Below are positions 1-64,000 of a stretch of DNA of 64,000 nucleotides, piece by piece (the first letter of the stretch is position 1; each line of letters begins with the position of its first letter). Below the pieces are notes generated by a model. It saw only the letters and a list, made by a program, of their open reading frames with translations, did no database searches and was not told the origin of the DNA. The translations under genes and the position numbers were made by a program. This DNA is from an uncultured Chloroflexia bacterium. Its GTDB lineage: Bacteria > Chloroflexota > Dehalococcoidia > GIF9 > UBA5629. Location: NCBI GenBank assembly GCA_963705905.1, contig OY970123.1, forward strand, positions 134,919-198,918, written 5' to 3'.

Positions 1-471
1 AAGCCATAAATATATTGGTTCTAAGTGTTCGGCGCACATTTTTTTTATAAAATTAGGCGGCGGGTCACGGACAACTATTTTTTCTTTTGCGAGGAAAACA
101 CCGGTATAAACTATTCCGGTATCCGCCGTTGCCTCCCGAAAACACTTCAGCTCTCTTTCCAGTTTTTCCGGCAGCCATTCATCATCGCTGTCTAAAAAGG
201 CTACGTATTCTCCCTTCGAAGCTGCCAGCCCCGAATTGCGAGCTGCGGCCACCCCCCTGTTCTTTTCATGCCGGATATAAGAAATCCTGCCATCATTAAG
301 CCCGCCAACAATCACACTGGTACTATCGCTGGAGCAGTCATCAACAACTATGATTTCAAAATCCTGGTAAGTCTGCAGTAAAGCGCTTTTGATTGCCCTG
401 GCTAAAACATGCGACCTGTTAAACGTTGGAATGATTATGCTGATCGTAGGTTTTACGCCGTCAGGGGTCAT
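1..471 (-). CDS. Glycosyltransferase family 2, partial; C-terminus lies beyond the window start
   Basis: Reverse-strand translation from the ATG at 469-471 gives MTPDGVKPTISIIIPTFNRSHVLARAIKSALLQTYQDFEIIVVDDCSSDST...DSDDEW. This is the classic GT2 N-terminal Rossmann region with DxD/DSDD motifs. Confidence 0.7.
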   Translation of the reverse strand, partial: MTPDGVKPTISIIIPTFNRSHVLARAIKSALLQTYQDFEIIVVDDCSSDSTSVIVGGLNDGRISYIRHEKNRGVAAARNSGLAASKGEYVAFLDSDDEWLPEKLERELKCFREATADTGIVYTGVFLAKEKIVVRDPPPNFIKKMCAEHLEPIYLWL

Positions 472-509
472 AATGTGAGTTTCCTCATCAGCAAACTATT
501 GAGAATTTT

Positions 510-1661
510 TCATTTTGGACTGACCGCACTGGTTGAGCAGAATTTTTCTTTTGCCCATTTTTGCGCTTCGGCGCCCATCTCTTGTCTTAGATGGACATCT
601 CCCAGCAATTTAATAATTGCCTCCGCCATGGCGCTTATATCTTCCGGACAAACGAGAAATCCTGTTATTCCATCTCTCACAACCTCAGGGTGCGGACCAA
701 GGTTAAAGGCAACTACCGGCTTTCCCAATGCCTGGGCCTCCACCAGCGGCAGGTTAAAGCCCTCCCATAGTGTGGCCGTAGCATATATGTCGCAGGCGGC
801 ATAGCAATATGATAATTCCTCGTCTGAGATATCACCCGCGAAAATTACCGAGGAGTCGGACATGCTGTTGAGTTTAGCCGTATATCCCGGAAAGGTATGC
901 CGGCCTACTATCATCAGTTTAGCGTTATTGAACCTTTGCTTGACCTCCATAAATGCCGATATTAGCAAATGTATGCCTTTAGACGGCGAGATCCTCCCAA
1001 CGTAAAGGATCAAAGGACTGTCGCCGATCCGGCATTTTTGACGAATAAGGGATCCGTTGCCTTCAATTCTGAGTCGCCGCATATCGATTTGGTCATAGAC
1101 CACTTCGCCCGTCAGACCGGTATCCTTTTTTAGCTGTTCCTGCAAATACCGGCTTATGGCAATTGCTCCGCTGGCTCCTTTAGCTGTATACAGCGACGCC
1201 CAGCAGAACATCCTCCAGTAGAAGCGTTCCAAAATAGTGGGAAATATCTCAGTCCGGGCCAGGCCATGGTCGTAGTATATATAGCGGACCCCGTAGAATT
1301 TCCTGGCCAGGAAGGCCAGCCAGGTCATCGGATACTGGTGGGCGTAAATAATATCGAAGCCTTTTAAGCGGGGTACCCACCTCACAGCCTTAAATATATC
1401 AACTGGTAAGATCAGGCGATAAACCCTCTGCCCGAAAAGGCTCTTCGGCATGCCTATTACCTGCAATTCTACCTTGTCGGGAGGGTTCATATCGGCTTCC
1501 AGTACAAATATGGAAACCTCGTTGCCTTGAGCGGTCTGTTCCCTGGCCAGCAACTCAACGACACGGTCTATGCCGTTAGAGCGGGTAAATGTTGGCGTAA
1601 GATGAGCGATTCTTATAGTTTTTGTTCCAAATCCGGATAAATCAGGCTTGGGTGGTGGCAA
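510..1661 (-). CDS. Glycosyltransferase family 4 (GT-B, retaining)
   Basis: 383-aa ORF. The C-terminal region GKPVVAFNLGPHPEVVRDGITGFLV is typical of GT4 glycosyl transferases group 1. Confidence 0.8.
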   Translation of the reverse strand: MPPPKPDLSGFGTKTIRIAHLTPTFTRSNGIDRVVELLAREQTAQGNEVSIFVLEADMNPPDKVELQVIGMPKSLFGQRVYRLILPVDIFKAVRWVPRLKGFDIIYAHQYPMTWLAFLARKFYGVRYIYYDHGLARTEIFPTILERFYWRMFCWASLYTAKGASGAIAISRYLQEQLKKDTGLTGEVVYDQIDMRRLRIEGNGSLIRQKCRIGDSPLILYVGRISPSKGIHLLISAFMEVKQRFNNAKLMIVGRHTFPGYTAKLNSMSDSSVIFAGDISDEELSYCYAACDIYATATLWEGFNLPLVEAQALGKPVVAFNLGPHPEVVRDGITGFLVCPEDISAMAEAIIKLLGDVHLRQEMGAEAQKWAKEKFCSTSAVSPK

Positions 1662-1838
1662 AATCTATCTCGTCCACGATCACCTAGTACTATTTTACCA
1701 TAAACGATCGGTACCTTTAGGTCTTATATTAAGTACGAGTGAAGCCTAAGATTAAAGCGTAAACAAAAGGGTAAAAAAAGACTCCGTCAGATTAGCTTCG
1801 CGGGCCGGCTGACGGAGCCGAACACAGGAGAGCATCCC

Positions 1839-3047
1839 ATGTATGGTGGCAATTGTAGAACATCGGCAGGCAAGCCGTCAACGTTCGGCGCCGGGCCATC
1901 CTGTGATCTAAACCGCAGCAGCCACCAGGCTTCCACTATCAGGAAATGGTTCTACAGCGTATTTTGCCTTATTTTCCTGGTTTCCGGCATAGGGCTGGCC
2001 ACTCCTCAGGCGGTTCACGCAGCCGGCAGCGACTATTTGCTCGACCGTGTAATCACCTGGGGCGACGGCACCACAGAGCATATTCAAATCGGCCGGGATG
2101 CGTTTTTCTATCTTGACGGACAGAAGAAACATCTGGTCGGTATGGAAGTCTCCGGAATCAATCCAAACATAGCCAATTATTGGGAGTTTTGGCGGCCCGA
2201 TAGCCTTGCTCTCCTTGATAAACAGCTCGCATATTTTCAATCTAAGGGCATTCGCCTGGCTCGCGTCCGCATCATCCCCATTATGAATTCAGTCAAGAGC
2301 ACCGCCCAGGAAAAGGAAGCCTACACTGCGTACCTGGACCTTTTCTATAAGCATAAGATACTCGTTATCATGAATGTCGATGCAAGGCTTCTACCCCATT
2401 TTGACGGCTTTGATCCCGTTGATTTTGTCATGTGGCAGACCGACACCGTCAGCCAGTGGGCTGCCAGGCTGGCCACTATCGCCAACGGGTATTCGAACGT
2501 TGTAGCCGCCTGCGCGGACAACGAGCTCGACAATAAGGCGGGCGTTGGACAGAAATATACCACCCAGCAGGCCACGGAATATTTGACCCTGCTGACAAAT
2601 GTCCTTCGTCAAAATATGGATGCCGTGGTCACGACCACTTTTATGGCCAATAACATCGAACCGGGCATCAAGCAGGCCGGTCTGAAATTGGTGGATGTAC
2701 CCAGCCTGAACAATTACTTTGAATCGCCCGAGATTATGAAAACAAATTTGAATTCGCTATTGCCGTGGATGTCCATCCGGGGCGGGTGGTGGTGCATGGA
2801 GCTGGGTTCCTGGACAAAAGATGGCCCTAACTCCGATCAGGTCAATGCTGCCTACATCGATGCCGCCTTTGATAGCGGGGCCACCATAGCGATGTTGTTC
2901 CTAACTACTGACGTACCGCATCCGCAGTACGCTTACTTCAATAACGATGGCACGCCCAAGCCGTTCATGGTAGCCATTGCCGGTGAAGTATCCAGGCTTC
3001 AGGCGCCGGTAGCGACGTTGGATAGCCAGGTCATCGCCCGCCGCTAA
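1839..3047 (+). CDS. Secreted protein, possible glycoside-hydrolase-like TIM-barrel; short paralog of 11348..13057
   Basis: Hydrophobic N-terminal segment. LLDRVITWGDGTTEHIQIGRDAFFYLDG and C-terminal NNDGTPKPFMVAIAGEV align to the 569-aa protein encoded at 11348..13057. Contains an ADNELD motif. Start codon uncertain. Confidence 0.5.
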   Translation: MYGGNCRTSAGKPSTFGAGPSCDLNRSSHQASTIRKWFYSVFCLIFLVSGIGLATPQAVHAAGSDYLLDRVITWGDGTTEHIQIGRDAFFYLDGQKKHLVGMEVSGINPNIANYWEFWRPDSLALLDKQLAYFQSKGIRLARVRIIPIMNSVKSTAQEKEAYTAYLDLFYKHKILVIMNVDARLLPHFDGFDPVDFVMWQTDTVSQWAARLATIANGYSNVVAACADNELDNKAGVGQKYTTQQATEYLTLLTNVLRQNMDAVVTTTFMANNIEPGIKQAGLKLVDVPSLNNYFESPEIMKTNLNSLLPWMSIRGGWWCMELGSWTKDGPNSDQVNAAYIDAAFDSGATIAMLFLTTDVPHPQYAYFNNDGTPKPFMVAIAGEVSRLQAPVATLDSQVIARR

Positions 3048-3218
3048 CCCGGTTCTCTACCACCCTCTAACAACCCGCCAGGCCAACGGATCTTTCTATT
3101 TGTATTTTAGACAGCCGTCTTTAACTTGAGCTTTGTCCGGTCCTCTCTCAGAAATGGTGAGCCCCCGTTTTATCCCGGGCAGGGACGCGTAAATAGATGG
3201 GGTGATGATGATGATGGG

Positions 3219-3935
3219 CTATCTGGCGATGCGTTTTCTGCACAGATAAGCGAGATTGCTGAAACCATCCCGCCAGGCACGTAGCTTAACTTTGCCGGCG
3301 CGGGACCTGTATTTTATGGGCACTTCCTTCCAGGGGCATTTCTGGAAATAGCATGCTTCCAGCTTGAGCTCTTCCGATAGCGGCATCCCGCATGACCTCA
3401 AGGTCATTCCCTGCAGGATGCTCCTCTTGAAAACCCACATGCCTGACTGGGAATCCCGGATGTTGACGCCGTAAAGGACACGGGTCACGATGTTCAATAC
3501 GCCGTTACCGATTTTATTCTGAAAGGACATGGCGCCTTCTTCCATGCTGCCGAACCGGTCCGTAGTGATGAAGTCCAGCCCTTCCTTGTCGAGGATTTCG
3601 ATCAAGGCCGGGATATCTTCTAGGGGATAGGTTGCGTCCGCATCTCCGGTGGCGATGATGTCGCCCGTGGCGGCGTTGAACCCGGCCTTGTAAGCATTGC
3701 CGTATCCCCGCTTTGATTCATAGACCACCGTTGCTCCCGCTGATTTGGCCATCTCGCCGGTTTTATCCGTCGAGCCGTTGTCTACCACCACCACTTCCAG
3801 GTCGTAATTCATCTTTGCCAGTGCAGTCCTGGGGATAGCCTCTATAGTACGAATAATTCCCGCTTCTTCGTTCAAAGCGGGAATTATTACGCTGACTTTC
3901 TTTCTTATTACTGATTGATTAGTTGCGGTAGCCAT
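3219..3935 (-). CDS. GT2 glycosyltransferase, dolichyl/polyprenyl-phosphate sugar synthase-like (DPM1-like)
   Basis: VSVIIPALNEEAGI...VVVVDNGSTDKTGEMA...ATGDADATYP. Size and motifs match polyprenol-monophosphate glycosyltransferases. Confidence 0.8.
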   Translation of the reverse strand: MATATNQSVIRKKVSVIIPALNEEAGIIRTIEAIPRTALAKMNYDLEVVVVDNGSTDKTGEMAKSAGATVVYESKRGYGNAYKAGFNAATGDIIATGDADATYPLEDIPALIEILDKEGLDFITTDRFGSMEEGAMSFQNKIGNGVLNIVTRVLYGVNIRDSQSGMWVFKRSILQGMTLRSCGMPLSEELKLEACYFQKCPWKEVPIKYRSRAGKVKLRAWRDGFSNLAYLCRKRIAR

Positions 3936-4917
3936 ACGGATTATCTTTATGCCATTTCCATGCGCTCTCTATTATCGGTCCAACTTCCGTGTATTCCGGT
4001 TCCCAGTTCAATTCAGTCTTTGCCAGCTCGTAGCTTGCCACCAGGATAGGCGGATCGCCGGCCCGGCGTGCCAGGGTTCTTACAGGTATTTGTCTGCCGG
4101 TCACATCGCGAGCCGCTTTAACTATCTGCAGCACCGAAAATCCATTCCTGGTTCCCAGATTGTATGCTTTGTTAACATTTTTTGTCAATTCAAGATTTTT
4201 CAAGGCGGCGATATGTGCCCTGGCTATGTCGGATACATGGATATAATCCCTTACGCACGTTCCGTCCTCCGTCGGGTAGTCGGTGCCGTATAGTTCCACG
4301 CAGCCCTCCCTCTTCAGGGCGGCTTTCAAAACGTTGGGAATGAGGTGGGATTCAGGTTTATGGTCTTCGCCGTGAATGTCGCTGGCGCCGGCTGCGTTAA
4401 AATATCGCAGCGAGATATGTTTCAGCCCGTTGGCGGCGCTATATCGCTGTAGGATTCTCTCAAGCATCAATTTAGACTCGCCGTAGGTATTAAGCGGCGG
4501 GATAATGGCCTGGGTCTCTTCTATGGGGACATCCACCGGGCTTCCGTATATGGCGGCTGAGGAGGAGAAGACCAGTTTATTCACGTGGTACTTCATCATT
4601 TTATCCAGCAAATGGACGCCGTACAACAGGTTCACGTGGAAATATTTGTTGGGCTCTTTGATGGATTCGGCGACCTGAGATTCCGCCGCCAGGTGAACAA
4701 CTGCTTCAAAATTGTGGTGATCGAATATGTTGTCGAGCATATTGAGATCCCCCAGGTCGGCCTCTATAAAAATGGCCTCAGACCCGACCGCCTCGCGATG
4801 GCCCTGTTTGAGATTATCCAGGGCTATGACGGTATGGCCCTCTCTAACGAGCTGTTCGGTAACAACGCTTCCAATATAGCCTGCTGCGCCGGTTACTAGT
4901 ATTTTCATTTCTTTCAC
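3919..4917 (-). CDS. galE: UDP-glucose 4-epimerase (NAD-dependent epimerase, SDR extended)
   Basis: MKILVTGAAGYIGS Rossmann motif, YGESK catalytic motif, ~330 aa. Confidence 0.8.
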   Translation of the reverse strand: MKEMKILVTGAAGYIGSVVTEQLVREGHTVIALDNLKQGHREAVGSEAIFIEADLGDLNMLDNIFDHHNFEAVVHLAAESQVAESIKEPNKYFHVNLLYGVHLLDKMMKYHVNKLVFSSSAAIYGSPVDVPIEETQAIIPPLNTYGESKLMLERILQRYSAANGLKHISLRYFNAAGASDIHGEDHKPESHLIPNVLKAALKREGCVELYGTDYPTEDGTCVRDYIHVSDIARAHIAALKNLELTKNVNKAYNLGTRNGFSVLQIVKAARDVTGRQIPVRTLARRAGDPPILVASYELAKTELNWEPEYTEVGPIIESAWKWHKDNPYGYRN

Positions 4918-4951
4918 TCTTAAATAATAAACTTGTAATTATAGCTAATTT

Positions 4952-5197
4952 TTAATTTATAGCCATAGTCCTCTGGTCATTTTGTACCTGTTTGGGGTAG
5001 GTCGACACCTGGTCTGAAGTCTGTTCCAGGAACAGCATTACATCGTCCCGGGAAAAACGCCTGTCGCCCCTCGGCCCCATACGGTAGGATTTGACCAGGC
5101 CCTGGTCGCTCCATCTCCTGACGGTGTTGATGTGGACATTCAGGAGGGCGGCCAGTTCCCTTGTAGTGAACATGCTTTTCTTATAGTTAATGTTCAT
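4952..5197 (-). CDS. Excisionase/MerR-family HTH DNA-binding protein
   Basis: TTRELAALLNVHINTVRRWSDQGLVKSYRMGPRGDRRFSRDDV matches the excisionase-family HTH domain. Paralog of 26650..26856. First gene of an operon with galE and the GT2. Confidence 0.7.
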   Translation of the reverse strand: MNINYKKSMFTTRELAALLNVHINTVRRWSDQGLVKSYRMGPRGDRRFSRDDVMLFLEQTSDQVSTYPKQVQNDQRTMAIN

Positions 5198-5525
5198 ATT
5201 TTTACCAGTCCTAAGTATCCTTAATACAACTCCACGTTCATTAATCTGCTCTAACGTAACTTTATATCAGTAACTGCACCGTGTGAATCACCCATTGGTA
5301 CCGATTGGCCTGGTATTAAAGTCCTGTACAGACCTACCGGACTCGTGGAGTGAGACAATTCTTTTAAATGAATTGACTCTATAGCATAAGGTATAAAGAA
5401 ATCACAAAATTTACAGGCAAGTTATCAAGAATTCATAAACTTTTAAAAGAACTGATCCTAGAATGGACTTGCGGGGTTCTGCGGCGGCTGCGCCCGGACT
5501 GCTGTTAGACCGGTTTAATAAATGC

Positions 5526-6659
5526 TTATTTTACCGGAAATGCTATCTCTTTATAAAATGCTTCAATTTTATTGACAATGTTTTCCCAGTCGTATTGTCT
5601 GGCATACTCCATGCTCGACCGGGCTATGGATTTATTATCCAGCGCCTGCCGTATTTTCCCCGCCAGGTCCTCAGCCGACAGGCTGCAGATGTAGCCGTTC
5701 CTCCCCACCTTGATCAGAGCGGCTGTGGCATTCTGCCGGTAGTCTGTGGTGACGACTGGCAACCCGCAGGCATTGGCCTCCAGGGCCACCAGTCCCAGCC
5801 CTTCCCTCAGCGAAGGCAGGACAAAAACCTTCGAACTTTTCATGTAGGCGAAAACGTCATCCGATTTTTCCAGGAATCCGGTGAATTCGATATTGCTGCT
5901 TAGTCCCAGTCCTGAAGCCAACTCCATCAGGCTGTCACGTTCCGGGCCGTTGCCTATAATAATGCATTTGATTTCAGGCGTCTTTTCCTTGAGGATTTTC
6001 ACGGCTTCGATCAGCAGGCTTACGTTTTTCTCTTTTATCAGCCTGCCCGCAAATATGATGTCCGACTTCACATTGCCCGGTGCAATGCTTCCGATTTCAG
6101 CGCATTCTATGCCTGTAGGGACCACTTCGATGGGGCTTTTCATTCCCAGCGCTATCATCTGGTTTTTGGTGAATTGCGAATTGGCTATAGTCCTTTTAGC
6201 CAGGTAGGTGGCCATTTTCTCGATGAACCTACCTGCCATGCCGCGAGCGCCCAGGTACTCATACCAGTACGCGCCCCAGGCTTCGTGCCAGGTGATGGTA
6301 AGCGGGGACTTTTTGGTGATTGAGGCGAATTTTGCAGAAAAGCAGGAAAAATAAGGGAAGTTCTGGCAGTCGATGACATCGTACCTTTCCTTTAGCAGCG
6401 CCGGCAACACATGCCAGGCGAAATAAAGGGCTTCCTTGATGGAGCGTTGGTCTCCATCCCGTATACTGATGCTGGGACAAACGCCCCACAAGCGCACCCC
6501 TTCCTTATATATTATCTCTTCGCCCTCCCAGCCCTGCATCCCCAGGATCGTGACTTCGTGCCCCCGTTTCTGAAGTCGCACGGCCAGGTCCCACACTCTT
6601 TTTTCCGCTCCTCCCACCACGTAAGGGTAAATTACATCGTAAACATAAGCGATTTTCAT
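5526..6659 (-). CDS. Glycosyltransferase family 4
   Basis: True start taken at the internal Met (MKIAYVYDVIYPYVVGGAEKRVWDL). The ORF's upstream extension is Arg-rich junk and would overlap the gmhB frame. GT4 EX7E-type C-terminal region. Confidence 0.75.
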   Translation of the reverse strand: MKIAYVYDVIYPYVVGGAEKRVWDLAVRLQKRGHEVTILGMQGWEGEEIIYKEGVRLWGVCPSISIRDGDQRSIKEALYFAWHVLPALLKERYDVIDCQNFPYFSCFSAKFASITKKSPLTITWHEAWGAYWYEYLGARGMAGRFIEKMATYLAKRTIANSQFTKNQMIALGMKSPIEVVPTGIECAEIGSIAPGNVKSDIIFAGRLIKEKNVSLLIEAVKILKEKTPEIKCIIIGNGPERDSLMELASGLGLSSNIEFTGFLEKSDDVFAYMKSSKVFVLPSLREGLGLVALEANACGLPVVTTDYRQNATAALIKVGRNGYICSLSAEDLAGKIRQALDNKSIARSSMEYARQYDWENIVNKIEAFYKEIAFPVK

Positions 6660-6700
6660 GATAATCTCACCGCTCCGCGAGTTAAGAATTCCAGTTCCCA

Positions 6701-7234
6701 TCAATTGCCTCGGCTCTCCGGATCCTGGCTCAATATCCAGTCTACCGCATTGCGAAATGAGCCTGCGAAATAGTCCGGGGCGCTTGCTCCGGGTTGCCCG
6801 ACGCTTACGGCCGCTTTGCAGCCCGCATTGCGCGCCATGCCTATATCGATGTCGCTGTCTCCGATGACATAAGATTGGCTGAGGTCTATTCCCAGGTCGG
6901 CGGCGGCGGCCAGCGCCAGTTTGGGCGCCGGTTTGCGGCAATCACAGTTATCTTCGGGATGGTGGGGACAATAGTAAATGGCATCTACGCTTGTGCCCAG
7001 CTTTTTAAGATCGTCGACCATCCTGGCATGGATCTTTTTAAGCGTTTCCTCATCGAAGTAACCCCTGGCGATGCCCGACTGGTTGGTAATTACCACAACC
7101 TTGAAATTGTGCTTTTTAAGCAGTTTGATCCCCTCGGCGACACCTGGGAAAAGTTCGAAATCCTCGGGGCGGCTGCAGTAGGGGACGTCTCTGGCCATCG
7201 TCCCATCACGGTCGATAAAGACTGCCTTATGCAT
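6701..7234 (-). CDS. gmhB: D-glycero-D-manno-heptose 1,7-bisphosphate phosphatase (HAD-IIIA)
   Basis: FIDRDGT...ITNQSGIARGYF...CDCRKP...GDSDIDIGMARNAG. Canonical GmhB motifs, 177 aa. Confidence 0.8.
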   Translation of the reverse strand: MHKAVFIDRDGTMARDVPYCSRPEDFELFPGVAEGIKLLKKHNFKVVVITNQSGIARGYFDEETLKKIHARMVDDLKKLGTSVDAIYYCPHHPEDNCDCRKPAPKLALAAAADLGIDLSQSYVIGDSDIDIGMARNAGCKAAVSVGQPGASAPDYFAGSFRNAVDWILSQDPESRGN

Positions 7235-7811
7235 TCCTGCCTTTTCCGAACATCTTTTGTTCGACCAGGAAGCATATTATGTGAGCGGCGGTGATATGCG
7301 CTTCCTGAACCCGGGGCGTATCGGTCGAGGGGATGGCCAGTGCGTACTTTGCCAATTTCTTTAGTTTGCCCTTCTTTCCTGTGAACACGATGGTTATGGC
7401 GCCCAGTCGTGAAGCTTCCTCGATGCCCTGGATGACATTCTTAGATTCGCCGCTGGTGCTCAATCCAATGACCACATCCCCTTTGGCGGCCAGTCCTTTG
7501 ACCTGGTGGGAAAATATTTCTTCGTAGCTGTAATCGTTGCCGATCGAGGTCAGCACGGATGTATTGGTGGTCAGGGCTATAGCCGGAAGCGGCTGCCTTT
7601 TGAGGTAAAATTTGCCCGATAGTTCGCAGGCGATATGTTGAGCGTCCGCCGCGCTGCCGCCGTTGCCGAATACCAGGACCTTCTTGCCCTTCTCCAGCGC
7701 GTTGGTTATGACGGCGGCTATTTTGAGCAGGCTCTTGGCTTCCTTTTGCAGGTAATGCATTAATTCGATGGTTTGCTCCAGTTGCCCCTGTATTATCTTT
7801 TCTTCTTGCAT
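7227..7811 (-). CDS. gmhA: Phosphoheptose isomerase (SIS domain)
   Basis: VLVFGNGGSAADAQHIACEL...SVLTSIGNDYSYEEIF, 194 aa. Confidence 0.8.
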   Translation of the reverse strand: MQEEKIIQGQLEQTIELMHYLQKEAKSLLKIAAVITNALEKGKKVLVFGNGGSAADAQHIACELSGKFYLKRQPLPAIALTTNTSVLTSIGNDYSYEEIFSHQVKGLAAKGDVVIGLSTSGESKNVIQGIEEASRLGAITIVFTGKKGKLKKLAKYALAIPSTDTPRVQEAHITAAHIICFLVEQKMFGKGRNA

Positions 7812-7819
7812 AAAGCCCT

Positions 7820-8836
7820 CTATTTAGTGCTCACTTCCCATGTCTCCAGTCCGTTGAGTGCGAATTTGAAACCCACGACTTTCCCGCCGATATCTTCCAG
7901 GCTCCTGGCCACGATATGCTGCCTGTCGAATTTACACAGCAGGAGCAGGTATCCTCCTCCACCGGCGCCCAGCAGCTTGCCGCCGATGGCCCCGTTGTCC
8001 TTGGCTGTTTTATATAGTTCGTCGATGTGGGAGTCGGTAATTTTTGAAGAGAAATTTTTCTTGCTTTCCCAGGTCCTGTCCAGCAGGTGGCCGAACTCGT
8101 CGATTTTGCCCAGCAGCAGCGCATTTTTCATTTGCACGGCCAGTTCTTTTGTTTCATCCAGCGCCGCCATGACCTGTTGCTCCCTGTTTACATAGCCGTT
8201 AATTTGCTCGGTGAGGATGCCTGCAGACAGGCGTGTCTTGCCCGTGTAGCACAGCATGAGCCTGTATTGCAGCTCGTTAAGTGTTTCCGGTACTATGCGC
8301 AGCGGGTTGACTACGGTGGTATCGCCAAGGAATTCAATGAAATTAAATCCCCCGAAAGCGGCGGCGTACTGGTCTTGTTTACCTCCCTTGATGCCTGCTT
8401 CCTGTCTTTCAATCTTGTATGCCAGTTCAGCGATCTCGTAGTTGTTGAGGGGGAGTTTCTGCCAGTGTGCTATTGCCCCGGCAACGGCTACGGTCATGGT
8501 GGAAGATGTGCCCAGGCCGGAGCCGGGGGGCATGTCGCTGTGCAGAAACAGGTTGGCCCCGTTTTTCAAGCCCATTACTTTGACGGCTGCCTTTACCAGG
8601 TCCAATTCGCCGTTGTAAATCAGCTTGTCCTCGAGATCGTACCTGGCCACAAGGTTATAATCGAGCGACGTGACATTGAGGGACCTGCTTTCCGTGCTGT
8701 CCAATGTGCAGTAGGCATATTTATCGATCGTTACGCTGATAACCGCCCCTCCGCGTTCCTCCGGGTAAGGCGAGACATCCGTGCCGCCGCCTCCGAAGCT
8801 GATCCTTAGCGGGGCCTTAGCTCGTATGATAGCCAT
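7820..8836 (-). CDS. hddA: GHMP-family sugar kinase, D-glycero-D-manno-heptose 7-phosphate kinase-like
   Basis: Start at the internal Met (MAIIRAKAPLRISFGGGGTDVSPY). GHMP motif PPGSGLGTSS, ~339 aa. In operon with gmhA and gmhB. Confidence 0.7.
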   Translation of the reverse strand: MAIIRAKAPLRISFGGGGTDVSPYPEERGGAVISVTIDKYAYCTLDSTESRSLNVTSLDYNLVARYDLEDKLIYNGELDLVKAAVKVMGLKNGANLFLHSDMPPGSGLGTSSTMTVAVAGAIAHWQKLPLNNYEIAELAYKIERQEAGIKGGKQDQYAAAFGGFNFIEFLGDTTVVNPLRIVPETLNELQYRLMLCYTGKTRLSAGILTEQINGYVNREQQVMAALDETKELAVQMKNALLLGKIDEFGHLLDRTWESKKNFSSKITDSHIDELYKTAKDNGAIGGKLLGAGGGGYLLLLCKFDRQHIVARSLEDIGGKVVGFKFALNGLETWEVSTK

Positions 8837-8975
8837 AACGTATTCTCTCACAGATTGTCGGCCTCGTGCCAGTGTTGGGCTATGGAGGAGACGTTTTTTT
8901 AAATCAGAATATTTTAAGCGCCACCTGGTCATGATAGAATTGTCCGAAAATAGAGTACCGGGGCGGTCAGGCTAA

Positions 8976-10904
8976 ATGTTTAAGGTATTCGGCCTTTTAT
9001 TGATATTGGTACTGGCTTTCTGCGTGTCCTTCATACCCCATATTGGCTATGCCTATCCCCTGCATGTGGATGAGTGGATGCATATGACGTATGCGGAAAC
9101 TATTGCGCAGACCGGCTCCATCACCTTTCCCGACCCCTTTACGGGGCTCACCAATATAAACCTGGGGGACAACCTCTGGGTAGGGTTCCACATACTCTGG
9201 GCCATGTTCCAGCAGGTCAGCGGAATTGACTGGATAACCCTCTTCAGGTACTTCCCCTCAATCATCTTCATGATCACAGTTCTGGCTGTATATGTGTTAG
9301 CCTCTCGCCAGGGCTATGGATTGGAGGCTGCCTTCTTTACCTGTCTGATACCGACCACGGGAGGGCTGCTGGGGCCGGCTTTCATGGTGCCTATGGCGCT
9401 TGGCATGCTCTTTATCCCTCTATCTCTGTTTCTCGCCTTCAATATTAAGAGGTGGCCGTCCTATCTTCTGATATTTCTATTTACCTGTTTCCTCCTCATA
9501 TCGCACGCAACAACTGCCGTAGTATTGTGCATAGTTCTCGCTCCCTGCATCCTGCTGAATATCAGGGATAATAAGTGGCACAGCGCCGGCGTGCTGGCCG
9601 CCCTGGCACTGCCCTTCGTCCTGTCCCTGCCCTGGACATTCCAGATAGCTGCGCAGGCTGCGGGCCGGTTACTGGTGCCCCAGTACTTCTCACCCTATAT
9701 TGAGCTGCCTGACCTTGCTTGGAAGTATGGCTTATTGCCTATCGCTTTCAGCTTCATCGGGCTCATTATTTTAATCATAAAGGGCAGCAAAAAAGGCCTG
9801 GCCCTGATATTGGGGCTGGCTTTGCTTTTGGTTGTCATGGTGATCTTTTACAGGTTTCATCACGGCCTATCCACAATATACGAACGTGGCCTTACAGTTA
9901 TGCTTCTGATTTTGAGTATTCTGGCCGGTGCGGGATTGATGTGGTTGAGGGGGCTGACGCTGCCCTCAGATTTTCTGAGCAGGCATGGGTCTTCTCTTTT
10001 CCGAAGCGTAGCTATGGTATTTTGCGTGTTGCTGATAGTCGTGATGTTAGGTGTGGCCATTCCTACCCGTGTCAATGCGTCGTTCTATCACATGATTGAT
10101 GACGAAGATTACCGGGCATTCACTTGGATTAAAGATAATATAGGTCAAGATTATAGAACGGCCACATTGGACCCGTGGAAAGCCACGGCATTTTCCGCAT
10201 TAACCGGCAAAAATGCCGTGCATAGGATATGGATTTATCAGGAACCAGCTGATGATCTAATTTATAAATTCCTGGAACATGGCTGCGGGAGCTCTACCTT
10301 TCTGACCGTTAACAAGGTTTCTTTTATTTATAATCTTGCACCTTGCGTTAACCCTGATCTCGCAATGGTTAGATCCGATATTTATATTAGCAACCCAAAT
10401 ATTTCCAACTCGTTTGCCAAGGATACAACTCTGTTTAAAAATCCCGGCTTTGAGCAGGTCACCGATAACCCACCTGGTTACTGGTATACTTCGTCAAGAA
10501 ACTGCGTTCCTGCCTTTTTATATCCCGAACCCGGCAGAAATAATGGGTGGAGTGTCGGTATTGAGGTACCAAAAGCGCCATCGACAGGGACGGCATCGGA
10601 CGCAATTTGGCTTCAGAACGTACCCGTGCAGCAAGGTAGGTCTTATACTATAGGAGGATGGGTAAAAACGTATAACGTAGAAGGACAGAATGGGGTCATG
10701 ATCATGCCCGGATGGCAGGGTCCGGGCTATCAATGGATTAGTGCCACGGAATTTATGCCGTATCTTAAAGGGACAAATGATTGGTCGTACTATCAGGGTA
10801 TTGTCACAGCTCCGCCTGGCGCGACGATTTGCAGCATTTATTGCTTATTGAGTAATTGTTCGGGGCAAGCCTGGTTTGATGACCTTATTTTTGATTCTAA
10901 ATAA
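8976..10904 (+). CDS. Polytopic membrane glycosyltransferase (GT-C-like, OTase/PMT/ArnT-type) fused to a C-terminal carbohydrate-binding beta-sandwich domain
   Basis: About 12 predicted TM helices. An acidic first-loop motif (HVDEWMH) resembles GT-C catalytic loops. The C-terminal ~150 aa (MPGWQGPGYQWISATEFMPYLKGTNDWSYYQG...AWFDDLIF) is shared with the protein at 11348..13057. Confidence 0.6.
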   Translation: MFKVFGLLLILVLAFCVSFIPHIGYAYPLHVDEWMHMTYAETIAQTGSITFPDPFTGLTNINLGDNLWVGFHILWAMFQQVSGIDWITLFRYFPSIIFMITVLAVYVLASRQGYGLEAAFFTCLIPTTGGLLGPAFMVPMALGMLFIPLSLFLAFNIKRWPSYLLIFLFTCFLLISHATTAVVLCIVLAPCILLNIRDNKWHSAGVLAALALPFVLSLPWTFQIAAQAAGRLLVPQYFSPYIELPDLAWKYGLLPIAFSFIGLIILIIKGSKKGLALILGLALLLVVMVIFYRFHHGLSTIYERGLTVMLLILSILAGAGLMWLRGLTLPSDFLSRHGSSLFRSVAMVFCVLLIVVMLGVAIPTRVNASFYHMIDDEDYRAFTWIKDNIGQDYRTATLDPWKATAFSALTGKNAVHRIWIYQEPADDLIYKFLEHGCGSSTFLTVNKVSFIYNLAPCVNPDLAMVRSDIYISNPNISNSFAKDTTLFKNPGFEQVTDNPPGYWYTSSRNCVPAFLYPEPGRNNGWSVGIEVPKAPSTGTASDAIWLQNVPVQQGRSYTIGGWVKTYNVEGQNGVMIMPGWQGPGYQWISATEFMPYLKGTNDWSYYQGIVTAPPGATICSIYCLLSNCSGQAWFDDLIFDSK

Positions 10905-10928
10905 CATCGGAGCTAGCAATAATTAGTA

Positions 10929-11246
10929 TCAATTTAGCACAGGCATTAATGGAATTTCCGATATATCTTGACTGAACCTTACATCATCCCAGTTAGCTAC
11001 CATTTTATTGTCGAGATATGGATTATTTTTGATTACCTTTTCATAAGATATGCTGGCTAACGGATACCATTTCTGGTCCAGTACGAATGTTTTTTTATCC
11101 GTAATTCCATTGACAGTTATATGGAAGTTGACCTCGCCATCCTTGAATGCCGGTTTTCCTTCGGGAAGAAGCGAGCGAAATAGATGGAATATGGCCTTAT
11201 GCAAGGTCGCATTCCATTCATTCAGCCATGTAGTTGGACTATGCAT
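10929..11246 (-). CDS. Hypothetical small protein
   Basis: 105-aa ORF between convergent genes. No recognisable motifs. Confidence 0.25.
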   Translation of the reverse strand: MHSPTTWLNEWNATLHKAIFHLFRSLLPEGKPAFKDGEVNFHITVNGITDKKTFVLDQKWYPLASISYEKVIKNNPYLDNKMVANWDDVRFSQDISEIPLMPVLN

Positions 11247-11347
11247 TTTGAAAATTCCTGCAATTCAAAATATATATTCAGATCAAGTATTGCACAGACA
11301 ACTGCCCGGTTTAATGCCCATTAGGCCAGGAATACTTACCAATTTGG

Positions 11348-13057
11348 TTATTTCTCTCCTGATGCAAGTATGACATTGCTGGCTGTAGTATTAGACATTG
11401 CAGTCCGCTGATCGCCGATATATCCGGCGACTGCCACAAATTGTTTTTTAGGCGTACCGTCGGCATTAAAGAAGGACCATTGGTCATATTTCCCGCAATA
11501 TACTTCAAATAATGTCACTATACTGGCGCCATGCTTGAAAGCGGCATCTATGTAATCTGGTGTGAAATTCGAATTGTACATAGACGAATCATTGCCTATT
11601 TCCAGCGCCCACCAGCCGGTTGACCGGTAACCGTTCTGTCCTAACCAGGATGTTAGAACATCCAAATTCTTGTTCATCTGTTCAACTGATGGTGCATAAC
11701 AATCAAAGACAGGATTGTCCGTCCTATCAAGACACACCTTTTTCAGCGGTATTTGGTAATCTAATCCACCTAGAGGGGCACCCAGCTTGTGTACTATGGG
11801 GATATTACTTTTAGTGCGGAGCACTCCAATGAGAAAATCCATGTAATTGGCGGCTGCCTCTATAGTATATGTTTGAGGTTTTGCATCGGGAGAATCCGGA
11901 TCTACGACTTTACCCTGTAGCGGAGTGTCAAGTTCATTCTCTGCTACAACAGAAACAACGTTTGAATATTTATTAACGACCGATATCCATCTCTCTGCCC
12001 ATGCCCCCATCGTATCGGCAACCGGATATTGCGCTTCACCAAAACCTATGTCTTCGAACCATGCAGTTCCCGTACAGCTATCGAGAAAACAACATATTGT
12101 GCATCTGGTCGATCCTGCGGGTGCGACAACAGTTCCTTGGTAGTATGTCCAGCCATTTGTCCCCGTAACATACTTCATAACCTGAGAGGACCCTATCCAT
12201 GTATCACCAGGACCCTTCCACCACGGTACGATCATAGCACCACCGTTGCCAACTATGCTCTCCGTTTTAATCCATCCTGATATAAGGTACGATTTACCTG
12301 CTTCAACAGGTATATCTTTAAGCCATCTGGACCACACGTCCGGTTTGTTTTCAGACATTCTTATGCCTACGCAAGGGTTTCCATCTCTTCCCATCTCGCC
12401 AGGGAGGAAAGTAGGGGTGCAATTCTTTGAATCTGGCCACCATAGACTCCATTGGAAATCAGGATTTACCAAATTTTCAAAACCGGGCTGCCATTTCCCA
12501 TAGATGCCGGGTATCACCAGCATCTTGTGCTGGTATAGTAAATCCAGCAAGGTCTTGTAGGCAGTTGCTTCTTCCGGGCAACTGGATGGGAAATTCGTTT
12601 CTTTGGATATTGAAGGCAGCCACCAGTAAATATATTGCATCTGAAGGTGTACAACCCGTATTCCGGCTGCTTGTGCATACGTCAATATCTTGTCATAAAC
12701 CGCTAAATTTTCAGGGAGCCAAAACTGACCGCCTTCACCAAATGGCATATCGTAAAGGCTCAGATCTATGCCCACGAGTTGTTTTTGTTCTCCATCTAAA
12801 ATGAAATACCCATCCCTGCCTATTTGAACGTGTTCAGTACTGCCGTCGGCCCAGGTGATAGCTTTATCCAGCAGATAAGCGTTCTGCGAAGCAGGTTCTA
12901 TGGGTTGCGCCGGAGCAGCTTTAACAATGGAAGGGGCAGAGAATTGACATAATATGATTAGGCTAAAAACAAACGAAAGATACAGCCTTAAGTTCGCCTT
13001 TATGAGCCGGCCCAAATCTAACCGGCCCGGACGTCTACCTGCTAAGGGATGGTTCAC
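11348..13057 (-). CDS. Secreted GH-like protein with inserted CBM-like beta-sandwich domain
   Basis: Hydrophobic signal-like N-terminus. Core is homologous to 1839..3047. Internal domain (IVPWWKGPGDTWIGSSQVMKYVTGTNGWTYYQG...AWFEDIGF) is homologous to the C-terminus of 8976..10904. Apparent GTG start at 13057, preceded by a GGGAGA RBS. Confidence 0.6.
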   Translation of the reverse strand: MNHPLAGRRPGRLDLGRLIKANLRLYLSFVFSLIILCQFSAPSIVKAAPAQPIEPASQNAYLLDKAITWADGSTEHVQIGRDGYFILDGEQKQLVGIDLSLYDMPFGEGGQFWLPENLAVYDKILTYAQAAGIRVVHLQMQYIYWWLPSISKETNFPSSCPEEATAYKTLLDLLYQHKMLVIPGIYGKWQPGFENLVNPDFQWSLWWPDSKNCTPTFLPGEMGRDGNPCVGIRMSENKPDVWSRWLKDIPVEAGKSYLISGWIKTESIVGNGGAMIVPWWKGPGDTWIGSSQVMKYVTGTNGWTYYQGTVVAPAGSTRCTICCFLDSCTGTAWFEDIGFGEAQYPVADTMGAWAERWISVVNKYSNVVSVVAENELDTPLQGKVVDPDSPDAKPQTYTIEAAANYMDFLIGVLRTKSNIPIVHKLGAPLGGLDYQIPLKKVCLDRTDNPVFDCYAPSVEQMNKNLDVLTSWLGQNGYRSTGWWALEIGNDSSMYNSNFTPDYIDAAFKHGASIVTLFEVYCGKYDQWSFFNADGTPKKQFVAVAGYIGDQRTAMSNTTASNVILASGEK

Positions 13058-13118
13058 GGGTTTTCTCCCTGTTCAAAACCTCCGCCAGCGAAGCCTGCCA
13101 AAGCCCTGGCGGATTTCA
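13055..13118. repeat. Leader repeat copy A: ~64 bp, inverted relative to copy B at 26875..26936
   Basis: cacgggttttctccctgt...tccgccagcgaagcctgccaaagccctggcgga matches the reverse complement of 26875..26936. Contains an 8-bp stem hairpin (tccgccag/ctggcgga). Confidence 0.75.
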
Positions 13119-13381
13119 ATATAAAGGTCCTTTGCTTATCGACCCGTGAACAATATATATCTGATCGTGATTGAGATAAATAGAGACTTAGTCCTTTTCC
13201 TTATAGCCCAAAAGTACTTTTACACTAAAGTACTAGGATGGGGATAGTATTAAAGTCCTGGAGTTTATAGATCTATTTAGTACAAAAGTACTGGTCGAAT
13301 ACGATGATTAAGAAGAAAGCACCACTTACGAAAACTCGTGGAGTATATCGGTTGGAAGAGGCAAATCAAATAAGAAGTCTT

Positions 13382-14827
13382 TTATTCTTGCTTTTCTCTA
13401 TTTATATCGATTAAAGACTTGAATGTTTTGAGGTCTTCTTCCGTGATACCTCGAAGCAGATAAAAACTCAGGCAATATATTACTATGCCGATGAAAATTA
13501 AAAGGATAATGTGAAGATATCCAAAGTAGAAAATGAAAAGGCCCATAACGGCACTTGCTATTATTGGCTTTATAAAAGAATTGGCAAGCGCTTTTATCTC
13601 AATGTTTTGGCCGACCATATAGCAGGAAATTAATACGCATATCAGCTGAGTGACTAATGCAGATATAGCGGCCCCTGTAAGGCTAAATTGAGGTATGAGT
13701 ACAAAACTTAATACAGTGTTCATTCCAGCTCCAATGGCGAGCAAAAGTGTAGCCCTCTTTTGTTTGCGTGTAGCCTCAAGAATGCCTACATAAAGAATGT
13801 TTAAAAACAGTAATATTCCTGCCCAGATGAGCAATTGTAGAGAACCGATAGAGTTGCTAAATTGAGAGCCAAAAATAAAAGGAATTATTTTGCCTGCCAA
13901 GAGAGTAACTCCTGTTGCCATCGGAATTAGCAGGACCAATGAATACCTCACTGCTCTTTCGACCAGGGTTCTATATAATTCTTTGGTAAACACAAAAGCA
14001 TGTGCAACAGAAGGAAATAGAGCACGGCCAAAACCTGTGATTATAACAGATAGGGGAATGACTGCCAGAGTATAAGCTGCCGTATACCATCCCACCACTA
14101 TGTCGCCTTTGAGAAAGGCAAGTATAACTGTATCTATTCGAAAGTAAACCTGAACTAGTAGCCCATTTAGTGCAAAAGGAACGGTAGTTACAAGCAAGTA
14201 TTTCCATAAGCTCTCCGCCAGTTTAATACGTGGACGTGTGAACTTAGTGATGACAATGGCCAGGCCGACCGCGAATATCAGTAATTGAGCCGCGCTATAA
14301 ACCCAGACTACTTGCACAAGGTCATAGCCGGAGTATAAGACAAAAAAGCCCACGCCGAGCAGAAAACAAGTGCCGGCTACTGTAGGTACTATATCCCATT
14401 CCATTTTCTCAAAAGCACGGAAAATGGCTCTGCACAGATAAACAAATGATGTTGCGATTGTGCCAAGTGCAACAATATATACCACTGTCCTTGCATCTTG
14501 GGCATTTTGCGAAAGATTGATGGTCAGCATGACCAGGAAAAACATAAAAATGGAGCCGATTACTTGAAGCACGAGAGCATTGCCGAAATACTTCCCGGCT
14601 ACTGACTTATCCAGCACCACATCTCTGGTAACTACAGCCTCCAATCCGAGACTGGAAAAAATCCCAAAAAGGCTGGTAAAAGCAATAGCGAAAGAATATT
14701 TGCCGAATTCAGCGTCGCCAAGGTAGCGGGCAATTAATACGTTAAAAACAAAAAGTGAAGCAGCGAACAGGGCCTGGCTTGATACCATAGAAACAATGTT
14801 TTTAATGATACGCTGGTGTAGATTCAT
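13382..14827 (-). CDS. wzx: Polysaccharide biosynthesis flippase (Wzx, MOP/MATE superfamily)
   Basis: 481 aa, ~12-14 TM helices. Typical oligosaccharide flippase architecture. Confidence 0.75.
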   Translation of the reverse strand: MNLHQRIIKNIVSMVSSQALFAASLFVFNVLIARYLGDAEFGKYSFAIAFTSLFGIFSSLGLEAVVTRDVVLDKSVAGKYFGNALVLQVIGSIFMFFLVMLTINLSQNAQDARTVVYIVALGTIATSFVYLCRAIFRAFEKMEWDIVPTVAGTCFLLGVGFFVLYSGYDLVQVVWVYSAAQLLIFAVGLAIVITKFTRPRIKLAESLWKYLLVTTVPFALNGLLVQVYFRIDTVILAFLKGDIVVGWYTAAYTLAVIPLSVIITGFGRALFPSVAHAFVFTKELYRTLVERAVRYSLVLLIPMATGVTLLAGKIIPFIFGSQFSNSIGSLQLLIWAGILLFLNILYVGILEATRKQKRATLLLAIGAGMNTVLSFVLIPQFSLTGAAISALVTQLICVLISCYMVGQNIEIKALANSFIKPIIASAVMGLFIFYFGYLHIILLIFIGIVIYCLSFYLLRGITEEDLKTFKSLIDINREKQE

Positions 14828-14886
14828 ATTTTACAGACTAAATAACAGATTATTGGCCCTGCCACGGCTGTTCTACCTGTCTTATC

Positions 14887-17151
14887 TTAGGGCATAACGA
14901 ATAACTCACTCTCATTGTTTGAATATATTCTATCTGTCTTTTCTAACAATGGATTTAGTTCTTGTATATTGAAAGTTTCCACCTTAAGGAAAGTAGGCGG
15001 AATTACCATAGTTCCTACGCCATCTACCACATTTATATACCCTAGATAGACATATTCACCACGTCCAATATTTTGTGTATTTTTATTGAGTGGGATTATT
15101 TTCCATTGTGGTACCATTCCATAACCCGCCAGCACATGTACGTTTGCCCCTTCCACAAAAGTGGCGTAGACCTTGGGACCATCGAGCCAAGATCTGTTGG
15201 CTGAAAGCCACTTGGCACTGTAAACTTCTTCCTCCGGTGTAGAATTATTATAAAAATATGCTTTCTCTTCAATGGTCCCATGCTCTTTAATCGATTGTTG
15301 AAGGAGAGATCCCATAAATGTATAATCTCTGGTTATTTCATGTACGAACCCGGAGTTGAATATCAAGAATACTCCCAGGAAAATGGCCATTGTTTTAAGT
15401 GCAACTCCTGTGGCGGATCGGTATCTCCGAAGAAAAAAATTGACTATGATTATAAGACCGGTAATACAAAATGGAGCCAAAAAGACCAGGCTAAGATGAT
15501 AAATTCTTTCAGTATTAATGGTTTTAGCTAGATACGGAATCGGTATAGCAATCGCAGCCATGATAAAACTGGCTACAGCAAGAGACGCAAATTCCTCAGT
15601 AAATATCTTTTTTCTCCACTCAAACAATAGATAGAGAGTTCCTACCGAAATAAGAAATATTGTAAATAGGTTAAGATATTTGACAATTTCATGTGCAGGT
15701 GATCCCACTGTCGCCATAAGCCAAAGTGCTTGTGAAGCCGTTAGGCTCATGAATTCGACTACGAAGGTATTTGCAATATGGTCGCCCAGTCTTATCACGT
15801 CAACAAAAACTGAGGATCCGGCGTTCCATATATACCAGGTGAACCAGAGAATGATGTAGAACGCTACGAAAGTTATATTTATTACCTTGTTTCTTTCTAT
15901 TGGAATTGACTTAGTGGTTTGGCTCCTTCTAGGGATTAATTCATTGGTATTTTCCGACTCATTTGGTGAGCCCCGAGATAGTGTCTTTCGACTGAGAAAT
16001 AAAATAAGTAATGCAGCTAAAAGTAAGAATAAGAAAATGAAGGATATCGAATAATGTGAAAAGATTAGTGCAGCACCAAAAATAATACATAGAATGCTGA
16101 TTATCACAGGATTATTTGGTTTGCTTACGATTACAAGTATTATTAGCACCAGAAAAACTTCCGCCACCTCCTGCCTACCCAACGAAATTAACACAATAAA
16201 AAATGTGAAAACTGACATGAAGAAAAAGGCCGCTAGAAAAGAAATTTTACTATCAATTTGCCTGCTGCATATCTGGTAAATTCCTAGCGGGACGAGTGAG
16301 AGAAAGAACAGATAAATAAGCTTGAAGACCCATGTAGGCTCTAAGTTACAGATGATAGAATATACTGGCGCTAGGATTACTACACTTATTACAGAATTAT
16401 AGTTATGAACGATTGTAGTATTCCATAGCGAATTGGCAATAACAAGGTTATCAAAAAAATATTCGGTATTAACGTCGGCACCAGTCAGATAGTTTGATGT
16501 GAGAGCCTGACCATAGACCAGGGCCAATGCAACGGTTATCACCGCCAGTGGATAGAATCTCTGTGGAATGAATTTAGTGAATATAATTATGACAGGAACC
16601 AAGGCAACTAAAAGAACTGAAGCGAGAAGCAAAATATTATTGCTATAAATGTTGACTATTCGGGCGCCTAAAATGCTAATTAGTGGAAGTAAGGATAGAA
16701 ATAAAACCGGTGGAGTAAGTAGTTGTGTCCAATGAAAATGTCCTGGAGTGGAAAACATTTTATCTCTTCTATAGGCTATATAACAGAGGAGTATTAATAC
16801 CGCAAGGAGAGTTATTACCAAAGGCCAGATTGATATGGGCTTGGAAATTCCTATAAATGGGTAGATTGAATTAATCAGAAGCCCCAAAAACATGGTGAAG
16901 GCGAGACTTAATCCGACTGAATAAAGTAATGTTTCTGCCAAACCCAATCGGTGAAGCCTGAGTATTCGGAGAATGATTAGCCCCGGAATAAAACTGAGAA
17001 AAACAAATGCGACTATTTGTCTTAGAATAGGAATGTCATATCCCAAAGCTCCTAATATTGCCAGGATAAGTACGATAAGAAGGATGGCAAAAATAGTTTT
17101 TAGGAACTTTCCAATCGCCCAGTCATTGATTGCCAATGGATTATTGGTCAT
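14887..17151 (-). CDS. Large polytopic membrane protein (754 aa), putative glycan polymerase/ligase or second GT-C-like enzyme
   Basis: At least 15 hydrophobic helices plus a ~170-aa C-terminal soluble domain. Very AT-rich coding sequence. Sits in the glycan island. Confidence 0.5.
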   Translation of the reverse strand: MTNNPLAINDWAIGKFLKTIFAILLIVLILAILGALGYDIPILRQIVAFVFLSFIPGLIILRILRLHRLGLAETLLYSVGLSLAFTMFLGLLINSIYPFIGISKPISIWPLVITLLAVLILLCYIAYRRDKMFSTPGHFHWTQLLTPPVLFLSLLPLISILGARIVNIYSNNILLLASVLLVALVPVIIIFTKFIPQRFYPLAVITVALALVYGQALTSNYLTGADVNTEYFFDNLVIANSLWNTTIVHNYNSVISVVILAPVYSIICNLEPTWVFKLIYLFFLSLVPLGIYQICSRQIDSKISFLAAFFFMSVFTFFIVLISLGRQEVAEVFLVLIILVIVSKPNNPVIISILCIIFGAALIFSHYSISFIFLFLLLAALLILFLSRKTLSRGSPNESENTNELIPRRSQTTKSIPIERNKVINITFVAFYIILWFTWYIWNAGSSVFVDVIRLGDHIANTFVVEFMSLTASQALWLMATVGSPAHEIVKYLNLFTIFLISVGTLYLLFEWRKKIFTEEFASLAVASFIMAAIAIPIPYLAKTINTERIYHLSLVFLAPFCITGLIIIVNFFLRRYRSATGVALKTMAIFLGVFLIFNSGFVHEITRDYTFMGSLLQQSIKEHGTIEEKAYFYNNSTPEEEVYSAKWLSANRSWLDGPKVYATFVEGANVHVLAGYGMVPQWKIIPLNKNTQNIGRGEYVYLGYINVVDGVGTMVIPPTFLKVETFNIQELNPLLEKTDRIYSNNESELFVMP

Positions 17152-17246
17152 CCAAAAAACCTTGTTCTTTCACGTACTAATCATCGGTCGGATAATGTCC
17201 AAAGTTTGAACACTAGAATTAACATTATCACTTGGTTCGTTTGACC

Positions 17247-18371
17247 TTATATGACCTGTTCATAAATCCTCTCATAATCATCTGCTACCCTATCCCAAGT
17301 TCTTATCCTGGTGCTAAACGGGCCCACTATTGTCTCACTATCGCGAATCTTGACTATCAAGTTAGCCAATTCCCCAGGCACCGGCGGATAATCTATACCA
17401 AAACACCCTGGCTCCGTTAAAAATTCATTTAGGGACGTAGTTTTAGTGACAATACATGGTGTTCCAGCTGCTAATGCTTCCGTCACCATAACACCGTAGG
17501 CTTCTGCCCTTGACAGAAGCAATACTATATCCGCCTCCATTAATTTGCGATGCAGTTCGTGCCGAGGCAGTGGTTTGTGCCAGAAAACATCGCCTTCGAT
17601 TCCTAATTTACAAGCTAGTCTCCGGAGTTTTGGCTCATAGTCCCCTTTTCCGACTATAGTTAAACATGCTTCTCTTCCTCGACGCTTTAGCTCTTTAAGT
17701 GCCAGAATTATATGATGAACTCCCTTTTTTTCCATTAAGACGCCGGCATACAGCAAGGAAATTGAACTTGCCTTCCCTTTCAACACTCCGCGATCCTGCG
17801 CCATCAGGTAATCCACTCCAGGCGTAATTATTTTTATTTTATTGGATTGCACATTGAAATCCTGCATAAGCACCATTTTTGTATAATCAGAATGGATTAC
17901 AATCATTTCGGCCCAATCAAATAACTTCTTACCAATTGGTTTATAGTAATCCAGTAAATATTTACCAGCCAGTGTATTATATTCTTGCCGTGAATAATGC
18001 GCAGAAAAAATAAAAGGTAGATGCTTATTTCGGACTATATATGCCACTGCAGGAGTTAGGAGCCTTCGATATTCATGAAGGTGTATGATATCTGGTTTAA
18101 GAGACCCACCTAAATTCCTTTGTAAGAATTGTGCCATTTCAGGACTAAATTGATAAAGATGCTTGCTTATAGGCGATTTAATCCTAATCACATTGATTCC
18201 ATTTATATTCTCTTCATGCGGTAGATTTCCGGGGTTAATGTTTAGTACCTGGCATTCGTGACCGCGTTTAACTAGTTCTTCCGCCACTCTCTTAATGGAA
18301 TAATTTACACCGCCGATGTCAGTTATTTCTGTGCTACTTACCGTGAGGATTTTCATTATTTTAATTTTCAA
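17247..18371 (-). CDS. Glycosyltransferase family 4
   Basis: MKILTVSS...RGHECQV N-terminal GT-B domain. C-terminal EAYGVMVTEALAAGTPCIV motif. Confidence 0.8.
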   Translation of the reverse strand: MKIKIMKILTVSSTEITDIGGVNYSIKRVAEELVKRGHECQVLNINPGNLPHEENINGINVIRIKSPISKHLYQFSPEMAQFLQRNLGGSLKPDIIHLHEYRRLLTPAVAYIVRNKHLPFIFSAHYSRQEYNTLAGKYLLDYYKPIGKKLFDWAEMIVIHSDYTKMVLMQDFNVQSNKIKIITPGVDYLMAQDRGVLKGKASSISLLYAGVLMEKKGVHHIILALKELKRRGREACLTIVGKGDYEPKLRRLACKLGIEGDVFWHKPLPRHELHRKLMEADIVLLLSRAEAYGVMVTEALAAGTPCIVTKTTSLNEFLTEPGCFGIDYPPVPGELANLIVKIRDSETIVGPFSTRIRTWDRVADDYERIYEQVI

Positions 18372-18404
18372 TAGATGAGAAATCTTTTTTATATAAATGG
18401 AAAG

Positions 18405-19265
18405 TCAGGATTTACCGATCAACAATATGTCTTGATACGATAAGCCATCGCGTCTTCCTGACCAAGTCCCATATTTTATTGATTCTCCAGGCACAAGGCG
18501 CAGACCGTTTTGGGATAATAACCGTAATATATAATCTTCGCTGTAAGCTACAGCCACTTCAGGGCGCGTCTTATATTGATATCGCCAAATATCATCCCCA
18601 AAATTAAAGTCAATTTTATTCAAACCATTAGATTGTTGTTTATTCTGCTCTTGGTTAAGCAGGAAAAAAGTGGCAACACATCTTCCTTTATTTGATAGTA
18701 AACGTCGTATCTCTTTCAAATAACTATCAACTTCGCTCGGTCGCATGTGCGTAAAAACTGATTTAAGAAGTATTATATCAAAAGCCCCCTTTTCGAATGG
18801 AAAAGTGAATTCTTCGGCTGCATACTTTCCATTAGGATTGTATGCTCTATTTTTTACATTAATATGGGCGAAAGTAAAATTTTGATAGTTACTACTTATT
18901 TTCTTTTGACACCACAATATCGAGTCTCGATGAATATCCACACCAACATACTTCCCATCTTTATCTAAATAGTCGATTAATTCGAGCGCCATTAGGCCGG
19001 GCCCGCATCCGATATCCAATATCTGTTCATTTGGGAGAAGATGGCACATCAACTTTAGATAGCCGGTAAATTCTGCTCCTGAATGTCGGAAGCTATCTAA
19101 TGGACCGGCATACCTTCTCAAGAGTAATGGCGGGAGCTTGTGCTCACCATTGATAATCCGCGAAAGGTAATCAATTGGTTCGGCTGCAATAAGTGCAGCG
19201 GACCTCAGGGCTATGCCAATTTTAAGTAAACCATGTGGCATTTTTTGTAGCGATAATTGTTTCAT
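18405..19265 (-). CDS. Class I SAM-dependent methyltransferase
   Basis: ILDIGCGPGLMALEL motif I, 286 aa. Located inside the glycan cluster. Confidence 0.75.
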   Translation of the reverse strand: MKQLSLQKMPHGLLKIGIALRSAALIAAEPIDYLSRIINGEHKLPPLLLRRYAGPLDSFRHSGAEFTGYLKLMCHLLPNEQILDIGCGPGLMALELIDYLDKDGKYVGVDIHRDSILWCQKKISSNYQNFTFAHINVKNRAYNPNGKYAAEEFTFPFEKGAFDIILLKSVFTHMRPSEVDSYLKEIRRLLSNKGRCVATFFLLNQEQNKQQSNGLNKIDFNFGDDIWRYQYKTRPEVAVAYSEDYILRLLSQNGLRLVPGESIKYGTWSGRRDGLSYQDILLIGKS

Positions 19266-19398
19266 AATGATCCTACTTGACGTGATAATAAACTCGTTAT
19301 GGAATCCCGTTTCTATTAAACCGCTATTTTAGATTATTATGGATACGGCTAACTTTTTTATCTGAATTTTCCAGCCTCAGTGGCTCCCTCCCGTTTAG

Positions 19399-20562
19399 CT
19401 ATTGTTTTAGTAATAATTGACTAAACAAAATATTATATTTTTCGGTAATAAAATCCCAGTTATATTCTTCTGCTATCCTTTTAGCATACCGGTTAGCTAT
19501 ATTTTTTAAGTCGACCTGATCACTTTCCAGCGTCTCGATGATGCTTGCCAAACTATCCTCATCCTGAAAGTACAATCCGCCATCTTCTAGGATTTCCCTA
19601 TGGAAAGGGACATCATACGCAATGATGGGTCTCCCGAATGCCATTTGTTCAACTAACGATGGATTGGTACCTCCCAGTCGGTATGAATGAATGTACGCGT
19701 AGCAATTCTTTCTGAGAATGTGCCATGGTTTTTTGTCCCATATTGAGCTTATTAATATTATTTTGGGGTAGCCACGCGCTAATTGGCGCAGTCGCATGGC
19801 GTATCTGTCTTTTTCCTGGAAATTGCCGGCAATAACCATTGATTTGGCAGATTTAGATCTCTTAAATCCTTCTATTTGCCTATGTATATTATTCTCAGCA
19901 ACTACTCTGCACATTGTTAAGTAGTATTCTCCAGCGGTTAAACCATATTGCTGTAAGACTTGATTTTCTTCCATTGCCGTAATATCTAAATTGGGAGACC
20001 GTTCTGACCCGTAGGCTATGAATACCACATTCTGGGCATGATAACGTTTATCGAGGTAATCCTCAATTGCTCGTGAATCCGCAATAACAGCGTGTGATAA
20101 CTTGACAGACATCCACTCCATTAATTTCATATACCATGATAGCGCGACTGCCAACGGCTTCCATCCTGGAGCAAGATACTGTTTTCTTATGAGCGGCCGT
20201 TTCCATTCTATTCCATCTGCATTTATGACTACTGTTTTACCGAGCAGTCTGGGCAATATCGCCGCCACGGCGCCATAATCAAGCACGTAATATACCAGAT
20301 CAATTTTGGGGCATCTTATCTGAAGATGGATGGTGGCCAAAATCTCGTTCAGAGCAGGTACTGTAAATGTCTTGCCTTCGATGGCCGGCGTGTGAATCCT
20401 GGTAACCCCCTCATATTTATCCATTCCAAATTTGCGGGAGTTACATGTAACATAAACCTCATAACCTCGCTGTGCTAGTCCTGGCGCTAGCTCCGAGATA
20501 AAGGTCTCGGCTCCGCCATATTTGGCTGGTATGCCTCTGGCACCAATGATAGCAATCTTCAT
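19399..20562 (-). CDS. Glycosyltransferase (GT4-like, DUF1972-type N-terminus)
   Basis: MKIAIIGARGIPAKYGGAETFISELAPGLAQRGYEVYVTC is typical of the WbuB/rhamnosyltransferase-like GT4 subgroup. Confidence 0.7.
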   Translation of the reverse strand: MKIAIIGARGIPAKYGGAETFISELAPGLAQRGYEVYVTCNSRKFGMDKYEGVTRIHTPAIEGKTFTVPALNEILATIHLQIRCPKIDLVYYVLDYGAVAAILPRLLGKTVVINADGIEWKRPLIRKQYLAPGWKPLAVALSWYMKLMEWMSVKLSHAVIADSRAIEDYLDKRYHAQNVVFIAYGSERSPNLDITAMEENQVLQQYGLTAGEYYLTMCRVVAENNIHRQIEGFKRSKSAKSMVIAGNFQEKDRYAMRLRQLARGYPKIILISSIWDKKPWHILRKNCYAYIHSYRLGGTNPSLVEQMAFGRPIIAYDVPFHREILEDGGLYFQDEDSLASIIETLESDQVDLKNIANRYAKRIAEEYNWDFITEKYNILFSQLLLKQ

Positions 20563-20832
20563 AATTCCTTTTCCTTATGATTATTCCGCATTTTTGTGCC
20601 AACCGTGGCAACAAAACACTCTTAGGGTAAGCTTGTCTATTAATTAAATTAATCTACTCTATCGTAGCCAACCTTAGTGCCTTTGTATTTATCAATCGGC
20701 AGTAGATAGCTGGAATAGAATTCTCCTCGCCTTTCTCATCCGAGCGATCAGCTGCAAATAGCCTTCTATATAGGCCGCGAAACGGGCAGATGTATCTTAT
20801 TGATGGTCTAGATTAAAGGGGAGCAGGCAGCC

Positions 20833-21702
20833 TCAACATAGGACGCCGATTTTTTTTAAATATTTTCGCAGTCCTTCTTCCCAATGGGGCATTATATCCA
20901 TATTCAGCTCTTTCAATTTGCTATTTTCCAGAACAGAGTATTTTGGCCTAGCTACCTTGCCTGCAAATTCATTCGGGTCCGCAACTAGAAGGTTGACTTG
21001 TGTTCCTGTTAGCTGGAATATCTTCGCTGCGAATGTGTACCAAGAACAGCTTCCTTGCGCTGTGACGTGATAAAGTCCATAGTGCCCTACTTTGCTCAAT
21101 TCAACGATTTGTTGGGAAATATCTTCGGTAAACGTAGGGGTTAGCACCTCATCATCGACAACCCGTACTTCCTTTCTTTCCTTTGCTAATTTCAGCATCA
21201 TCTGTATAAAATTGGTTCCCTTTTTGGCTCGACATGGATTGGTTCCATATAATCCTGAAACCCTGAACACAAAATATTTTTTTGCAATAGATCGTATAAA
21301 ATTCTCTCCACAAAGTTTACTATTTCCGTAGATATTTATTGGGAGTGGATAGTCAGTCTCAATATATGGAGTTTTTTTCTTTCCGTCAAAGACATAATCA
21401 GTACTAATATGGAATAACACAAAATCGAGCTCATTAGCCAACAGAGCCAGATTTCTTGCTCCTATCCCATTCACTTCAAATGCTTTAAGCGGCATCGTCT
21501 CACATGCTTCGACATTATGCATGGCTGCAGTATTTACCAGCAAATGGGGTCTAGTTTGTTCAAATTTAGCTTTTGCCAAATTGAAATCAGTAATATCCAA
21601 AACATCATGATCAAATGGGATGACCTCATGGCCACTATTTGAAAACGCTGTGCAGACATCACACCCTAATTGTCCGTTGGCGCCTGTTACCGCAACCCTC
21701 AT
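20833..21702 (-). CDS. rfbD: dTDP-4-dehydrorhamnose reductase
   Basis: MRVAVTGANGQLG...YHISTDYVFDG...YGNSKL. RmlD substrate-binding domain, 289 aa. Confidence 0.8.
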   Translation of the reverse strand: MRVAVTGANGQLGCDVCTAFSNSGHEVIPFDHDVLDITDFNLAKAKFEQTRPHLLVNTAAMHNVEACETMPLKAFEVNGIGARNLALLANELDFVLFHISTDYVFDGKKKTPYIETDYPLPINIYGNSKLCGENFIRSIAKKYFVFRVSGLYGTNPCRAKKGTNFIQMMLKLAKERKEVRVVDDEVLTPTFTEDISQQIVELSKVGHYGLYHVTAQGSCSWYTFAAKIFQLTGTQVNLLVADPNEFAGKVARPKYSVLENSKLKELNMDIMPHWEEGLRKYLKKIGVLC

Positions 21703-21747
21703 AGCATTTAACCTTCAACTCTAATGATACGTGACTGCTATCCGATT

Positions 21748-22716
21748 TTAGGCTCGACCTGCTCTATTCAGCTCCTTAAAAATTTTTATATTATAGTATT
21801 TCGGGTTCTCCATATCTTTGAACTTATCCATATTTTCAGCAAGATTTCGAACCGTATCCTTAACATTAAATCTAGGATTGAAACTCAACACATTTCGTGC
21901 TTTTTCAGACGTTACCTTATAGTTTCTGAAATCCTCTATATGCTTAATGTTAAGCCTGGCAGTGATGCCGAGATGTTCTTTAACCCCTTCTCTGACATAA
22001 TCAGCCACTTCACCTACCGTATAATTCCCGTACGCTATATTAAATATGCCTGATACATTATGATCCACTTCAACAGCACGTATGTACGATGAGGCTGCAT
22101 CCCTGACGTCTAGGATAGGTCTCCAGATTGAAGGGTTATTTACAGTAATTATTTTCTCAGTGACAGCGGTCTTGAACATGGCATTCACAATAAGGTCTAA
22201 ACGCATCCGCGGGCTATAGCCGGATACGGTGCCTTTTCGTAACGCAATGGTTGAGAATTTATCATCCTGAAGCCTGAGACAAGCAAATTCACCCTGGAGT
22301 TTGGAAATTCCGTAAGGGTAGTTTGAAGTAGCGAGCGCCGACTCATCACACAGTACGTCCACAGAATAACCATAAACCGAGCATGAGCAACCGTAGATAA
22401 ATCTTTTGACACCTGCTCGCTTTGAAACGTAGCTGAGATAGGCTGGCAATGCGGCATTGTCAACGAAATTACTGGCCGGAGAATATTCTGCCATAGGGTC
22501 ATTAGAAAGCCCCGCAATAAATATGACCTGGTCATATCCGGAAAGATCCTTTTCCTCCAAAGTCATAATTTCCTTCCGTATCACCTTGATCCCATCAGGC
22601 ATATGGTTCCCAAACCATAGCAGGTCAACTACATCGATCTCATAGCCACGCTCAATAAGTTGTGGAACTAATACCGAACCTAAATAACCGGCTCCGCCTG
22701 CAACAAGAATCTTCAT
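21748..22716 (-). CDS. NAD-dependent sugar epimerase/dehydratase (SDR extended family)
   Basis: MKILVAGGAGYLGS Rossmann motif, YGISK catalytic motif, 322 aa. Confidence 0.75.
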   Translation of the reverse strand: MKILVAGGAGYLGSVLVPQLIERGYEIDVVDLLWFGNHMPDGIKVIRKEIMTLEEKDLSGYDQVIFIAGLSNDPMAEYSPASNFVDNAALPAYLSYVSKRAGVKRFIYGCSCSVYGYSVDVLCDESALATSNYPYGISKLQGEFACLRLQDDKFSTIALRKGTVSGYSPRMRLDLIVNAMFKTAVTEKIITVNNPSIWRPILDVRDAASSYIRAVEVDHNVSGIFNIAYGNYTVGEVADYVREGVKEHLGITARLNIKHIEDFRNYKVTSEKARNVLSFNPRFNVKDTVRNLAENMDKFKDMENPKYYNIKIFKELNRAGRA

Positions 22717-22868
22717 AAAACCTCACATTATTTCTTTTGAACAATTCCTCAAGCATGGTGTCTGCTTTGCTTCCGTACATCGTTTTGTTTTCACAAGTGC
22801 TACTTTCTTACTTAATGATCGCTTAAGAATTTTAAGGGAAATCTCAACAACAGATTATAAGTGTTTTT

Positions 22869-23435
22869 TTAATAACTAAAATTTTGGGATTCTATCCTTT
22901 TTAGCCATTCTGTCAATGTTTGAGCAGATTGATCCTTCTGTGTTACAGTTGGATTTTTTATGGGCCAATTGATTCCAATCTCAGGATCATTCCAACGAAT
23001 CCCTGATTCACATTTATTGTTATAGACGCCAGTACAAAGGTATTGTACCTCGGCATAGTCGCTCAACACGCAAAACCCCCGGGCAAATCCAGCAGGAGCC
23101 CAAACCTGGATTACGTTTTCTTCGGATGCCACAGTTCCAAACCATTTTCCAAGCGTGGGAGACCCTTTTCGTATATCGACCGCAACTAGGAATGCCTTTC
23201 CACGTGTAACGCGCATGAGCTTTCCCATTGGCGGATCCCATTGGAAGTGAAGCCCACGCAAAACTCCTTTAACCGACCCAGAGTGATTCAGCTGAACAAA
23301 TGCATCTGGAAGTCCCAGATTCTTAAACTGATCCTGCCTGTAGACTTCGAAAAAAAAACCTCGTTCATCTCGAAATATTTCCGGAATTACTATGACCACT
23401 TCGTCAATCGATGTTTTTTCAGTGGTTAACTCCAA
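22869..23435 (-). CDS. rfbC: dTDP-4-dehydrorhamnose 3,5-epimerase
   Basis: IPEIFRDERGFFFEVYR...RGLHFQ. Cupin RmlC signature, 188 aa. Confidence 0.85.
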   Translation of the reverse strand: MELTTEKTSIDEVVIVIPEIFRDERGFFFEVYRQDQFKNLGLPDAFVQLNHSGSVKGVLRGLHFQWDPPMGKLMRVTRGKAFLVAVDIRKGSPTLGKWFGTVASEENVIQVWAPAGFARGFCVLSDYAEVQYLCTGVYNNKCESGIRWNDPEIGINWPIKNPTVTQKDQSAQTLTEWLKRIESQNFSY

Positions 23436-23550
23436 TTTTTTACCCTCCTAAACTGACTGCTTATTCTCATTGAAGCTTGGTACAGCAATTGCTTTTTTGG
23501 ATAGTCTCCCTACCAATGTTTAAGATATGCGAAAGGGTTGGACCCAATGT

Positions 23551-24306
23551 CTAGCAATGCCCATTTATTCGTTCCTTGATAATGACCTTCAGTATTTTCC
23601 ATCCATCTTTAAAGGTATGAAGTTTTCCTTTCCCGGAGCGCCTTTTATGTTCCCAGCACGGTATCTCAACTATTTTCAGCCGTTTTTTCCGGGCTTTAAT
23701 AAAGAGCTCTATCTCCATCTCAAACCCATCAGTCTTAAGGTCCATATCAGATATAGCGTTTTTCCAGAATGCGTTGTAACCGTAGGTGATATCAGTGAAT
23801 TTACCTCTGTAGAGCATATTTGCCAGCAATGTAAACATTGTGTTACCAAACATCCTTATTATCGGCATATCCTTTGTGCCGCCGCCAAGAACGAAGCGGG
23901 ACCCTTTGGCAAAATCAAAGCCGTTGTAGAGTGGAATTATAAATAGCGGTAATTCAGAAATATTCATTGATCCATCAGCATCCATTATGCAAACTATATC
24001 GCCCCGTGCTGCCTTTATACCCGCCTTTATAGCGTCCCCTTTGCCCTTTCCTTTCTGATAAATGACTCTCAAATCCGGATACAATTGTCTGGCAACCTCG
24101 ACAGTATCATCAGACGAATTGCCATCGATCAGCATAACTTCATGAATATAGTCGGGCACTTCAGGTAGAAGATATTTCAAATTGGAGGATTCGTTTAATG
24201 TAGGTATCATGAGAGTAACTTTGAGCGCATTCTTAGTAAACGCTTTATATAATAGTTCAGAATAAAATCTACTATCCGTTTCTGCAGGCCGTGTTAGCGT
24301 ATCCAT
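23551..24306 (-). CDS. GT2 glycosyltransferase, polyprenyl-phosphate sugar synthase-like
   Basis: VTLMIPTLNESSNL...LIDGNSSDDT...IMDADGS, 251 aa. Confidence 0.8.
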   Translation of the reverse strand: MDTLTRPAETDSRFYSELLYKAFTKNALKVTLMIPTLNESSNLKYLLPEVPDYIHEVMLIDGNSSDDTVEVARQLYPDLRVIYQKGKGKGDAIKAGIKAARGDIVCIMDADGSMNISELPLFIIPLYNGFDFAKGSRFVLGGGTKDMPIIRMFGNTMFTLLANMLYRGKFTDITYGYNAFWKNAISDMDLKTDGFEMEIELFIKARKKRLKIVEIPCWEHKRRSGKGKLHTFKDGWKILKVIIKERINGHC

Positions 24307-24336
24307 GATATGCCCCCTGTACCTTCAACTGTAAAT

Positions 24337-25245
24337 TCATGAATTTAATCTACTGGATATAAAACTGAATGTTTTTTCGGCCTGTTCTTTGCTAGATACG
24401 CCGACAGCTACACCATAGATGTTAGGTAATCCATCAAGATAGCTCCAGGCCTGTTCCAGCGTAATCAAACCGCCAGCCAAAATAGCGAAAATGATAATAT
24501 CAAATCCATCTGCATTGTTTAGTGCCTTCTCTGCCTCTGTTTTGGATGGATTCATTTGCATGCCGATTGCATTAAGGGGAGTTGTTAACATTATATTGTC
24601 CGGCTTCATATCCCATTGCCTGAATTTTTCCAGTAAGAAGGGAAGATTGCGTGTGTGAAAACCGGGCCTAATATCTAATTCATTCATCGCATCTACGTGT
24701 GAATTAAATAACCATTGCATATCCAGCGCCAACGCCATATCCGTCACTACCTCATGAATAAAAATGCAATCGAGTTCTGCTTTTTTACCGGCGGCGGCTT
24801 TAATTCTGCCCGCCTCATAATAAGCGTACGCTTTAAAAGCAGATCCGGGATCAACAGTCAAAGCTCCTTTAACCCCGTTGACGATCGCTTTATAATTTCC
24901 CGATAGCACAATTTGCGTGGCTATCATCCTTGCCAAACCCACTATTCCTCCTAGCGAAACCGCCAATCGCACATATTCATAAGCATAAGGAATGAATGCG
25001 TAGAGTTTGGGTGAGGAACTGAATTGATATTTGCGAAGAAGGCGCAAAATGGATAGTGTTGTTTCATCTACTGTAAACGTAAATCCTCCGGCGCCGTTAT
25101 TAATAGCTGCCGCCACTATTCCGGCAGCATATTCCGGCTCCCGGATTGCCTGGCCCCTTTGATTCGCCCTATCCTGGGAAACGTGGCTTACTCCATGGAA
25201 TGGATTATCGCCAACCAATGATAATTTCCGTTTTGAATCAGCCAT
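24337..25245 (-). CDS. Hypothetical protein in the sugar-modification cluster
   Basis: 302-aa ORF with coding-like composition. Overlaps the start of the downstream oxidoreductase by 8 nt, suggesting co-translation. No motif recognised. Confidence 0.4.
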   Translation of the reverse strand: MADSKRKLSLVGDNPFHGVSHVSQDRANQRGQAIREPEYAAGIVAAAINNGAGGFTFTVDETTLSILRLLRKYQFSSSPKLYAFIPYAYEYVRLAVSLGGIVGLARMIATQIVLSGNYKAIVNGVKGALTVDPGSAFKAYAYYEAGRIKAAAGKKAELDCIFIHEVVTDMALALDMQWLFNSHVDAMNELDIRPGFHTRNLPFLLEKFRQWDMKPDNIMLTTPLNAIGMQMNPSKTEAEKALNNADGFDIIIFAILAGGLITLEQAWSYLDGLPNIYGVAVGVSSKEQAEKTFSFISSRLNS

Positions 25246-26245
25246 GATGCCCCATTTTTAATATTTTCTCGATAATAAGGTCCGTGTTCGCCGCGCACGA
25301 AAAATCGGAACTGGTTGCATTCCCACTATTTAACGAATCAACAAAGTGTCTGTCCTCATGATAATAGTCAGATTCAGCCAGAAAGAAGGGCACGCCACCT
25401 TCGAGCTCAGGTCTCATTTTATTTACAGATTCCTTATTTGTATTTGAATGGAACTCAAATAGGTCTTCCGTAACATTAATTTTGCCCAGTGTGCCAATAA
25501 CATTAATGCCTATTTCGGGTAATCGATAGTTTGCCCTGGACCAGGAAGCATCGAATGTACCTTCACTGCTGTTACTACAGTTAATTTTTACATGGGCCGA
25601 ATCAACATAACTCAGCTGAGCATTATTTTTCATGGTTAATTCTGCACTTAAAACATCCATGTCTCCGAGCATCCATAACATCATGTCCAGAGCATGGCAA
25701 CCTATGTCACGAAGGACGTCTCCCCGGGCGAATGCCTGGGGGATAAAGTCCCCGTTTGAGCAGAAATCAGATGAATAAGAATGTCCCGCAAATGATGTGA
25801 CTTTCCCTAATTTCCCTTCATCTATATAGGATCTGGCCATTTTAAATGTTGGTGCGAAGCGTTTCATATAGCCGACCATGGTAATGCCCTTGTTTTGTTC
25901 TGCCAGTTCGCAGAGCTCGTTTGATTGGAGATGATCAAAGGTAAACGGTTTTTCGACAAATATATTGTTGGAGATACCTTTTTCATAAATCGTAGTAATA
26001 ACAGGATAGTGAGTGGCTGCCGGCGTAGTGACATACACAGCATCAATTTGAGCGCCTTTAAGCTCCTTTACGTTTTTCACTAATGGGATTCCGGATAGCG
26101 CCCGCTCTCCGAACATGCGAATTAGGCTGTTAGTTTCACAAATGCAAGAGATTTGAACATCCGGCATGCTGCTCAAAATACTCGCATGCAGGAGTCCCAT
26201 TTTCCCCAGGCCGACCAATGCAATCTTTTTCAATCTGCTGTCCAT
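25238..26245 (-). CDS. Gfo/Idh/MocA-family NAD(P)-dependent oxidoreductase
   Basis: IALVGLGKMGLLHA N-terminal Rossmann fold, 335 aa. Typical sugar dehydrogenase architecture. Confidence 0.8.
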   Translation of the reverse strand: MDSRLKKIALVGLGKMGLLHASILSSMPDVQISCICETNSLIRMFGERALSGIPLVKNVKELKGAQIDAVYVTTPAATHYPVITTIYEKGISNNIFVEKPFTFDHLQSNELCELAEQNKGITMVGYMKRFAPTFKMARSYIDEGKLGKVTSFAGHSYSSDFCSNGDFIPQAFARGDVLRDIGCHALDMMLWMLGDMDVLSAELTMKNNAQLSYVDSAHVKINCSNSSEGTFDASWSRANYRLPEIGINVIGTLGKINVTEDLFEFHSNTNKESVNKMRPELEGGVPFFLAESDYYHEDRHFVDSLNSGNATSSDFSCAANTDLIIEKILKMGHHG

Positions 26246-26649
26246 CGCTTCACGTATTCAAATCAAATTATTGAGGAGGCTAGTGCCAGGGACTCAAATT
26301 ATTAACAAGAAGGTTACACTCTACCAGCGCAGCAGACTAATGGCATAAATCCAAGGTTTTGGAATTGGCTTTCTTTCCGCCTCCCCAAATTACCCTTTTG
26401 GAATATATATCCGTTTATCGTCTGGGCTGAAACGCCCTATTATGATTGAGCCATTAATCATTGTCAAGTGCAATTACCTCACAAATAGTAACCAGATTAT
26501 TGGCTACCTTACGTATCCGCACAGGACTATTTTCCTATGCTCAATAGTACCATCTAGGCATTCCAATTATAAGAAATGTTAGCTAAAGTAAGTTGATAAG
26601 ATATTTATTGGTGATTGGAACGCTAAATATAGAATAAAAGAGGTCTGAT

Positions 26650-26856
26650 ATGACAAACGGAAATACGAAATCATTATTGACAACCCGTGAGCTGGCACGG
26701 CTGTTGAATGTTCATATTAATACGGTGAGGCATTGGAGCGACGAGGGAATACTTAAGTCCTTCCGGATTGGTCCCCGGGGAGACAGGCGTTTTTCTCGTG
26801 ATGATGTCATCGCCTTTCTGAGCTCCAGTCAAAGAGGGCCGGAAGTTAAAGCCTGA
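26650..26856 (+). CDS. Excisionase/MerR-family HTH DNA-binding protein (paralog of 4952..5197)
   Basis: LLTTRELARLLNVHINTVRHWSDEGILKSFRIGPRGDRRFSRDDV is ~70% identical to the other copy. Confidence 0.7.
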   Translation: MTNGNTKSLLTTRELARLLNVHINTVRHWSDEGILKSFRIGPRGDRRFSRDDVIAFLSSSQRGPEVKA

Positions 26857-26874
26857 TTTAGAGGCATTTTCCGC

Positions 26875-26936
26875 GAAACTCCGCCAGGGCTTGGCAGGCT
26901 TCGCTGGCGGAGTAAGGCACAGGGAGAAAACCCGTG
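26875..26936. repeat. Leader repeat copy B (inverted relative to 13055..13118), followed by a 14-codon ORF stub
   Basis: The reverse complement aligns to copy A with one indel and an 8-nt variable block. Followed by GGGAGA-N6-GTG and a 14-aa ORF ending in TAA. Confidence 0.75.
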
Positions 26937-27055
26937 CTCACCGCCTATTCTAACAAAGCTAAGGCGCTACCTCAATAAAGATCATACCTTATTTGTCTGC
27001 GTAATTATTTTCGCATCGGTCATCGGCAGCATTCAGTTATGCTGAATACCAAGCT

Positions 27056-28411
27056 TTATTGCCAGCCGCCTGTTTTGAGGTCCAGCATCACATTATTGTC
27101 CGGCGGCGGCAGGTCTTTCCAGAGGCTTTCAACAAGGATCTTCTTTAACTGGACTCCCAGCCAGGCCCGCAGGCTGAGCCCGTTTTCCTGTATGGCCGGC
27201 TGCCCGGCAGGCAATTTTTCATCTCCTGCCATGTGGGCCTCCACAGCTCCGGCTACGTCTCGTGCGATCCCGGCTGCCTCGACGCTGTCCACGCCGTAGG
27301 GGGTAATCATGGCCGTTATTCCCGCTGTCAGGCCTTTGTCTAATTGTCCTTTGGCATAGCCCTGTAAATCGACGGGATGCGATGGTATCGATTGTATATG
27401 CACGCTGCGTATGGCGGCCTCCTGTGACCCATCGATATTTATCACCCGGTAAGGGCAGGTATAAGTAACCAGCGAGCCGGTCTCCACGTCGAAAAGGAAT
27501 TTATTGTCCGGCCAGTTCCTCTCTGTGATGTCCTGTGCGTGGAAGTGCCCTGTGAATACCAGGCGCACGTTATATGCAGCAAATAATCTGGAAACCGCCT
27601 GGTAATTTTCTATCACAAATTCGGGGAAATACGTGGCCATGCCGTCGAAATGCTCCGTCACCGGATGATGCTCCATGGCGATCACAGCCTTGCCGCTCTG
27701 GGCCGCCTTGATCAGCATGTCTTCTATCCACCCCATCGTCTGCGGGCTAAACCTGCCTCCTGTGACCGTTTTTGTCTCCCCTACCTTGCCCCTGTATCTG
27801 GCCGAGTCCAGGGCCAGCAGCCAGAGCCCTTCCTGGGGCTCAGCTACATAGCTGAGCGAGGCAGGGTCCCGGTAAAGGGCATCCTTATACCCGAAGTCGG
27901 CGTAAATCTGTGCAAAGTCTTCGGCCGTGACATTGCGGATGCGGAGCTGAATGTTGCCGGCATATTCGAAGGCGCTGGCATTTTCTATATCATGGTTGCC
28001 GGGTATGACGTAAACTTTTTTACCGCTGGCCTGCAACTGCCTCAAATACTGCGCTACAAGCTCGTGCGAGGCGCGGTCGCCGTGGTCGGTCAGGTCGCCG
28101 GCCACCAGTACGAAGCTGACATTTTCAGTGTTGATTTCCCCGACCGCTGTCTGCAATATCTCGGCGCTCTCCCTGGTCAGCTTGTAGTCACCCGCAATAT
28201 AATTCTCAAAGGCTTTTCCCTCCGTTCCGAGGTCGGGATCGTAGGTATGCGGGTCGGTCATGACAGCGAAATTTACCGCAGGATAGGCCGGGGGCTTATT
28301 CAGCAGCGATCGCAGATTGGGATCGGTCTCATACTTCGGCGGCTGCGCGCTGCAGGCGGCAATCGCCGGTATCAGTAGGGCGCACAGCGCCAGGAAAATC
28401 GCTCTCTTCAT
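27056..28411 (-). CDS. Secreted metallophosphoesterase (calcineurin-like)
   Basis: Signal peptide MKRAIFLALCALLIPAIAAC. Motifs GDLTDHGD, GNHD, GHFH. Confidence 0.75.
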   Translation of the reverse strand: MKRAIFLALCALLIPAIAACSAQPPKYETDPNLRSLLNKPPAYPAVNFAVMTDPHTYDPDLGTEGKAFENYIAGDYKLTRESAEILQTAVGEINTENVSFVLVAGDLTDHGDRASHELVAQYLRQLQASGKKVYVIPGNHDIENASAFEYAGNIQLRIRNVTAEDFAQIYADFGYKDALYRDPASLSYVAEPQEGLWLLALDSARYRGKVGETKTVTGGRFSPQTMGWIEDMLIKAAQSGKAVIAMEHHPVTEHFDGMATYFPEFVIENYQAVSRLFAAYNVRLVFTGHFHAQDITERNWPDNKFLFDVETGSLVTYTCPYRVINIDGSQEAAIRSVHIQSIPSHPVDLQGYAKGQLDKGLTAGITAMITPYGVDSVEAAGIARDVAGAVEAHMAGDEKLPAGQPAIQENGLSLRAWLGVQLKKILVESLWKDLPPPDNNVMLDLKTGGWQ

Positions 28412-28659
28412 TTCTTATGATAATACGAGATTTTTGTGCTAAAGGTAAACATTTTGGATGTTATAGTGCGGCAGGTTCGACGTCATATGTAAACCGATTT
28501 GACATGCGTGATACAATTATGAGAGTATAAAGTAGTCTGATGGTCGTATTGACAAATAATGGGGGGAAATTTGGTGGAACGTTGCCGGTATGACCGTCTG
28601 CCACACTTGTATTCCGAGGGCCATATTTATCCCATATTTACCTGCGTACAGGAGGCAAC

Positions 28660-31600
28660 ATGCGGATTAAGTTCCCTGCCATTATAAAAGTGATCGCCGG
28701 CATGCTGGCCGTCGCCGTATTTATCATCCCTGCTAATATGGTTTCACCTGCAACCGTATCCGCGGACCCGGGTATTATGAGATGGGATACCGTCCTGACG
28801 CCCGGGTACCTGGCGAATAAGTGGGATATCGATAATCTGCATGGCCTGGGCGCCAACATGGGCCAGGGCAGCGAGATCATCGACATGGCTGCCGGCAACG
28901 ACGGCAAAACCGTTGTCGCCATCGTCAGGATGTGGGTGCCGGACAATACCGGTGGTATAGCTTCCCCGGGCGGCGCTTACAAAAACATTGTACTTATGTC
29001 TTTTAACGGTGGAATATCTTTCTCGGACTCTCTCTACCATACTCAATTTCCCAATGCCTTAACAGCCCCCAATTTTTTTGAAGTTGAGATGGCCACCGAT
29101 AATCCCCTGGCTATGATACTGACCTCCGAGGACTTCTCGGGGACTCATACCGGTCCCAGGTTAGTGTGGGAAACAGGTTGGGTGCTCGGATATGCGCCCT
29201 GGAGCGTGGTCTTTGACGGCACAAGTGCCCTGTCAGCCGGGGAGACCATCCGCTGTGCAGATGTCTCACCCGACTACGGCGGCTACCGTGACGTTGCTTT
29301 CGGCACCGAGGGTCCAACGGGCGGACGTTGGGGCGCCATATCGAGCAAGCCTTACGGCACCACCCAGGTCCAGCTCAATGCCAACGGCACGCCGCCCCAA
29401 AACTTCGGCACTGCCAGCACTTCCGGAATCGATTATGAGGCCCTCAGGTTTTCTCCGACTTACGGCGGCGATGCTTCGGTAGCCCTGGTATATGCTGATG
29501 TAAACGCCACTTATTATAATGTAGCTTTTCGCGATATTAACCAGAATACCACTGTAAACTATGCTTTCACCTCCCCCGGTATCGAGGTTAAGAACCCTAC
29601 TTCCGCCCCGCTCAGCTCGCCCAACTGGTCGCAGTTGAACAGGACTGACCTGGAACTTCCCTCCGACTTCTCGGGCCAGTCCTCCTCCCTGCGCAGGGTC
29701 TATATAAGCCTTGACGCCTTTGGGTCCAAAGCGGTTGGAAGCTGCGAGGACGGAATTTACAGGATAGACGATACTACACCCTACGTTTTAATGGATACCA
29801 CCACCACTCCGGATAAGTCCATATATAGTATTGCTTATTATGGCACCTATGCCTCGGGCAAGCTGCTGGCCGGCGAGCGCATGGGCCAGCCCTGTGCGGC
29901 TACCGTGCCGACCTGGTTTACGGACTCCCCGACCACCTGTCCGATTCCCTGCTGGTATCCCGCGCTCAAGCCCGCTACCGGCGCCGGCAACCAGGGGGCA
30001 TGCAACACCGGGGCCAAGAACGGCGCCGGCTCGGCCGTTGTCCGCTGGAATGGCGACGGCTCGCTGGGCCTGGTAGCTACGGGTTCTCTACCTGATACAG
30101 TTTATGCCAATCAACCTGGACGCGCGGGCGGCGGGGTTGAATTGCCCGGCACACCTACAGCTACTGCTGCCGGCAAGGGACTCTGGTACCAGATGCAGGG
30201 AGGAAGCGGGGCATCTTTCGTTCCACCTGTAGCACTCGCAGTTGGCTTTGATGCCGTGAATAATGATGAATCGGCCTTTGCCGTCTCCCGCAATAACGGC
30301 GAGACCTGGAACGAGCTGGCCATTATCGATACTACCATCGACTGGTTCAACGATGTAGCCGTATCCCCCGATTGCACGACCATCTACCTGGCTTCGGTCA
30401 ATGAGAACACTGGAATAGGCTGCAACCAGTTCGACAGCGTATGGCGCAGCACTATTAACCCCAACGTCGCAGCGCCTCTACCTGCTATCCCGCCTCTGGG
30501 CACTTACTGGGAGCGTGTCTTCTGCCATGTGACCGCCGGCAACTGCAGTCTTCAACAGTCCAAACTGCCCATACTCCGCGTAGTGGAATCCTGCACCGAT
30601 AAGCCTACCGGCGAGATCGTCGCCTGGGCAGCTCAGTATGCCAACGCAACCAGCAGCAGCACCAGCGGTGGCGTGATGGCCTGGTCGCCCGACTACGGCG
30701 ATTACTGGGCCAGCATTACCCCAAGGTATCCCGTACAGGACTTCGCCTTTGAAACAAGCACCACTATGTACGTATTAAGCGCGGACGGCATTGTCCAGAG
30801 GCTCCCCTACACCGGCACCTCCTGGACAACGAATTTGCCCAACTACGATACGCAGCTTCTTTACGGTCACACCATCGCAGCTGTCCCCGACGGAAAGGTC
30901 CTGGTCGGCGCCGGCGTGAATGCTCCTTATCCGATGGCTTACTCCCTGGATAAGGGCGTCACTATGAGTGTCCTCGCAGATCCTATTGCCGGGCACGGCA
31001 ACGAACATGTCATCTTCGATGTGGACTTCGCTAACAACAGCTTCATCTACATGGCCGATGACAGTGTTTTTAATAACTCGCCGAACTTCACGGTCAATAA
31101 CGGCGGCACCGCAGTCGGCACTGTGTACCGCAATACCATCCCGGCCAATACCAGGTGGGTTGACGGAGACATGATGAGCGCGGCCAATGGCAACGGCTAT
31201 GTCTTCTCTGATGACACCAGCCTGTGGTGGTCGACCGGCGGCTCCAACAATCCTCCGCACATAGTCGGCCAGTTCGGCCTGGTCCAGGCCTGGACGGGCG
31301 ATCCCCAACCGGCGCTTTACAGCGCCCATGACAACGTCACCAACAGCAGTGGCTATCAAGATAGTGCCGTCTGCCGCACACTCAAGCCTCGCGACGGCAT
31401 GCCCAAACCGGGCATCAAGTGGGCCTGTCTCGATATATTCGCTCCGCTCAATCAGAAGAACGTATTCTTCACACTTGAGCCGACTTCGCTCAAGGCCTGC
31501 GGTTGCTGCACTCTCGACACCAACACCACCCTTTATGCCATCGACAACGAGCGCTACGGAGCCCTGGCTGACCTGGCAGGCCGCTGGAACTTCCATCTCC

Positions 31601-32529
31601 TGGATACGGCTGCGAGCGCATGGAACGATAACCCCGGTTATACTCCTACCGCGAACCAGGGTATGCTCTGGGCATACACGGACTGTCTGGCCAAGAAAGG
31701 CCCGGTACTCAAGACCCCGGCTGACCAGTTCCTGGTCGGCGCCGACCCCGTCACCGGCCGCAACCAGCAGATCGACCTCGCCTGGGAACAGCTCTGTCTT
31801 TCCATCTGGTATCAACTTCAGATAGCTAAAGACAAGGATTTCACCCTGAGAGTCAACCCCGCTGTCAACTGGGGCAACGGCTCCACCGGCGTGATCTCCG
31901 CCGTTACGGGCTCTCTGCTGATGCAAATGGATACAACTAACAACACCAGCCCTGCCGCCTGGATACCTCCCGGATCTCTTCCTGAAGCAGGCGCCATCTA
32001 CTACTGGAGGATCCGCTCGGCCAAATCGGCTACCACCCAGATCGCTGACAGCCCGTGGTCCGAGACCCGCAGCTTCACCATCAAAGCAGGCTTCGTCGTC
32101 ACCTCCAACTACCTTGGCGTAGAGCTGCTCAGCCCGGGCAACAGTGCCACCGGGATAACAACCAAACCGACCCAGTTCTCATGGAGCCCCTGGCAGGATG
32201 CTACCAAGTACGAGTTCGACCTGGCCAAGGATTCCGAGTTCAAGCAGATGGTTGTCACCGCCAACACCACTACGACAGCTTATCAATACGCCAATGCCCT
32301 GGACTATAATGCCGTCTATTTCTGGCGTGTAAAGGCTGTCGAGGTCAACGGCCAGAACATCCCGAGCGATTGGTCGGCCACCTTCACCTTTACGACAGAA
32401 ACGGTCCCGATCATACCTCCGCCCCCCACGCAGGCCCCTATTCCCGTCTGGGTATGGGTGCTTATGGCGCTGGGCAGCATTATCGCCGTCGGCATCCTCT
32501 TCCTTATCATGAGGACCCGGCGCATTTAA
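28660..32529 (+). CDS. Giant cell-surface (S-layer-like) protein with BNR/Asp-box beta-propeller repeats, Fn3-like domains and a C-terminal TM anchor
   Basis: 1289 aa with N-terminal signal/TM. Asp-box-like repeats (SRNNGETW, SPDYGDYW). Two Fn3-like C-terminal modules (YYWRIRSA, YFWRVKAV). Ends PPPPTQAPIPVWVWVLMALGSIIAVGILFLIMRTRRI. Numerous N-x-S/T sequons. Confidence 0.7.
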   Translation: MRIKFPAIIKVIAGMLAVAVFIIPANMVSPATVSADPGIMRWDTVLTPGYLANKWDIDNLHGLGANMGQGSEIIDMAAGNDGKTVVAIVRMWVPDNTGGIASPGGAYKNIVLMSFNGGISFSDSLYHTQFPNALTAPNFFEVEMATDNPLAMILTSEDFSGTHTGPRLVWETGWVLGYAPWSVVFDGTSALSAGETIRCADVSPDYGGYRDVAFGTEGPTGGRWGAISSKPYGTTQVQLNANGTPPQNFGTASTSGIDYEALRFSPTYGGDASVALVYADVNATYYNVAFRDINQNTTVNYAFTSPGIEVKNPTSAPLSSPNWSQLNRTDLELPSDFSGQSSSLRRVYISLDAFGSKAVGSCEDGIYRIDDTTPYVLMDTTTTPDKSIYSIAYYGTYASGKLLAGERMGQPCAATVPTWFTDSPTTCPIPCWYPALKPATGAGNQGACNTGAKNGAGSAVVRWNGDGSLGLVATGSLPDTVYANQPGRAGGGVELPGTPTATAAGKGLWYQMQGGSGASFVPPVALAVGFDAVNNDESAFAVSRNNGETWNELAIIDTTIDWFNDVAVSPDCTTIYLASVNENTGIGCNQFDSVWRSTINPNVAAPLPAIPPLGTYWERVFCHVTAGNCSLQQSKLPILRVVESCTDKPTGEIVAWAAQYANATSSSTSGGVMAWSPDYGDYWASITPRYPVQDFAFETSTTMYVLSADGIVQRLPYTGTSWTTNLPNYDTQLLYGHTIAAVPDGKVLVGAGVNAPYPMAYSLDKGVTMSVLADPIAGHGNEHVIFDVDFANNSFIYMADDSVFNNSPNFTVNNGGTAVGTVYRNTIPANTRWVDGDMMSAANGNGYVFSDDTSLWWSTGGSNNPPHIVGQFGLVQAWTGDPQPALYSAHDNVTNSSGYQDSAVCRTLKPRDGMPKPGIKWACLDIFAPLNQKNVFFTLEPTSLKACGCCTLDTNTTLYAIDNERYGALADLAGRWNFHLLDTAASAWNDNPGYTPTANQGMLWAYTDCLAKKGPVLKTPADQFLVGADPVTGRNQQIDLAWEQLCLSIWYQLQIAKDKDFTLRVNPAVNWGNGSTGVISAVTGSLLMQMDTTNNTSPAAWIPPGSLPEAGAIYYWRIRSAKSATTQIADSPWSETRSFTIKAGFVVTSNYLGVELLSPGNSATGITTKPTQFSWSPWQDATKYEFDLAKDSEFKQMVVTANTTTTAYQYANALDYNAVYFWRVKAVEVNGQNIPSDWSATFTFTTETVPIIPPPPTQAPIPVWVWVLMALGSIIAVGILFLIMRTRRI

Positions 32530-32858
32530 TTTGTATTGAAATAGGCTGGCCTAGGATTCCGAGTTCAAGCAGATGGTTGTCACCGCCAACACCACTACGA
32601 CAGCTTACTAATACCAGAATGCCCTGGACTACAATGCCGTCTATTTCTGGCGAGTAAAAGGCCGTAGAGGTTAATGGCCAGAACATCCCGAGCGGATTGG
32701 TCGGCCACCTTCACCTTTACAACAGCATCGGTCCCGATCATCCCTCCGCCACCCACGCAGCCCCCTATCCCCGTCTGGGTATGGGTGCTTATGGCGCTGG
32801 GCAGCATTATCGCAGTCGGCATCCTCTTCCTCATCATGAGGACCCGGCGCCTTTGACG
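32530..32858 (+). pseudogene. Degenerate tandem duplicate of the 3' end (~300 bp) of the surface-protein gene
   Basis: 32551..32858 aligns to 32229..32529 at ~90% identity, with an in-frame stop (ttactaatacc) and frameshifts. Only a 60-aa ORF remains, re-encoding the TM anchor. Confidence 0.6.
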
Positions 32859-32859
32859 C

Positions 32860-33125
32860 ATTTGATTCGTTTTGATTCGTTTTCGGTTCGTTTTAAACAG
32901 GCGTCGTATCTGGTTTATGTTGAAATAGGCTTTGTTTTTGGTTTGTTTTGAAATCGGTTCGTTTTGATTCGTTTTTGATTCGTTTTAAATAAGCGTCGTA
33001 TCTGGTTTGTGTCGAAAAAGATTCGTTTTTGATTCGTTTTAAATAAGCGTCGTATCTGGTTTGTGTCGAAAAAGATTCGTTTTTGATTTGTTTTTTAGAT
33101 ACAAGTTGTAGCTGATTCGTTTCTC
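32860..33125. repeat. Tandem repeat array of ~54-bp units
   Basis: The unit gattcgtttttgattcgttttaaataagcgtcgtatctggtttgtgtcgaaaaa occurs twice perfectly, flanked by degenerate copies. GATTCGTTTT sub-repeats throughout. Confidence 0.7.
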
Positions 33126-33132
33126 GAAATAA

Positions 33133-33170
33133 AAAAGGGGGCGGCCTCGTGCCGCCCCCTTTCTATTTAG
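33133..33170 (+). terminator. Rho-independent terminator
   Basis: aaaaaaggggGCGGCctcgtGCCGCcccctttctattt: GC-rich 9-bp stem plus T-tract. The A-tract on the other side makes it potentially bidirectional. Confidence 0.7.
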
Positions 33171-33399
33171 CGCTTTTTGCTAAGAGTCATTTTCTACTGT
33201 CTGGGCGTTTTTAAAGGTTTAACTAATCTTAAACATTGCTTAATACTTGGATTGTAGAATGCACTGGCATCAACTGAAATAATAGTGGAAGATATGTTCC
33301 TTTTTTTGTCATAAATAGTAAACCTGTTATTATTATTTTTCGTTATAGTAGTTGAATAATCATCTTGCTGGGGCCGGATAATATAGCGGAGACACCTGA

Positions 33400-34020
33400 T
33401 TGAAAAATGTAATCTATGTTGCAATCACCCTGACTATAGCAGCTGCTGCGCTCTTTTGCTTTCAGATGGCATTCAAGGCATTCGAAGTATTTGATATCTC
33501 GATGGAGCCCACCTATAAGACCGGCGATTACATTTTCGTCAATAAATTGGCCTATATTTACGATGCCCCCAAGCGGGGAGATGTAGTGGCCATATACTCA
33601 CCGGAAAGCACGGCGCAACTTTCTCTCAATCCTTTTGAACAGCAAAATTCGTCACAATACATTAAACGTATTATTGCTCTGCCGGGCGATAAGGTAGAGA
33701 TAAAAGATCAAAAGGTATATGTTAACGGCCAGCCGGTTGATGAGCCATACTTATTGGAACCCTGTGACTATGACTATGACCAGCAGACTATCCGTCAAGG
33801 CAGCTATTTTGTTCTGGGCGACAACAGGAACCACAGCGATGACTCACACAGGGGCTGGCTGAGTGCGCGGTCGGACATTATCGGTAAAGTGTGTCTATGC
33901 TACTGGCATGCGGATTACCCTGATATCCATGTTGTGCTGATACCTGCCTTTTTCCTGGTTGTGGGGGCTTTTTCCAAGGATTCGATTTTCGGCTTTTTAA
34001 GAAAACTAGTCAACAGATAA
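33400..34020 (+). CDS. lepB: Signal peptidase I (S26 family)
   Basis: GDYIFVNKLAY, GDVVAI, RIIALPGDKV, YFVLGDNRNHSDDSHRGW boxes B-E. Apparent TTG start. Confidence 0.8.
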   Translation: MKNVIYVAITLTIAAAALFCFQMAFKAFEVFDISMEPTYKTGDYIFVNKLAYIYDAPKRGDVVAIYSPESTAQLSLNPFEQQNSSQYIKRIIALPGDKVEIKDQKVYVNGQPVDEPYLLEPCDYDYDQQTIRQGSYFVLGDNRNHSDDSHRGWLSARSDIIGKVCLCYWHADYPDIHVVLIPAFFLVVGAFSKDSIFGFLRKLVNR

Positions 34021-34065
34021 AGTGCCTGGTCTGGTGGGCCTGTGTTACCTGTGCAGCCTGATAGC

Positions 34066-34311
34066 CTATTTCTTTTTCGCAGCTACTTTTGCTTTCTTTA
34101 CCTTCATGGGTTTGCCGCAGCAGATGATATCGCAGACGTCTGCGCAACCGCAGGTCTCATCTACTGTTACCAGCAGTCCGCATACCCCACACATATATGA
34201 ATCACCGCGGGAGGTCTTCACTGCTGATTTCTTGACCGCTACCGCCTTCTTTTTAGTCGCAACTTTCTTAGGGGCAGCCTTCTTGGTCGCAACCGACTTT
34301 TTTACAGCCAT
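34066..34311 (-). CDS. Small Lys/Ala-rich, Cys-rich protein (81 aa), function unknown
   Basis: Strong RBS (AGGAGGT-6-ATG). N- and C-terminal KKAAPKK/KVKKAKVAAKKK tails flank a 9-Cys core CGVCG...CGCADVCDIICCG. Confidence 0.6.
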   Translation of the reverse strand: MAVKKSVATKKAAPKKVATKKKAVAVKKSAVKTSRGDSYMCGVCGLLVTVDETCGCADVCDIICCGKPMKVKKAKVAAKKK

Positions 34312-34433
34312 AATTATACCTCCTATTAGCTATTATCTTGATAATAAACTATATTTATAATAACTTCAATATGTGCGCGGACAGAATTGCATTATCACTG
34401 TTCAGTTTATAAAATTTTAAGTGGGGGCAAAAG

Positions 34434-34643
34434 GTGAAAGTAAGGGTTGACCGGGAGCTGTGTACAGGAGTTGGAAATTGTGTGGCCATGGCTCCAACCG
34501 TCTTTAAATTGGACAAAAGCAATAAGGCTATCGTATTGGATAAAGACAGCGTTGATAGTCAATTGTTAATGGACGCGGCCGAAAGTTGCCCGGTCGATGC
34601 CATTATTATTGAAGATGACGAGGGCAACCAGATGTACCCGTGA
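34434..34643 (+). CDS. fdx: Small ferredoxin (single [3Fe-4S]/[4Fe-4S] cluster)
   Basis: CTGVGNC...CP(VDAI) motif, 69 aa. Confidence 0.75.
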   Translation: MKVRVDRELCTGVGNCVAMAPTVFKLDKSNKAIVLDKDSVDSQLLMDAAESCPVDAIIIEDDEGNQMYP

Positions 34644-34679
34644 TTTAGCTGCATATTTTGGAGAAGAAGGAGGATAACT

Positions 34680-35126
34680 ATGGCAAAAAAACAAGGGCCG
34701 GTCACCAAGGCATCCAGGGCATTACTGACGATGTTAAACCGGGCAATCGCCAGGGAAATACAGGTATCAATTCAGTATATGTGGCAGCATGTACAATGGG
34801 CCGGTGTCAAAGGTTTTGCTGTTCATGACGCGCTGAAATCAATTGCCATATCGGAGATGAAGCACGCCGAATCCATCGCGGAGCGGTTATTTTATCTTGG
34901 AGAAATCCCGACTACCAAACCGGACCCCATTTTCGTAGGAACAACACTTAAAGAGATGATCGCCAATGATGTGGCCGCGGAAGTGACAGCCGTCAAAATG
35001 TATAAGGATATTATCAAGATGGCCCTCAAGGAGGGCGACGAAACGACGGCCCAACTCTTCCGGGAGATACTCGAGCAGGAAGAGGAACACCATGACACCT
35101 TCACTACGCTGCTGGAAGACCTGTAA
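34680..35126 (+). CDS. bfr: Bacterioferritin / ferritin-like diiron protein
   Basis: Strong RBS GAAGGAGG. SEMKHAESIAERLFYLGEIP and EEEHHD ferroxidase-site residues, 148 aa. Confidence 0.75.
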   Translation: MAKKQGPVTKASRALLTMLNRAIAREIQVSIQYMWQHVQWAGVKGFAVHDALKSIAISEMKHAESIAERLFYLGEIPTTKPDPIFVGTTLKEMIANDVAAEVTAVKMYKDIIKMALKEGDETTAQLFREILEQEEEHHDTFTTLLEDL

Positions 35127-35236
35127 CAGCCGGATAACCGGCGGCCGTTGAAGAATTATTTTATTGCCCACGTGTAAGCAATTTGTGGGGTCTTACATGC
35201 TTGCGCTTTACTGAAATATTGCCGGAGCACGAAGAC

Positions 35237-35647
35237 TTATTGGTTAATTTTGACCTGTGTTCCGTTCATGATCGGGGCGTATCTGTAAGAGCCCTGGTAG
35301 GTTATTTTTGACATGGCCGTTTTTATCTGCGGCACATCCAGAACCCCACTGATTATCCACACCAATTTTACCTGCTTGTTGGCTGTGAGCCGGGTCAGGA
35401 TGGGGACAAAGTCCTGTGTGCCCTGGCTGTAATATTCTATTGGACCGATTTCTATATTTTCCTGGAGAGTGTGCTGTTTCATGCTCTCCAGGGAGGTTTT
35501 GGCGACCGCATTATCAAGGACTAAAAATGCCGCGTAGGTTTTATTGGGATCATAGGTTATTTTAGGCTGAAAAAGCGAACATGACGATACAATAAGGGAC
35601 AACATTACCAGGGAACATGATATAAATATTGCCGTTCGTTTCTTCAT
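35237..35647 (-). CDS. Hypothetical lipoprotein
   Basis: Lipobox-like N-terminus MKKRTAIFISCSLVMLSLIVSSCS. Confidence 0.5.
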   Translation of the reverse strand: MKKRTAIFISCSLVMLSLIVSSCSLFQPKITYDPNKTYAAFLVLDNAVAKTSLESMKQHTLQENIEIGPIEYYSQGTQDFVPILTRLTANKQVKLVWIISGVLDVPQIKTAMSKITYQGSYRYAPIMNGTQVKINQ

Positions 35648-35678
35648 TTATTTACTATTCCTTTACTAAAGGCTTGCT

Positions 35679-36431
35679 TTAATGGCCTTCAGCAGTATTA
35701 CCATTCGTATCCAGGAGATAAACATCAAAGTTAACCGACCCTGTTGCTGTATGTCCCGACTTGTCGCTTACCTGAACGTTGACGGTATATTGCCCGGGTA
35801 CTCCCGGTGGTAGCCAGCCTACCCGGCTGGCTTTACCGTCTTCAATGCCGGTGCCAAAAAGCTTGCCCACCGGCGCAGACCAGACAATTGTTAGTTGACT
35901 CGGGTCTGCGTTGGGGAAAGTACATTGTATATCAGAAACGACGTCATACTCTACCCGTTTGGACACCGTCACCGGGCCTGAGGAGGGCAATGTGAACTTT
36001 AAGTAAATAGTGTTATCTTCAGGCTGGTTGCGCAGGGGATTTAACACTACGTTGAAGGTCCTGCTTTGTGTTGCCTGGGCTCCGGCTTCATTAGTGACCT
36101 TAACGGTTACCGTATAAGCCCCGACGGCACTTGGAGTCGTCCATGTAACTTTCGATCCCTCACCTTCCAATGTTCCGTTATCTACCGACCAATCATAGGT
36201 CAGCTTGGTAGCATTTGGATCCACGGCTACGCAGGTAAGCGGGCCTTTGGACGAAGGCGCCCATTCCAAAATGCCTACTATTCCCTTAATGATCGGTGGT
36301 TCTGCCGCCTGCTGAGGCACCGGTGTGGTAGCAGGAGGAATAGCGACCGGCTGGGGTGCAGAAGAACAGCCGGCAATCAACAACGTGAATGCCGATGTGA
36401 CAACGAATAGAAGTACGCACAGTTTTCTCAT
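35679..36431 (-). CDS. Lipoprotein with two PKD/Ig-like repeats
   Basis: Lipobox LLIAGCSS. Two internally repeated ~80-aa beta-sandwich modules (TYDWSVDNG...YTVTVKVTN and TIVWSAPVG...YTVNVQVSD). Confidence 0.6.
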   Translation of the reverse strand: MRKLCVLLFVVTSAFTLLIAGCSSAPQPVAIPPATTPVPQQAAEPPIIKGIVGILEWAPSSKGPLTCVAVDPNATKLTYDWSVDNGTLEGEGSKVTWTTPSAVGAYTVTVKVTNEAGAQATQSRTFNVVLNPLRNQPEDNTIYLKFTLPSSGPVTVSKRVEYDVVSDIQCTFPNADPSQLTIVWSAPVGKLFGTGIEDGKASRVGWLPPGVPGQYTVNVQVSDKSGHTATGSVNFDVYLLDTNGNTAEGH

Positions 36432-36604
36432 GATCTTTCCTTTTTTATCTAATGTAGTGTAAGAAAATTCATCTCACTATGTCAAAGTTTGACGGTTAAA
36501 ATAAGTATGTTTTATACGTATAACTGAAATAGCGTTGTTTGGTTGCAAAAAATTCGACGATAATATTTTTCGGGGAACTTGCCTTATCACAACGTTAGTG
36601 TCAT

Positions 36605-36637
36605 AATTAAGCTGACTTAATTAAGCGAGCTTAATTA
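36605..36637. promoter_or_regulatory. Putative metalloregulator operator: perfect 20-bp palindrome TAATTAAGC-GA-GCTTAATTA overlapping a 7-4-7 inverted repeat
   Basis: Located 12 bp upstream of the DtxR-family gene start. Resembles DtxR/IdeR-type TTAGGTTAGCCTAACCTAA boxes. Confidence 0.5.
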
Positions 36638-36649
36638 CAGGAGGGACAG

Positions 36650-37564
36650 ATGGAAAGCGAAAGGACTCAGGAATACCTTGAAGCTATATATAAGAGGCAG
36701 AGAATAGAGAAGCCGGTTGCTACATCGATCCTGGCTGAAGACTTAAAAGTGTCTCCTCCGGCCGTCACTGATATGCTTCGCAGCCTTGAAAGCAGGGGTT
36801 TAATCAACTACAAGGTCAACAAGGGGGCGGTCCTAACCGATTTAGGTAGGGAACAGGCTGTGGCGGTTATCAGGCGGCATCGTCTATGGGAGAGGTTTCT
36901 CACCGATGTTCTGGGTATGAAGTGGGACAAGGTGCATGAGGAAGCCTGTAAACTGGAGCATGTTACTTCCCCGGAGATCGAAGAGGGCCTGTCGCAGGTA
37001 CTGGGCAACGTTGATACCTGCCCGCACGGGCACTCCATACCAGATAAGCGAGGCAATATTAAAGAAGAAGGTATGTTGCCCCTTGGCAAATGTCAGGCGG
37101 CTCAGCCGCTATGCATTGCAGCCATCGATAAAGAGGCCCCGGCCTTGCTCAGGAAAATCGAGAAATTGGGTTTAAGACCGGGTGTTCCTCTAAAAATTGT
37201 CAAGAAAAATAAGGATGGGACGCTTGATTTGGAGGCGCATGGAGAAAAACTTTCAATCAACAGTGAAATGGCCGGCGTATTGTTAGTCAGGCCTGAGTCC
37301 AAAATTGAGGCGCAAGTCAATACGCAGGAGATACCCCTCAGCAAGTTAACCAGCGGGCATTCCGGGATCATTCGCTCCTGCGGGAGCGGACGAAGTTCGT
37401 TGGGGCGTTGTCTTTCGCTGGGTTTTACGCCTGGCAGCATGGTAAAGATGATGGAGAATTTTCGCAGTGGTCCTGTGCTGGTGAAGGTTCACGATACGGA
37501 GGTCGCCCTGGGGCGGGGTCTGGCTGAGAAAATTATCGTTTATCCGAATGCTAAGATATGCTAG
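36650..37564 (+). CDS. DtxR/MntR-family metal-dependent regulator fused to two FeoA (SH3-like) domains
   Basis: N-terminal DtxR HTH plus metal-site residues (RHRLWERFL...CPHGH). Two C-terminal FeoA-like repeats. Overlaps the feoB start by 7 nt. Confidence 0.8.
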   Translation: MESERTQEYLEAIYKRQRIEKPVATSILAEDLKVSPPAVTDMLRSLESRGLINYKVNKGAVLTDLGREQAVAVIRRHRLWERFLTDVLGMKWDKVHEEACKLEHVTSPEIEEGLSQVLGNVDTCPHGHSIPDKRGNIKEEGMLPLGKCQAAQPLCIAAIDKEAPALLRKIEKLGLRPGVPLKIVKKNKDGTLDLEAHGEKLSINSEMAGVLLVRPESKIEAQVNTQEIPLSKLTSGHSGIIRSCGSGRSSLGRCLSLGFTPGSMVKMMENFRSGPVLVKVHDTEVALGRGLAEKIIVYPNAKIC

Positions 37565-39561
37565 AAAAAACGCAGGATAAATCAATCGTTGTGGCGCTGG
37601 CAGGTGCTCCCAATGTCGGTAAAAGCACTGTCTTCAATCTTTTGACCGGCTTGTCACAACATGTCGGTAATTGGCCGGGCAAGACCGTCGAGCAGAAAAC
37701 AGGCGAACTTCGGCATGGTGATCTAAAGATCAGCATCGTTGACCTGCCCGGCACTTACAGCCTTACGGCCAACTCGGCTGAAGAGCAGATAGCCAGAGAC
37801 TATCTGGTCAAGGAAAACCCCGATGTCGTTGTCGCGGTCCTAAATGCAGCCAGTTTGGAACGGAATTTGTACCTGGTGGCCGAGCTCATTGAGCTTTCGC
37901 CGCGCCTGATAATAGCTTTAAATATGATCGATGTGGCCCATCAGCAGGGCATGAAAGTAGACCCCGAAGCTTTAGCATCTGCCTTGAATGTGCCGGTAAT
38001 ACCGGTCGTCGCCAATAAAAACAAAGGATTAAACGAGTTGGTGGCGCAGATAGTACTTGAATATGAGCATCCTGCGGGCTCACGTGAAGTTAAACATATA
38101 GAGTACGGCAGCGAGATAAAAGACACAATTGACCACGTTGCCGGTTTGTTGACGCCTGAAATTACAGACCCTTACCCACAGCACTGGACTGCCATGAAAC
38201 TGCTTGAAGGCGATGAGCAGATCAACAAACTGATCCGCATGCGCTGTCCTGCTGAACGCTGGCAGATTCTGGATGACTACCTGGGTGAGAACGAATCCGC
38301 GGCGGTGGATATAGCGACACTGAGGTTTGAATGGGTGGAAAAGATGGGGGCGGTTGCGCAGGAAAAACCTCACATAGGGTGGGTCTCATTGTCGGAGCGA
38401 ATTGACCGGGCGGCGACGCATCCCATATTAGGACTGCTCATCCTTGTGGGAATTTTAGGTTTGATTTTCTGGCTGGTCTATAGCCTTGGCATTCCCATCC
38501 AGAAGTTTCTGGAAGTAAACCTTATCGAAAACGGCAGGGCCCTCGTGTACGGGAACCTGTCCTTTATGCCTTTCTGGTTCCAGAGTTTCCTGGCCGACGG
38601 CTTACTCAACGGTGTCGGAACCGTTTTGACCTTTATACCTATATTGTTCTTCTTTTTTGCTGCATGGGCGGCTGTGGAAGATATAGGCTATTCGGCACGG
38701 GCAGCTTTCGTGACCGATAGGTTCATGCATTTGATTGGCCTGCATGGCAAGTCCTGCCTGCCGCTCGTGCTGGGCTTCGGGTGCAACGTGCCTGCAGTGC
38801 TGGGGACACGTATTATCGATTCCCCTCGTGCCCGCCTGTTAACTATTTTGTTAACGCCCCTGGTTCCATGCTCAGGGAGGATGGCGGTAATCGCCATTGT
38901 GGCGGCGGCTTTCTTCGGAGGCCAGGCGGTACTGGTTTCTATCGGGATCATCATCTTCAGCTTGTTGATGCTGGTACTGATCGGAATTATTATGAACCGC
39001 TTTGTCATTCGTGGTGAAAGTAGTGCCTTGATTATGGAATTGCCCTTATACCACGTGCCCGACTTACGTGGGATAGGTATAGTTACATGGCAGAATATCC
39101 TGGCCTTTATCAAGCGCGCCGGAACCATTATCCTGGCTGTCTCACTGGTAATCTGGCTTCTGTCGATAATACCCAACGGCAACATCAATGACAGCCTCCT
39201 TTCACAATTTGGAAAAATGATTGAACCGGCGGGACGGTTGATGGGTCTGAACTGGCAGATGATGGTAGCGCTTATATCGAGCTTTATAGCCAAGGAAAAT
39301 ACCATAGCTACCCTTGGTATATTGCTGGGTGGCAGCGGTGCAGACCTTGCTCAACAGCTGAAGCAAATCCTGACCCCTGCTGCGGCGCTCTCCTTTCTGG
39401 TTTTTCAGGTGCTGTTTATCCCCTGCGTGGCGACCGTTGCCGCTATCAAGCAGGAAACAGGTGGATGGCGCTGGCCGCTTTTCAGCGTGGCCTTTCAACT
39501 CATACTATCGTCCGTAATGGCTATTTTAATCTATCAAATAGCGCGCTTGACAGGCTTTTAA
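37558..39561 (+). CDS. feoB: Ferrous iron transporter FeoB
   Basis: G-protein motif ALAGAPNVGKST, DLPGTYSL, NMID. Followed by a polytopic membrane domain, 667 aa. Confidence 0.9.
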   Translation: MLEKTQDKSIVVALAGAPNVGKSTVFNLLTGLSQHVGNWPGKTVEQKTGELRHGDLKISIVDLPGTYSLTANSAEEQIARDYLVKENPDVVVAVLNAASLERNLYLVAELIELSPRLIIALNMIDVAHQQGMKVDPEALASALNVPVIPVVANKNKGLNELVAQIVLEYEHPAGSREVKHIEYGSEIKDTIDHVAGLLTPEITDPYPQHWTAMKLLEGDEQINKLIRMRCPAERWQILDDYLGENESAAVDIATLRFEWVEKMGAVAQEKPHIGWVSLSERIDRAATHPILGLLILVGILGLIFWLVYSLGIPIQKFLEVNLIENGRALVYGNLSFMPFWFQSFLADGLLNGVGTVLTFIPILFFFFAAWAAVEDIGYSARAAFVTDRFMHLIGLHGKSCLPLVLGFGCNVPAVLGTRIIDSPRARLLTILLTPLVPCSGRMAVIAIVAAAFFGGQAVLVSIGIIIFSLLMLVLIGIIMNRFVIRGESSALIMELPLYHVPDLRGIGIVTWQNILAFIKRAGTIILAVSLVIWLLSIIPNGNINDSLLSQFGKMIEPAGRLMGLNWQMMVALISSFIAKENTIATLGILLGGSGADLAQQLKQILTPAAALSFLVFQVLFIPCVATVAAIKQETGGWRWPLFSVAFQLILSSVMAILIYQIARLTGF

Positions 39562-39609
39562 GCGGCCGTTAATTGTACGTCTTTATTGTAACGCTCTAAA
39601 ATAGAAGCA

Positions 39610-41364
39610 ATGGGTCATAAACTCAAACGCTCGGGACCTGAGGCCTTTAGATTCACGACCCTTCGTCTGATAGCGGTATTTATCACCGTCCTCGTCGGTA
39701 TACTCTTCATGTTTCAGGCGGTTCGGGCCGATTGTCCCTCGTGTATCAGTCACCAGTATTTCGGCACAGTCTCGCACAATGGCGTTCCTGTTGGGCAGGG
39801 TTATACTGTCTATGCCGTGGTTAACGGCGAACAGGTCGCTTCTACCACCACAGATTCCAACGGGCAATGGGGTAATACCGAACCGTTTATAGTGAGCGCG
39901 CCTTCGGGAGCCTTTGTGGAATTCTACGTTGGCGGAGAGTACATGGGTGAAGCCGCCAGTTGTATTCCCGGGCCGTCGACCAAACTCGACTTCACGGTGT
40001 CAGTTTTAACGACGCCCGGCACCTCTAATGCTGCTGCTAATACAGGTACTTCCATAACTGCGTCTATTCTTGGACAGGGATATTCGTTTGTGCTCACCAA
40101 TGGTATTCTCACTGCGGCTAAAACGCTTAGCAGCGCCGACCAGAGATTTAGCTTGAGCTTTCCAACGAACTCCGTTGTAAATACCAGTGGGGCCAGCCAG
40201 TTCGTTGTCAGTGCTGAGCAGTCACCGCCGGTACCACCACCCGGCGTAAAACTTATACAGGCCTACGGTTTTTCTCCTGACAGTATTATTATCAGCCCAG
40301 CAGCAGCCGTGACCTTAAAGTACGATGCCGCCGGTCTGCCGCCGCAGGTTGATGAGTCTAACCTTTACATAGCTCAATGGAGCGGTGTTTCGTGGATATC
40401 CCTATCATCAACTGTCAACACCGTGGCCAGCACAGTTACTGCACAGCTAAAGTCTTTATCCACCGTTGCCATTTTAGGCAAAATCAATCTGCAGCGTCCA
40501 CCCGAGGTGATTGGCGCTTTTATCTTAGGAAAAGCAGATAATGTCACCATCAACAATGGCATACTTACTGCCGGCCGGGCTTTGGAGAGCGCCGATGGCG
40601 GGATAATGCTGGATTTTGCGGATAATACTGCTATCAACCTGCAGGGCGGACAGCAAATGACGGTCCTTCAAATAGCTTCCCCTCCGGCACCTCCCGCCGG
40701 CTCCGGTCTGATCGCCGCTTATAGCTTTGGACCCGAAAATAGCAGCTTCAGTCCGCCGTTCAACCTGACGATAAAATATGATCCTTCGCAAATAACTCCT
40801 GATATGACGGAGTCCGGCCTTTACATATCTGCCTTTGCCGCTTCTGAGAACTGGACGCAGCTGCCATCTACTGTAGATATCCAGCATAAAATGGTCACCG
40901 CTCAAATAGCTCATTTTTCGATATATGCATTGCTGGCGAAAGAGGCCACTAATACAGTACCGCCTCCGGCAGCATTCACAGTATCTGATCTTACGGTCAT
41001 ACCGCAGACGGCCGGCGCAGCGGAGACCGTTACAATATCAGCAAGGATAGTGAATAATGACGAGATTGAGGCTACCCGTGATGTTGTCCTTATAGTTAAC
41101 AACAAAGAGGAGGCGAAACAGCAAGTCACCCTTCCCGGCGGTGGCAACCAGACTGTTAATTTCACGCTTAGCAGGAATGAGCCTGGTATTTATAGTGCTA
41201 GTATAGATAACCTGACTGCCGATTTTACTGTGAATGCGGTTGCGTCTGATAAGAATCAGTCGGCCCAGCCCGGCCTTCCGCTACTGGGTGCCATCGCTTT
41301 TTGCGGGTTGCTGGTGGTTATATTCGTCATAGTACAAATCGGGAAACAGCGATCGCGCTATTGA
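39610..41364 (+). CDS. Cell-surface protein with N-terminal TM/signal and C-terminal TM anchor
   Basis: 584 aa with beta-rich repeats. Ends QPGLPLLGAIAFCGLLVVIFVIVQIGKQRSRY (motif, hydrophobic helix, basic tail). Confidence 0.6.
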   Translation: MGHKLKRSGPEAFRFTTLRLIAVFITVLVGILFMFQAVRADCPSCISHQYFGTVSHNGVPVGQGYTVYAVVNGEQVASTTTDSNGQWGNTEPFIVSAPSGAFVEFYVGGEYMGEAASCIPGPSTKLDFTVSVLTTPGTSNAAANTGTSITASILGQGYSFVLTNGILTAAKTLSSADQRFSLSFPTNSVVNTSGASQFVVSAEQSPPVPPPGVKLIQAYGFSPDSIIISPAAAVTLKYDAAGLPPQVDESNLYIAQWSGVSWISLSSTVNTVASTVTAQLKSLSTVAILGKINLQRPPEVIGAFILGKADNVTINNGILTAGRALESADGGIMLDFADNTAINLQGGQQMTVLQIASPPAPPAGSGLIAAYSFGPENSSFSPPFNLTIKYDPSQITPDMTESGLYISAFAASENWTQLPSTVDIQHKMVTAQIAHFSIYALLAKEATNTVPPPAAFTVSDLTVIPQTAGAAETVTISARIVNNDEIEATRDVVLIVNNKEEAKQQVTLPGGGNQTVNFTLSRNEPGIYSASIDNLTADFTVNAVASDKNQSAQPGLPLLGAIAFCGLLVVIFVIVQIGKQRSRY

Positions 41365-41401
41365 TCGGGGATCCGAAATTTGCTGAAAGGAGAAAGGAAT
41401 A

Positions 41402-41659
41402 TTGATCTGGCAAGAAGTAGTTGGATTCGGTGGCGGCCTGTTCATCACGCTGGGAATTGTGCCCCAGGTCTGGCGCCTGTTTAAATTGAGGAGCGCACGT
41501 GAAATAAGCCTCTCCTTCACGTTGCTGTTTCTTGCCGGCGGCCTCTGCTGGTTGGCTTACGGCATCTCTTTGGGGTTAATGCCGATGATTATCTGGAATG
41601 CTATTTCCTCGGCTCTGATGTGCATAATGCTGTTTGCCAAATTGAAGTATGGTAAATAA
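41402..41659 (+). CDS. SemiSWEET / PQ-loop sugar transporter (3-TM)
   Basis: 85 aa, three hydrophobic helices. PQ motif (GIVPQVWRLFK). RBS GGAGAAAGG, apparent TTG start. Confidence 0.65.
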   Translation: MIWQEVVGFGGGLFITLGIVPQVWRLFKLRSAREISLSFTLLFLAGGLCWLAYGISLGLMPMIIWNAISSALMCIMLFAKLKYGK

Positions 41660-41775
41660 CCCGGTCCGCCGACTACATATTTTGATATTTAGGCGACGGG
41701 CGCTTTTGCCATAAAGCCGATCAGCCCGCTATAATGGCAATGGGACTATAGAAAAGGCATACGTTTAAGAGTGAG

Positions 41776-42435
41776 ATGCAGCATACATTTCAGTGTTATA
41801 GATGCGGCGCCCATAATATTGTCGGGGTCAAGAACTGCGGTAATTGCTACAGTCCTTTCTACTACAATTGCCCGCATTGCAGTGCCTGGGTTGATAATAC
41901 CTTTGTGAATTGCCCGAATTGCCGTAACGATCTCAATTGGCCGGAAACAGCCTCCATGGACGGCGACACCATATACGGTGCCACGCGTATCACATCCGGT
42001 AACGGTGTAGCTCACCGCAAAAGAAGCGTCTGGCCCGCCGTATTGCTATCGTCGCTGGCAGCGATAGCGTTGCTGGTAATCCCTATCAGCCTGGCTGCCA
42101 GCAATTCGCTTTCTCCAAGACCTACTGTCGATCAATCTAGCTCGAAGTCAGCCGGTGTTTCCCAGCCGATTCATCCGGCGCAGCTCTATAGTCCCAAACC
42201 GAATGCAACACCGACGCCGGACGATTCGCAGACACCCTATTCTTCACCCTCGACGGATACGATTTCTTCCAACACATACAGTACAATACCTTCTCCGTCC
42301 AGTTCCAGTTCTAGCTCCAGTTTATATATCGCGCCGGGAACTTATAATCCCGGGGCCAGTGCTTATTTGAGGAGCATATATCCCAATTGGGGAGTATGCG
42401 TCGGCGGCAGTTGCGGCAAATACACCCAGCAGTAG
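41776..42435 (+). CDS. Zinc-ribbon membrane protein with Ser/Pro-rich tail
   Basis: Three CxxC pairs (CYRCG, CGNC, CPHC, CPNC) at the N-terminus, one TM helix, S/P/T-rich C-terminus. Confidence 0.5.
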   Translation: MQHTFQCYRCGAHNIVGVKNCGNCYSPFYYNCPHCSAWVDNTFVNCPNCRNDLNWPETASMDGDTIYGATRITSGNGVAHRKRSVWPAVLLSSLAAIALLVIPISLAASNSLSPRPTVDQSSSKSAGVSQPIHPAQLYSPKPNATPTPDDSQTPYSSPSTDTISSNTYSTIPSPSSSSSSSSLYIAPGTYNPGASAYLRSIYPNWGVCVGGSCGKYTQQ

Positions 42436-42455
42436 CGTGGGCGCCTACGGGCTAA

Positions 42456-42812
42456 TCAAGCTACTTCGATGCCCTCAATGCGGAACTCGGTACCTGAGAT
42501 CATCTCGTAATTTTTCACTGAGCAGTTTGGACAGGAAATATCCTCGTTAACCAGACGGTCCCGGTCGACTTCAAATTCGGTACCGCATACTCGGCAATTG
42601 AATACAATTGGATTGACGATGACCAGGATTTCGGCCTCTTCGGCCAAAGTCCCTTTCCGGATAAAGTTGAAGTAATATTGAAGCCAATCGCGGTTGATAT
42701 CACGCAGTGCACCCAGGCGCAGGACGATCGTTAAAACCTTTTGGGAATTAGTCTTTCGGGCATACGACAGAGCGGTATCCAGTATGTCCTGTGTCAAAGA
42801 GAGCTCATGCAT
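42456..42812 (-). CDS. hypA: Hydrogenase nickel-incorporation protein HypA
   Basis: MHELSLTQDILDTAL N-terminus. C-terminal CxxC-x13-CxxC zinc site, 118 aa. Confidence 0.8.
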   Translation of the reverse strand: MHELSLTQDILDTALSYARKTNSQKVLTIVLRLGALRDINRDWLQYYFNFIRKGTLAEEAEILVIVNPIVFNCRVCGTEFEVDRDRLVNEDISCPNCSVKNYEMISGTEFRIEGIEVA

Positions 42813-42832
42813 AAATTCGAGTCGTGTCCGCG

Positions 42833-43942
42833 CTACGACTTAGCCTGCGCCCGCCTGGTCCTGTCGGCCTCCGCTTTTTCACGCCCCATCCTTTCCTGGT
42901 TATCAAAAAACGTATTATCCTGCGGGATCGTCAATTGTTCATCAGGCTTTCTCTCAAGGACCAGCGCTCCGCTGGGACAGGTGGTAACACACAGGCCGCA
43001 GCCAAAACACCTTGCTCTATTGTACACAGATTTATTTTCCGGGTTGACGGTCATGGCCTTCATGGGACAGCGCTCCGCACATTTACCGCAATTGATACAT
43101 ACCATCTCGTCCTTGGTGCACTTATAATTGCTCCAGGACTCGAACCCTGTGCCCTGTTCAATTTTGGCGCCGATCAGAATGCCGCAGTGGCATTTAGCGC
43201 AGTTGCAGAATCCCGAGCACTCCTTAGAGTGGGACATCTGGACGAATAGTCCTGCACTATCGTCTTTATGCAGGACCTCAAGGGTCTGTTCGATCGTTAA
43301 TACATGTGGATTACCGATTTTTGATTCAAGCATAAATTCTGCCATTCGGCCAAAGGCTATGCACACGTTTAAATTTTCGGTGCAGCTGCATGATTTCCTG
43401 GCGAAGAGGGCTATCTTCCGGCAGGCGCAGTCATTGGCAACGATCAGCGTCTGCCTTTTGATGGTCGCCTCGATATCATCATAGGGCAGCAGTTTTCCAT
43501 CTCTAACCGTATCGGGTCGGATTGGAACGATTCGCGCTATGGGCAGACGATAATCGAGGAGCGTTTTTCCAAATCCGTCGATGTAAAACTGTCGCATATT
43601 TGCGGCATCCTGCTGGTCAAACTTGTCCACCCGGAATTCCCACAGGCCGTGGATGAAAGGGATGATGCGATATTTTTTCTCATTGCCATGCCGTTCCCAG
43701 TACAGGAGGCCTTTTTTCGACATCGATTCCAACTGGGCCTGGGCATCTTTAAGGCTTATGCCCATATGATCGGCTACCTGCTCAGGTGATTGCAGGCCCG
43801 GTTTGAACTTGATGAAAAACTCCGCGTCCGCCTCGTTGAAAACCTTTTTCAGGAACGCCGTTTCCGAGCCCTTTTCGGTTTTGGGATAGCCCTTGGTCAT
43901 GCCGTCCAGTTTCTGTCGCAGCCTTTCATATACATCTGCCAT
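42833..43942 (-). CDS. Multi-cluster iron-sulfur protein with N-terminal winged-helix-like region and C-terminal 2x[4Fe-4S] ferredoxin domain
   Basis: CINCGKCAERCP and CFGCGLCVTTCP ferredoxin motifs, plus extra Cys clusters (CACRK...CSCTENLNVC, CSGFCNCAKCHCG). 20 bp upstream of hypA on the same strand. Confidence 0.65.
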   Translation of the reverse strand: MADVYERLRQKLDGMTKGYPKTEKGSETAFLKKVFNEADAEFFIKFKPGLQSPEQVADHMGISLKDAQAQLESMSKKGLLYWERHGNEKKYRIIPFIHGLWEFRVDKFDQQDAANMRQFYIDGFGKTLLDYRLPIARIVPIRPDTVRDGKLLPYDDIEATIKRQTLIVANDCACRKIALFARKSCSCTENLNVCIAFGRMAEFMLESKIGNPHVLTIEQTLEVLHKDDSAGLFVQMSHSKECSGFCNCAKCHCGILIGAKIEQGTGFESWSNYKCTKDEMVCINCGKCAERCPMKAMTVNPENKSVYNRARCFGCGLCVTTCPSGALVLERKPDEQLTIPQDNTFFDNQERMGREKAEADRTRRAQAKS

Positions 43943-44123
43943 TTTAATTTCGCATCTCCTGTGATTTCATAAGTAAAAGATAATGCTTGTTTAAACGCTA
44001 TTGTCGTCTCGTGATCCTGAAGATTTGGAGTATAATCTTATCTTTCGACCATTGTCAAAGTTATTACAGGATATCGATAGGGCAACCTAGTGATCTGATA
44101 TGGATCAATGCGTTTCTTTACTT

Positions 44124-45089
44124 TTATAGCGGCCTGAAATACCCCACGCCCACTCCAACAGCCAACAAGAGACCAAGGCAACCGTGAAGTTGTGACGACA
44201 AATATAAAGCCATCACAAAATCCTTTCGTTCTCGTCCCTGCCATACCATCCTTAATGCCTTTACCGCCAGGGGTAGTGCTAGAAATGGCAAAAGCACTAC
44301 AAATCCAAACTCTTTGATAGTGGCAAGTGCCAGCACTATAGCAAACTCCGCTGTTATTAAAAGAGTCCATTCCCACCGTCCAAAACCACGCCCCCACAAG
44401 GTAATAAAAGTCGTCTTACCGGTAGCCTTATCTTCTTCCAGGTCGCGAAGGTCGTTAGCCACTAAAATAGAGGTAACGCTGCACGCAATGGGAATTGAAA
44501 GCCAAAAAGCGTTGACGGTGAGGACGTGACTCTGAACGTAACATGAACCAAGGACCATAACCAGACCCATAAAAATAAAAACTAAGGGATGCCCTAACCC
44601 GATATTCCCCAGAGGCCTGGGTCCGGCTGCATAGCAATAGGCTGCCGCAGCACTAAGGAAGCATACTATTAAAAGAGGCCACCCCGTTATGAGGACCAGA
44701 TATAAACCGATAAGACCGGCTATGCCAAAACAGAATATGGCGCCACTTTTGACTTCTTTGCTGGATAAAGCTCCCGAAGCAATAACCTTGTAGGGTGCTA
44801 GCACCTTATTTTCCGAGTTTGTAGTGGTATGGTCGTAATACTCGTCCACAAGATTGGAAGCCACCTGTACCAGTATGCTCGCAACAAGCACGAGTATAAA
44901 AATTTCTAAATTGGCTTGTTTTTCACGGAATGCCAGGGCAGAGCCTACCAATATAGGAGCCACAGCAGCCGTAAGCGAAAATGGGCGTGATGCCCAGTAC
45001 CAGGCCCGCACTTGCTGCCATCCTTTTGAAGTCGTGCCCTGGAGCGGCTTATCGGAAGGCTTTGCTGTTCTGTTCATAGAGGTTTTCAT
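44124..45089 (-). CDS. menA: UbiA-family prenyltransferase (MenA-like 1,4-dihydroxy-2-naphthoate prenyltransferase)
   Basis: Asp-rich motifs NLVDEYYD and NDLRDLEEDKATGK, ~9 TM helices. Confidence 0.75.
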   Translation of the reverse strand: MKTSMNRTAKPSDKPLQGTTSKGWQQVRAWYWASRPFSLTAAVAPILVGSALAFREKQANLEIFILVLVASILVQVASNLVDEYYDHTTTNSENKVLAPYKVIASGALSSKEVKSGAIFCFGIAGLIGLYLVLITGWPLLIVCFLSAAAAYCYAAGPRPLGNIGLGHPLVFIFMGLVMVLGSCYVQSHVLTVNAFWLSIPIACSVTSILVANDLRDLEEDKATGKTTFITLWGRGFGRWEWTLLITAEFAIVLALATIKEFGFVVLLPFLALPLAVKALRMVWQGRERKDFVMALYLSSQLHGCLGLLLAVGVGVGYFRPL

Positions 45090-45238
45090 GCAGCGCTCTC
45101 CCCAGCTCTAATGTCATTGTTGTCTTTTGCTTCGTTTTCTGTCTGATTTAACCCAAATACACCCGGCAGTAATCGATTCAATATTCAACTAATTTAGGCT
45201 GGGGATTGAATTTCCAGGTAAAGATTTGATGTTCCGTA

Positions 45239-45706
45239 CTATTCGTCTTCCCACTGGTATTTGTCTTTCCTGTCTTTTAACTTACTTGATCCGCAGGCAA
45301 AGCAAATACCATTATGGCAGCAGAGTGCCTGGCCGCATTCAGGACATTTCCATTTATTTTCTTCCGCCCTAATGAATTGTTTAACGCCATGTACCTTAAT
45401 GAACAGGAGATTTTCAACCATACTCATTCTGAAAAAGGTTTTATAGCGCTGGTCGAGGTGGTGAAGATTATTGCAGGGGAAATCCTGACATTCATAGCAG
45501 TATTTTATTTGTCCATTCAAGAGCGGCGGACATTTCTTTTTGATGAGGGCACACTTTCTATCTCTTGGCCTGCAGCCGGCGCAGTAGGACATTCGAATTC
45601 CCTTGCTTCTCACATCATGTTTAAAGGCGAGATACCTGCTGCATATTGCGCAGTTCATGCCGCAGGGGGCAATCAGCTCTTCATTCATTATAGCTTGAAC
45701 TATCAT
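45239..45706 (-). CDS. Cys-rich zinc-finger protein (DUF3795-like)
   Basis: CGMNCAICSRY, CAGC, CYECQDFPC, CPECG motifs, 155 aa. Confidence 0.6.
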   Translation of the reverse strand: MIVQAIMNEELIAPCGMNCAICSRYLAFKHDVRSKGIRMSYCAGCRPRDRKCALIKKKCPPLLNGQIKYCYECQDFPCNNLHHLDQRYKTFFRMSMVENLLFIKVHGVKQFIRAEENKWKCPECGQALCCHNGICFACGSSKLKDRKDKYQWEDE

Positions 45707-45966
45707 AGCAAATGGTAAAGTAGATAATCCACTTATACGGAAAGGATGCCGAGATTGTTATGGCCGTAACTAGCCTACTCAGATAATTAACGATCCACTA
45801 AGGCTTCATTGGCTACGCTCGATCGTGGCCCTTTCCATATAGCTGTGATGGCATTTTCAATACATTTCAATACATGGAGTGCGGTGGCCGGTTTCGCTTG
45901 ACATCTCCAATGATTGATGTTATGATTTGACTATCTTTTAGATACTTACTTTTGGAAAGAGAATAG

Positions 45967-46653
45967 ATGGCACCGATATATGCTCACTACTGTCCGGTAG
46001 CGCATGCGTTAGAAATGGTTGGTGACAGGTGGTCTTTGCTCATTATTCGAGACCTATTGCAGAAACCACAACGGTTTACCGACTTGTTGCGCAACTCGAA
46101 CAATATTACCCCTAAATGGCTTACAATCAGGCTTCGACAATTGGAGCAAGCCAAGATAGTTGAGCGGGAAAGACAGAGTGACCGGCGCGAAGTCTGGTAC
46201 AGGTTGACACCATCAGGACAAGACCTCCGTCCGGTAGTGGAGGCATTGTGGGACTGGGGTTTGCAATACGCAATGTGGCCGCCACGCCCAGGAGAAGTGG
46301 TCCATCCTGACTGGGCGGTGAATACGTTAGCGGCCTCGCTGAACAAGCGTGGCAGGAAATTGCCTAAGCCGATGAACTGGTTACTCAATTTCACGTCGGG
46401 CGGCCCCTATACCGTGTCTTTTGATGGTGCACGATGGTCAGCCAAAGAGGGTGATATCGAGAATCCCGATATAGTAGTAGCAACCTCCCCTGAAGCATGG
46501 GCAACGTTCCTCGCCTTGAAGCGAGAAGAGCGTAGACGGCATGCGCAGACCATGCAGATAGCCGGCTCATCCGAAAGTGTCGAGGAGTTCCTACGGACGC
46601 TCGGGGCAGGAGAAGAAAAACACGGCCAAATCCTGAACACTGAACCGGGCTGA
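45967..46653 (+). CDS. HxlR-family transcriptional regulator with C-terminal extension
   Basis: CPVAHALEMVGDRWSLLIIRDLL...RFTDL matches the HxlR wHTH, 228 aa. Confidence 0.7.
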   Translation: MAPIYAHYCPVAHALEMVGDRWSLLIIRDLLQKPQRFTDLLRNSNNITPKWLTIRLRQLEQAKIVERERQSDRREVWYRLTPSGQDLRPVVEALWDWGLQYAMWPPRPGEVVHPDWAVNTLAASLNKRGRKLPKPMNWLLNFTSGGPYTVSFDGARWSAKEGDIENPDIVVATSPEAWATFLALKREERRRHAQTMQIAGSSESVEEFLRTLGAGEEKHGQILNTEPG

Positions 46654-46727
46654 AGGGTTCGACCATTTTGTATATCGGGCCCAAGTCGCAGTAGAAACAC
46701 ATTAGCACGGATTATCTCGGAGGCACT

Positions 46728-47774
46728 ATGGAACAGATGGAAGAACATATCAAGGATACAGCTCTTGACATGGGATACGAGGCATGTGGAATCGTTAGGG
46801 TTTCGGCGATATGCGGTTTCGAACAGAAACTGAATGAAAGAATCGAGCGAGTTCCTGAGGCAAATCCATTTTACCAGAATTTCCATCGATTTGCCCATCC
46901 TGAAGCAACTCATCCGTGGGCGAAATCGATCATCGTCTGCGTAAGAAATCACGGGAAATACAAGGTCCCCAACAACCTGGAAGGCTTGATAGGGAAGAGC
47001 TATCTCTTTGACTATCGAACGGATGTGCTTTCGAAAGATTACTTGAATAGCCTTAGATTTGAAGTATACCTAAAAGATAACGGGCTTGATGTCGCCACCG
47101 AGAGGAGATTCGGCATTACAGCACTTCGCTGGGCAGCGTCGGAAGCCGGTTTGGGACTGATCCGCAAGAACAACTTCTTTTATACAAAGTCAGGGTCGTG
47201 GGTGTCTCTGGAAGCCTGGCTGATCGATCGGGAATTAGAATCCATCGAAAAGCCGACGATTAAACCATGTCCCGAGGGCTGCACTCTGTGTATGAAGAAT
47301 TGCCCCACATCCTCCCTATCCCAACCTTACACGATGAATCCTTCAAGCTGTATATCCTTTTTAACAACGTTTGGGGGATCGGATTCAACTAAGGACATGT
47401 TCGGTACAAAGATCGGTAATTGGATCTACGGGTGCGACGTCTGCCAAGATGTGTGCCCGTTTAACAAGAATGTTCGCGGAGCAGCCGAGGAATTCCCGGG
47501 GCTGACCGAATTGAGCCAACATATCTCACTGGAGAAGCTTGTTTCGGCGGATTACAGTTTCTTAGAAAAAACGGTTCAACCTAAATTTTGGTACATCAGA
47601 CAAAACGATCTTTGGAAGTGGAAGGTAAACGCCATCAATGCTATGGTCAATAGCTACGAGAACAAATATCGGGAATCAATCTTCGATGCCCAAAATGATA
47701 GCCAGCCCAATGTGAGGGAAATGGCTCAGTGGGCGATCCGAAGACTGGGGTTACAGTCGGTTAGAATCGCATGA
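46728..47774 (+). CDS. queG: Epoxyqueuosine reductase (QueG)-like Fe-S protein of the reductive-dehalogenase superfamily
   Basis: Two Cys motifs (CPEGCTLCMKNCP, CDVCQDVCPFN). C-terminal HEAT-like segment (NVREMAQWAIRRLG) as in QueG, 348 aa. Confidence 0.6.
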   Translation: MEQMEEHIKDTALDMGYEACGIVRVSAICGFEQKLNERIERVPEANPFYQNFHRFAHPEATHPWAKSIIVCVRNHGKYKVPNNLEGLIGKSYLFDYRTDVLSKDYLNSLRFEVYLKDNGLDVATERRFGITALRWAASEAGLGLIRKNNFFYTKSGSWVSLEAWLIDRELESIEKPTIKPCPEGCTLCMKNCPTSSLSQPYTMNPSSCISFLTTFGGSDSTKDMFGTKIGNWIYGCDVCQDVCPFNKNVRGAAEEFPGLTELSQHISLEKLVSADYSFLEKTVQPKFWYIRQNDLWKWKVNAINAMVNSYENKYRESIFDAQNDSQPNVREMAQWAIRRLGLQSVRIA

Positions 47775-48421
47775 GGAACGTAACTACCGCTGGGATTACC
47801 GTCTGCGGCCACACCTATGACAGATATCTTGGTATGATAAAAGATTTCCACGGGCATGTCGCCCCGGGTGTGGTTCTTGGCGGACTCATGTTAGACATAG
47901 CATGTAGGAACCTTCCGAAAGGGCAGTACTTTGACGCATTATCCGAAACCAGATCATGCCTTCCGGATGCCATCCAACTGCTCACACCATGCACAGTGGG
48001 CAACGGCTGGCTGAGGATTGTAGATTTGAGCAAGTTTGCCCTGTCATTGTTCGAGAAATACACTGGCAACGGAGTCAGAGTATTCGTCGACAGCCAGAAG
48101 CTTGAAAGGTGGCCTGAACTAAAGACCTTCTTTTTCAAGCTGATACCCAAGAAAGAGCAGGATAGCAAAGCGCTTATGGTTGAGATCCGTTTGGCCGGTA
48201 CCTCAATTTTCGCCGTCGAGAAAGTAGTGGTCGACCTGGACTCCGTCAGATCATCAAAGCGCCGCGCGTTTGCTATCTGTCCAGGGTGCGGAGAAGGCTA
48301 TCCAAAAGACGACGGCGACATTTGCATTTCCTGCCAGGGCAGGTCTCCGTATCTATCCTGTGTCAGGCGGCCTGATCAACCGGAAGGCGATGCCAATGCT
48401 TCAGATGTGAAAAGAATTTAG
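47771..48421 (+). CDS. FmdE/FwdE-family protein with C-terminal zinc ribbon
   Basis: HGHVAPGVVLGG motif of the FwdE domain. C-terminal CPGCG...CISCQG. Start overlaps the upstream stop. Confidence 0.6.
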   Translation: MRNVTTAGITVCGHTYDRYLGMIKDFHGHVAPGVVLGGLMLDIACRNLPKGQYFDALSETRSCLPDAIQLLTPCTVGNGWLRIVDLSKFALSLFEKYTGNGVRVFVDSQKLERWPELKTFFFKLIPKKEQDSKALMVEIRLAGTSIFAVEKVVVDLDSVRSSKRRAFAICPGCGEGYPKDDGDICISCQGRSPYLSCVRRPDQPEGDANASDVKRI

Positions 48422-48434
48422 GAGGTTACTGAGA

Positions 48435-50702
48435 ATGTCGTGGAAGAAAACTACCTGTGTGCTTTGCCCCATGAGCTGCGGCCTCGAACTCCTGGTTGAA
48501 GATAATCGTATCACCAAAGTCCGCCCGGACAAAGACAGCCCGGTCAGCGAAGGCTACATATGCCGCAAGGGTATGAACGTTGCCTTTCACCAGCACAATG
48601 CAGACCGGGTGCTGTACCCGCTGAAGAAGGTGGGAAGCAAGTTCGAACGCGTATCCTGGGACCAGGCAATCAGCGAGATTTCCGCAAAGCTCAAGCAAAT
48701 ACTTCTTCAGCATGGTCCGCGCTCCCTGGCCTCGCTGGCGGGCGGCGGAGAATTCAGCATTTACGGTGGAAGGTACCTGGTCCAATTTGTTCGCATGCTC
48801 GGCTCGCGTTATCAGTATTCGTCTGCCAACCAGGAATTTGCGGGCCGGTATTGGGCGCATGGACTGACATTGGGGAGCCAAGCATTGGAACTGCCCCCTG
48901 ACTATGAGCATACCGAGATGCTGATGGCAATTGGCTGGAACGGAATGATGAGCCACCAGATACCCCAGGCGCGGAGAGTACTGACGAGAATCTCCAAGGA
49001 CCCGGACAGGCTCCTGGTGGTAGTCGACCCGCGTCTGTCGGAAACCGCGAAGATAGCGGATATACACCTGGCGCTTCGTCCCGGCACTGATGCGCTGCTC
49101 TTGAAATCGATGATCGCCATTATCCTGAAAGAGGGACTGTACAACAGGGAATACATCCAGGCGCATACGGAAGGGTTTGATAAGATCCTGCCCTGGTTTG
49201 CCGGTTTCGATGTGGATGCCGCGCTTAGGGTCTGTGAATTGGAGTACGGCCTGGTCCTGAAGGTATGCCGCGAATTCGCCCGGCGCCGCTCCTGCCTGCG
49301 TGATGACCTTGGCCTGCTGATGGGCCGGCATAGCTCGTACTTATCGTACCTGCTGGTCGTGCTACTGGCCATCTGCGGCCGGATAGGCGTGACCGGTGGC
49401 AACTACCTGACAGGTGGGAGAATATACTCCGATCCCAATGATCCCGGAACATGGCGTACGGCAGTGACCGGCATACCAGCCATTGCAGGGATGTTCCCTC
49501 CCAATGTCTTGCCGGAAGAAATCGCCAATGACCGCCCGGACCGGCTCAGGGCTGTTTTTGTGTGCGGCGCCAATCCGTTGCGGTCTTATGCGGATACGAC
49601 TGCGTACGAGGATGCGTTCTCACGGCTCGACCTGCTGGTAGTGACCGAGATGGTGATGAGTGAGACCGCTGCCCTTGCCCATTATGTCCTTCCCTCGAGG
49701 TCGGGATATGAATCATGGGACAGCCCCTTCAACCTTGTTCTTCCTTCCAAGCCCTACCGCCAATCATCGGAGAGTGCTGGGGAGTGTTCACTGGAATCCT
49801 ACGTGCGGATGCGGCGGCCGGTGGTTGAGCCTGAAGGGGAAAAGAAAGAAGCGGGCGAGATCTACACGCTGCTGGCTGAAGCCATGGGCTTAATCCCCGA
49901 GTTTCCGCAATCGCTATATCAGGCCGCAGAAAGCGGCGACCTGAAGGCATACAGGGACGCACTTGGTGATTACGCGATGCAGGACCCGAAGAATGCCCGG
50001 AACCTGCCATTCGTCACGGCAAAAACCCTGGGCAAGGCAACGGGTTCAGCACACCTTGCCCTCTATTTCACCTCCCTTTTACAGAGGTCGCAGAGAAGGC
50101 AGGAAGAGGCCGCCAGGGCAGGATTCGCCGAAGGGCCGGACCAGGGGCTAGCTATATATGAGGCCGTAACAGGCCGCCAGGAAGGAGTTGCAGTAGGGAT
50201 ACAGGAAATAGGGGAAAACCTGAAGAAACTGGCCACAAAAGAAGGCAGGATTCAACTTTACTCCAGGGAGATCGAGGACTGGATAAAGGGGATCAACTCG
50301 GCCGAAGAAGAAGAGCGGCTCAAAGCTGATGCCAGGTACCCATTGATTCTGATGGCAGGACGGCATATGGACATGAATGCCAATACCGCTATGAGGGACC
50401 CTGCATGGAATACAGGCCGGCGGCCCTGCACGCTGGCAATGAACCCGGCGGACGCAGAAAAGCTGGGACTGGCTGACAGGCAGTTGGTGAGGGTCGTAAC
50501 CGAGGCCGGTGAGGAGACAATAGAAGTCGAGGTGACCCTCGATGCGAGAAAGGGTCAGGTCATAATACCGCACGGGTTTGGACTGGTATACAATGGCGTT
50601 AAACACGGCGCGAATGTGAACCGACTGACAAAAAACACGAACCGGGACTTCGTTGGGACGCCCATTCACCGCTATATTCCCTGCCGCGTGGAAGCAGCAT
50701 AG
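48435..50702 (+). CDS. Molybdopterin-dependent oxidoreductase catalytic subunit (MopB superfamily, Fdh/YdeP-like), cytoplasmic
   Basis: N-terminal CVLCPMSCGL...C [4Fe-4S] motif. 755 aa, MGD-binding architecture. No Tat signal. Confidence 0.8.
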   Translation: MSWKKTTCVLCPMSCGLELLVEDNRITKVRPDKDSPVSEGYICRKGMNVAFHQHNADRVLYPLKKVGSKFERVSWDQAISEISAKLKQILLQHGPRSLASLAGGGEFSIYGGRYLVQFVRMLGSRYQYSSANQEFAGRYWAHGLTLGSQALELPPDYEHTEMLMAIGWNGMMSHQIPQARRVLTRISKDPDRLLVVVDPRLSETAKIADIHLALRPGTDALLLKSMIAIILKEGLYNREYIQAHTEGFDKILPWFAGFDVDAALRVCELEYGLVLKVCREFARRRSCLRDDLGLLMGRHSSYLSYLLVVLLAICGRIGVTGGNYLTGGRIYSDPNDPGTWRTAVTGIPAIAGMFPPNVLPEEIANDRPDRLRAVFVCGANPLRSYADTTAYEDAFSRLDLLVVTEMVMSETAALAHYVLPSRSGYESWDSPFNLVLPSKPYRQSSESAGECSLESYVRMRRPVVEPEGEKKEAGEIYTLLAEAMGLIPEFPQSLYQAAESGDLKAYRDALGDYAMQDPKNARNLPFVTAKTLGKATGSAHLALYFTSLLQRSQRRQEEAARAGFAEGPDQGLAIYEAVTGRQEGVAVGIQEIGENLKKLATKEGRIQLYSREIEDWIKGINSAEEEERLKADARYPLILMAGRHMDMNANTAMRDPAWNTGRRPCTLAMNPADAEKLGLADRQLVRVVTEAGEETIEVEVTLDARKGQVIIPHGFGLVYNGVKHGANVNRLTKNTNRDFVGTPIHRYIPCRVEAA

Positions 50703-50767
50703 AAACGACGGCGAGAGGCCCCATTATTGTCTGAATATGAACATAGTTTGAAGATCGCGTAGCAATA

Positions 50768-51391
50768 ATGATCGCAGCAAAACCAGCGTCCATCATCCTG
50801 TGCGGCGGCACGACGCGCCGTTTCGGCGGGAATAAAGCCAATGCCTCCGTTGGAGGCCGCCAGGTAATTGAGCGTATCTTCAAGGTCCTCGAGCCGCTTT
50901 CCAGCCGGATTATCGCGGTCACTTCGGGTGAAAACACTGACGTCCGCATACCGGATGGGGCTGTGGTTGTCGTTGACATCTATCCCGGAAGGGGACCCCT
51001 GGGAGGCATCTACACCGGACTTCTCCATGCACATTCCGACTTCGCCCTGGTGGTCGGGTGCGACATGCCTTTTCTTAATGCCGGGCTGATCAGCTTTATG
51101 TTCAGCCTGGCTGATGGGTTCGACGCGGTTGCTCCCCGGATTGGCGGCAGGTATATAGAACCGCTCCATACTGTCTATACACGGGCATGCCTGGCCAGGA
51201 TAGAAAGTCAACTTAAAAGCGGGCAGCAGTCTATATGGCCGGTGCTTAGGGAGCTTAATACCCGGTATATGGAGAAAAAGGAGTACCTCCCGCTGGATCC
51301 CCGCCTTCTGTCCTTCTTCAATATCAACGTCCCGGAAGACCTCGAGCGCGCTAACCGGATAGCTGCCCAACTGGATACCGATATTGTCTAA
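50768..51391 (+). CDS. mobA: Molybdenum cofactor guanylyltransferase
   Basis: ILCGGTTRRFGG...K motif. GCDMPFL motif, 207 aa. Confidence 0.75.
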   Translation: MIAAKPASIILCGGTTRRFGGNKANASVGGRQVIERIFKVLEPLSSRIIAVTSGENTDVRIPDGAVVVVDIYPGRGPLGGIYTGLLHAHSDFALVVGCDMPFLNAGLISFMFSLADGFDAVAPRIGGRYIEPLHTVYTRACLARIESQLKSGQQSIWPVLRELNTRYMEKKEYLPLDPRLLSFFNINVPEDLERANRIAAQLDTDIV

Positions 51392-51469
51392 TGGGTACGT
51401 CCTGGCAGCAAACTCCATTGTAAGAATATACCGGATTAATTGGAGCTAAGATAATTATCTGGAGGGATG

Positions 51470-51515
51470 GTGGGCCATTCTGGATTCGAACCAGAGACCC
51501 CAGTCTTATCAGGAC
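51470..51515. repeat. attL: duplicate of the tRNA-Ile 3' half
   Basis: gtgggccattctggattcgaaccagagaccccagtcttatcaggac is an exact 46-bp copy of 55274-55319. Confidence 0.7.
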
Positions 51516-51886
51516 GATTCCCCTGTCGATTTGATTTCATCTCTTCTGGACCAGCTCGTAGGACTGGGTGAGATAGCGCGCCAACTTAAGCTTGCGTTCG
51601 GCTCCAACGGGCACCCAGCGGCGGAAGTCCGCAACATTATGGAAGCAATAGCCAGAGACCGAGGATAGTCTCTGCCTTTGTTGGCTGTCGGAAGTTCGAA
51701 TCCATACGGTTGGGCCAGTGGTAATTTTTCAACACGAAAGAGTTGAGACATTTCTGGAAATTAGCCTCTCATAGTCACCCATCAGCTATCAGGGGAGTAC
51801 GTAGAAGGGAGCTTTGCAAAGAGCAGAGGCAGGTACTACCTTTGACTGTGGCTGTGATCTAATATAGGCTAACAAGATTCCATGTA

Positions 51887-52510
51887 CTAGAGCTTGTCAG
51901 CAGTGGTATCGTTTATCCAACATGGCAATCGGATAGGGAATCTTACTTCTCGAATCCTGATGTTACCCATTGCCCACCTATGCCCGGCTCTAGGTTTTAC
52001 ACAGGTCACGCAAATAAAGGATACCTTGCACGGTTTGTCGAATTTAATAGTTATGCCACGGCCAGCATATTCCTCAATAGTATTAAACTCACAAACCGGA
52101 CCATGTTCACTATCGATCGTAACTTTCCATTCTTTGGGATAATCAAGGGTGTGGCCTGTGCCTTGCAGGAACGTTATTTCTTGAAATACTCTATCCCTAC
52201 CATATTCTCTGCGCTTGCGCATATCTAAACAAAAATAATCGTTCTCCTTCTGTTCATCGGGACTTACCCAGAATAGAGTTTCCTTGCCGCGTCTTGTTTC
52301 TTCAAGAAAACTAGCTGTCAGTTCCCACTCGGAACAACTTGGCCATAAACGGTCTTGCAGGAACCAAAAAACTGTCAACAGGGTAGCGACTACCCCTACT
52401 AACACTACAGCCCCCACTTTGCAGACCTCCCATACAAGGGAACCAGCAAGGCCAAGAAATGCCCCCCAAAATAGCAAAGCCATCTGAGAAGTAACCCATC
52501 TACTGCGCAT
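51887..52510 (-). CDS. Hypothetical membrane-anchored protein (element cargo)
   Basis: 207-aa ORF with two N-terminal hydrophobic helices. No known motif. Confidence 0.4.
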   Translation of the reverse strand: MRSRWVTSQMALLFWGAFLGLAGSLVWEVCKVGAVVLVGVVATLLTVFWFLQDRLWPSCSEWELTASFLEETRRGKETLFWVSPDEQKENDYFCLDMRKRREYGRDRVFQEITFLQGTGHTLDYPKEWKVTIDSEHGPVCEFNTIEEYAGRGITIKFDKPCKVSFICVTCVKPRAGHRWAMGNIRIREVRFPIRLPCWINDTTADKL

Positions 52511-52815
52511 ACTTCTAGCTCCCTTAGCTTTTGGGAGGATTGTAAGTTATCATACACCACAAGGCTGGCTCATGACAATCACTAAGTCCAAGCGCCGCTG
52601 TTTGGGAACCTGTAACTTTGGCGATTCCAGCTTCCGCCATCCTGACCGTGGCCCTAATTCCCCGATTCATTAGGTATTGAATATCCTCGCCAGATTCAGG
52701 TGCCCTATGACGCGCAATTTCTTCAAGTATAAGGTTTTCTTGAGCAATATATGTATGTCATTAACACAGAAAGGAGAATTTCATAAAGGAGAAATGTTAT
52801 GATGTGTGAACGAAA

Positions 52816-53370
52816 ATGGATCCATGTGTCTCAATACTCAGTTCGTTGCGTGTGATTTTTCAGCCCGTGCTATCAGTTATCAAGTATAAACGGAGTAAAC
52901 CAATAATAACTTTTGGAACTCCGTACTCTGAAGATGATTATATGGGTAGAACTTGGTATATTCCTATTTCTAATGCCAGGACTGATAGGTGGTGGAAGGC
53001 GGCTTTCTGCCCAAACAAGGACGTTCCGAAATGTCATATACATGGTGATTTTACTCTTTGCGGCAAGTTGCTAAATACCTATGATTGGAAAGGGGACATA
53101 GCACCGATTAGTCTTCCGGCAAATTCAGAACCATATTTGCTGGAATGTATAAATAAAAGAGAAGGATATGAAAAATGTGGTATTGTGCCGGTTCCAATGA
53201 GTGATAATGAGCGTTTACCACTGTCAAGCATGCCTATTATCGTTATTTTCTCTGTTATAGAAGGTGGTATTATACTGGGTACTCACAAATACTACATCAA
53301 GAATATAGGTGTACATTTAGATGATTTGATAGTTTACGGCGAGGATCAAACTCCTGTGCTAGTGACATAG
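52816..53370 (+). CDS. Hypothetical protein (element cargo)
   Basis: 184-aa ORF in the AT-rich interior of the element. No known motif. Confidence 0.4.
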   Translation: MDPCVSILSSLRVIFQPVLSVIKYKRSKPIITFGTPYSEDDYMGRTWYIPISNARTDRWWKAAFCPNKDVPKCHIHGDFTLCGKLLNTYDWKGDIAPISLPANSEPYLLECINKREGYEKCGIVPVPMSDNERLPLSSMPIIVIFSVIEGGIILGTHKYYIKNIGVHLDDLIVYGEDQTPVLVT

Positions 53371-53520
53371 AAACATTCGGCAAAAACCGAGAGCGTGTGT
53401 TATGTGTCTCTTTTTCTCCAGGAAGCACTTGCAGAATGACCATCCGATCTAGACGACAGATTCACGTCAGCTTTGTCCAGCTTAATGCCCTCCGGAATCA
53501 GGTTGTCCACCAATACACGA

Positions 53521-53650
53521 CCTGTCAAGAAATGACTGGCACCACCCGTTCAACACGCGTTCAACATCCGTTCAGTGCCTGTCAAGAAATGACTGGCAAC
53601 ATACGTTCAACGCCTGTCAAGACTGACTGTCAACAACCGTTCAACAACTA
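53521..53650. repeat. Iteron-like array: 3x 21-bp CCTGTCAAGAAATGACTGGCA-type repeats interleaved with 5x CGTTCAAC
   Basis: Exact 21-mer at 53521 and 53578, a variant at 53613. CGTTCAAC(A) occurs five times. Confidence 0.65.
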
Positions 53651-53737
53651 GCACAGTGGGCTTGGCACGGCGGTTAATCCCCTTCTCAAGATTGTCCCTT
53701 GAACAATTGTAAGGATTTGTGTTAATCTCTTATAAGC

Positions 53738-54100
53738 ATGGCAGAGAAGTACAAGTCCATAGGGCTAAAAGAGACAGAATACGAGAAGTTGGCTGATGCT
53801 AAGCGGAGCTTCGAGCAACGGCTAGGGAGACCATTGGCGTGGCCACTATTCCTTCAAATGCTGGCAAGCATTCGTATCTTAGAACGAGAGGAACACACGA
53901 TGCACCTGGAAGAGGATGAGCAGCCAATGACTGAAGCGGAAATGGCAGAAGCAGGTGTGAAGAGAGAACTGGGGATACCGATAATGCTACCGGAAGAACA
54001 AATTGAGGATATCGCCAATAGAGTGGCAAATAAGATATTGGAGAAGATAGGAAAACAAAATAAGGCAGCTCTCCCACTGGCAAGGCGCTGCCGGGCCTAG
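53738..54100 (+). CDS. Hypothetical small protein upstream of integrase (possible excisionase/regulator)
   Basis: 120-aa ORF, charged and helical, ending 19 bp before int. Function not recognisable. Confidence 0.4.
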   Translation: MAEKYKSIGLKETEYEKLADAKRSFEQRLGRPLAWPLFLQMLASIRILEREEHTMHLEEDEQPMTEAEMAEAGVKRELGIPIMLPEEQIEDIANRVANKILEKIGKQNKAALPLARRCRA

Positions 54101-54119
54101 TGACCATAAGGAGGCTCTT

Positions 54120-55337
54120 ATGACCACCAAGAGGAAACTAGCACGACAGGTACTACCGAATCAAATACTTCACTTCCCGCCGGACAGTCACCGTCCAGTA
54201 ACCGAGTTTCAGTATCCCAACTATGGGATTCCAAACAGGCCGCTTGTCGCCATTCAAGATGTCCGGGCGGCTTTAGCGGCGGACGATCCCCAGGTCGCTC
54301 TAAATAAACTTGGCATTGTGTCTGCTGATTCTGGGGCCACGCTCAATGAATACCTGAATCACTGGACTGTCACTTCTTTCCACTACCGTTCCCTCATTGA
54401 CCAATATATCCGGCCGGACCTTGGCCACTACCGTCTCAAGCAGCTTTCGAAGGACGCAATTACGGCATGGGTGAATGGCCTGAAGTCCGTGAAAAAGCCC
54501 ACTGAGGGCTTGGCCGTTGGTACGAAAAGGCGCGTACTCCGGTGCCTGCACAAGGTGTTGGCAGACGCGGTCGAGGCTCACCGGATTGCCATGAACCCAG
54601 CTGACGGTGTCAAGGTGTTATCTGATGGCGATGACGAGGGCGACGTCAATCCATTTACAGAAGAGGAATTGGCTACCCTTCTGGAGGCGAATACTGCCTA
54701 TCGTGACTACTACGCTGTTCTTGCCTGGACCGGGCTTCGCAGGGGTGAGTTGATCGGCCTTAGACGAAAGGATTTCCGACGTGATAGGGAGACAGGCAGT
54801 TACTTCCTGATAGTCGAACGGAGTTACGACGCTCGGACTCACAAGATGCGCGTATGCAAGAACCGCGAGAAGCGGCGCGTAGACCTCTGGCCAGACACAG
54901 CCAAGATAATCTCCGCCCGCCTGCGAGAGTCAGGCCAGCCGGATGATATCATCTTCGCTGGGAAGGCTGGGCGGCCGGTCAATCCAACGACTCTGACACA
55001 TGCCATTCGAGACACACTTCCAGCGTTGGGATTGGCACATCATCGTCTGCACGACTTGCGACACACACATGCCACTATGCTGTTGGCTAGTGGGTGGGGT
55101 GTAGTCGACGTTGCAAACAGACTAGGCCACAAAGACCCATCCGTAACGCTCCGTGTCTACGCCCACTGCATTCCAGGACACCAGGCGGGCCTGATTGCTG
55201 CCAAACCGAACCTTGCAAAAGCACAGTCTAACGGCACAGTCTTCGAACCTAAATCCGAGTTGTCTAAGATCAAGTGGGCCATTCTGGATTCGAACCAGAG
55301 ACCCCAGTCTTATCAGGACTGTGCTCTAACCAACTGA
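54120..55337 (+). CDS. int: Tyrosine-type site-specific integrase
   Basis: RBS AAGGAGG. C-terminal catalytic box HDLRHTHATMLLASG...LGHKDPSVTLRVYAH (R..HxxR..Y). The 3' end runs into the antisense tRNA-Ile. Confidence 0.85.
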   Translation: MTTKRKLARQVLPNQILHFPPDSHRPVTEFQYPNYGIPNRPLVAIQDVRAALAADDPQVALNKLGIVSADSGATLNEYLNHWTVTSFHYRSLIDQYIRPDLGHYRLKQLSKDAITAWVNGLKSVKKPTEGLAVGTKRRVLRCLHKVLADAVEAHRIAMNPADGVKVLSDGDDEGDVNPFTEEELATLLEANTAYRDYYAVLAWTGLRRGELIGLRRKDFRRDRETGSYFLIVERSYDARTHKMRVCKNREKRRVDLWPDTAKIISARLRESGQPDDIIFAGKAGRPVNPTTLTHAIRDTLPALGLAHHRLHDLRHTHATMLLASGWGVVDVANRLGHKDPSVTLRVYAHCIPGHQAGLIAAKPNLAKAQSNGTVFEPKSELSKIKWAILDSNQRPQSYQDCALTN

Positions 55338-55348
55338 GCTAATGGCCC
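55275..55348 (-). tRNA. tRNA-Ile (anticodon GAT)
   Basis: Reverse complement GGGCCATTAGCTCAGTTGGTTAGAGCACAGTCCTGATAAGACTGGGGTCTCTGGTTCGAATCCAGAATGGCCCA folds as a cloverleaf with anticodon loop CTGATAA. Confidence 0.85.
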
Positions 55349-55450
55349 TAGAAACGCAGAGTAAAGTATATATTTTGCGCTAATTCAGTGTCAAGGACTC
55401 TGCACTCGTCGATCAGGTATTAACAACGACCGGTTTTCAAGTGGAATAGA

Positions 55451-56515
55451 TTACTTTATCTTATATACCCACTTGAATTTATCGGGCTTCTCACCATACT
55501 GGATGCCCGTGATCGTATTATACAGCTTTAGTGCCAGCTTGCCGGTCTTGCCCCCGTTTATGGTGATCGTTTTGGTCTTATGCTTGATTGCACCAACCGG
55601 AGATATTACCGCGGCAGTCCCGGTGCCGAAGGCCTCCTTCAGCCTTCCGCTGTCGGCCGCTTTCATCAGCTCGTCCATGCTGATCCTGCGCTCGTTGACC
55701 TCCATTCCCCAGTCCCTGGCAATCTGAATGACCGAATCGCGAGTGACGCCCGCCAATATGGTTCCGCTCAGGTGCGGAGTGACCAACACATCATCGATCA
55801 GGAAAAACACGTTCATCGTGCCGACTTCCTCGATATAGTTGCGATGGACTCCGTCCAGCCAGAGTACTTGTGTGAACCCTTTCTTCTGAGCTTCATCAGC
55901 CGCGAAAAGGCTGGCCGCATAGTTGCCCGCCGTTTTAACCGCGCCGCAGCCGCCTTCCACCGACCTGGCATGCTCGACGGCGGTCACCAGCTTAACCGGG
56001 TTAAACCCTTCCTTATAATAAGCGCCTACGGGCGAAAGTATAATCATGAACTGATAGGTATGCGCCACATGGACGCCCAGTGTGCTGTCCATGGCAAAAG
56101 CAAAGGGGCGGATATAAAGGGAATAGCCCTTTTGTTTGGGTATCCACTCCCTGTCGATCCTTAGCAGATGCACCAGCCCTTCTAAGAAAACCTTTTTGTC
56201 AACAGGTGGTATGCAAAGCCGGTGAGCGGATAGATTAAAGCGGTCGATATGCCTTTCAGGCCTGAATACATTGATCGAGCCATCTTTGGCATAAAATGCC
56301 TTGAGGCCTTCGAAGATAGACTGGCCGTAATGCAGCGTCGAGAGTGAGGGGAATATCCTCATGGGTCCGAAAGGCACGATCTTGGGTGCACCCCAGCGGC
56401 CCTTGCTGTACGCCATTTTTAGCATGTGGTCGGTGAAGATATCTCCAAAGCCCAGTCCGGCGAAATCGACCTTGCTGATCTTGCTGCGTTTGATTTTTCT
56501 AACTTCAATAGCCAT
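55451..56515 (-). CDS. ilvE: Branched-chain amino acid aminotransferase (class IV PLP)
   Basis: Start at the internal Met (MAIEVRKIKRS...LGFGDIFTDHM). The ORF's upstream extension overlaps the tRNA-Leu. Confidence 0.8.
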   Translation of the reverse strand: MAIEVRKIKRSKISKVDFAGLGFGDIFTDHMLKMAYSKGRWGAPKIVPFGPMRIFPSLSTLHYGQSIFEGLKAFYAKDGSINVFRPERHIDRFNLSAHRLCIPPVDKKVFLEGLVHLLRIDREWIPKQKGYSLYIRPFAFAMDSTLGVHVAHTYQFMIILSPVGAYYKEGFNPVKLVTAVEHARSVEGGCGAVKTAGNYAASLFAADEAQKKGFTQVLWLDGVHRNYIEEVGTMNVFFLIDDVLVTPHLSGTILAGVTRDSVIQIARDWGMEVNERRISMDELMKAADSGRLKEAFGTGTAAVISPVGAIKHKTKTITINGGKTGKLALKLYNTITGIQYGEKPDKFKWVYKIK

Positions 56516-56551
56516 CTCATCACCTGTAATAATATTTGCTCCGGATTCCCC

Positions 56552-56633
56552 TGGGGAAGAGGGGACTCGAACCCCTACGCCTTGCGGCACATGATCCTAA
56601 GTCATGCTCGTCTGCCAGTTCCGACACTCCCCC
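56552..56633 (-). tRNA. tRNA-Leu (anticodon TAG), long variable arm
   Basis: Reverse complement GGGGGAGTGTCGGAACTGGCAGACGAGCATGACTTAGGATCATGTGCCGCAAGGCGTAGGGGTTCGAGTCCCCTCTTCCCCA. Anticodon loop CTTAGGA. Confidence 0.75.
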
Positions 56634-57530
56634 ACGAAGCTGTTTCTAATATAACTCATTTGCACAAAAAAGTTAATCGACCAGCTGAAAAGTTAACTAA
56701 ACAGCTTCTTGACGAGTTCATATAGTCAAGAAGGCAGGGGTTATCCAGACGTACTATATTATTCTATCAAACGTGTTTAAGCAAATATAACGGCATGGAT
56801 TTGACGTCACAGGGAGTTAACCAGTTTCTTACATCTTTAACCTGCAGAAATAGTAAGTTTGCCTACTATAGAGCTATCAGAGCGTTTTGAAATACATTAA
56901 AATTGTTCAGGGCATTCTAACGGAGCCCACTCACAAATATTTGACGAGTAAAAAGGTTCATCTGAAGAGGTCCCTTTCTTTTTAGCTTCGCCAGATTCAA
57001 GATTAGATTTTGAGACAAACTGAATCTCTTGTTTCATAGGATAATTTGAACATGGCTTTATATTATCGTAGAGCCATAGCCAGTAACAAATATTCTTTTT
57101 ATAACACATTAAGTATCACTCTTACTTTTGTGACCATTAAAGGGCTCACGGCAAGAACTGAAAGTAAAAGTATGAGAGAAACTGTCTATTTCCCGTGATT
57201 TAATGTCTAGACCTCACTACTTTGAACGTAACAGTAACCATCATATTAGAACTGGATCGGTTTGCTGTGACATTTATATCAGCCTCCCACCATTGAGCGC
57301 ATGTATTATACACCTATGCATAACAGATGGGAATAGGGAAAGTACGAAAAAGAATCGAAATAAAATTGTGAAAATAAAAGTAGACGAGGAAGCTGCTTCC
57401 TCGCCTACTTAAATCATTCAAGTTCAGTAAAATATATATGGCTTTCGATACCGGATACCAATCATTTAGCCTTATACTTCGTATTGATGAGATAGTGCTT
57501 CAAGCGATTGAAAAGATCGCTTCCCGGCAT

Positions 57531-58190
57531 TTACTTAAGGTTGAACAGCTTAAAATTGGTCATCGTGAAATTTTCAGAAGGCGCCCAGTTGCCCAAAACT
57601 ATGCCCAGTTCCCCTTGCCTAGACATGTTATCTGTGATGCTGTTAAGCTTACTGCCGTTAATGTAAAAATCCTGGTTATCCCCAGAGCAGACTACCTTCA
57701 GCTGGTTATATTCATTAGCCGGCTTGATAACATCCGAGGGAATCTCGGGCTGTATTTCCAGTTCCATGCCTTTGACGCCTCTGCTTATGTAATAGGTCCG
57801 GTTATCGCTGATGCTAAATCGATAGTAGTTCCCGTTGGCATCCAGCCGGTAAATCATTCCCATCACAGCCCCTTTCAGTGTTGAAGTCTTTCTGACATCG
57901 ACTTCTGCTTCAAAATTGCTCAGTGACTGCGTGGTTTTGGGGTTCAGTACAATAACAGTATTTTTTCCAACTGACCATACGTCGTACTCGCCCTGCCCGT
58001 ATGCTCCGCTCTTTGACGAATCGGCTTTATATACATACCATCCACTTTGGGGGTTATTGAAATCGTCCTGGAAAATAGGCGCTCCTAACTGAGTCCCCTG
58101 CGTCTGCTGGGGTGCACAACCCGAGATCAAACCAGTCGACACCGCAAGCAGGCCGAGCAATACATTCAGATAATATTTAGATTTATTCAC
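57531..58190 (-). CDS. Hypothetical secreted lipoprotein (beta-sandwich-like)
   Basis: Lipobox LISGCAPQ, 219 aa. Confidence 0.5.
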   Translation of the reverse strand: MNKSKYYLNVLLGLLAVSTGLISGCAPQQTQGTQLGAPIFQDDFNNPQSGWYVYKADSSKSGAYGQGEYDVWSVGKNTVIVLNPKTTQSLSNFEAEVDVRKTSTLKGAVMGMIYRLDANGNYYRFSISDNRTYYISRGVKGMELEIQPEIPSDVIKPANEYNQLKVVCSGDNQDFYINGSKLNSITDNMSRQGELGIVLGNWAPSENFTMTNFKLFNLK

Positions 58191-58214
58191 GGAATTCTCC
58201 AGTCGTAAAAAGCT

Positions 58215-58290
<76 letters not shown>

Positions 58291-58375
58291 AAGGGTTACA
58301 TGGTAGCATTCGCTAATTAACTACGTCAAGCTAATTATAATACGTGATTCCAAGCTGAGCTATAATGTAGTTGCC

Positions 58376-58795
58376 TTGAAGAAGCAGTTTGAAATCCTCG
58401 ACCATACGGCCGATATCGGCATTATTGCTTACGGGAGTGACGTTACAGAACTTTTCCAGAATGCAGCAAAGGGAATGTTGAGCCTGATTACTGACTTACG
58501 TTGCGTTGAAAAGAAACTGTTGAAAGAAATCGTTGTGCAAGAGCAGGATAGCGTCGCCCTCCTGGTCGCATGGCTAAATGGGATACTCTATGAGCTGGAC
58601 ACAGAACACGTTATTTATAAGGACTTTGACCTGGTTATAAAGGATGGAGACCGGATGACAGCCACCTGCTATGGCGAGGAACTGGACCTTCAAAAGCATG
58701 TTATGAAGCGTGAAATCAAGGCTGCTACTTACCATAATCTAAGCATCAGGAAGCAGAACAATATTTATTCTGCTACGATCATATTTGATATTTAA
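58376..58795 (+). CDS. Archease (RtcB activator)
   Basis: FEILDHTADIGIIAYG N-terminal signature, 139 aa. Confidence 0.8.
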   Translation: MKKQFEILDHTADIGIIAYGSDVTELFQNAAKGMLSLITDLRCVEKKLLKEIVVQEQDSVALLVAWLNGILYELDTEHVIYKDFDLVIKDGDRMTATCYGEELDLQKHVMKREIKAATYHNLSIRKQNNIYSATIIFDI

Positions 58796-58813
58796 CGGCT
58801 AGAGGAGAATGGC

Positions 58814-60271
58814 ATGAGCCCCTGGCAAGGCAAAATAATACAAACGGGTGTATGCCGCTGGGAAATTCCACAGGACTACAAGGACGGCATGAAAGTGCCT
58901 GGCCTGATTTATGCTGATGAACGCATGCTTAGCGTTATCAGGGAAGAGGAGTCACTGGAACAGGTAGCTAACGTGGCTTTTTTGCCCGGTATCGTCGGCA
59001 GATCAATGGCTATGCCCGATATCCACTGGGGCTACGGCTTTCCCATCGGAGGAGTGGCTGCCACGCGGGTGAACGATGGTGTCGTTTCTCCTGGAGGAGT
59101 AGGTTACGATATCAATTGTGGGGTCAGGCTTCTGCGTACCAATCTGAGCGAGGAAGAAGTTAAGCCCAGAATTCAAGAACTGATCAATCACCTTTTTGTA
59201 AATGTGCCTTCAGGGGTCGGCTCCGAAGGAAAGATCAAGATAGGCGAAAAGGAAATAGACAATGTGCTCAGGCTGGGTGCCGAGTGGGCCGTCAGGCGTG
59301 GCTATGGTGACAGGCAGGACCTGGAGGTTACAGAGGAGAAGGGCTGTATGAATATGGCCGATCCTGAGAAGGTAAGCGGTAGGGCGAAGAAACGCGGCAC
59401 GCCGCAACTGGGCACGCTGGGCTCAGGTAACCATTTCCTGGAAATACAGGTTGTAGGTGAAATATACGACAAAGAAGCGGCTGCCGCGATGGGGATCGAT
59501 CGCATCGGCCAGGTACTGTTGCTGATCCATACAGGGTCAAGGGGGCTTGGCCACCAGGTATGTGATGATTACCTGCGAATTATGGGCGAATCTGTCAGAA
59601 AATACGGCATAGCCTTGCCCGACCGCCAGCTTGCCTGTGCGCCGGTTGAATCGCCAGAGGGACAGGACTATCTGGCTGCCATGGCCTGTGCCGCTAACTA
59701 TGCCTGGGCGAACCGGCTGTGCATCGCTCACTGGGCGCGAGAATCATTTGTAAAGGTCCTCGGCAGGAAGGCAGAGAATATAGGCCTGGAACAGGTCTAC
59801 GATGTGGCACATAATATTGCCAAGTTAGAGGACCATATTATTGAAGGCAAGAGCCAGAAACTGTGCGTGCACCGCAAGGGCGCCACGCGTGCGTTTCCAG
59901 CGGGCCAGGAGGGCGTACCCGCTAAATACGCCTCCGTCGGCCAACCCGTACTAATTCCCGGAGATATGGGAAGGTGCTCCTATATTGCTTTGGGAACCGA
60001 GAAGGCCATGCAGGAGACATTCGGCTCCACCTGCCATGGCGCAGGGCGGGTCCAGAGCAGGGGAGCAGCCAGGAGGGGGCAGAGCGGTCGAGACGTGGCG
60101 GCAAACCTGGCCGCCAGGGGCATCTACGTCAGGACAGGCAACATGGGATCGCTGTCGGAGGAAGCATCCTCCGCCTATAAGGATGTAGATGATGTCGTTA
60201 ATATTACGCAAGAAGCAGGTATTTCGCGTCGAATTGCGAAGGCCCTGCCCATAGGCGTGATAAAGGGTTAA
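58814..60271 (+). CDS. rtcB: RNA-splicing ligase RtcB
   Basis: GYDINCGVR, GSGNHF, HRKGAT and CHGAGR motifs, 485 aa. Confidence 0.9.
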   Translation: MSPWQGKIIQTGVCRWEIPQDYKDGMKVPGLIYADERMLSVIREEESLEQVANVAFLPGIVGRSMAMPDIHWGYGFPIGGVAATRVNDGVVSPGGVGYDINCGVRLLRTNLSEEEVKPRIQELINHLFVNVPSGVGSEGKIKIGEKEIDNVLRLGAEWAVRRGYGDRQDLEVTEEKGCMNMADPEKVSGRAKKRGTPQLGTLGSGNHFLEIQVVGEIYDKEAAAAMGIDRIGQVLLLIHTGSRGLGHQVCDDYLRIMGESVRKYGIALPDRQLACAPVESPEGQDYLAAMACAANYAWANRLCIAHWARESFVKVLGRKAENIGLEQVYDVAHNIAKLEDHIIEGKSQKLCVHRKGATRAFPAGQEGVPAKYASVGQPVLIPGDMGRCSYIALGTEKAMQETFGSTCHGAGRVQSRGAARRGQSGRDVAANLAARGIYVRTGNMGSLSEEASSAYKDVDDVVNITQEAGISRRIAKALPIGVIKG

Positions 60272-60370
60272 TCTGAAGCTGAAACTGCCGAGTTGAGAGC
60301 CGCATATTTGTGCTCTCAAAGGTAATCGTGTAAAATTTACCCAGAAATTTTTATTAAGGAGTGATAAACC

Positions 60371-61561
60371 ATGGGTCTTGCAAGAGAAGTTGTGATTATC
60401 GACTATTTACGCTCCCCGTTTTCCCGCTCCCGTCCCAAGGAACCCGAGAAGGATTTATTGAATGGATGGAGAATGGATGAGGTATTGGCTCTTCTTTGGA
60501 AAGAGCTGATTAAGAGGAATAATCTTGACCAGAAAGTGATCGACGAGGCTATTGTCGGCACAGCCAATCCTGTTCTTGAGAACTTCACGTTCGGTGGCAA
60601 AATCCCCTGCTTTTTCGCTGATCTGCCCGTCGAGGTTTCCAGTCAGCAGGTAGACCAGCAGTGCGGGTCCGCTCTTTGTGGCCTCAGGACCGGTGTTATG
60701 GGTATTGCCAGCGGTTTTTCCGACGTTGCACTTTGCGGCGGCATCGAGCACATGACACACATCCCGATGGGCGGCGGCGGCGCCATCAAATTCCCGGACA
60801 AATTGTTTACCGAACCTCAGTATAAGAAATTCGACATCATGTTCTCGCTGAATATGGGCTTTACCGCTCAGAAGCTGCAGGAACTGTCGGGCGTCAGCAG
60901 GGAAACGATGGACAAATTCGCCGCGAGGTCGCATCAACTGGCTGCCAAATCCAAGGAATGGCTCAAAGGCGAGATACTGCCTGTAGAGATCACCCTTCCT
61001 GACGGCACCAAGCAGATGTTTGATTATGATGCCAACGTCAGGGCCGACACGACCCTGGAGCTGCTTGCCGGCTTAAAACCAGCTTATAAACCGGACGGCT
61101 CGATCACAGCGGGCAATGCTTCCCCCTTGAATGCGGGCGCAACCGCTATGCTGATCATGTCCAAAGATAAGGCCAAGAAACTGGGTCTCAAACCGATGGC
61201 CAGCTTCGTTTCATTCGGTATGGCCGGTGTCGATCCCACAATCATGGGCGCCGGACCTGTCCCCTCCAGCAAAAAAGCGCTGGCTTATGCAGGCCTGAAA
61301 GCCAATGACATCGATTTCTGGGAGATCAACGAGGCTTTCGCAATCGTATCACTCTATTGCATGAAGGAGTTCAATATTCCGGAAGCTAAGGTCAACGTAC
61401 ACGGCGGCGCTATGGCTATCGGCCACCCGCTCGGCGCCAGCGGCATCAGGCTCGTTGGAACCCTTGCCAGGATACTTAAGGAGAACAAGGGCAAATACGG
61501 TCTGGCTACCATGTGCGAGGGTGGCGGACAGGGTATCGCTGCCATCATTAAAGCTGAATAG
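60371..61561 (+). CDS. Thiolase-family acetyl-CoA C-acyltransferase
   Basis: Thiolase fold with nucleophile region QQCGSAL. C-terminal NVHGGAMAIGHPLGASG and CEGGGQG motifs. Confidence 0.7.
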   Translation: MGLAREVVIIDYLRSPFSRSRPKEPEKDLLNGWRMDEVLALLWKELIKRNNLDQKVIDEAIVGTANPVLENFTFGGKIPCFFADLPVEVSSQQVDQQCGSALCGLRTGVMGIASGFSDVALCGGIEHMTHIPMGGGGAIKFPDKLFTEPQYKKFDIMFSLNMGFTAQKLQELSGVSRETMDKFAARSHQLAAKSKEWLKGEILPVEITLPDGTKQMFDYDANVRADTTLELLAGLKPAYKPDGSITAGNASPLNAGATAMLIMSKDKAKKLGLKPMASFVSFGMAGVDPTIMGAGPVPSSKKALAYAGLKANDIDFWEINEAFAIVSLYCMKEFNIPEAKVNVHGGAMAIGHPLGASGIRLVGTLARILKENKGKYGLATMCEGGGQGIAAIIKAE

Positions 61562-61587
61562 TGTAATTTCAGCCCAAGTTGAAATGA

Positions 61588-61620
61588 AAGGGGACGGCCC
61601 GCCGGGCCGTCCCCTTTTTA
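61588..61620. terminator. Bidirectional intrinsic terminator between the convergent thiolase and leuA/cimA genes
   Basis: aaaGGGGACGGCCcgccGGGCCGTCCCCttttt: perfect 13-bp stem, flanked by an A-tract and a T-tract. Confidence 0.75.
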
Positions 61621-61642
61621 TTACATAGATTATAAAACTGAA

Positions 61643-63250
61643 CTATCTCTTTGTCTTTTTATCTATCTTCAGCAGGAAATATTCCATGCTATCATACAGG
61701 GCCAGCCAGCTGGCCTCAATGATGTTAGTGGAGCTTCCAACAGTCCTCCACTGGACCTTGCCGTTGCCGGATTCGATCAATACACGCACCAGGGAACCTG
61801 TGCCGCTATTGCCTTCCAATATGCGAACTTTATAGTCAAGCAAATCCACCTTGGCCAGGCCCGGGTAAAACCCGAGCAGTGCTTTGCGCAAAGCAAAGTC
61901 CAGCGCGTTGACCGGGCCATTTCCTTCTGACGCTGTATGCATAAGCTTGTTATCTACTTTAACCTTGATAGTAGCCTCGGCCAGAAGTTGAGATCCTATT
62001 TCGTAAGCAGCGGGCTGGCGCCTGTGCCTTTCCACCACCACCATATAGTCGACCAGATTAAAGGGCGGCTTATAGCCCGGTTGGGATCTCAGTAGAAGCA
62101 ACTCAAACGAAGCGTCGGCATCTTCATACTGGAATCCAAGGCTTTCAAGCTGTTTAATCTGCTCCAGTATGCGGCGTGCTTCCTTACCGTGCGGTTGAAT
62201 AGGTATGCCCAGCTCTTTGGCTTTATAAATGATATTGCTCTTGCCCGACAGCTCAGATACAACTACCTTGGGATTATTGCCCACCAGGGCCGGGTCGATA
62301 TGCTGATAGCTTTCCTCCCATTTGAATAAGGCTGAGACGTGCAGTCCGGCTTTGTGAAGGAAGGCATTGCCCCCCACGTAGGGCAGATTCGATGAAGGCG
62401 GGAGGTTGGCCACTTCGGCTACAAAGCGTGACACTTCGGTGAGATGTGTTAGCTGAGCCGCCGTGATGCATTTAATTCCAAGTTTGAGCTGCAATGCAGG
62501 GATGATGGAGCACAGGTTGGCGTTGCCACAGCGTTCGCCATAGCCGTTTATCGTGCCCTCTATATGCTCCACACCGCTTTCGACGGCGGAAAGCGAAACC
62601 GCGACGCCCATCTCAGTGTCATTATGAGCGTGGATGCCCAGCGGACAACTTATCTTCTTTTTGACACCGGCAATAATGCCAGCCGCTTCGGAGGGTAGGG
62701 TCCCCCCATTCGTGTCACAAAGTACCAAGCAGTCTGCTCCACCCTTGACTGCGGCGATAAGGGTTTCGATTGCATAGGGCGCGTTGGACTTGAATCCATC
62801 AAAGAAATGTTCGGCATCGAAAAATACGGTCAGGCCCTTTGATTTAAGCAAAGCGATGGATTCGCGAATGATTGCCAGGTTACTGGCGAGGCTGGTTTCC
62901 AACACCTGTTTTACCTGGCGGTCATGGGTTTTACCTACAATATTAGCGACTTTAGCGCCCGATACTACGAGTGCCCGCAGTCCTTCATCTTCAGTGACCT
63001 CGATATTAACCCGCCGCGTGCTGCCAAAGGCAACCAGAGTAGCGTGCTTTAGCTTCAAACCTCGCGCTTTTTTAAAAAACTCGGTGTCTTTGGGATTCGA
63101 TCCGGGCCATCCACCCTCGATATATGTTATCCCCAGTTCATCGAGCTTCTGTGCGATCTGAAGTTTGTCGGATACCGTAAAGGAAATGCCTTCCTGCTGC
63201 GCGCCGTCTCTCAGCGTCGTGTCGTACAGATCAACATGCCGCATAACCAT
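61643..63250 (-). CDS. leuA: 2-isopropylmalate synthase / (R)-citramalate synthase family (LeuA/CimA)
   Basis: LYDTTLRDGAQQEG HMGL-like signature, HxH metal site (GIHAHND), C-terminal LeuA dimerisation/regulatory domain, 535 aa. Confidence 0.8.
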   Translation of the reverse strand: MVMRHVDLYDTTLRDGAQQEGISFTVSDKLQIAQKLDELGITYIEGGWPGSNPKDTEFFKKARGLKLKHATLVAFGSTRRVNIEVTEDEGLRALVVSGAKVANIVGKTHDRQVKQVLETSLASNLAIIRESIALLKSKGLTVFFDAEHFFDGFKSNAPYAIETLIAAVKGGADCLVLCDTNGGTLPSEAAGIIAGVKKKISCPLGIHAHNDTEMGVAVSLSAVESGVEHIEGTINGYGERCGNANLCSIIPALQLKLGIKCITAAQLTHLTEVSRFVAEVANLPPSSNLPYVGGNAFLHKAGLHVSALFKWEESYQHIDPALVGNNPKVVVSELSGKSNIIYKAKELGIPIQPHGKEARRILEQIKQLESLGFQYEDADASFELLLLRSQPGYKPPFNLVDYMVVVERHRRQPAAYEIGSQLLAEATIKVKVDNKLMHTASEGNGPVNALDFALRKALLGFYPGLAKVDLLDYKVRILEGNSGTGSLVRVLIESGNGKVQWRTVGSSTNIIEASWLALYDSMEYFLLKIDKKTKR

Positions 63251-63262
63251 ACAGCCTCAAAA

Positions 63263-64000
63263 CTAGATTCTTTCCTCGATCAACTTGCCCATTTCGGAAG
63301 TTCCCGCCGGCTTCATGCCGTCGGTCATAATATCCCTGGTGCGATAGCCGTCATTCAAGGCTTTAAGGACTGCATTTTCCACAGATTGGGCCTCATTGTT
63401 CAGCCCCAGGGAATAATGCAGCATCATGGCCGCGCTTTTGATCGTGGCTATGGGATTGGCGATATTCATTCCGGCGATATCAGGGGCGCTGCCGTGGATG
63501 GGTTCATATAGACCGAAAGAGCGGTCGTCAGTGCCGGGTATGCCGGCCAGGCTGGCTGAAGGTAGCATACCCATCGAACCTGCCAGCACGGACGCCTCAT
63601 CTGTCAATATGTCGCCGAAGGTGTTTTCGGTTACTATCACGTCGAAATATCCCGGGTTTTGAATAAAACGCATGGCACAGGCGTCTACAAGCATATGGTC
63701 CAGCTTCACCTGGGGGTAGTCAGCGGCGATTTCAGTGGCTATCTGACGCCATAGCCGTGATGACTCAAGCACGTTGGCTTTATCCACCGAGGTCAACTTC
63801 CCGCGCCGGGTCATGGCTATTTCAAAACCGACACGTATTATGCGGTCTATCTCACCCTCTGTGTAATACATGGAATCTATCGCCCTGCGTCCCCGGCTGT
63901 TGCTCCATCGTTTTTTCGGTTTGCCGAAATAAAGTCCACCGGTCAGCTCACGGATAACCATCATATCGACATTGCGTACGATCTCCGGCTTAAGCGAGGT
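63263..64000 (-). CDS. leuB: 3-isopropylmalate dehydrogenase, partial (N-terminus beyond window end)
   Basis: NLFGDILSD-like (ENTFGDILTDEASVLAGSMGMLPSASL) and GSAPDIAG motifs. The reading frame continues to the window edge. Confidence 0.85.
   Translation of the reverse strand, partial: TSLKPEIVRNVDMMVIRELTGGLYFGKPKKRWSNSRGRRAIDSMYYTEGEIDRIIRVGFEIAMTRRGKLTSVDKANVLESSRLWRQIATEIAADYPQVKLDHMLVDACAMRFIQNPGYFDVIVTENTFGDILTDEASVLAGSMGMLPSASLAGIPGTDDRSFGLYEPIHGSAPDIAGMNIANPIATIKSAAMMLHYSLGLNNEAQSVENAVLKALNDGYRTRDIMTDGMKPAGTSEMGKLIEERI

Follow-up and report, generated by a model that had tools for sequence, protein, structure and literature searches.

A small tRNA-Ile integrative element in Chloroflexota with a conserved recombination backbone, probably swappable cargo and a candidate integrase reading frame across attP

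The temperate myxobacterial phage Mx8, of ~50 kb, reportedly inserts into the 3′ part of a tRNA gene, as does the element described here. In Mx8 the attP site lies within int, and the gene acquires a different 3′ end, with altered properties, upon integration (PMC6070905); in the summaries of Tojo 1996 and Magrini 1999 given in PMC6070905 and PMC4383910, on which we draw for Mx8 intP/attP, the enzyme is not inactivated. The Islander authors describe both the Mx8 and SSV integrases as reaching across attP (PMC4383910). Archaeal viruses and plasmids have SSV-type "suicidal" integrases, whose gene is broken in two by integration with loss of the enzyme (PMC7253208, PMC8371274). Islander tRNA-gene islands have a tyrosine integrase adjoining an intact tDNA, a displaced 3′ tDNA fragment marking the other end, and a crossover in the anticodon-to-3′ segment; candidates under 2 kb were rejected in that survey, and sizes peaked at 13.6 and 39.9 kb (PMC4383910). 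PICMIs integrate next to fis and encode the three core proteins that their excision and replication require (PMC10803314). Like the "hitcher" elements (PMC11389934), they are very small and encode an integrase without transfer machinery of their own.

We analysed a window of 64,000 nucleotides from an uncultured Dehalococcoidia bacterium (Chloroflexota), in which a repeat search recovered an exact direct repeat of 46 nt (51470-51515 and 55274-55319, spacing 3804 nt). The repeat brackets an insertion of 3,804 bp in tRNA-Ile(GAT), or 3,850 bp when both att copies are counted. An exact duplicate of this length cannot have arisen by chance in 64 kb. The locus contains the following features.

51470..51515, no strand assigned: distal copy of the att repeat, a displaced 3′ fragment of the host tRNA-Ile with the host-encoded CCA still behind it
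51516..51668, forward strand: tail (50 codons and a stop) that continues the int frame through the att core in the circular, attP form
51653..51674, forward strand: terminator-like hairpin that spans the stop codon of the tail and marks where the conserved backbone ends
51683..53516, no strand assigned: variable AT-rich cargo (GC 0.43), replaced by unrelated cargo in the related element L064
51887..52510, reverse strand: cargo ORF207, with a hydrophobic and probably membrane-spanning N-terminus (by eye) and a C-terminal domain of ~140 aa
52816..53370, forward strand: cargo ORF184, an orphan and putative gene, called as an ORF only
53521..53646, forward strand: repeat array (three composite units of ~34 bp each), with which the conserved backbone begins on the int side
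53651..53737, forward strand: conserved leader with a candidate ORF120-int promoter (by eye: TTGAAC, 17-18 nt, TTAATC/TAATCT)
53738..54100, forward strand: ORF120, a small helical protein and putative regulator or recombination accessory factor
54120..55337, forward strand: tyrosine integrase in its integrated-state form of 405 aa (PF00589, phrog_1), its last 21 codons overlapping the tRNA
55274..55319, no strand assigned: proximal copy of the att repeat, exact over 46 nt, within the intact tRNA-Ile
55274..55348, reverse strand: intact tRNA-Ile(GAT), the integration target (attB), found with ARAGORN and Rfam

The tRNA-Ile scored 70.6 bits with Rfam and has a promoter-like site at 55394-55365 on its own, reverse strand. 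An earlier note, made from the letters of the window, had read the locus as a mini integrative element in tRNA-Ile with a 46-bp att duplication of the tRNA 3′ half, an AT-rich interior and an integrase gene reading into the tRNA, and each of these points held up. The repeat begins at position 29 of the tRNA, in the anticodon stem, and ends one C beyond the discriminator; GC content is 0.40-0.44 in the interior vs 0.50-0.59 in the flanks; and the integrase gene runs 64 nt into tRNA-Ile, which lies on the opposite strand. The unoccupied attB that the note had suggested looking for in related genomes was present in three assemblies (L003, L004 and L005), each with left flank, single core and right flank precisely joined and with flanks 99.4-100% identical to those of the window. 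Four contigs, from assemblies in ENA and NCBI, carry the occupied allele, as does one further ENA sample (L063). Because sister strains have a precise empty site, the element has been recently mobile, and it is almost certainly a site-specific mobile element of tRNA-Ile(GAT) with borders at the two repeats. We infer excision of the window element solely from this population polymorphism; no contig carrying its attP junction was found, and a scan of viral_contigs for the junction was negative.

A different Dehalococcoidia species (L064) carries the same 46-bp repeats around an element of 6,172 bp. Identity between the two elements was 98.0% for int, 96.4% for ORF120, 85.8% for the array and 87% for the leader, the last ~45 nt of which are identical, and it reached 98.6% in the core-plus-tail stretch (51468-51682), with one synonymous change. 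The host DNA was less similar, at 87.3% for ilvE and 84% downstream, and codon differences numbered 16/406 in int and 124/355 in ilvE. The middles of the two elements are unrelated. L064 has 4.2 kb of cargo with six ORFs, the boundary between backbone and cargo falls at about 51682, and sequence upstream of 53517 is not common to the two. Since the same backbone accompanies entirely different cargo in another species, the element very probably consists of a conserved recombination backbone of ~2 kb and a swappable, AT-rich cargo of orphan genes. In the circle the backbone would be contiguous, in the order repeat array, promoter region, ORF120, integrase, attP core, 50-codon tail and hairpin.

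Repeat array. Ribbon-helix-helix (RHH) regulators such as MetJ, omega and ParR bind tandem short repeats. The array that the earlier note had seen upstream of the small ORF next to int lies directly ahead of ORF120, as described there. Each of its units has a 21-bp box, CCTGTCAAGAAATGACTGGCA, present as two exact copies and a third variant copy; no exact duplicate of this box was expected in 100 shuffles. The units also have 8-bp boxes, CGTTCAAC, some of them 11 bp apart, and four of the five matches to this 8-mer in the window fall inside the array, along with one variant. L064 has a conserved array that is shorter by one 11-bp unit but has intact 8-mers. AlphaFold2 predicted for ORF120 an RHH-like N-terminal strand-helix-helix (bridge residues at 5 and 11, helices 12-29 and 35-53, pLDDT 90-95 over residues 11-40) followed by a long C-terminal helix. 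The likeness to RHH regulators lies in this predicted N-terminus and in the short direct-repeat array upstream of the protein's own gene. Unlike them, ORF120 matched nothing in Pfam, PDB sequences or Foldseek, including any RHH family, and its DNA binding is putative. Its homologs amount to 11 representatives among 1.84 billion proteins; one (P0135) is encoded directly upstream of a large serine recombinase, and the homolog in L146 has repeats upstream as well. A three-copy array is also present in the relative L010, where it sits at the 5′ end of a divergent small ORF that is strand-helix-helix-like by eye and has no family match.

Our preferred but tentative reading is that the array is a putative operator for ORF120. 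By binding there, the protein would control the ORF120-int promoter and thereby both excision and integration. This reading is favored by the conservation of the array with intact 8-mers, by the 11-bp unit of its indel, by its place as the first conserved sequence upstream of ORF120, by the predicted N-terminus of ORF120, and by the repeats beside comparable ORFs in L010 and L146. A consensus promoter scan called no promoter upstream of ORF120. The second box of the candidate promoter (TTAATC/TAATCT), picked by eye, is about 9 nt ahead of the ORF120 ATG, a position from which the ORF120-int mRNA would be leaderless or nearly so.

The earlier note had proposed that the iterons could be a replication origin or arm-type integrase sites, and both now appear less likely than an operator. 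Were the array an iteron-type origin, a related autonomous element or phage could provide in trans the Rep or primase-helicase that fires it, and the mini-element would be a replicating satellite once excised. The layout is iteron-like, with direct repeats of about 21 bp and short repeats in 11-bp phase, and the closest relatives encode primase-helicase modules. In L009, clusters of TGTCAT/ATGACA lie just past the helicase gene and have the motif CTGTCA in common with the 21-bp box of the window, and the array was kept in both mini-elements, which are without recognisable replication genes. We nonetheless consider an origin unlikely: no Rep or primase gene is recognisable in the window or in L064, and a comparable array is absent from L012, which does have primase and helicase genes. 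In addition, no helper was found, no conserved AT-rich unwinding stretch adjoins the array (the sequence upstream of it is the part not shared with L064), and a position directly upstream of ORF120-int suits the operator equally well or better.

Integrase and tail. The integrase matched PF00589 at 5.6e-21 and phrog_1 at 9.2e-49. Its R207, H311, R314 and Y347 (R / H-x-x-R / Y) are invariant among its close relatives and all lie upstream of the att core; these relatives number just six, so arguments at the level of the family are based on few sequences. Joining the ends in silico to a virtual attP junction gave an Int of 450 aa vs 405 aa in the integrated form, in which the tail is severed from int and its 50 aa are exchanged for five tRNA-encoded residues, CALTN. 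In the virtual junction of L064, attP likewise falls inside the int ORF. In two more distant relatives the tail is directly followed by a primase-helicase pair, with Zn_ribbon_DnaG, Prim-Pol and DUF3987 domains, and the start of the replication gene overlaps the end of the full-length int ORF. One of them, L009, is a real contig in the attP-form arrangement, the only such contig found, with a tRNA-Ile half-site within a 512-aa int ORF and no tRNA; the other, L012, is inserted in tRNA-Arg with a 45-bp repeat and has a virtual Int of 458 aa. The tails of L009 and L012 resemble each other at a score that 0/5000 shuffles reached. The window tail was a modest match to either (35/5000 shuffles for L009 and 29/5000 for L012, p about 0.006 each), and both the L009-L012 and window-L009 alignments keep the same register from the core. 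In a model of the integrase relative P0002 the core-encoded stretch is disordered and the tail forms three helices, with pLDDT about 70.

The tail is thus likely a real coding part of int. In the free form Int would be 450 aa long and end in a helical tail, and integration would cut int at the core, leaving the 405-aa Int with its tRNA-encoded end. By analogy with Mx8, loss of the tail would probably change Int activity or directionality and may stabilise the integrated state. An open frame across attP could also be incidental, the tail being either a separate small gene (with a TTG start at 51531) or a conserved non-coding attP arm. The frame through the tRNA-derived core is not the same among the relatives, as this explanation would have it, yet the tail is in frame nonetheless. 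The modest match of the window tail also fits an incidental frame, and conservation of core-adjacent DNA is expected too of an attP arm that binds recombination proteins. We judge this improbable, given that three independent elements in two different tRNAs keep an open frame for 50-70 codons past the core and share a helix motif, when by our own calculation about 65 random codons would lack a stop with a chance of roughly 0.04 per element. Moreover, the fused ORF is real in the DNA of L009, where the primase start overlaps its stop, and the tails of the window and L064 differ by a single, synonymous substitution, with conservation ending about 14 nt past the stop codon, at the hairpin.

In its arrangement this integrase resembles that of Mx8 (PMC6070905, PMC4383910, as summarised there): the attP core is inside the int ORF, past the catalytic residues, and the protein has a different C-terminus after integration (in silico). 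Unlike the phage, the element is only 3.8 kb, has no phage genes and resides in Chloroflexota. The integrases are not close relatives, and among the close homologs of the window integrase there was no phage or Mx8 match. The locus also resembles the SSV type in having attP within the int ORF, a gene partitioned by integration and a tRNA target (PMC7253208, PMC8371274). The split, unlike that of the SSV type, falls past the catalytic tyrosine and a complete catalytic protein stays, the host is bacterial, and the best matches to the predicted fold of the P0002 relative are the Tn1549 and lambda integrases. We rejected a suicidal integrase because the 405-aa integrated form retains all catalytic residues including Y347.

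Tn1549 and lambda integrases use arm sites, which in the canonical case are no more than a few hundred bp away from the core. The array as a set of arm-type integrase sites in a lambda-like attP intasome would agree with this fold, and the tandem 8-bp boxes at 11-bp spacing resemble tandem arm sites. Such a role is very unlikely in view of the distance, since ORF120 and int separate the array from the core by 1.63 kb and the opposite arc of the circle measures about 2 kb. Spacing is not conserved either, with cargo of 1.8 to 4.2 kb separating tail from array, and Pfam detected no arm-binding domain in the window Int, whereas PF14657 occurs in many more distant homologs. The earlier note had also allowed that the element could be decaying. 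That it is an immobile scar, fixed in place with an inert integrase and left over from a larger primase-helicase element, is extremely improbable and largely refuted already: it is very small, has orphan cargo, is without the replication module of its relatives, and has a distant relative (L022) that does resemble a 1.2-kb remnant, but its att repeats are identical, its int is intact with all catalytic residues, near-identical strains are polymorphic for its presence with a precise empty site (the note had counted the absence of such alleles, with a pseudogene integrase, against its own reading), and the int/ORF120/tail backbone was kept while cargo was exchanged, at 96-98.6% identity in a species with host genes only 84-87% identical.

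Replication, transfer and class. In Tn916-type control, transcripts cross the joint of the circular form. The int-primase-helicase unit of L009 and L012 is similarly continuous only across attP, and therefore their replication genes would be coupled to int only after excision. These primase-helicase genes are of a kind similar to satellite replication modules. The comparison with Tn916 does not apply to the window element, where the tail is followed by the hairpin and then by cargo on the opposite strand. We detected no replication, transfer, packaging or defence gene in the window element. The hallmarks of a satellite are its own replication gene and a helper-responsive regulator, and there was no Rep, primase or AlpA match; as to an IME, there was no relaxase domain, and an oriT is not recognisable from sequence alone. 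No helper element was identified, with no match in viral_contigs. Spread between cells must then come about, we infer, through a helper or through passive DNA transfer, although a replication or transfer function may be hidden in the orphan cargo. The "satellite-like" of the earlier note is apt loosely, in the sense of a helper-dependent hitcher, and fails on the absence of any satellite hallmark gene or helper.

The element shares with Islander islands an integrase adjoining intact tDNA, the displaced fragment at the other end and a crossover in the anticodon-to-3′ segment, and its 3.8 kb puts it at the extreme low end of their size range (PMC4383910). Its size, integrase and lack of transfer machinery are those of PICMIs (PMC10803314) and hitchers (PMC11389934). 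Unlike PICMIs, it has no detectable replication gene or AlpA, uses a different site and has no identified helper. Overall, the locus is probably best explained as a recently mobile, minimal, site-specific integrative element made of a recombination backbone and swappable cargo.

Cargo. By analogy with small satellites and hitchers, the variable cargo could have accessory or defence roles; PADLOC gave no match in it. The three ORFs that the earlier note had called orphans remained so, with no significant match for ORF207, ORF184 or ORF120 in Pfam, PHROGs, PADLOC or NCBIfam. ORF184 had no homolog beyond its own cluster among 5.8 billion proteins. ORF207 has a sigma-70-like promoter at 52578-52549 and one outside homolog, P0133, with 51% identity.

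All of the parts that the earlier note had described for the insertion in tRNA-Ile (tRNA, repeat, integrase, array, and orphan ORFs) were recovered where it had placed them. The main features are as follows.

51470-51515 and 55274-55319: att direct repeat, exact over 46 nt, copies 3,804 nt apart
53521-53646: repeat array of three composite ~34-bp units
54120-55337, plus strand: tyrosine integrase of 405 aa (PF00589, 5.6e-21; phrog_1, 9.2e-49)
55274-55348, minus strand: tRNA-Ile(GAT) (ARAGORN; Rfam, 70.6 bits)

Within the tRNA gene the repeat reaches from the anticodon stem to one C beyond the discriminator, and the final 64 nt of the integrase ORF overlap tRNA-Ile on the opposite strand. The catalytic R, H-x-x-R, and Y residues were invariant across the relatives of the integrase. 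GC content was 0.40–0.44 within the element vs 0.50–0.59 outside, and an Rfam search of 51000-56800 (E ≤ 1) found two tRNAs and nothing else.

Source names place the host MAG in Dehalococcoidia. Alleles of the locus were retrieved by exact-sequence lookup of the flanking MobA-like protein, which returned both occupied and empty versions. Three near-identical strains had an empty site (L003, GCA_049510995.1; L004, JGI 3300038428; L005, Logan SRR13021940), each with the left flank, a single 46-bp core, and the right flank in a precise join, and flank identities to the window of 99.4% over 5.7 kb and 100% over 3.0 kb. Four contigs in ENA and NCBI assemblies, one of 2.47 Mb, carried the exact integrase, and a copy with one mismatch occurred in a further ENA sample (L063); occupied samples included ERZ25039519 and ERZ25039466. 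Unoccupied tRNA-Ile sites in relatives were the check proposed in the earlier note, and these precise empty alleles favor mobility. Judged from the alleles, the insertion is real and recently mobile, and sequence data prove, to the extent that they can, that it is an integrative element in tRNA-Ile.

We reconstructed the virtual attP junction as ...GAGTTGTCTAAGATCAA + 46-bp core + GATTCCCCTGTCG... and the virtual attB junction as ...TCTGGAGGGATG + core + TGTGCTCTAACC.... The sole repeated motif around the virtual attP was a pair of GCACAGTCT copies at 55221-55242, arranged in tandem as GCACAGTCT-AACG-GCACAGTCT within the 3' coding region of int, 32–53 bp from the att core; an accessory protein of recombination could bind there. 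Near 51696, a 10-nt inverted match to the T-loop segment was no better than chance.

A second mini-element, on a 710-kb contig from another metagenome (L064), separated the element into a backbone (repeat array, ORF120, int, attP core, and a 50-codon tail with hairpin) and cargo (ORF207 and ORF184 in the window). This 6,172-bp element occupied the identical tRNA site between the same 46-bp repeats, in a host that we consider a different species given only 84% identity in the downstream DNA and 87.3% in ilvE. Identity to the window was 98.0% for int, 96.4% for ORF120, 87% for the leader, 85.8% for the repeat array, and 98.6% for the core and the stretch to 51682. The region 51683-53516 was unrelated, with six other orphan ORFs in its place in L064. 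Codons differed at 16/406 positions in int and at 124/355 in the host ilvE, which indicates that the backbone crossed between species long after the hosts had diverged and, together with the unrelated middle, that cargo was swapped while the backbone was retained. We therefore reject the earlier suggestion that the element is decaying. The backbone also differed from the cargo in GC content (0.53 vs 0.43). The element is an unusually clean natural case of the minimum for a tRNA-targeting integrative element, ~2 kb with a repeat array, one small protein, an integrase, and attP, and the data display cargo exchange and cross-species transfer alike. An 80-aa minus-strand ORF at 51509-51751 was dismissed as a gene because L064 conservation ends within it.

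The integrase gene extends across attP. Circularization on excision would join 55319 to 51516; across this junction the int frame stays open for 50 more codons to give a 450-aa protein (Int-450), while the integrated form of 405 aa (Int-405) ends in the tRNA-encoded CALTN. Two relatives have the same layout. The L009 integrase (54% identical) lies on a real contig in which a tRNA-Ile half-site falls within a 512-aa int ORF without a tRNA; the int stop codon overlaps the start of a DnaG-type zinc-ribbon primase gene, and a DUF3987 helicase-like gene comes next. L012 (integrase 43% identical) is a 7.8-kb element in tRNA-Arg with a 45-bp repeat, and its virtual junction yields a 458-aa integrase whose ORF end is overlapped by a Prim-Pol/zinc-ribbon primase gene. 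We compared the tails of the window, L009, and L012, and all three contained a common helix motif, LxxLxxxGxIxxxL. Shuffled tails reached the observed score in 0/5000 trials for L009 vs L012, 35/5000 for window vs L009, and 29/5000 for window vs L012, and the L009-L012 and window-L009 alignments kept the same register from the core. The frame through the tRNA-derived core varies among relatives, and the tail is in frame nonetheless. The 153-nt tails of the window and L064 differed by one synonymous change, and similarity stopped ~14 nt past the tail stop codon, at a terminator-like hairpin (51653-51674). An AlphaFold2 model of the L009 protein had confident core-binding and catalytic domains in an ordinary tyrosine recombinase fold (nearest Tn1549 and lambda Int), a disordered stretch encoded by the att core, and a tail of three helices (pLDDT ~70). 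Taken together, L009, L012, the shared helix, the conservation of the tail, and the model argue that the extension of int across attP is not accidental.

Int read into a tRNA gene on the opposite strand in 5/5 close relatives with enough sequence and in eight more distant ones, among which only L022 had a distal att fragment within the DNA examined. This Terriglobia MAG locus (9135-10427) is a 1.2-kb remnant-like case, with a 47-nt tRNA-Met fragment separated from the intact tRNA by 1.2 kb that hold only the C-terminal third of an integrase.

An integrase gene spanning attP is shared with phage Mx8, in which attP lies inside int and integration gives a new 3' end that changes activity without abolishing it (PMC6070905). 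According to the Islander authors, the integrases of both Mx8 and SSV reach across attP (PMC4383910). In the archaeal SSV-type 'suicidal' arrangement the gene is destroyed (PMC7253208), whereas in the window element the catalytic protein survives. By analogy we infer that the tail switch may have an effect on the integrase. The Mx8-type arrangement, in which integration edits the integrase C-terminus, would extend to small non-phage elements of Dehalococcoidia, and the Int-450/Int-405 pair suits study of how a C-terminal tail controls tyrosine recombinases.

The integrase was the only match when all ORFs of the element and the L064 cargo were searched against Pfam, PHROGs, PADLOC, and NCBIfam. 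The three orphan ORFs flagged for HMM searches, ORF207 (minus strand), ORF184 (plus), and ORF120 (plus), had no match in these databases, and one L064 ORF had weak 2TM/DUF6338 matches under the cut-offs. ORF207 has a hydrophobic N-terminus and its own promoter-like site, and is probably a membrane protein. Its one outside homolog (51% identical) was on a 1.8-kb groundwater metagenome contig, L145 (212-1722), where the next gene encodes a 285-aa protein that weakly matches a SprT-like zinc ribbon; the pair may be a two-gene cassette. No homolog of ORF184 was found. We detected no replication, relaxase, packaging, or known defence genes in either mini-element, so cross-species spread would have to rely on a helper or on DNA taken up passively. 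A helper element for the mini-elements was not identified. The viral_contigs collection returned nothing for the integrase, the attP-side junction, or the 21-bp box of the array, and an integrase alignment scan of genome_contigs and metagenome_contigs, the latter swamped by a generic HDLRH motif, found only relatives ≤36% identical over most of the protein.

The ORF120 family is tiny, with 11 representatives among 1.84 billion proteins. The predicted structure has a short strand, helices at 12-29 and 35-53 (pLDDT 90-95), and a long C-terminal helix, and in this model the N-terminal topology is ribbon-helix-helix-like; Pfam, PDB-sequence, and Foldseek searches gave no family match. A homolog with 44% identity is found on contig L146 (766-2834), where the gene immediately after it encodes a large serine recombinase of 524 aa; a phage portal gene is nearby, and inverted and direct repeats (526-607) precede the homolog. 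This neighborhood ties the ORF120 family to integration modules and not to one recombinase chemistry. Two further homologs were on contigs too short for use.

The repeat array is the first conserved backbone sequence on the ORF120 side. The units each contain a 21-bp box, CCTGTCAAGAAATGACTGGCA, of which two copies are exact although none are expected by chance, and 8-bp CGTTCAAC boxes, some in 11-bp phase; 4/5 CGTTCAAC matches in the window fall within the array. In L064 the 8-mers were intact, while spacer bases and one entire 11-bp unit varied. The ~45 nt preceding the ORF120 ATG were identical in the window and L064 and contain, by eye, TTGAAC-N17/18-TTAATC/TAATCT ~9 nt from the ATG, a site not called by a consensus promoter scan. 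In relative L010, a separate array of three copies occupies the 5' end of a small divergent ORF, which is strand-helix-helix-like by eye and without a family match. An 84-aa ORF over the array (53397-53651) was discarded because its first 120 nt have no conserved counterpart in L064.

Our preferred reading, held at slightly less than even confidence, is that the array is a putative operator or binding platform of ORF120 that controls ORF120-int. The earlier note had offered arm-type integrase sites or a replication origin. An origin fired in trans is possible but unlikely: similar arrays are known from origins, and relatives encode primase-helicases, but there is no Rep gene, no AT-rich flank is conserved, and L012 has no array. 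Arm-type sites are very improbable, since the array and the core are 1.6–2 kb apart, a spacing that varies, and searches of the integrase detected no arm-binding domain.

The window element is a modular and presumably helper-dependent tRNA island of unusually small size, with an Mx8-like int across attP and an uncharacterised small accessory protein; its biology is conventional apart from the minimal backbone and int across attP. A broader reading, which we hold only tentatively, is that it and a few relatives may form an undescribed bacterial (Chloroflexota-associated) integrative element family with an attP-spanning operon at its centre. Excision would restore the full-length integrase with its C-terminal helical domain and, in larger members, would re-couple the primase-helicase genes to the int promoter and so allow their expression; integration would then shut off both the 'free-form' isoform and replication. 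The mini-elements could be natural minimal derivatives that kept the repeat array, ORF120, int, attP, and tail and use the switch for shuttling arbitrary cargo between species. Mobile elements are important in Dehalococcoidia and genetic tools are scarce, and the backbone is a candidate integration vector for tRNA-Ile(GAT) sites.

Other differences among strains involved neighboring loci. In L003 and L004, similarity to the window ends from 11693 on inside tRNA-Lys(CTT) (window 58215-58290), where a different element encodes a 286-aa integrase, an AAA_25 ATPase, and small ORFs; the window tRNA-Lys is unoccupied. Near-identical strains thus differ by at least two tRNA-borne elements. Another strain-level indel covers window 44088-45847, including a UbiA-family prenyltransferase gene (44124-45089), in place of which L003, L004, and L005 have ~330 bp of other sequence. 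The AT-rich stretch at 56700-57500 (GC 0.35–0.39, no ORF >70 aa), between tRNA-Leu(TAG) and the next gene, was identical in the empty-site strain.

Insertion also altered the surroundings of the tRNA. A genome-encoded CCA follows the tRNA-Ile gene at the empty site and the displaced fragment (51467-51470), whereas the restored tRNA beside int is followed by C-TTG (55271-55274), so integration turns a CCA-encoding tRNA gene CCA-less. CCA is encoded by tRNA-Lys elsewhere in the window but not by tRNA-Leu. Upstream of tRNA-Ile is a strong promoter-like site on the minus strand (55394-55365, TTGACA-18-TATACT, 11/12 matches); in the occupied state tRNA transcription runs head-on against int and could interfere with its expression.
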